From NCBI GenBank assembly GCA_964343575.1, contig CAYFJV010000002.1, forward strand, positions 375,809 to 395,808: a DNA stretch of 20,000 nt, in the 5' to 3' direction. How positions within the stretch are numbered: position 1 is the stretch's first letter; the number at the start of each line of letters is the position of its first letter. This DNA is from an uncultured Methanosarcinales archaeon (GTDB lineage Archaea > Nanobdellota > Nanobdellia > Woesearchaeales > GW2011-AR9). Below the pieces are notes generated by a model, which searched no databases, was not told the DNA's origin, and was given only the letters and a program-made list of their open reading frames with translations. Both the position numbers and the translations under genes were made by a program. Positions 1 to 20,000 of this stretch are shown here, one piece after another.

Positions 1-140
1 ATAACTCCTCTATGAAAGAGATAGAATGGATGAACTAGGACAGTTGCTTCTCCTGTTTGTGTTGGTTGATCCGAGAATAGATAAACGCCTTGTTGCACTT
101 CTCTTGGTTCTAAAATCAGTGAGGAGAGAGGAACACGCAT
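1..140 (-). CDS. Hypothetical protein, 5' part only (runs off the window start)
   Basis: Manual translation from ATG at 140 gives MRVPLSSLILEPREVQQGVYLFSDQPTQTGEATVLVHPFYLFHRGV, open to the window edge. Co-oriented with the upstream minus-strand genes. Not in the ORF track. Confidence 0.55.
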   Translation of the reverse strand, partial: MRVPLSSLILEPREVQQGVYLFSDQPTQTGEATVLVHPFYLFHRGV

Positions 141-176
141 GAGCTCTTTTTTGTCTTGCCTATTTTTAAAAATTCC

Positions 177-350
177 TTAGCTTTTGTGTTTATGGGGACG
201 AATTACTTCTTCGGCTGGAACTTCCTCTCTAAACCCACAAGCTTTACAATATTTTACTAGAAACATTCCATCTGGAAATTTGTGCTGGCCCGTGTGTAAT
301 GCTTTTTTACACTCTGGGCAGAAATGAAGCCTGTCGAATTCTGTGTTCAT
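177..350 (-). CDS. Small zinc-ribbon protein (57 aa)
   Basis: Manual translation MNTEFDRLHFCPECKKALHTGQHKFPDGMFLVKYCKACGFREEVPAEEVIRPHKHKS*. Two CxxC knuckles (CPEC, CKACG). Below the ORF-track cutoff. Confidence 0.8.
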   Translation of the reverse strand: MNTEFDRLHFCPECKKALHTGQHKFPDGMFLVKYCKACGFREEVPAEEVIRPHKHKS

Positions 351-401
351 GGCTTATTAGAATTATGAGCTTGGTGATAAAGTTTTTGCTTGCGCTTTTT
401 C

Positions 402-998
402 TCACAATTCAATTATCTTTCCGGTCTTTCCTACATTCATTACTTTGGTCTTCCCGATAACTTCTTCAATACCATGGGTTTCATGAATGTGGCCACAGAT
501 GTGCACATCTGGTTGGAACTGCTCAATAGCTTTTCTCACACCAGAGCTTCCTGGAAACATTCCAAGGCCAATTATACTCTCGCTTGGTTGGACATGTGTT
601 ACCATCACTTTCTTCTTGATTCCTTCTAAAGTATCATGACATTTTTTGAGAGTCTCAAAGAAGTCCTTTTCCTCAAGTTGATGTACTCCAACATCCGCAT
701 AACCGCAACCAAAAACAGCAACGTCACCAAATTTGAGTACGTAACCATGCAGACTTTTGATATCGTAGCGTTCAACTAGAAAGTTTGTTTCAGCAAGTCC
801 TTCATGGTTTCCTGGAATAACTGCTACTTCTAAACCCTCTTCTTTGAAGGGTCCGACTAAGCCATCAAGGTTTCCTTCATGGTCGGCAAGATCTCCGGCT
901 AGCACTACAAGATCTACCTCTTGTTCTTTGCCCTTTTTAGCCATCTTTTGGATGAATCGCTTGTCTCCGTGGATGTCGCTGAGTGCTAGGATTTTCAT
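402..998 (-). CDS. Calcineurin-like metallophosphoesterase
   Basis: Motifs SDIHG, AGDL, PGNHE, TH and CGHIHE match the metallophosphoesterase pattern DxH-GD-GNH-H-GHxH. Confidence 0.92.
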   Translation of the reverse strand: MKILALSDIHGDKRFIQKMAKKGKEQEVDLVVLAGDLADHEGNLDGLVGPFKEEGLEVAVIPGNHEGLAETNFLVERYDIKSLHGYVLKFGDVAVFGCGYADVGVHQLEEKDFFETLKKCHDTLEGIKKKVMVTHVQPSESIIGLGMFPGSSGVRKAIEQFQPDVHICGHIHETHGIEEVIGKTKVMNVGKTGKIIEL

Positions 999-1089
999 GA
1001 ATATCTAGAAGTGGGGCGTATTTAAAAGAATTATGTGCCGTAACCGGGTGGTGGCGAATTTTGAGAATTTCTGAGTGTGGATGGGATGC

Positions 1090-1647
1090 TTATCTGCTCT
1101 TGAGCTTAAGGTCAAGGACAAGGTCTTCAAGCTTTCGAAGGTCATACTTAATGCCATCAACTTTCTTTCGAATTTCCCCGTTTCTGATATCAAATTTGAG
1201 AAGTTCTCCATAGATGTTGTCAACCAGATCTTTGATTTTTTCTACTTCGCTGTGTTTTCCTTTCCCGGCAAGATAGACTGCTTTTCTTACTAACTCTCCC
1301 GGAAGATCAGCAAGACCCAAAAGGTAATGGTTTGCGCTGACTTTAAGTTCTTTGAGTTCCCCTTCTTTGATGTAGAAATAATAAAGTAAGGCTTCAACAT
1401 ACTCTTGGATGGCAATTTTGTAAGAGCCCTCATAGAAGAGTTTTTGATCGTGCTTTGCAATAGCGTTTAGTGCTTGGCGTTCTGTTTCAATCTCTTTAAG
1501 AAGTTCTGCTGCTTTTTCTAGCTCATCTCTGTGGACTGCGTAGATAAGAAGCTTGCTGAGCTTGAGCACATCTCTACTTTTTTTGATAAGCTCTTCACGC
1601 TTAGCATCGTAGTCCTTAATTTCATCTCGAAGTTTTGCAAAGTTCAT
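1090..1647 (-). CDS. Translin/TRAX (archaeal C3PO-like) RNase
   Basis: REELIKKSRD...IYAVHR, QEYVEA and YLLGLADLPGELVR match the translin family with the acidic TRAX-type residues. Likely start is ATG 1647 (MNFAKLRDE); the ORF track extends it to 1716. Confidence 0.88.
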   Translation of the reverse strand: MNFAKLRDEIKDYDAKREELIKKSRDVLKLSKLLIYAVHRDELEKAAELLKEIETERQALNAIAKHDQKLFYEGSYKIAIQEYVEALLYYFYIKEGELKELKVSANHYLLGLADLPGELVRKAVYLAGKGKHSEVEKIKDLVDNIYGELLKFDIRNGEIRKKVDGIKYDLRKLEDLVLDLKLKSR

Positions 1648-2014
1648 TATTTTTTCTTCCTGTCTTAAATCCTTGGAGATCTTCATTATAGATTGCGCAA
1701 TGTCCAGCGTGATCAAAGACTTCTACTTGTGAAAAGTCTCCTGGATGAAGTGCTTCGAATCTGTCTCCTTCTATGTGTATGCCCATCGTAAGGTACTCAC
1801 AAGGTTTTTCTTGCTCACATACTTCTTCTGCCCAGCCCCTAAAGGTTACTTCTCCAATTCCAGAGTTGTATTCTCCTGTTTCATCAGTTGCGAGAATGTA
1901 AGGGTTGTCTCCAGTTAGCCCGATTTCATAAATCTCTGGGGGAGTGGTATCTCTTTCACAGCTAGCTCCGAAAAGGAGTAAAGTAAGGCCCATTCTTCTT
2001 GCAGCTTTTCTCAT
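1622..2014 (-). CDS. Hypothetical lipoprotein/secreted protein
   Basis: Basic N-terminus, hydrophobic stretch and lipobox-like LFGASC, followed by an acidic domain. Its 3' end overlaps the likely translin start by 26 nt. Confidence 0.6.
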   Translation of the reverse strand: MRKAARRMGLTLLLFGASCERDTTPPEIYEIGLTGDNPYILATDETGEYNSGIGEVTFRGWAEEVCEQEKPCEYLTMGIHIEGDRFEALHPGDFSQVEVFDHAGHCAIYNEDLQGFKTGRKNNELCKTSR

Positions 2015-2100
2015 ACTTTTCTTCTTGGGTTTAGTATTTTTATAAGCATTGCTAAAATTGAGGAAAATGCTTTGTTTTCCTTACATCCTGCACCACAAGA

Positions 2101-2110
2101 TTTATATATG
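2101..2110 (+). promoter_or_regulatory. Putative TATA box for the Sm-rpl37e unit
   Basis: TTTATATATG about 120 nt upstream of the Sm ATG. SD-like GGAGG at 2217-2221. Confidence 0.45.
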
Positions 2111-2229
2111 GTCCTTTAAAAATGGTCTCTAACAATTAGTTTGTTCGCTTGAAAGTTAAGTGAACCTTAAAAATACCTCACAGCTTGCTGTAGTTGGGAT
2201 TTTTGTTGTTTTATTTGGAGGATATTAAA

Positions 2230-2460
2230 ATGGAATCACACTCACGACCTTTAGATGCATTAAATGCAAACCGAGGAAAGATGGTTATTGTTCAACTTAA
2301 AAATGGTTTTTCTTACGTTGGAAAACTTAAGGCTTTTGACATCCACATCAATGTTGTTTTGGAAGAAGCAAAAGAAAGCAAAGATGGACAAATTACTAAG
2401 AACTTAGGAACCGTGTTCATTCGTGGTGATACTATTACCATTATTTCTCCAGCAGCTTAG
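2230..2460 (+). CDS. Sm-like archaeal protein (SmAP/Lsm)
   Basis: RPLDAL...VQLKNG..YVGKLKAFDIHINVVLEEA (Sm1) and LGTVFIRGDTITIISP (Sm2). ATG at 2230 follows GGAGG. Lies directly upstream of rpl37e, as is common in archaea. Confidence 0.96.
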   Translation: MESHSRPLDALNANRGKMVIVQLKNGFSYVGKLKAFDIHINVVLEEAKESKDGQITKNLGTVFIRGDTITIISPAA

Positions 2461-2507
2461 GCTGTTTGGGGCTAACATTTATAAAAAACCTAATGGGCTG
2501 ATTTATT

Positions 2508-2672
2508 ATGGGAAAAGGAACTGCAGCAATGGGAAAAAAGAGTGGGAAGACTTCTCACATTCAGTGTAGAAGGTGCTCTGCTCATGCGTATCACATTCGT
2601 AAAAAACGTTGCGCTTCTTGTGGTTACGGAGAAACCGCTACTGTTCGTAAGTACGCTTGGAATAAAAAGTAG
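2508..2672 (+). CDS. rpl37e: 50S ribosomal protein L37e (54 aa)
   Basis: Manual translation MGKGTAAMGKKSGKTSHIQCRRCSAHAYHIRKKRCASCGYGETATVRKYAWNKK*. Zinc finger CRRC...CASCG intact. Missing from the ORF track. Confidence 0.97.
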   Translation: MGKGTAAMGKKSGKTSHIQCRRCSAHAYHIRKKRCASCGYGETATVRKYAWNKK

Positions 2673-2730
2673 ATTTGCTTCTTTCTTACTTTATTTTTAG
2701 TTAGTTCTTGGTTTAATTTTGCTTTTTAGT

Positions 2731-3867
2731 TTACTTCCTAGAATACAGTGCCCTAGCTTTCTCTACCAATTCTGGTTGGATGTAATGCTTTACCGTTACC
2801 GTTGAGCGTTCTTCCCAAACATTATGTTTTTTATTGTAGTGCTTATGGCCAAGTTCTTTGGCAATGTTTAGGAAAAGAGAATTTACTTCGGCTTTACTTG
2901 CTGATTTTCTTCCTTTGAGGAATTTTTTCACTTCTTCGGTAGCGTAGTGTGACCTTACAATGTGAGGGTAGAATTCTTCTCCACAATATTTGTGAAAGGC
3001 TTTCTTGAACTCCTTCTCTGGCAGAGGCCTGCCACTTTTGGTAGCAAAGACAAAATCATTTCTTTTTTTACTTCGCATTAGCGCAGCTAATCTTTGTAGA
3101 TATTTTGCTGGGAAGTGCTTGCTAATATTTTGTGGCACACCATCTTTGCCAATGAATTTGAATGTGGCAGTTTGCTTCTTTTTGTTAAGTGTGATGTCTT
3201 TTTTCTTGATAGTGGAAAGTCCTTTGTGTTGGTGTTGCTTGAAATAGATCTCATTACCAATTCGCATTTTGGTGTGCAGAAGAGTGTACATTGGAAGTGC
3301 CATGGGATCTTCATAGTTCTTAAGTGCAGAGTTCACAGATCGTTGAAGCTTTGGGTAATGCTTTGCAAAGTTGTGCACTTTTCGATATTTTTTCTTAGTT
3401 GCCTTTGCCTTCTTTTCTTTACTGTAAAGGTAGGCAAAAGTTCCTCCCTTGTTCTGGTAAAGCACATCCCAATGATCATGATTTGTTTGGTCATGCACGG
3501 TTAGTTTTTTTGCAAAAAGAGAATAGGCTGCATTAAGTGAAGTTCCATCTGGAAGGGTGGTGAGTCTTGCTCCCTTCGGGTTGCCTTGTGGGTCACGCAT
3601 GCCTTTGAGAAATTGAGGATCTTTAGTGTCTCTTAGGTCGCTGAGCCGGTGATGCGCTTTGAATAACTTGATAACTTGCTGAGCTTCAGGAAGTTTTATT
3701 TTTGAGCGTTTCCAACCTTTGGCTGTCTTCTCATAAACTTTTAGATTTCTTGCTTTTATTCTCAATGTTCCAGAAGGAAGAGTTGTCTTGTTAGCCTTTT
3801 TTGCTGTGGCTTTTCTCTTGTTGTTTGTCCTTTGTCTTTTTACTTTGCTAAGAAGTTTTTTGAGCAT
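2731..3867 (-). CDS. DNA topoisomerase IB, compact bacterial/viral type
   Basis: Catalytic pentad in order: R202 (MRIGNEIY), K241 (FKFIGKDG), R305 (PHIVRSHYAT), H341 (ELGH), Y362 (KHYIQP). Also GLSTIKKKDI and KYRKVHNFAKHYPKL segments typical of TopIB. Confidence 0.85.
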   Translation of the reverse strand: MLKKLLSKVKRQRTNNKRKATAKKANKTTLPSGTLRIKARNLKVYEKTAKGWKRSKIKLPEAQQVIKLFKAHHRLSDLRDTKDPQFLKGMRDPQGNPKGARLTTLPDGTSLNAAYSLFAKKLTVHDQTNHDHWDVLYQNKGGTFAYLYSKEKKAKATKKKYRKVHNFAKHYPKLQRSVNSALKNYEDPMALPMYTLLHTKMRIGNEIYFKQHQHKGLSTIKKKDITLNKKKQTATFKFIGKDGVPQNISKHFPAKYLQRLAALMRSKKRNDFVFATKSGRPLPEKEFKKAFHKYCGEEFYPHIVRSHYATEEVKKFLKGRKSASKAEVNSLFLNIAKELGHKHYNKKHNVWEERSTVTVKHYIQPELVEKARALYSRK

Positions 3868-3878
3868 TTTTATTATTC

Positions 3879-4775
3879 TTATCTCTCTTTTTTGAGCTCT
3901 TCAAGGAGAAGAGAAGTTATATCCACCTTGCTCGTTTTGTTCTCAATGCTGTTTGTTGAGATGATTTCTTTAACTTTTGCTTTCTTGAGCTTTTTGAGCG
4001 CCCCTTCAGCATAAAGCCCATGCACACATATGGCAGTAACCTTTTTTGCTCCCAATTTTTTTGCTTTTTTAGCGGCTTCAATTACGGTGTGTCCTGTTGA
4101 GATGATATCATCTACAATAACCGCATGTTTTCCTTTCACATCAACTGATTTGATCATTCGCACCTCTACATGCCTTGAGCTGTGCCTTGTTTTGATAAAG
4201 AGGCTACAATCGCAGTCAATCTCTTTTGCAATAACTTCAGCCCATTGATAAGATTCACTGTCTGGCCCAATAATTACTGGGTTTTTGATCTTCTTTTTGA
4301 TGTATTGTCCCAAAAGTTTGTTAGCACTGAGTCGCTTTGCAGAGATGCTGAAGATCTCTTTCATGTTCTGGTACCTATGCAGGTGTGGGTCAATAGTAAT
4401 AATCTTGTTAAAAGAATTGTTGATGAGCTTTGCCATTACTTTACTTGAGACGCACTCTCCAGTATGAAATGCTTTGTCTTGGCGCATGTAGGCTAAGTAG
4501 GGCGCTACAAGAATAACTTTTTTTGCCCCCATTTGTTTGGCAGTTTCGGCAGCAAAAATAACTTTGAACAATGATGCGTTTGGTTTTGGTTGGAAGCTGT
4601 GCACAATTACTACTTTTTTTCCTTTGAGTGTATTTTTTTGTTTTGTTTGGAACTGCATGTAAATGTCGCCATCGGGAAACTGACTTACTTTGAGAGGAAC
4701 GTATTTACCTTTAGTCTCTTTAGCAAGTTTCTTTGCTATACTTGTAGAATTACCGCAATCTGTGAAGTAAAGCAT
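3879..4775 (-). CDS. prs: Ribose-phosphate pyrophosphokinase
   Basis: FPDGD, PYLAYMRQDKAF, IDPH, IGPD and VDDIISTGHT (PRPP-binding loop), CVHG. Likely start ATG 4775; the ORF track starts at 4832. Confidence 0.96.
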   Translation of the reverse strand: MLYFTDCGNSTSIAKKLAKETKGKYVPLKVSQFPDGDIYMQFQTKQKNTLKGKKVVIVHSFQPKPNASLFKVIFAAETAKQMGAKKVILVAPYLAYMRQDKAFHTGECVSSKVMAKLINNSFNKIITIDPHLHRYQNMKEIFSISAKRLSANKLLGQYIKKKIKNPVIIGPDSESYQWAEVIAKEIDCDCSLFIKTRHSSRHVEVRMIKSVDVKGKHAVIVDDIISTGHTVIEAAKKAKKLGAKKVTAICVHGLYAEGALKKLKKAKVKEIISTNSIENKTSKVDITSLLLEELKKER

Positions 4776-4842
4776 AGTTTGCAATAAAGAAGTTTTGCTA
4801 TATAAATCTGCTGAATGCTTGGTTAGAAACATGTAAAGAGAA

Positions 4843-5343
4843 TTATTGATTAGCTTTTATGAGTTTTCTGGTTTCTTTTTCTAAAGCTAACAGGGCTTTT
4901 AATATGTCTGAGAGCTCTCGAAGTTTCCAAAGTAGTTCATTCTTCTTTCTTTCTAGTTCTTGCCTTTGACTAGTCGTAGGGGTATCTCCCCCAAGGTTAC
5001 GAAGATTTTCTTGCAGTTTTGCAGAGAGTCTAAAGATTTCTTGACCTATTTCTGCAATTTTTTCAACTGCTTTAAGACTTTCTCTCTCTCTCTCTTCTAA
5101 AACAGGAAGTTCCCTCTCAATGATTATTACTAGACTTCTTAGCTTTTCTAGGTTCTCATGATTGAATTCTCTACTGAACACGCCGATCTTTTCTGCAAGG
5201 GTGGCTGGGTCGTAATGTCCGGCCCACCATATGACAAAGTCTATGGTTTGTCTTGTCTGTGCAAAAAGGTTATTTGTAAGATTTTCTTCTATCTGTTCTA
5301 GAGCAAGGGGATTTCCCTTAGTAAACCAATCTATAATTCCCAT
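4843..5343 (-). CDS. Hypothetical helical/coiled-coil protein
   Basis: 166-aa ORF, rich in L/E/K/R heptad-like patterns, with amphipathic N-terminus MGIIDWF. Confidence 0.7.
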   Translation of the reverse strand: MGIIDWFTKGNPLALEQIEENLTNNLFAQTRQTIDFVIWWAGHYDPATLAEKIGVFSREFNHENLEKLRSLVIIIERELPVLEERERESLKAVEKIAEIGQEIFRLSAKLQENLRNLGGDTPTTSQRQELERKKNELLWKLRELSDILKALLALEKETRKLIKANQ

Positions 5344-5431
5344 CTTCTACCCTTAGCTATACTTTTTGTTTATTTAAGTTTTGTTTTCTTCCTCGTAATA
5401 TTTATATAAAACTGAGGGGTAGCTTTTGTTC

Positions 5432-7039
5432 ATGGGAAAGGAAGCTAAAAAATCTGATTCAGGTTCTCAGAAGATGTATCACTGGACTGATTTTACTGCA
5501 GAGAAAGTGATTCGTGAGAAAGGTGATAAAGGTAGTTACACTGTTGCAAGTGGCATCACTCCTTCTGGTGTGGTGCACATTGGGAACTTTCGAGAAATCA
5601 TGACTGTTGAGCTTGTCAAACGTGCTTTGGAGAAACGAGGGAAAAAAGTGCGCTTTATCTATTCTTGGGATGATTATGATGTATTTAGAAAGGTACCTAA
5701 AGGTATGCCACAGCAAGAGATGCTTCAAGGACAGCTTCGAAGACCAATAGTGGATGTTCCAGATCCACATGGAAAAGAAGAGAGTTATGCAAGGTATCAT
5801 GAGAAACAAATTGAAGAAGCGGTAAAGTTAGTCGGTATTGATCCAGAATTTATCTATCAAAGTAAAAGATATCGATCAAGAGATTATGCAAAGGAGATGA
5901 AGTTTGCTTTAGATCATGCTGCAGAGATCAGAGAAATACTCAACCAGTTTCGTGAAAACCCTCTTGATGATTCTTGGCTTCCAATTGGAATTTTTTCTAA
6001 GAAGTTTGGAACCGATGTGGTTAGTAATGTTCGTTATGATGGAGAATGGTCAGTAAGTTATGATCTTGAAGATGGAACAACAGAAACGGTTGATCTTCGT
6101 AAGGATGGTAATGTGAAACTGAAGTGGCGAGTGGATTGGCCAATGCGTTGGAACTTTGAACAAGTGGATTACGAGCCGGGAGGAAAAGACCATTCAACTG
6201 CAGGTGGAAGTTTTGATACAGGTAAACAAATTATTCAAAAGCTTTGGAAAAGAGATGCTCCAACTTATATCATGTACGATTTTGTTCGAATCAAAGGCCA
6301 AGGTGGAAAGATCTCTAGCAGCAAAGGAAATGTTGTTACCCTCTATGATGTTTTGGAAGTTTATGAGCCTGAGATTGTGCGTTATCTTTTCGCAGGAACT
6401 CGTCCAAACAGAGAGTTTGCGATCTCTTTTGATGTAGACGTTATTGCAATGTATGAAGATTTTGATCGTTGTGAACGAGTTTATTTCGGAGTTGAGAACG
6501 GAAAGATCAGTGATAAAGATCGCGAGAAATTGAAGGTAGCTTATGAGCTTAGTGCAGTTGGCGAAGTACCTAAGGAGATGCCTTATCAACCGAGCTTTCG
6601 TCATTTGACTACTATTTTGCAGATCAATGCTCTTGATGTTGATAAGACGGTTGGTTACTATGAGAAAGAACTTAAGAATGATTTTGATCGTAAGCGCTTA
6701 AGGACAAGGGCGACCTGTGCTGCTAATTGGCTTAAGAAATATGCTCCCAAAGATTTCACTTTTAGTGTTCAGGAAGAATGTAGCGTTGAACTTTCTGACT
6801 CTGAGATGAAATTATTCTCTGAGATTGCATCTAAGCTTGTTGAAAAGGAGTGGACAGACACTGCTTTGCATGAAGAGATGTACATTTTAGCTAAGAATAA
6901 TGGTGTTCCAGTTAAAGATTTCTTTAGGCAGGCTTATCGGATTTTGGTTGGGAAGGAGAAAGGACCACGGTTAGCATCTTTTATTTTAGAGATAGGAAGG
7001 GAGAGGGTTGCTGGCCTTTTAGAAAAAGCTGTTGCTTAG
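5432..7039 (+). CDS. lysS: Lysyl-tRNA synthetase, class I
   Basis: SGITPSGVVHIGNFRE (HIGH), SWDDYD.FRKVP, KLKWRVDWPMRW, EPGGKDH, KISSSKG (KMSKS), C-terminal GPRL. Confidence 0.98.
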   Translation: MGKEAKKSDSGSQKMYHWTDFTAEKVIREKGDKGSYTVASGITPSGVVHIGNFREIMTVELVKRALEKRGKKVRFIYSWDDYDVFRKVPKGMPQQEMLQGQLRRPIVDVPDPHGKEESYARYHEKQIEEAVKLVGIDPEFIYQSKRYRSRDYAKEMKFALDHAAEIREILNQFRENPLDDSWLPIGIFSKKFGTDVVSNVRYDGEWSVSYDLEDGTTETVDLRKDGNVKLKWRVDWPMRWNFEQVDYEPGGKDHSTAGGSFDTGKQIIQKLWKRDAPTYIMYDFVRIKGQGGKISSSKGNVVTLYDVLEVYEPEIVRYLFAGTRPNREFAISFDVDVIAMYEDFDRCERVYFGVENGKISDKDREKLKVAYELSAVGEVPKEMPYQPSFRHLTTILQINALDVDKTVGYYEKELKNDFDRKRLRTRATCAANWLKKYAPKDFTFSVQEECSVELSDSEMKLFSEIASKLVEKEWTDTALHEEMYILAKNNGVPVKDFFRQAYRILVGKEKGPRLASFILEIGRERVAGLLEKAVA

Positions 7040-7061
7040 TTTTTTCTTTTAGAAAAGAAAG

Positions 7062-7187
7062 TGTGGACGGCAGGGTTCGAACCTGCGTAGGCACTAAGCC
7101 AATGGGTGTCTTCGCCAAGAAGACCTCAGAGATCTGAAATTTCTCGCCGCCTAAGCCCATCCCGTTTGACCACTCCGGCACGTCCAC
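7062..7187 (-). tRNA. trnL-UAG: tRNA-Leu(UAG) with 42-nt intron at 37/38; CCA not encoded
   Basis: Acceptor GTGGACG/CGTCCAC + A73. D arm CCG-GAGTGGTCAAA-CGG. Anticodon stem ATGGG/CCCAT with loop CT-TAG-G|A (anticodon 7153-7151). Long variable arm GGC-TTAGT-GCC. T arm GCAGG-TTCGAAC-CCTGC. Confidence 0.93.
7108..7149 (-). other. tRNA intron (relaxed bulge-helix-bulge)
   Basis: Removing these 42 nt restores a 7-nt anticodon loop. The central helix C32U33U34A35/GAAG has 3 pairs plus an A.G mismatch. The intron folds as a hairpin. Confidence 0.85.
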
Positions 7188-7240
7188 GCGAGCCTCGCGA
7201 GCGTGACGTTCAGTAATCTTCGATTACTCGCCACGTCCAC
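7179..7240 (-). repeat. 44-nt palindromic insert (7188-7231) flanked by a 9-nt direct repeat of the tRNA 5' end
   Basis: GTGGACGTG (minus strand) occurs at 7240-7232 and 7187-7179. Insert ends GCGAG...CTCGC are inverted repeats. Internal perfect hairpin AGTAATC-GAA-GATTACT. Confidence 0.75.
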
Positions 7241-7268
7241 ATGGATAGTGAATTCCTCTTTGTTTCTT

Positions 7269-7276
7269 TTTTATAT
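7269..7276 (-). promoter_or_regulatory. Putative TATA box for the tRNA
   Basis: Minus-strand ATATAAAA preceded by purine-rich AAAAG, about 29 nt upstream of the first GTGGACG copy. Confidence 0.45.
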
Positions 7277-7370
7277 CTTTTGGTCTTTTATAAGCTGGAC
7301 TGTTTAGATGATTTGCTTTTAAAACAAATCCATAAGCTTTATAAAGCAAAAATCGGCAAGCCACCCTACA

Positions 7371-8051
7371 ATGAAAAGGACAATAATTTATCTTAGTCTT
7401 ATCATGATCTTTGCTTTTTTTGTGAGCGCATGTACCATTACGGGCGCTGTTGTTAGTGAAGGTTGTGAAGCATTAGAAGGAAGCGAGCGTGATGTTTGTT
7501 ATCTTGATCTTCTTCAGTGTAGTAGCATTGTTTCAGATGACTTGAGAGATGCTTGTGTTGGAGAAATGGCGCAGGTGACTGCCGATCTTAGCGTTTGTGA
7601 ACTTATCCAGGATGAGAGTATCATGGGGCATTGCCAGCATGGTATTGCTTTGGCGCTTGCTGATGTGAGTATTTGTTCAGATATTACTGAAGAGTACTGG
7701 TCTGATAACTGTTATGCCAATTATGCAATGGAGCATGACGAAGGGAACCATTGTGCAGAAGTTTCACTTACTAGTCAGCGTGATACTTGTTACGATGATG
7801 TAGCTGTTGACCTCTTAGAGAGCTCTTTTTGTTTAGAGATTTCTGATGTTCCTGGTACTGACCGTTGTCTTTACAATGTAGCTCTAGGCTCTTTGGATCC
7901 GAGCGTCTGTGATTTGAGTTCAGACCCACTCTATGTTGCAACCTGTTATGCTAATTTGGCGGTGCAGATCGACAGTGAGGAAGTTTGTAATCAGATCGAG
8001 TACACAAGCCTTGTTGACGATTGTCTTTTGGAAGTTCGTTCAGCAGACTAA
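7371..8051 (+). CDS. Secreted/lipoprotein with cysteine-rich ~26-aa tandem repeats
   Basis: Signal peptide ending FVSAC then TITGAVV. About 8 units of C-x11-C-x13 (first unit shorter). Strongly acidic. Confidence 0.85.
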   Translation: MKRTIIYLSLIMIFAFFVSACTITGAVVSEGCEALEGSERDVCYLDLLQCSSIVSDDLRDACVGEMAQVTADLSVCELIQDESIMGHCQHGIALALADVSICSDITEEYWSDNCYANYAMEHDEGNHCAEVSLTSQRDTCYDDVAVDLLESSFCLEISDVPGTDRCLYNVALGSLDPSVCDLSSDPLYVATCYANLAVQIDSEEVCNQIEYTSLVDDCLLEVRSAD

Positions 8052-8111
8052 AATTTATTCCTTTTTTGTTTTTTCTTAGTTTAATTTTTCTTTTTGATTA
8101 TGGTTCTGGTT

Positions 8112-9323
8112 TTAAAATAAGAAATAAAGTATAACTGGGAGTACTAGACAGCCCATGAGATGGTTCTTACTCACTCCTAAGAGAGCTGCTGCTAAGCCAA
8201 GTGTTGTTGCAGTCGTTAAGATCAATAGGCCAAGTAAACCATCAAATATGAATGTGAGTAGGGCGATGAACAGGCAGATGCTCAGAAGAAGCTTTCTGTA
8301 ATCTACTTTTCCCATTACTTTAAGGAAGACTTTTGAAAGTGATATGCTGCAGATGACAGCTAGGCCTCCGGTGGTGATGGCAGTAAGAAGAAAGATTAAG
8401 ACTGTACTTTGTGAAAAACTGTTCATCAACTCAGAGATTACTACGATTGCCCCGTTTCTTGCTTTCTCAATGCTGTACATGGTAGCAATACTGATAAGCA
8501 TGTTCGCAGTGTTAATTCCTCCAACTAAAGTAAGAAAAGCTTCCTCGGAAGTCTCCCCAATGATTTCATTTGCAATAATTGCTGCTTGACTGTTCCCAAA
8601 GCCAGGGAGAAAGGCAGCAATAAAACCCATACTTGATGCTGCGCTAATTGATCTTAGGCTGCTTTTGTTTTTTAGCTTGAGGGGAATATCTTGGTCCTGT
8701 TCTGGAATAACTGCTTTTTGTAGGAGGCTCGTGATGATAATTGAGAAACCGAACAAGCCACTTAGGAGGGGGAAGAGTGCTTGTTTGAGGTTTGGGATGC
8801 TAAAGATACTTATGCCAAGCACTCCTGCAGTGATGAAAAAATAAGCGCTCAGAACTTTTCTTTGTATTGTTTTTTCTCTAAAGATCATAAGAGTAGCGAT
8901 AGTTAAGAGAATGATTCCGATGATATCTTTGAGAATGGGGTAAATAAGTTCCATAGCTTTGATAATGAGTGGAAAAAAAAGAAGGCAGATGATAAGTGAA
9001 CCGTAAGAACCAATGAGTGTGCAAAGAATGGCGTTATGTCCTTCTCCTCGGTGGAGAAGTTTGTGTCCTGGGAGGACGTTAAGCGCCTGCGCTTCATCTG
9101 GCGCTCCAAGATAAATACTTGGGAGTGAGTCTACAAAAGAGTGGGTGATTGCTAAACTAATAATGTAGCTGCTTAAGATGATTGGAGTGGTTAGCTGAAG
9201 GAACAATGGGCTTGCACTAAGGACGAGTAGAGAGATGAGGTTGACGTGGATTCCAGGGATGAGTCCGGTGAAGATGCCTGAGAAGAGCCCTAGGAGGATT
9301 GCGGTGAGCAGTTCGAAGAACAT
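8112..9323 (-). CDS. TctA-like (DUF112) tripartite tricarboxylate transporter permease family protein
   Basis: GIFTGLIPGIHVN, PSIYLGAPD, VLPGHKLL..GEG, second repeat AAFLPGFG, ARNGA. Multi-pass hydrophobic. Confidence 0.88.
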   Translation of the reverse strand: MFFELLTAILLGLFSGIFTGLIPGIHVNLISLLVLSASPLFLQLTTPIILSSYIISLAITHSFVDSLPSIYLGAPDEAQALNVLPGHKLLHRGEGHNAILCTLIGSYGSLIICLLFFPLIIKAMELIYPILKDIIGIILLTIATLMIFREKTIQRKVLSAYFFITAGVLGISIFSIPNLKQALFPLLSGLFGFSIIITSLLQKAVIPEQDQDIPLKLKNKSSLRSISAASSMGFIAAFLPGFGNSQAAIIANEIIGETSEEAFLTLVGGINTANMLISIATMYSIEKARNGAIVVISELMNSFSQSTVLIFLLTAITTGGLAVICSISLSKVFLKVMGKVDYRKLLLSICLFIALLTFIFDGLLGLLILTTATTLGLAAALLGVSKNHLMGCLVLPVILYFLF

Positions 9324-9380
9324 AAGGGTTTTTTGGGAGTTTGTTTAAAGTGGCTTTTCCTATTGAGTTCGGAAATTCTT

Positions 9381-9524
9381 TTAAAATTCGCTTTCTTTTG
9401 GCTTCTTGGACAATGAGGCAACAGTTATCCGTTGAAGGCTTGCGGCTTTGCTGCTCTGTCTAATGAAATAATGAGTAACTGCTGAGTCCTTTTCTCCTTT
9501 CTTCTTTCCCTTCTTTTTTCTCAT
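9381..9524 (-). CDS. Possible small basic protein (47 aa)
   Basis: Manual translation MRKKKGKKKGEKDSAVTHYFIRQSSKAASLQRITVASLSKKPKESEF*. Fills much of the intergenic gap; no recognisable family. Confidence 0.3.
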   Translation of the reverse strand: MRKKKGKKKGEKDSAVTHYFIRQSSKAASLQRITVASLSKKPKESEF

Positions 9525-9611
9525 GAGGTTAGCTTTATAAAGGCAAAAATTTTCTTTTCTGCTTGTGGTAGGTGTTTTGATGTTTGTTTTTGAAATGACA
9601 GGTGGGCAAAG

Positions 9612-11324
9612 ATGGTTTTAGGTGAGTCTGCTATCTTTATACAGTTGGGTCTTGTTACCATTCTTGCTGCGAGCCTTGCTTTTGTTTTTAGGATGCTTAA
9701 GCAGCCTCAGCTTCTTGCTTATATCATAGTGGGGATGCTTATTGCTCCTGTTTTTGGTCTGGTGACTGATACAAGTATTATCTCAGCAATGTCCACTATT
9801 GGTATTGCCTTTTTGCTTTTCTTAGTAGGGATAGAAATTGATGTCAAACGTTTAAAGAGCGTAGCTTTGGTCTCTACTGTAGGTGGTACCATTCAAATCT
9901 CTTTGCTTTTTGTTACCGGTTTTTTACTCGCCTTGTTACTTGGTTTTTTTCCCTTGGAGGCGCTTTACATTGCTTTGATGCTCTCTTTCTCTTCTACAAT
10001 GATCACTATGAAAATTCTTTCCGATCGAAAGGAGTTAAACACCTTGCATGGAAGGATTGTGGTAGGAATTTTACTTATTGAAGATATGTTTGCTATTTTT
10101 GCTCTCTCTATTTTGGCCTCAGTAAACAGCCTGGCTCTCCCTTTACTTGGAATAGCTTTCTTGAAGTTTCTGAGTTTATTTGCTTTAGCTTATGTTTGTA
10201 GTAAGTTGCTTTTTCCAAGCATCTTTCGTTTTGCAGCGAAGAACCAAGAATTATTGTTGATCTCTTCTCTGGCAGTGTGTTTCTTGTTCTCACTTATTTT
10301 TCATTATCTTGGATTTTCAATTGTTATCGGGGCCTTTTTAGCAGGGCTTACTTTAGGTAATTTGAGTTATAATTTAGAGATTATTGGGAAAGTAAAATCT
10401 CTTCGAGACTTTTTTGCCCTCCTGTTCTTTGTTTCTCTTGGGATGGGACTTTCTTTAGGGGTGCTTAAACTCTACTGGCTTCCTTTGCTTGTTATTGTTG
10501 CATTCATCCTTTTTTTCAAGACTTTTTTGATCACCACTATTTGTTCTGTTTTCAAATATACCAAAAAGCCCGCTTTTATGAGTGCAATGTCTCTCTCACA
10601 GATCGGAGAGTTCTCTTTAATCATTGCCAGCCAAGGTCTTGCATTGGGCCATTTGAACCAAGACATTTTTTCTTTAATGGTTATTGTAACGCTTATCACT
10701 ATTACGGGGACTTCTTACTTGGTGAACTCTTCTGAGAAGCTGTATGCTCTTTTGCAAAAGCCTCTTCGTTTCTTTGATCTTTTCCACACGGAAGGATTAG
10801 AGTATTACTCTGGAGATGCGGAACCAACGGTGGTTCTTTGTGGACACAACAGGATTGGTTATAACATTCTTAAGAGCTTAAGGAAAATTAAACGTAAGGT
10901 GCTTGTAGTTGATTATAACCCTGAAGTAATTTCTCATCTGGTAAAACAAGGCTATCATTGTATCTACGGTGAGGTTGAAGATGATGAGATTCAGGAAAAA
11001 ATGAATTTTCGTGGTTTAGATATCATGATCTCAACTATTCCTTACTTGAAGGTTAATCGGATCCTGATTCGTCGGGTTCGCTCTGTTAACAAAAGGGCTA
11101 GAGTAATTGTGACTGCAAATAGTATCAAAAATGCTTTGAAACTGTACTCTGCCGGGGCTGACTATGTGATCTTACCTCACTTCTTAGGGGGTGAGCGTGT
11201 GGCTGATTTGGTGACTAACGTGCGTAAGAAACACGTAAGCTTGAAAGAAGAGCGTGCTTTACACATTGCTGATCTGAAGAAGCGAAAGGATATTGGTCAT
11301 GACCATCCTTTTCAGTTGTTTTAG
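9612..11324 (+). CDS. CPA2 cation:proton antiporter (KefB/KefC-like) with C-terminal TrkA-N/RCK domain
   Basis: LKQP, GIAFLLFLVGIE, FSST, GILLIED, GAFLAG, LRDFF..LFFVSLG, LSQIGEFS, then CGHNRIG...VVDYNP...GADYVILP. Confidence 0.94.
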   Translation: MVLGESAIFIQLGLVTILAASLAFVFRMLKQPQLLAYIIVGMLIAPVFGLVTDTSIISAMSTIGIAFLLFLVGIEIDVKRLKSVALVSTVGGTIQISLLFVTGFLLALLLGFFPLEALYIALMLSFSSTMITMKILSDRKELNTLHGRIVVGILLIEDMFAIFALSILASVNSLALPLLGIAFLKFLSLFALAYVCSKLLFPSIFRFAAKNQELLLISSLAVCFLFSLIFHYLGFSIVIGAFLAGLTLGNLSYNLEIIGKVKSLRDFFALLFFVSLGMGLSLGVLKLYWLPLLVIVAFILFFKTFLITTICSVFKYTKKPAFMSAMSLSQIGEFSLIIASQGLALGHLNQDIFSLMVIVTLITITGTSYLVNSSEKLYALLQKPLRFFDLFHTEGLEYYSGDAEPTVVLCGHNRIGYNILKSLRKIKRKVLVVDYNPEVISHLVKQGYHCIYGEVEDDEIQEKMNFRGLDIMISTIPYLKVNRILIRRVRSVNKRARVIVTANSIKNALKLYSAGADYVILPHFLGGERVADLVTNVRKKHVSLKEERALHIADLKKRKDIGHDHPFQLF

Positions 11325-11419
11325 ATTGTTCTTCCTGTTTTTTTCTTTTCTTCTTGTTTTTAGAAGTAATTATTATAAATCACTGCTTGTATTTTCTTTT
11401 ATATTTCACTACGTTCAAG

Positions 11420-12484
11420 ATGAATTTTCAAAAAATCCCTCCAGTAGAGAACGCTGACTTTTACCTAGAGCAAGCTTTCTCAAAAGCAAGGGTTAAAGCC
11501 AAACAAAAAGATCTCGTGGGAAACTGGCTGCAAATTATTCGTAAAAAAGAGGGTCTTAAACTTGATGTTGCTAAAGATAACCTTTCTACTCGCTTAGATA
11601 AAGTGGCTCAAATTTTTCCTAACTTGGATATTATTCCTGTATTTTACATAAAACTGATGAAACTTACTCTTGATTTTCGTCAGTTGAAAAGGTCTTTAGG
11701 TTCACTTGCTTGGGCACGTAAAAAGATTGCTTTTTTCCACAAGAGCCATGTTTCTCGAATTAACGGGGCAAAGACACGAGATGAGATAAAGAATATTTCA
11801 AAACAGTGTTATGGAAGAATCTCTTCTGTCATGAAACAAATTGATAAGGACCTTCATTACTTAGAACAAGCTCGTCGGATAATGAGAACCTATCCAGATA
11901 TTAAAGATCGCTTTACAGTTGTCATTTATGGTTTTCCAAACATTGGAAAGACAACTCTTTTGAACAGAATGGTCGGGACTAAAGCAAAAGCTGCTGTTTA
12001 TTCTTTTACTACTAAAAAAATTAATACTGGAACTCTTGAGTTTGCTGTGGGTGACAAGGTTAGCAAAGGAAGAAAGAGAAAAGATAATGGCAAGTTGAAA
12101 GTTCAGGTGCTTGATGTGCCAGGAACGCTTGCTCGGGAAGCAAAAATGAACTTTATTGAATTACAAGCAGAACTTGCTCTTAAGGAGCTTGCTCATATGG
12201 TTATTTACATCATTGATATGACTGAACCTTACTCGTTGAAGGATCAATTAAAGTTGTATAAGAAAGTTAAGAAGATGCATCCAACCTTTGTATACTTAGG
12301 AAAGGAAGATATTCTTGATGAAATGCAGCTGGAGGATTTTGCCGATCTGAAGTTAAAAGCTACTTCTGTAGAAGAACTTCGCTCTGAGATGCTTTCTCGA
12401 GCTCTTGTTTATGAGCAGGAGAAGCAGGAAGCAGAACGTGAGGCAGAAGAGGAGCGTAGAAGTGCAGAGGAAGAGTCCGAGTAG
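11420..12484 (+). CDS. NOG1-family GTPase
   Basis: Helical N-domain (GRISSVMKQI...MRTYPDI). G1 GFPNIGKT, G2 YSFTTK, G3 DVPG, G4-like GKED. Likely start ATG 11420. Confidence 0.92.
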   Translation: MNFQKIPPVENADFYLEQAFSKARVKAKQKDLVGNWLQIIRKKEGLKLDVAKDNLSTRLDKVAQIFPNLDIIPVFYIKLMKLTLDFRQLKRSLGSLAWARKKIAFFHKSHVSRINGAKTRDEIKNISKQCYGRISSVMKQIDKDLHYLEQARRIMRTYPDIKDRFTVVIYGFPNIGKTTLLNRMVGTKAKAAVYSFTTKKINTGTLEFAVGDKVSKGRKRKDNGKLKVQVLDVPGTLAREAKMNFIELQAELALKELAHMVIYIIDMTEPYSLKDQLKLYKKVKKMHPTFVYLGKEDILDEMQLEDFADLKLKATSVEELRSEMLSRALVYEQEKQEAEREAEEERRSAEEESE

Positions 12485-12485
12485 G

Positions 12486-12517
12486 TGGGGCCTTGGGAGT
12501 TGGCCCCAAACTTTTTT
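12486..12517 (+). terminator. GC-rich hairpin plus U-tract after the NOG1 gene
   Basis: TGGGGCC (12486-12492)/GGCCCCA (12502-12508) followed by T6 at 12512-12517. Confidence 0.55.
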
Positions 12518-12648
12518 GAACTCTGTCAGAGCGGCAGCGTAGGCAAAGCTTCACAAGGATTTTGCCCTTTCCAAGAGCAAAATGTTCAGCTTTTGTCGCT
12601 TCTTTGTCTCGAAGTGCCCACCCACCTCCCCTATTATTGACAGAGTTC
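12518..12648. ncRNA. Candidate structured RNA or inverted-repeat element, family unknown
   Basis: Perfect 11-bp closing inverted repeat GAACTCTGTCA/TGACAGAGTTC enclosing three nested helices. Confidence 0.45.
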
Positions 12649-12682
12649 CAGATCTTTTCTACTGGGCCTTAGGAGCCAAAAG

Positions 12683-12692
12683 CTTTATAAAG
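12683..12692. promoter_or_regulatory. Palindromic TATA-like element, possibly bidirectional
   Basis: CTTTATAAAG. The similar core TTTATAAAG also occurs in the divergent intergenic regions near 7338 and 9534. Confidence 0.45.
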
Positions 12693-12879
12693 AGAATAGA
12701 GGCTAAGGGTTTTAGAGCAACCTTGCTTAGAAAGGATTGCTTTCGAGTTGGGCTGAACTCGGAAAAAACAGGTCCAAAGGCAGGAGAAGGAGAAAAATGA
12801 CCTCTGTCTTGAAGAAGGAGGAAAAAGACAATGCAAACAACTTTTCATATTCACAAAATCACTGGGGTGATTTTTTAGT

Positions 12880-13437
12880 ATGTTCTACAAAGTTCAAGTC
12901 AAAGATTTTATTCGTGTACCACCAAGTATGTTTGATCTTCCAAAGGAAGAAGCGGTGCTCAAAAACATTAGGGAAACCTATGAGAACTTTGTTTCCAAGA
13001 AACTTGGTTTTGTTATCAACGTTATTGACATCAACGAAATTAAAGAAGGTACCATTGTTCCTGGAGATGGGGCAGGGTACTATGAAGCAGAGTTTAATTT
13101 GCTTACCTTTAAACCAGTACTTAATGAGCTGGTCTTTGGGAAAGTAAAAGATATTACTGACTTTGGAGCTTTCCTTGATTTAGGAGGAAGTGAAGGGATG
13201 GTGCACATTTCACAAAGTATGGATGATTTTGTTTCCTTTAGCAAGGAGAAAGTGCTTCAAGGAAAGAAGACTGGACAGACACTCAAAGTTAATGATCACT
13301 GTAAGGCGAGAATTATTGCAGTGAGTTACAAGGATGTCAAAAACCCAAAGATCGGTCTTACTATGAGACAAGAAGGTCTTGGAAGGCTCGATTGGCTGGG
13401 AGAGAAGAAGAAAGCTGTAAGTAAGGCAGCAGAATAG
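12880..13437 (+). CDS. rpoE1: DNA-directed RNA polymerase subunit E' (Rpo7)
   Basis: IRVPP..F, G.IVPGDGAGYY, S1 domain FGAF..LG..EGMVHISQ, KIGLTMRQ.GLG...W. SD GGGGTGA upstream. Confidence 0.97.
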   Translation: MFYKVQVKDFIRVPPSMFDLPKEEAVLKNIRETYENFVSKKLGFVINVIDINEIKEGTIVPGDGAGYYEAEFNLLTFKPVLNELVFGKVKDITDFGAFLDLGGSEGMVHISQSMDDFVSFSKEKVLQGKKTGQTLKVNDHCKARIIAVSYKDVKNPKIGLTMRQEGLGRLDWLGEKKKAVSKAAE

Positions 13438-13462
13438 ACTTAAGAAAGTTAGGTGATCATAT

Positions 13463-13657
13463 ATGGCTAAAAAACTTGCAAGTAAAAAAGACAAACTTTT
13501 GCTTACTGAAGCTGAAATTAAGGAATTAAAGCTTAATAGATCTGATTTTAGTGACTCTTGGCAGGGAAGACTTTTCATCAACGATATGGAAAAATCTCAT
13601 ATTGCTAAGGAGATTGGAATTACCAAAAAAGGCGAGTATGCAATTAAGGTGAAATAA
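13463..13657 (+). CDS. spt4: Transcription elongation factor Spt4 (RpoE''), cysteine-free variant
   Basis: C-terminal FS.SWQG.....D.EKS.IAK.IGI...GEYAIKV matches Spt4. Directly follows rpoE1. SD AGGTGA at 13451. Confidence 0.93.
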   Translation: MAKKLASKKDKLLLTEAEIKELKLNRSDFSDSWQGRLFINDMEKSHIAKEIGITKKGEYAIKVK

Positions 13658-13680
13658 GTTTTAGAGAAAAGGTGAACATC

Positions 13681-14121
13681 ATGCAAATAACAATTACTGA
13701 GAAAAACAAAAATCCTCTCTTGAAGAGAACTGAGCTTAAAGGAGAAGTTGCTTTTGACAAAATAACCCCAAGCAATACTGCTATGACTGAAGCTCTTGCA
13801 AAGGAAGTGAAAGCTCAAGCAACTCTTGTTGTCATGAAGCAAATTGCAACTCGCTTCTCTGCGAAAAAAGCAGTTTTTTCTGCTGTTGCTTACGATGATC
13901 AGGCAAGCAAGGAAAGAACTGAGAAGATGACTAAACATCTTCGAAAGAAGGCTGAAGCAGAGGCAAAGAAGCGTGCTGAGGAAGCAGCTGCTAAAAAAGA
14001 AGAAGCAAAGAAAAAGGCTGAGGCAGAAGCTGCTAAGGCTGCAGAGCAAGAGCAGGCAGCAAGTGAAGAGAACAAGGAAGCGCAAGCATCTGAAGCTCCT
14101 GCTGAAGAAAAATCAGAATAG
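13681..14121 (+). CDS. rps24e: 30S ribosomal protein S24e with Ala/Glu/Lys-rich C-terminal tail
   Basis: NPLLKRTE, TPS, I.T.F, AY pattern. Operon position. SD AGGTGA before ATG 13681. Confidence 0.9.
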   Translation: MQITITEKNKNPLLKRTELKGEVAFDKITPSNTAMTEALAKEVKAQATLVVMKQIATRFSAKKAVFSAVAYDDQASKERTEKMTKHLRKKAEAEAKKRAEEAAAKKEEAKKKAEAEAAKAAEQEQAASEENKEAQASEAPAEEKSE

Positions 14122-14141
14122 ATTAAATTAGGTGAATTATT

Positions 14142-14363
14142 ATGGCAAAGAAAGGCGGAAACAAAGGCGGCAAGGATAAGAAAGCTGCTGGAGCTAAAGT
14201 TAAAAAATCAAGAAAGTTATACCAATTATATGAAGTACAAGGAGACAAGTTAGTTCGTAAAAATTCTTACTCTCCTAAATCTCCTGGAGACTTTCTAGCA
14301 AATCACAAAGATCGAAAGACTTGTGGGAAAACGGGTTATACCGATTTTGGTAAGAAAGAATAA
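14142..14363 (+). CDS. rps27ae: 30S ribosomal protein S27ae, degenerate zinc finger
   Basis: YEV.GDKLVRKN..SPK...FLANHKDR.TCGKTGYT. Follows rps24e. Confidence 0.93.
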   Translation: MAKKGGNKGGKDKKAAGAKVKKSRKLYQLYEVQGDKLVRKNSYSPKSPGDFLANHKDRKTCGKTGYTDFGKKE

Positions 14364-14402
14364 TTTTCTTCCAATTCCCCTCTTTTTTTCGTATTCTACA
14401 AA

Positions 14403-15728
14403 CTACAAGGAAATTCTTTCTACTCTAATCTTGGGGAGCAATTTATCAATTAATTTTTTATCAATCCCTTCAACTCTTCTTCTTTGTACATGTGCGCTCG
14501 CAGTAGCCACAGCATAAGCCAAGTGATCTTTTAGACTTCTTCTTCCACCCGGTCTTTCTGTAGATAAGGAAGAAGTGAGGTAGCCGGATAATAAAGCGTC
14601 TCCCGCTCCGATGGTACAACAAACTTTCTCTCTCTCAACTTGTGGTCTTGCATAGAAAATACCTTGGTCTCTGACCAGGAGCGCTCCATCACAATCTAAA
14701 GAAAGAAGAACGGTATTAATGTTTTTTTCTCTTCTAAATGCGTCTGTTACTCTTGCCGTAGTAGTTATATTTCCATTAACAGGTTCTCCAAGGTATCTAG
14801 ACAGCTCATCACGATTTGGTTTGATAAGGTAAGGTCTTTGATCAACAACTACTGCAAAAGCTTCTGGGTTTGAGGAATCAAAAACTACTTTTATTCCTTG
14901 AGAAGCAAAGTAGGACGTTAATTCTGCGAAATAAGTTGGTGAAATATCTCTTGGTAAGGAGCCGGAAAGAACAAGGATATCTCCTTCTCTGATTGCTCCT
15001 TTCAATGAGGCTTCTAGACCAGCTAAGTCTCCTCCTCTCACCCTTGGATTTTCTGGAGCGCTTCTTCTCTTATCTTCTCTTCCAGTGACCGTAACAGAAA
15101 GTGTTTCATCAAGAGTGGGCCTTTGAATGAGAGGAACATGGGCATCATAAAGAGATTTTTTTAGCTGTCCACCATTATCTCCTCCTAATAGAGCATACAG
15201 GCAAAGGTTAGCAAAACCCAATCCCCTCATGCCAGAAGCAACGTTAACAGCCTTGCCACCTGGGATTTTATCTTCACCATGAATTTCTAAGCTAGGATTT
15301 AAAGAAACTAAATGAACTACGGGGCCACCCCAAGCACTAGGACACCTTTGCCTGACTAAGTAATCAGAAAGTTGAGTTATTCCAAGATCCTCTGCTCCGC
15401 TTGTATTCGCAGAAGCGCATGCATCTTGAAGTTCTTTTAGAGTGTTATAGTCTCTTGCTTTTCCCAATTGACAGTTGCGAACGTCTTCATCTGTTTCGAG
15501 AAGTAATGCCTCAGTATTGTGAACTGAATTGGCAAGGAGGCCATAGCCCCGGTGGTGACCATCGACAACAAAGGTTTGGTATCCGTCTTTTACGACAACA
15601 AGTGGGTCCATTGGATGGTCCCCTCTTGAAAGGAGGTAAGCAACTCTCGCTGTAGCATCCAGGTCCAAATGGCAGTCTTCAGTAACATAAAGTGAAGAAA
15701 GCGGCACTTCTATTTCTCTCATTCTCAA
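14403..15728 (-). CDS. Fusion of a ParB/Sulfiredoxin-like N-terminal domain and a PfkB-family (1-phosphofructokinase-like) kinase
   Basis: N-terminal VPLSSL...PLVVV..G...VVDGHHR. C-terminal LNPS, PGGKAVNVA, VLSGSLP, IKPNRDEL, TIGAGDA. Start is TTG 15728 or ATG 15722. Confidence 0.82.
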   Translation of the reverse strand: MRMREIEVPLSSLYVTEDCHLDLDATARVAYLLSRGDHPMDPLVVVKDGYQTFVVDGHHRGYGLLANSVHNTEALLLETDEDVRNCQLGKARDYNTLKELQDACASANTSGAEDLGITQLSDYLVRQRCPSAWGGPVVHLVSLNPSLEIHGEDKIPGGKAVNVASGMRGLGFANLCLYALLGGDNGGQLKKSLYDAHVPLIQRPTLDETLSVTVTGREDKRRSAPENPRVRGGDLAGLEASLKGAIREGDILVLSGSLPRDISPTYFAELTSYFASQGIKVVFDSSNPEAFAVVVDQRPYLIKPNRDELSRYLGEPVNGNITTTARVTDAFRREKNINTVLLSLDCDGALLVRDQGIFYARPQVEREKVCCTIGAGDALLSGYLTSSLSTERPGGRRSLKDHLAYAVATASAHVQRRRVEGIDKKLIDKLLPKIRVERISL

Positions 15729-15829
15729 TTGGCCAAAGCCGTCCCTTTTTTAGTCTTGTGCATCTTTAGACTAGGAATGGACTTTTTGCCATGAAAATAC
15801 TTAAAAAGAAAAAAAAGTAATGATGAGAG

Positions 15830-16441
15830 ATGCTTCTTAAGGAACTCAAAGAAACATTCTCAAGATGCAGCCTTTGTCCTGAGCTTTGTGAAAGTAGATC
15901 TCAAGTAGTTTTTGGCTCTGGCAACCATAAGGCTCCTTTATTGATCATTGGAGAAGCCCCGGGAGCTAGCGAAGATAGACAAGGTATCCCCTTTTGCGGT
16001 GCTTCTGGGAAGGTCTTACAAGAATTGCTCTCTAGCATTGGTCTTACTCGGGATGATGTCTTTATCACAAACACTATTATTTGTAGGCCACCAAACAATC
16101 GTAATCCAAAAACAGAAGAAATGCAAAATTGTCGTGAACGTTTGGAGGAGACAATCCAACTTATACAGCCAAAAGTAATTGCAACTGTGGGAAACTTCGC
16201 AACCAAAGCAATCATTAAGAAGACAGGAATTACTCAGATACGTGGCCAGATTTTTGAGACTAGTGTTCGAGGAACAAGTTTTAAGGTGGTGCCAGTTGTG
16301 CATCCTGCTAATTATCTTTATAACGGAAGAGCTGAGCCAATCTTAGAGCAGATGAAAAGTGATTTTTTGGTTTTGAAGAAGGTGATTGAAGAGGAAGGCA
16401 GCAAAGTGAAGAGTAGTCAAGCGAGATTAGGTGATTTTTGA
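15830..16441 (+). CDS. udg: Uracil-DNA glycosylase family 4 (4Fe-4S type)
   Basis: CSLCPEL..SR.QVVFG.G, IGEAPG, G.PF.G.SG, ICRPPNNR.P...E...C, HPA. Confidence 0.96.
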   Translation: MLLKELKETFSRCSLCPELCESRSQVVFGSGNHKAPLLIIGEAPGASEDRQGIPFCGASGKVLQELLSSIGLTRDDVFITNTIICRPPNNRNPKTEEMQNCRERLEETIQLIQPKVIATVGNFATKAIIKKTGITQIRGQIFETSVRGTSFKVVPVVHPANYLYNGRAEPILEQMKSDFLVLKKVIEEEGSKVKSSQARLGDF

Positions 16442-16442
16442 G

Positions 16443-17282
16443 ATGTCGGTTATTATTCCAAACCCAGACAAGTTAGAGCAAATTAAGCAAGCTATGAAAG
16501 CTGAAGGTGCAGCTAAGATGCACATTATCTCTGATTTTGATAAAACACTCAGTAAAGCATTTGTCGATGGGAAGAAAGTAGGTACTTCTTATGCAAGATT
16601 AAGAAGCAAAGATTATCTTGGTCAGGAGTATATTGAAAAAGCACATCAGATGTTTGATAAGTATTACCCTATAGAGATTGATCCAAAGCTTAGTAGGGAA
16701 GAGAAGGCAGTACATATGCAACATTGGTGGGAAGAACATCATGATTTTCTTGTAGAGAAGGGTCTTAGTTCTCAAATGTTAGAAGAAGTTTCAGAAAGTG
16801 AAGAGATTAAATTACGAGAAGGAATTCCAGAATTTCTTGCACTTGCCCATAAAAACAACATTCCTTTTGTTATCATGTCTGCTGGTATTGGGAATGTCAT
16901 AAAATTGAAGTTTGCTCATGAAGGACTTCTTACAAGTAATGTTCACATTGTGAGTAATTTCTTTGTCTTTGATGAAGAAGGGAAAGCAGTTGCAAGAGAG
17001 AAAGAGATAATCCATACAATGAACAAACATGAGAAAGTACTTCATGATCTTCCTTTCTACAAGGATTTGGAGCAAAGGAAAAATGTGATTCTTTTGGGTG
17101 ATAACAAGGAAGATGAGGGAATGATAGAAGGTTTTGCTTATGATAAACTCATCAAGGTTGCTTTTCTCAATAAGGATATAGAAGGTCAGCTAGAACGGTA
17201 TAAAGAGAGCTACGATATCATTATAACTGAAGATGGTCCCGCAACAGCTGTTCTTGAATTGCTTAGAGAGATTCTCAGCTAA
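16443..17282 (+). CDS. Pyrimidine 5'-nucleotidase (UMPH-1 / cN-III-like HAD hydrolase)
   Basis: IISDFDKTLS (HAD motif I), YYPIEIDP...EEK..HM..WW, LREG, SAGIG, SNF, H..NK, RKNVILLGD. SD AGGTGA at 16429 supports ATG 16443. Confidence 0.9.
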   Translation: MSVIIPNPDKLEQIKQAMKAEGAAKMHIISDFDKTLSKAFVDGKKVGTSYARLRSKDYLGQEYIEKAHQMFDKYYPIEIDPKLSREEKAVHMQHWWEEHHDFLVEKGLSSQMLEEVSESEEIKLREGIPEFLALAHKNNIPFVIMSAGIGNVIKLKFAHEGLLTSNVHIVSNFFVFDEEGKAVAREKEIIHTMNKHEKVLHDLPFYKDLEQRKNVILLGDNKEDEGMIEGFAYDKLIKVAFLNKDIEGQLERYKESYDIIITEDGPATAVLELLREILS

Positions 17283-17338
17283 ATCTTCTCCTTTTTGAAT
17301 AATAAGATATAAAAACCAGGGGGGGTTCTTGGAGCTTG

Positions 17339-19096
17339 ATGAAAGCTAAAGATCTTATTCAAAAATATACTGATTTTTTCAAGAGTAAAGGGCACGTCCA
17401 AATCCCATCAGCAAGCCTGGTGCCAGCTAATGATCCTTCTGTTCTTTTCACAACCGCAGGTATGCAGCCTCTTGCACCCTATTTTGCTGGACAAGCGCAT
17501 CCTCAAGGAAAGCGTTTGGTAAACGTACAAAAGTGTATGCGAACCGTTGATTTTGAAAATATCGGAGATAACACCCATCACACTTTTTTTCAAATGCTTG
17601 GAAACTGGAGTCTTGGGGATTATTTCAAAAAAGAGTCCATCACTTGGAGCTTTGAATTTCTTACAAGTCCAGAATGGCTCAACTTGCCTTTAGAGAAATT
17701 GAGTTTTACTGTTTTTGAGGGAGATGATGCAGCACCAAGAGATTCTCGAGCAGCAGAGGTTTGGAAAAGTTTGGGGGTTCCAGAAGAGAAAATTACTTTT
17801 TTAGGTGAAGATAACTTTTGGTCTGCTGGAGAGACTGGACCTTGTGGGCCAAGCTCAGAAATATTTTATTGGACTGGAGATGAAAAACCAAAAACTCAAA
17901 ATCCTGATGAAGATGAAAGGTGGGTCGAGATTTGGAACAATGTCTTCATGGCTTATAACAAGAAAGAAGGCGGGGTAATCGAAGAACTCCCACAAAAAAA
18001 TATTGATACTGGGATGGGTTTGGAAAGGACTCTTGCTGTGCTTAACGGAAAAAAGAGTGCTTATGAAACAGATTTATTTTTGCCAATAATTCAAAAAATT
18101 GAAGAGCTTTCAGGAAGTGCTTATGCTGAACATAAAAAAGAGATGCGTATCATCGCTGATCACATTCGGGCAGCAAGTTTTATCTTAGGGGATGATAACA
18201 AGGTTGTTCCTTCTAACGTTGATGCAGGTTACATCTTAAGAAGATTGCTTCGGCGTGCAATTCGTTTTGGAAACATGGTTGGTTATGGTGCTTCACTTGC
18301 TGAACTTGCAAAAATAGTTGTTGACCAGTATAGTGAGCTTTATCCTGAGTTAGCTAAGAATAAAGGAGTAATTCTCTCTGAGATTGAGAAAGAGGAAGCC
18401 AAATTTAGAAAAACACTTGAGAAGGGACTTAGAGAATTCGAGAAAATGTCTGGCCAGGAGATCTCTGGGAAAGATGCTTTTCTCTTGTTTCAATCTTATG
18501 GTTTTCCTCTTGAGATGACTGAAGAAATGGCTGATGAAAAAGGGATTAAAGTTGATACTGAAGGTTTCTTTGCTGAGTATGAAAAGCATCAGCAACTCTC
18601 TCGTGAAGGAGCAGAGAAAAAGTTCAAGGGCGGGCTTGCTGATCTTTCAGAAGATACCATTAAGTTACATACTGCAACACATTTGCTTAATGAAGCACTT
18701 CGTAAAGTAATTTCTCCTGAGATCTCACAGCGAGGAAGTAATATCACTCCAGAGCGTCTTCGTTTTGATTTTAACTTTGATCGTAAATTGACTGCTGAAG
18801 AGATTAAGGCTGTTGAAGATGAAGTGAACCGAGTTATTAAAATGGAAGTTGATGTAGTTCGCAAAGAAATGCCAATGGCTGAAGCTGAGAAGCTTGGAGC
18901 GCAAAAAGAATTTGGAGCAAAATATGGTGATACTGTTTCAGTTTACTTTGTTGGAGATTATTCTAAAGAGTTTTGTGGCGGGCCACATGTAGAAAACACT
19001 CGTGACATTGGCCACTTTAAGATTGTTAAAGAGAAATCTTCTGCTGCTGGGATAAGGCGGATTAAAGCTGTTGTTGAGATTGGGAAGAACCATTGA
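17339..19096 (+). CDS. alaS: Alanyl-tRNA synthetase, short form (~585 aa)
   Basis: DPSVLFTTAGMQP, QKCMRT, HHTFFQMLGNWS.GDYFK, GPCGP.SEI, EIWNNVF, IDTGMGLER, editing motifs HTATH and CGGPH. Ends right after GIRRIKA. Confidence 0.97.
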   Translation: MKAKDLIQKYTDFFKSKGHVQIPSASLVPANDPSVLFTTAGMQPLAPYFAGQAHPQGKRLVNVQKCMRTVDFENIGDNTHHTFFQMLGNWSLGDYFKKESITWSFEFLTSPEWLNLPLEKLSFTVFEGDDAAPRDSRAAEVWKSLGVPEEKITFLGEDNFWSAGETGPCGPSSEIFYWTGDEKPKTQNPDEDERWVEIWNNVFMAYNKKEGGVIEELPQKNIDTGMGLERTLAVLNGKKSAYETDLFLPIIQKIEELSGSAYAEHKKEMRIIADHIRAASFILGDDNKVVPSNVDAGYILRRLLRRAIRFGNMVGYGASLAELAKIVVDQYSELYPELAKNKGVILSEIEKEEAKFRKTLEKGLREFEKMSGQEISGKDAFLLFQSYGFPLEMTEEMADEKGIKVDTEGFFAEYEKHQQLSREGAEKKFKGGLADLSEDTIKLHTATHLLNEALRKVISPEISQRGSNITPERLRFDFNFDRKLTAEEIKAVEDEVNRVIKMEVDVVRKEMPMAEAEKLGAQKEFGAKYGDTVSVYFVGDYSKEFCGGPHVENTRDIGHFKIVKEKSSAAGIRRIKAVVEIGKNH

Positions 19097-19108
19097 ACTG
19101 GATTGAAC

Positions 19109-19555
19109 ATGGAAAAAAAAGATTCTTTTAAGCTCCTTGATCACACTGCAGATATTTTGTTCCAATGTGATGCTGCAAGTTTGGAAGGCGTGTTTGTGCA
19201 AGCAGGCTTAGCCCTTGCTGAGATTACTACTGAGCTTAGTTCTCTTGGAGTTGGCGTGCAAAAGGAAATAACTGGAAAAAATAAGAACTTGGAGTATCTT
19301 TTTTTCGATTTTCTGGATGATCTTCTTTTCTATAAAGATAGTGAACTGCTTGTCTTTAAGGAGTTTGCTATTAAGATTACTTTGGATGAAACAACTAAGG
19401 AGTATGCTCTTCACTGTGTGGCTCGTGGTGAAGCTCTTGAGGAAGGAAAGCATGAGCGTAAGCTTGATATTAAAGCAATCACCATGCACATGTTTGAGAT
19501 TGGGCAGGATGTTGAGAGCGGAAGATGGCATGCGCAGGTTTTGGTTGATATTTAA
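19109..19555 (+). CDS. Archease
   Basis: LDHTAD at the N-terminus, GE, IKAITMH and C-terminal VLVDI. Confidence 0.95.
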   Translation: MEKKDSFKLLDHTADILFQCDAASLEGVFVQAGLALAEITTELSSLGVGVQKEITGKNKNLEYLFFDFLDDLLFYKDSELLVFKEFAIKITLDETTKEYALHCVARGEALEEGKHERKLDIKAITMHMFEIGQDVESGRWHAQVLVDI

Positions 19556-19621
19556 CCTGAAAAGGAGCCCTCAGTAAATTTAAATACCTAAAACTGTTTC
19601 CTGGTCCTTGGGAAACTTAAG

Positions 19622-20000
19622 ATGGGGCTTCTTAACATTGTTACAAGTGTGGTAAAATTCTTTACACCAGGAAGAGGAAGGGAGGCTAGTGCTCACGTTG
19701 ATACTTCAGAAGTTTCTCTTGGCGATCCAATCTCAGAGTTGGAACCACTCAGACAATCAGAGACCCCTACAAAAATAGAAGAAGGAATTTCTTTCGAGAG
19801 AGGTCAAGAAATAGATGCTTATTATCTTGTGAATAAGGTTTCAACTGCTATAAGATATCTGAAGGCAGCCCAGATGAATAAGAGAAGAGGGAGAGACTAC
19901 CTTCTCCCTGCGAAACATAACCTTAAAATGGTAAGGAAAAGGCTTCCTCACCTCAACGATTTCTATTGGAATTTTCAAAGGGCAGTAAGAAGAGAGAGTG
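19622..20000 (+). CDS. Hypothetical protein, 5' part only (runs off the window end)
   Basis: Manual translation from ATG 19622 gives MGLLNIVTSVVKFFTPGRG...FQRAVRRES, 126 codons without a stop. TATA-like TTTAAATA at about 19579. Confidence 0.7.
   Translation, partial: MGLLNIVTSVVKFFTPGRGREASAHVDTSEVSLGDPISELEPLRQSETPTKIEEGISFERGQEIDAYYLVNKVSTAIRYLKAAQMNKRRGRDYLLPAKHNLKMVRKRLPHLNDFYWNFQRAVRRES

Follow-up and report, generated by a model that had tools for sequence, protein, structure and literature searches.

A separate topoisomerase IB branch of DPANN archaea with an HxxR motif and a short hairpin after the catalytic histidine

Results

The topIB gene and its surroundings

The window, by which we mean the whole stretch of 20,000 nucleotides analysed here, carries a topIB gene on its minus strand (2731..3867) that encodes a 378 aa protein with a PF01028 match of 55.6 bits (cut-off 23.7). 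Upstream of it lies prs (3879..4832, minus strand), which ends at 3879 and leaves a gap of 11 nt, as the original prediction had described, and downstream a convergent rpl37e gene is found 58 nt off (2508..2672, plus strand; PF01907, E 8e-20). Both genes are given as context only, and the neighbourhood with prs is not conserved. The GC content of topIB is 0.393 compared to 0.398 for the contig, and its GC3 is 0.375, with six neighbours spanning 0.29–0.40. Of 64 loci of the family, 31 have a TATA-like box at -38..-26, whereas shuffling gave 6.5 on average and 12 at most; in the window, cotranscription of topIB with prs is more likely. Near the gene the window shows short, chance-like repeats only, and the sigma-70 promoter scan is unsuited to archaea.

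Several further features of the DNA were recorded. In the window, a PfkB kinase (14403–15728, minus strand) carries at its N-terminus a segment of the ParB-like nuclease type (PF08857, E 0.012, under the cut-off), an unusual fusion, and an AlaRS of 586 aa (17336–19096, plus strand) stops soon past the tRNA_SAD domain and seems to be devoid of the usual C-terminal domain. The source genome has eight PF00589 matches on contigs C1, C2 and C4, topIB being one of them, and a canonical XerA at C1:187165.

A conserved active site behind a beta-rich N-terminal domain

A protein search with the window TopIB gave 547 matches; among the 120 listed of these, identity is mostly 50–58% over about 90% of the length. 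Family members are ~340–390 aa long and come mostly from Woese-, Pace- and Aenigmarchaeota, and we refer to them as the DPANN TopIB family. Conservation was counted over 118 of the 120 listed proteins, with an internally duplicated row and a short row excluded. The catalytic pentad announced by the original prediction is in place, as R202, K241, R305, H341 and Y362 are located at these positions together with H302 and the sequence PHIVRSHYAT, and His and Tyr are spaced by 21 residues. Each residue of the pentad is found in 118/118 members and H302 in 117/118, and the span of 21 residues is likewise kept in 118/118. Being kept across 118 family members, the catalytic residues and the span are not due to chance, and the pentad columns align with those of outgroup TopIBs.

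The AlphaFold model of the 378 aa protein (pLDDT 93.7) displays, in this order, a beta-rich N-terminal domain, a long connecting helix (150–181), the catalytic domain and a hairpin (342–353). The pentad belongs to the TopIB catalytic domain (residues 151–378; 2734..3417, minus strand), within which the H302-x-x-R305 motif (2953..2964, minus strand) has His where Lys stands in most TopIBs. The basic beta-hairpin that follows H341 (residues 342–353; 2809..2844, minus strand; predicted strands 342–345 and 350–353) occupies the site of the eukaryote-type linker and contains W351, invariant in 118/118 members. The alignment of the family profile to CsTOP1 runs through H341.

At the other end of the protein, the original prediction saw a basic N-terminus of about 130 residues that was unrecognisable. 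This describes residues 1–30 (3778..3867, minus strand), a basic, unconserved extension that is short or absent in most aligned relatives and modelled at pLDDT 57–68, but not residues 31–150 (3418..3777, minus strand), which form a conserved, folded, cap-like domain (pLDDT 89). Nor is this domain entirely unrecognisable, since in the whole-model comparison its C-terminal half aligns with TopIB caps, the overlap beginning at model residue 99 with human TopIB and at residue 60 with variola. Y146/Y148, at the end of the domain, are likely the hinge tyrosines, judging from PMC8748870, where a hinge tyrosine is described as required for TopIB closing.

Searches with the N-terminal part returned little. 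No Pfam family was found for residues 30–150, and an exotoxin A match (E 0.26) was put down to chance. The N-terminal domains of bacterial/poxviral TopIB (PF21338/PF09266) were detected in 0/118 members at E 0.01, and PF02919 (Topoisom_I_N) and PF14370 (Topo_C_assoc) in 0/118 as well; Atlas leads for the domain point to PF02919 with 0.83–0.85, values below 0.9 that count as a lead only. Modelled alone, the domain has a best Z of 3.1 among solved chains, the variola cap giving Z 2.9 over 49 residues of the second half, and for residues 30–100 no clear structural match was obtained among these chains (best Z 3.1). Against viral models the best E was 0.06, with Motura TopIB at rank 4 (E 0.22), and profile comparisons of the domain were not significant with thaumarchaeal (E 0.08), short bacterial/poxviral (E 0.34) or phage TopIB (E 0.05). 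The missing match does not show that the fold is new. Since residues 30–100 have no clear structural match, they could possibly act as a specificity or oligomer module.

Structure places the family with TopIB

All 118 aligned members match PF01028. PF00589 is matched weakly by 47 of the 118, and the window protein scores 19.9 bits, below the cut-off of 27.1. Matches of the family profile in the PDB are TopIB structures only (5/5), with CsTOP1 as the best (6Z01, E 9e-15), and Foldseek with the predicted model gives TopIBs at ranks 1–22, the first recombinase appearing with E 2e-4. By way of the same model, solved TopIBs are superimposed with Z 18.2–20.0 (rmsd 3.2–4.2, 200–264 aligned), compared to Z 13.2 for XerH, the best recombinase (rmsd 4.4, 177 aligned), Z 7.3 for TelA (rmsd 4.4, 163 aligned) and Z 6.9 for TelK. 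Set against integrases and protelomerases, the TopIB assignment made by the original prediction is therefore upheld by Foldseek and by the Z scores of the predicted model.

The spacing of the active-site residues was compared as well. Arg-II and His are 36 residues apart, the distance being 40–43 in most TopIBs and 23 in the XerA of the source genome, with some 22–23 expected for tyrosine recombinases. Three positions after Arg-I the family has Asn in 113, Ser in 4 and Cys in 1 of the 118 members, and the XerA of the source genome has Glu. Table 1 of Gibb et al. (PMC2943603) gives Glu/Asp-I (Cre E176) and His-II as the two recombinase-only residues; XerA of the source genome has both His-II and Glu-I, and the DPANN TopIB family His-II only. 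Position Arg-I+3 alone cannot separate TopIBs from recombinases, because thaumarchaeal TopIBs have Asp there.

HxxR and a long His-Tyr span in other TopIBs

In an outgroup of 85 TopIB-like proteins, each 223 aa or longer, the His-II position holds Lys in 76, His in 6 and Arg in 2, with one gap, and the His-Tyr span is at least 12 in 5. Four of the 16 matching phage records, namely the TopIBs of PaBG, Motura, phiRSL1 and RHph_N46, all annotated as topoisomerase, have HxxR in 4/4 cases with spans of 15–19. Six IMG/VR loci provided three usable domains, and all three combine HxxR with a long span, a count that is biased as the loci were found by a mostly HxxR-type query. On a tree computed from an alignment without the His column and without the linker, His at the His-II position accounts for 5 changes and the long span for 5 changes. 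Since phage TopIBs have HxxR and the residue changed five times, we consider the His-II position a labile position of TopIBs and not a recombinase marker. HxxR and the extended linker, which the original prediction took as distinctive, are thus traits of the family (117/118 and 118/118) that jumbo-phage TopIBs carry too. In PMC2943603, the TopIB Lys at this position is described as pointing away from the scissile phosphate, and His-II is said to be unique to tyrosine recombinases and absent from TopIBs.

In their own right, the jumbo-phage TopIBs (KF147891, MN094788, AB366653, MW980063; L105, L106, L109) form a clade with HxxR and a span of 15–20, which joins thaumarchaeal TopIB weakly (89/81). 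The entry on jumbo-phage TopIB in PMC7824862 records it as a phage-specific version and goes without motif detail, and tblastn with P0001 as query at E 0.1 found no jumbo-phage TopIB. Further unnamed TopIB lineages (P0183, P0207, P0233, P0174, P0197, P0266, P0234) display His-II and/or inserts of 12–79 residues past the catalytic His; no relatives of P0183 were detected in a scan.

A separate branch with a patchy distribution

Three trees of 103, 46 and 41 rows were computed without eukaryotic, poxvirus, Asgard, Bathyarchaeota and Marine Group II rows, the first also without seven truncated or misaligned rows. The DPANN family is fully supported on a long branch in the three trees, with no supported sister, and the clade that unites bacterial-type TopIBs with similar short enzymes (99/96) does not include it. 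The label "bacterial-type" was given to tree rows by their motifs. AU tests reject neither a grouping of the family with phages (p 0.26) nor one with Thaumarchaeota (p 0.34) or core bacterial-type TopIBs (p 0.055), and a clade uniting all HxxR lineages is not recovered, nor is it rejected (p 0.24). Nesting inside bacterial TopIB, which the original prediction had named as the outcome speaking against it, is therefore not what the trees display, although it is not formally rejected at p 0.055. The distinct subfamily it proposed is borne out by monophyly (100/100) on a long branch and by the gap in score: when 1.84 billion representatives were searched with a profile, near-full-length members had E 4e-66 or better and the next TopIB E 1.5e-19. 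The DPANN family is a separate deep branch of TopIB.

Relatives are encoded by 190 stretches of GTDB genomes. By title, most of the 80 stretches kept belong to Woese-, Pace-, Aenigm-, Nanohal- or Iainarchaeota. Methanosarcinales stands in the title of 11, which for the most part group with Woesearchaeota-type rows in the tree, and 6 have a bacterial title. Five of the bacterial copies (L020, L037, L068, L074, L081; Omnitrophota, Planctomycetes, Ratteibacteria) form one clade among archaeal rows (SH-aLRT 95), several of them with bacterial-looking neighbour genes, and likely go back to one archaea-to-bacteria transfer of a DPANN-type topIB. The sixth, beside Aenigmarchaeota, is probably misbinned.

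Within the archaea the gene is patchy, with topIB in 17/36 genomes of the taxonomic family of the window and in 1/24 other families of the order; among genomes at least 90% complete it is found in 36/401 of the phylum and in 21/41 of the window's own family. The 17 own-family copies all sit in one branch of the tree (17/17), which suggests inheritance with loss. The dN/dS ratio is 0.04–0.23 in 17 of 18 close pairs of the TopIB family, indicating purifying selection, in a set where one pair is saturated, one is counted twice and the window's own gene has no close pair.

A chromosomal gene in genomes that keep their other topoisomerases

The neighbours of topIB differ between relatives. The 908 ORFs that flank it in 95 loci (86 distinct) include no family that occurs in more than 10 loci. 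The lack of a mobile-element context noted for the window extends to the relatives, where a scan of the immediate neighbours (147 of 177) found no integrase, capsid or terminase; the 147 include one DDE transposase, one LAGLIDADG and one GIY-YIG. Inverted repeats within 200 nt of the gene showed no excess over shuffles, with the longest averaging 8.1 compared to 7.9 upstream (90 loci) and 7.7 compared to 7.6 downstream (89 loci), at one shuffle per flank. A tRNA lies at most 300 nt from topIB in 3/60 loci, one of them a duplicate. The original prediction considered a domestication from a virus or bacterium; topIB does behave as a domesticated chromosomal gene, whereas a viral origin is plausible and not shown by the tree (AU p 0.26). 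In L017, a fusion of topIB with the upstream antiporter (921 aa open frame) was dismissed, as the antiporter frame ends at a stop codon of its own. In a single genome topIB directly follows topA (L018:3-1445).

In 37 genomes of the window's taxonomic family, carriers and non-carriers of topIB together, we found a tyrosine recombinase above the cut-off in 37, TopIA in 37, GyrA in 36 and Topo VIB in 33; of the four genomes without a Topo VIB match, two carry topIB and two do not. In G029, a carrier that is 96% complete, the recombinase search gave just a weaker match (E 2.5e-25). As tyrosine recombinase, TopIA, gyrase and Topo VI are kept with or without topIB, it replaces none of them, and a role as substitute for XerA, Topo VI, gyrase or TopIA is ruled out by their retention. 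Besides, split matches and unusually long frames suggest inteins in gyrA (G006, G017, G023, G027) and top6B (G010, G019) of relatives.

Discussion

We consider it highly probable, by analogy with characterised TopIBs, that the DPANN enzyme would act as a monomeric, accessory, ATP-independent relaxase of positive and negative supercoils. If it follows the TopIB mechanism, the cap (residues 31–150) and the catalytic domain would clamp the duplex, Y362 would attack the phosphate held by R202, K241, R305 and H341 to give a 3'-phosphotyrosine, and the free DNA end would swivel before the nick is closed again. H302 most likely takes the place of the Lys that, without being catalytic, makes contact with a neighbouring phosphate. 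The basic hairpin 342–353 is likely a miniature linker that would touch the downstream DNA and brake rotation; a linker at the position of the hairpin is described in PMC8748870 as contacting DNA and affecting relaxation. The likely role is to ease transcription and replication torsion beside gyrase, Topo VI and TopIA, and an accessory role fits the presence of topIB in about half of the genomes of the window's taxonomic family. Against a plain relaxase speaks the near-invariance of H302 (117/118), taken together with His-II being recombinase-only in the account of PMC2943603.

The latter point is the starting point for a TopIB-derived Holliday-junction resolvase or strand-transfer enzyme, in which H302 would serve as His-II and the hairpin would set Y362 for paired or in-trans cleavage. 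HxxR in 117/118 members, the residue that PMC2943603 calls recombinase-specific, as well as the invariance of the hairpin and W351 agree with such an enzyme, and a plain relaxase would be redundant given that three other topoisomerases are present. However, fold, spacing and Pfam matches are all those of TopIB, Glu/Asp-I is missing from the family, the N-terminal domain is beta-rich with no helical core-binding domain, XerA-like genes are retained in the genomes, the flanks show no site conservation, and His recurs at the His-II position among TopIBs (5 changes), so that we judge this enzyme unlikely. The resolvase-like activity of the original prediction has not gained ground either, as the HxxR motif is all that speaks for it. 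In vitro, junctions can be cleaved by ordinary TopIBs as well. The related idea of a living intermediate between TopIB and recombinase, with H302 as a true His-II, Y362 positioned by the hairpin, and junction resolution or strand transfer as its activity, has a small chance of being correct.

Two other functions were weighed. The enzyme might relax DNA and yet be specialised in DNA bridging, repair or the handling of structured DNA through its novel N-terminal subdomain, as residues 30–100 are conserved without a clear fold match, the title of PDB 3m4a gives a secondary DNA-binding site in a bacterial TopIB, and the gene is patchy (36/401 genomes) yet under purifying selection. No repair or segregation partner recurs among the 908 neighbouring ORFs, however, and one locus only adjoins topA, and we hold this specialisation to be quite improbable. 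A protelomerase-like enzyme making hairpin ends would draw on the fold and chemistry common to both groups (Z ~7 with TelA and TelK), but TopIBs score 11–13 Z units above, and the longest perfect palindrome in the genome (6 contigs) consists of 12-nt low-complexity arms, with none near topIB. The bioRxiv preprint 10.64898/2026.05.13.725050 also reports 208 assembler-circular genomes for the phylum at large, and hairpin ends appear extremely improbable.

Where the gene came from is a separate question. In one scenario, which has about an even chance of being right, its donor was a large DNA virus akin to the HxxR jumbo phages, and the capture was followed by inheritance with loss in DPANN archaea and by one transfer to bacteria. 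The best viral structural matches are the TopIBs of Motura and PaBG (E 1e-15 and 2e-14, TMq 0.59–0.61, 318–335 columns), the three best Atlas clusters consist of Uroviricota TopIBs (0.94–0.95), and the jumbo-phage and DPANN enzymes both have HxxR and an insert. The profile alignment to phage TopIBs covers residues 55–368, compared to 126–372 for bacterial-type and 149–344 for thaumarchaeal TopIBs. Against this, the phage clade and the DPANN family are unjoined in both careful trees, the AU tests reject no placement (phage, Thaumarchaeota or core bacterial-type), the bacterial-type profile gives the best score (E 1e-26), and the N-terminal domain alone reaches E 0.05 with the phage profile. Neither an IMG/VR pattern scan nor a phage/plasmid tblastn, both of limited reach, found viral or plasmid members of the family. 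The evidence on origin is split, with structure, alignment length and Atlas pointing to phages, the profile score to the bacterial type and the PDB to CsTOP1.

The passages on archaeal TopIB in PMC4824112, PMC2647321, PMC8185306, PMC3914693 and PMC9348778 place the enzyme in Thaumarchaeota and their kin, without a DPANN form. The word "topoisomerase" is absent from the main text of PMC8204110 and of bioRxiv 10.64898/2026.05.13.725050, and our literature search, in which subscription journals were thinly covered, turned up no publication dealing specifically with a DPANN TopIB. In the supplement, Badel et al. 2021 (PMC8371274) list a six-member cluster, FAMallInt_25_60_000008, with five rows tagged TopoIb from Woese- and Pacearchaeota. 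Three genomes named there carry the DPANN topIB (L042, L056, L080), and we infer that the accessions of the cluster are DPANN TopIB proteins, which makes this supplementary entry the only trace of the family that we found in print.

The DPANN TopIB is a further unnamed archaeal kind, apart from the eukaryote-like enzyme and the short form of Marine Group II, and complicates the use of TopIB as a TACK/eukaryote marker. Its function is likely ordinary. Together with the jumbo-phage TopIBs, it contradicts the absence of His-II from TopIBs as stated in PMC2943603, and it offers a natural test of the proposal made there that recombinases added His-II to a topoisomerase active site. Since its 12-residue hairpin is located at the site of the eukaryotic linker, it would also be a minimal model for the control of rotation by the linker.

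The family was also compared with known systems. With XerA and other tyrosine recombinases it shares the catalytic fold and the HxxR motif, but its N-terminal domain is beta-rich and comes without a helical core-binding domain. Short bacterial and poxviral TopIBs (Deinococcus 2F4Q/3M4A, variola 2H7F) have the same size, catalytic core, connecting helix and Tyr motif, yet with KxxR and a His/Asn-Tyr distance of 9 in place of HxxR and a span of 21. The eukaryote-like thaumarchaeal enzyme (CsTOP1, 6Z01) likewise has an insertion directly after the catalytic His; there KxxR is combined with a His-Tyr distance of 99, whereas the DPANN family has HxxR and a 12-residue beta-hairpin, with no long helical linker. 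For eukaryote-like TopIBs, PMC4824112 gives linkers of 53–76 aa. TopoIb_2 of PMC8371274, from Marine Group II/III, is distinct from the DPANN family, and the cluster in the supplement of that paper is unnamed and goes without discussion in the main-text section consulted. Jumbo-phage TopIBs (phiRSL1, PaBG, Motura, Lu11, RHph_N46) have the RKRHY pentad, HxxR, a span of 15–19 residues and possibly an N-terminal stretch in common with the DPANN family, and provide the best viral structural match; they differ in being 540–606 aa long, with a large helical extra N-terminus, compared to the ~340–390 aa of the DPANN enzymes.

Follow-up and report, generated by a model that had tools for sequence, protein, structure and literature searches.

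An intron and a 5' leader insert of an archaeal tRNA-Leu(UAG) gene, judged by sequence to be copies of one small double-hairpin element

The intron of a tRNA-Leu(UAG) gene and the insert at the 5' end of the same gene are, as judged by their sequences, copies of one double-hairpin element of about 45 bases. The gene lies in the window (the whole 20,000-nucleotide stretch of DNA that was analyzed), which belongs to a genome of 1.21 Mb in six contigs, here called G000. A full copy of the element consists of YGGCG, a palindrome (P2) of 6 to 8 pairs with a loop of 3 to 5 bases, GAR, and a second hairpin (P3) that closes at the 3' boundary of the insert in every full copy. In introns, YGGCG is paired with the far end of the intron (P1), forming the inner helix of the splicing motif. 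We give a probability of about 0.5 to the reading that this small non-coding element spreads as DNA, brings no enzyme of its own, and is kept as a tRNA intron where its end pairs with the exon.

Table 1. Features of the tRNA-Leu(UAG) locus and its neighborhood, in window positions.
Feature	Position	Strand	Evidence or remark
Class I lysyl-tRNA synthetase gene	5426..7039	+	convergent; synteny marker
tRNA-Leu(UAG)	7062..7187	-	ARAGORN with introns; Rfam RF00005, 46 bits
tRNA-Leu(UAG) 5' exon	7187-7150	-	
Anticodon	7153-7151	-	
tRNA-Leu(UAG) 3' exon	7107-7062	-	
42-base intron at 37/38, full element copy	7108..7149	-	ARAGORN; model R1, 22.8 bits, intron ends exact
P3 hairpin of intron copy	7108..7124	-	6 Watson-Crick pairs; closes at the 3' splice site
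P2 palindrome of intron copy	7128..7144	-	decayed: 5 Watson-Crick pairs, 1 G-U, 1 mismatch
Leader insert, 53 added bases	7188..7240	-	9-base copy of the tRNA 5' end, then element copy
P3 5' arm in leader	7203..7208	-	complementary to the first bases of the tRNA; can pair with either copy
Leader-copy core (YGGCG, P2, GAR)	7209..7233	-	model R1, 21 bits
Leader P2	7228-7212	-	7/7 Watson-Crick pairs
Stub (upstream copy of tRNA positions 1-9)	7232..7240	-	
TATA-like box	7268..7275	-	read by eye; inferred promoter
Cys-rich secreted-type ORF	7371..8051	+	divergent; no Pfam match; synteny marker

Taking out the 37/38 insertion restores the tRNA cloverleaf, and intron-less orthologues exist. The splicing motif of the intron is relaxed, with an outer helix of four or more pairs, a central helix of three pairs out of four, and an inner helix that breaks after one pair and then continues for six further pairs. 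A strict hBHBh' motif, with a 4-pair central helix and both flanking helices, was not found in this intron (4/3/1); a 4/4 central helix is present in 8 of the other 12 family introns tested. The 3' arm of its P3 contains a strand (7113-7110) that pairs with exon bases 32-35 (7155-7152), and its P2 is not predicted to form in the pre-tRNA. Genes for EndA, RtcB and RNase P RNA are present in G000, and the insertion is predicted to be an archaeal bulge-helix-bulge (BHB) intron that would be cut by EndA and joined by RtcB. A repeat finder confined to the window and ARAGORN run without introns missed both the hairpin pair and the tRNA. A sigma-70 promoter scan, of a kind that does not cover archaeal promoters, found nothing. 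Elsewhere in the window, a type IB topoisomerase-like ORF lies at 2731-3867 on the minus strand (Pfam Topoisom_I, E 6e-15).

The original prediction had matched positions 7126-7148 of the intron with 7210-7232 of the insert, and the match stands at 17 of 23 positions without gaps. It had also made the likeness depend on its significance against shuffled hairpins. A best 23-base match of 17 to the 42-base intron arose in only 2 of 2000 dinucleotide shuffles of the 53-base leader and in 3 of 2000 random leaders carrying a perfect hairpin. The A-T/T-A swap that it had noted is located in P2, and both sides of that pair have changed in 6 of 11 introns. Among 2.43 million windows genome-wide, 10 match the 23 intron bases at 17 or more positions; of the nine that are not the intron itself, four are copies of the family. 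Since the remaining five are unrelated, 17/23 alone is modest evidence, and the case rests on the family. Those five windows, together with the finding that the two copies rank only 32nd to 37th of 42 in mutual likeness, are what can be said for a chance resemblance of two hairpins; the rarity of such a match among shuffles, the place of both copies as top hits of a model built from other genomes, and an anatomy shared by 43 copies leave this explanation with a negligible likelihood, and the family has already refuted it.

The reading of both copies as two-hairpin units was right in that both second hairpins exist and that P2 and P3 are features of the family as a whole; the P2 of the intron itself has decayed. 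The 3' arm of the second hairpin differs between the two: the leader uses the opening bases of the tRNA itself, and the intron uses the strand that the splicing motif requires. The two copies are 55% identical overall. The closest copy to the intron is an intron of tRNA-Glu in another genome (G063, 79%), and the leader is closest to other leaders. As the two are not each other's nearest relatives, they are, on this comparison, separate arrivals and not the products of a local duplication.

The 5' insert is predicted to be a leader carrying a short repeat of its target rather than a second intron, and would be trimmed by RNase P. No BHB or relaxed motif was found in 7188-7240 at any of 13 placements within the repeat, and the downstream repeat copy forms the acceptor stem in the predicted fold of the leader-bearing tRNA. 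A second intron in the acceptor stem would fit the position of the stub, which lies at the ancestral distance from the TATA-like box (35 bases, compared with 32 between box and tRNA in the empty orthologue of the same-genus genome G001); introns at 3/4 do occur in Thermoproteales, according to the available part of PMC4090602, and a 4-pair central helix flanked by another helix can be drawn at 5/6 for 3 of 12 leaders from relatives. Given the lack of a relaxed motif at all placements here and in 7 of the 12 leaders, the predicted acceptor stem and the presence of RNase P RNA, we regard such an intron as very improbable.

The whole leader recurs before tRNA-Leu(CAA) in G000, with 81% identity over 89 bases in a BLAST search of the locus. 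The body and leader of this tRNA-Leu(CAA) (C2:46234-46378) are nearer to those of tRNA-Leu(UAG) than to the G001 orthologue, which suggests gene conversion between the two genes. Leaders made of a stub, a hairpin and the complement of the stub, with other hairpins and junctions, occur at tRNA-Leu in 8 other genomes out of the 114 of the family (strict pattern). Among 65 Leu genes sampled without regard to the motif, four have the same leader type, and two weaker cases were seen by eye. Because such leaders recur across the family, the 5' end of tRNA-Leu appears to have been targeted repeatedly. In the leaders at loci L035-L045, L050, L229, L245 and L253, a stub of 9-13 bases is followed by a variable hairpin and the stub complement; several junctions are used, and three allow a splicing motif at 5/6.

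Other copies genome-wide, which the original prediction had called for, were found: six in G000 and more in its relatives. The six comprise three tRNA introns (Leu, Glu and Asp), two tRNA-Leu leaders and one mRNA leader; a motif scan of G000 contributed the introns of tRNA-Asp and tRNA-Glu as well as the leader at the 5' end of a small ORF (C2:438462). The model R1 was built from 11 tRNA introns of other genomes in the order, gathered with a pattern drawn from the G000 copies, and it is not a fully independent test because its seed pattern came from G000. R1 ranks the six copies 1-6 of 10 hits in the genome, and the intron and the leader core are the best two of 4 hits in the window. The closest pair of copies in G000 agrees at 24 of 27 bases, and identical young copies are absent. 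The Glu and Asp introns of G000 are not among the six best matches (71-79%) of the window intron. Hairpin scans of G000 gave 14 hits, with 14 in the reversed control, under relaxed settings and 11, with 4 in the control, under stricter ones. A core-like palindrome followed by GAA lies within the RNase P RNA gene (G000 C2:176892), and an 18-base copy of the tRNA-Val 5' end lies upstream of that gene's promoter (C1:489765-489850).

A loose pattern matched 77 of 401 genomes of the order, mostly by chance within genes. Of 44 loci checked, including 14 picked as hairpins by eye, 6/6 pairs were present in 13, and 12 of these were tRNA introns. R1 hits were obtained in 12 of 114 genomes of the family and 16 of 151 of the order; the 77/401 and 16/151 tallies include five unpublished genomes (G400, G283, G389, G219 and G238) that enter no other claim. 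The 16 family hits outside G000 are 10 tRNA introns, three mRNA leaders (all in G001) and three partial hairpins, and the 16 new hits in the order are 12 introns, one tRNA-Leu(UAG) leader in another family (G240), two 23S rRNA inserts and one other. The total is 36 intron copies and seven full non-intron copies. The tRNAs for Glu, Gln, Leu, Ser, Asp and Met include genes with intron copies, which sit at 37/38 or in the D-loop. A search for the exact pattern in one genome per species (185,579 species) returned 15 stretches, of which eight are archaeal tRNA introns and seven are bacterial and outside tRNAs. Viral contigs gave no match for two patterns, and a metagenome scan gave a single, apparently coding, match. 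A variant of the element that starts with CACG instead of GGCG was seen in Arg and Leu tRNAs, within introns of the D-loop and of position 37/38 (G000 C2:171345; L113, L120, L158 and L013).

The pairing within the element was examined across introns. Over 24 intron hits outside the training set and one partial hit, in an alignment fitted to R1, P2 has a single G-U among 166 pairs, compared with 18 of 88 in P1; the purity of P2 is inflated because the training introns were picked by pattern and partly by eye for hairpins. Over 34 introns with 24 distinct arm pairs (two Asp introns, in which the element is nested in a longer intron, were left out), the 204 cells of P3 contain 175 Watson-Crick pairs, five G-U pairs and 24 unpaired positions. 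When P3 arms were permuted between introns, the mean was 124, and none of 5000 permutations was as high as 175. The pairing statistics for P2 (two-sided changes, 166 pairs) and P3 ignore the relatedness of the introns. Because of the pair purity of P2 and the permutation result for P3, both are taken to be real features of the family. Strict Watson-Crick arms can arise by neutral quasi-palindrome correction. The P2 loop is commonly GGA, GAA or AGA, and AAA, TCA or loops of 4-5 bases also occur. With DNA folding parameters, P2 and P3 form together in three of four introns; the window intron gave no double-hairpin fold with these parameters (z -1.12). A dimeric transcription-factor operator was set aside on account of the varying stem (6-8) and loop (3-5) lengths.

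A second fold, exclusive of the first, is a G-U-rich rod that carries the splicing motif; 5 of its 10 pairs show two-sided change, and a second count gave 13 of 24, compared with a null mean of 6.9 (1/500). Many introns hide P2 when folded as RNA, and the anticodon arm of the window tRNA favors the rod (-19.6 and -17.8 versus -11.4 kcal/mol). Two exclusive folds, each with covariation support, could point to a selected RNA switch or protein-binding motif (kink-turn-like; L7Ae or other) that gates splicing, tRNA maturation and translation. Such a role would also suit the mRNA leaders, in which the ribosome-binding site or its upstream copy is able to pair with the 5' arm of P3, and the kink-turn-like motifs in 10 of 29 Leu(UAG) introns of relatives, in view of the presence of L7Ae. 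However, each mRNA copy occurs in one genome only, the downstream genes are unrelated, the bulge has one base and not three, and antisense copies cannot act in the transcript; we consider this explanation improbable. Kink-turn-like motifs, with a three-base bulge and GA on both strands, were seen in tRNA-Leu 37/38 introns across the family (L007, L018, L033, L243, L244, L249, L250, L253, L255, L256 and many Leu(CAA) loci) and are possible L7Ae sites or guide RNAs.

The 3' end of the element differs between intron and non-intron copies. In intron copies, exon positions 32-35 pair with four bases within the 3' arm of P3. In the seven full non-intron copies, this arm finishes with 4-11 bases that repeat those immediately ahead of the insert; all seven sit at G|TG, and the 5' arm of P3 is the complement of the repeat. 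For two copies in G001, the repeat fits other copies better than its own target, which suggests that it arrived with the element there. Non-intron copies have an intron-like length, and some retain the 3' strand of P1. The bases upstream of the element vary between copies.

The original prediction had also proposed a search for empty orthologous sites, and these exist: tRNA-Leu(UAG) lacks both intron and leader, in a syntenic position, in G001 and G002, the two same-genus genomes compared with G000. The sites of the three mRNA leaders of G001 are empty in G000. The RPA leader site is empty in all 30 other loci examined in the family, G002 also being empty, and conserved regulation through the RPA leader was rejected on this ground. 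Partial copies antisense to transcription, consisting of the core only, follow tRNA-Lys in G000 and tRNA-Ser in G066 and are also located in two 23S genes. The 23S rRNA inserts of G157 and G284 (L221 and L224, about 1500-1526), in which the core is antisense, are possible rRNA introns.

Hairpin cassettes flanked by 8-14 base repeats of the tRNA 3' end were observed behind Arg, Lys, Tyr, Ile, Trp and Cys tRNAs (3' flanks; G000 C1:419728, 458407, 458906 and 459311; C2:12491 and 171479). In the tRNA-Lys cassette, which has the element core on the antisense strand, the distal repeat carries CCA and the gene does not; the same is seen for tRNA-Ser in L106. A tRNA-Ile with a UAU anticodon is found in all three genomes of the genus (G000 C1:459311-459438; L162 and L178). 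Archaea usually use a modified CAU for tRNA-Ile rather than UAU.

Of the proposal that one family inserted twice at this gene, once becoming an intron, the single family and the separate arrivals hold, and the birth of the intron from the element does not follow. A script found some intron at 37/38 in 25 of 29 Leu(UAG) genes, and it missed two further empty genes. One of the 29 has the element, 10 have kink-turn-like contents, and most of the introns have the same last bases. Because an intron is present at this site in 25 of 29 genes, the element may have replaced or entered an older intron. A quick single-gene (RPA) tree pairs G000 with G001 as sisters (support 94) and leaves G002 outside them; on this tree, one loss and one regain of the intron tie with two losses. 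For the leader, one gain would be the simpler history. Entry into an existing intron also happens, given that the Asp copy is nested in a longer intron.

An HUH (IS200/REP-associated) transposase had been suggested as the mover, and the link was not borne out. Neither a Y1 HUH transposase nor a reverse transcriptase (RT) was found in G000; R1 gave nothing better than E 1.1 over 20 Y1 loci, and no hit at the RT locus of G001. Y1 genes occur in 43 of 114 genomes of the family but in only 3 of 9 verified carriers of the element, one of them below the cut-off. That Y1 enzymes move a REP-like or IS200/IS605-derived palindrome in trans would be in keeping with the fixed tetranucleotide at the 5' foot of the DNA hairpin, which resembles HUH ends, with intron copies that have no target repeat and with the spread of Y1 genes in the family; considering the missing Y1 gene in G000, its rarity among carriers, the R1 result at Y1 loci, the target repeats of non-intron copies and the varying upstream target bases, we hold it to be highly improbable.

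The main rival to DNA uptake is an RNA route in which a tRNA intron lineage came first and moves between tRNA genes, as in Thermoproteales, by re-ligation of the excised intron into a cut RNA, which an RT acting in trans then turns into DNA, with leader and mRNA copies as escapes. Intron copies outnumber the others five to one (36 versus seven full copies), as an intron-first history predicts, and this counts against the DNA reading. The intron-like length of non-intron copies, some of which keep the 3' strand of P1, and the G-U rich RNA helices of P1 and the rod point the same way, as does the presence of RT in 51 of 114 genomes of the family, in one case (G001) 3 kb from an element-bearing tRNA-Ser. 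However, RT is absent from G000 and present in only 3 of 9 verified carriers, so that a link with RT is not supported; RNA ligation does not yield the target repeats seen at non-intron copies, and the antisense cores also speak against it. The RNA route is an unlikely explanation that nevertheless keeps some weight. As a separate observation, the RT gene of G001 lies near an integrase gene beside tRNA-Ser (L209 and L119, on C2) and is DGR-like, with an Asn-rich stretch at its 5' end that resembles the end of the gene before it, and with a GGA-loop hairpin.

Under spread as DNA, a single-stranded copy of the element would be taken up just after a G, possibly through a template switch while the host replicates or repairs its DNA; the 3' arm of P3 would match the target. 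Fold-back correction or selection might later preserve the match between the arms. Within a tRNA, survival would be limited to copies able to fold as a rod with a bulge-helix-bulge, EndA cutting and RtcB joining; where the target is a tRNA 5' end or a ribosome-binding site, the gene would be restored by the repeated bases of the target, and the leader 7188-7240 would be removed by RNase P. A further version is offered tentatively and is more doubtful than not: the element would be a retargetable mini-element, with a fixed DNA hairpin core and a second hairpin that takes on new arms, copied from the target, at every insertion, so that an insertion into a tRNA would itself supply the strand for exon pairing and be spliceable as a BHB intron from the outset. 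If true, the retargetable mini-element would be a direct source of archaeal tRNA introns for which host enzymes suffice. One 45-base unit is found as an intron, in the leader of this same gene and ahead of protein genes, which offers a handle on how archaeal tRNA introns arrive. Assays with EndA and RNase P, and assays of nicking and insertion, would find concrete substrates in its copies, whose junctions can be sought in population reads.

Several known systems were compared with the element. REP/RAYT, IS200/IS605 ends, Rickettsia palindromic elements and MITEs are short, non-coding, scattered, non-autonomous DNA hairpins, and in these respects the element is like them; unlike them, it shows no Y1 link and has no fixed inverted ends, and it has a variable target repeat and a target-dependent 3' arm. 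REP/RAYT and IS200/IS605 systems cause no target duplication and use a fixed target tetranucleotide, whereas the non-intron copies here bear repeats of 4-11 bases and their upstream bases vary. A MITE moved by a DDE transposase has fixed terminal inverted repeats and a target duplication of fixed length; the 3' ends of the element differ by target. Kink-turn and box C/D motifs have a three-base bulge beside tandem G-A pairs, whereas a single U stands between P2 and GA here, and no such Rfam hit was obtained. The literature searched, as far as its accessible parts go, yielded no description of a double-hairpin family (PMC5829648, PMC8632793, PMC12558985, PMC4390854 and bioRxiv 10.64898/2026.09.22.753630 among it). 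A 2026 census of Asgard archaea, in the portion available, calls the entry of intron DNA into archaeal tRNA genes the central open problem and reports no general route (bioRxiv 10.64898/2026.10.13.758758).

The DGR of DUSEL4 Nanoarchaeota has a short perfect DNA hairpin with a three-base GRA loop (PMC4372165, in excerpt). The element likewise has a short perfect hairpin, commonly with a three-base loop; unlike the DGR hairpin, its loops vary, variable and template repeats are absent beside the copies, and G000 has no RT. In Caldiarchaeum subterraneum, a tRNA-Thr gene carries an insertion of 1,868 bp with a putative recombinase (PMC3293823, likewise in excerpt), in contrast to an element of about 45 bases that is non-coding and found at unrelated targets with 4-11 base repeats. 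In Thermoproteales, families of transposed BHB introns extend across tRNA types and positions, and a mechanism at the DNA level is supposed (available parts of PMC4090602 and bioRxiv 10.64898/2026.10.13.758758). The element resembles them in that related introns occur in different tRNA types. It is unlike them in its additional presence in leaders, mRNA 5' ends and antisense trailers, in its two covarying palindromes, and in identity: the Asgard preprint, in the same parts, takes 80% between tRNA types within one genome as its criterion, and the window intron is below 80% to every other copy compared, with a best value of 79%. The double-hairpin family belongs with two known kinds, the transposed BHB introns and the small mobile palindromes.
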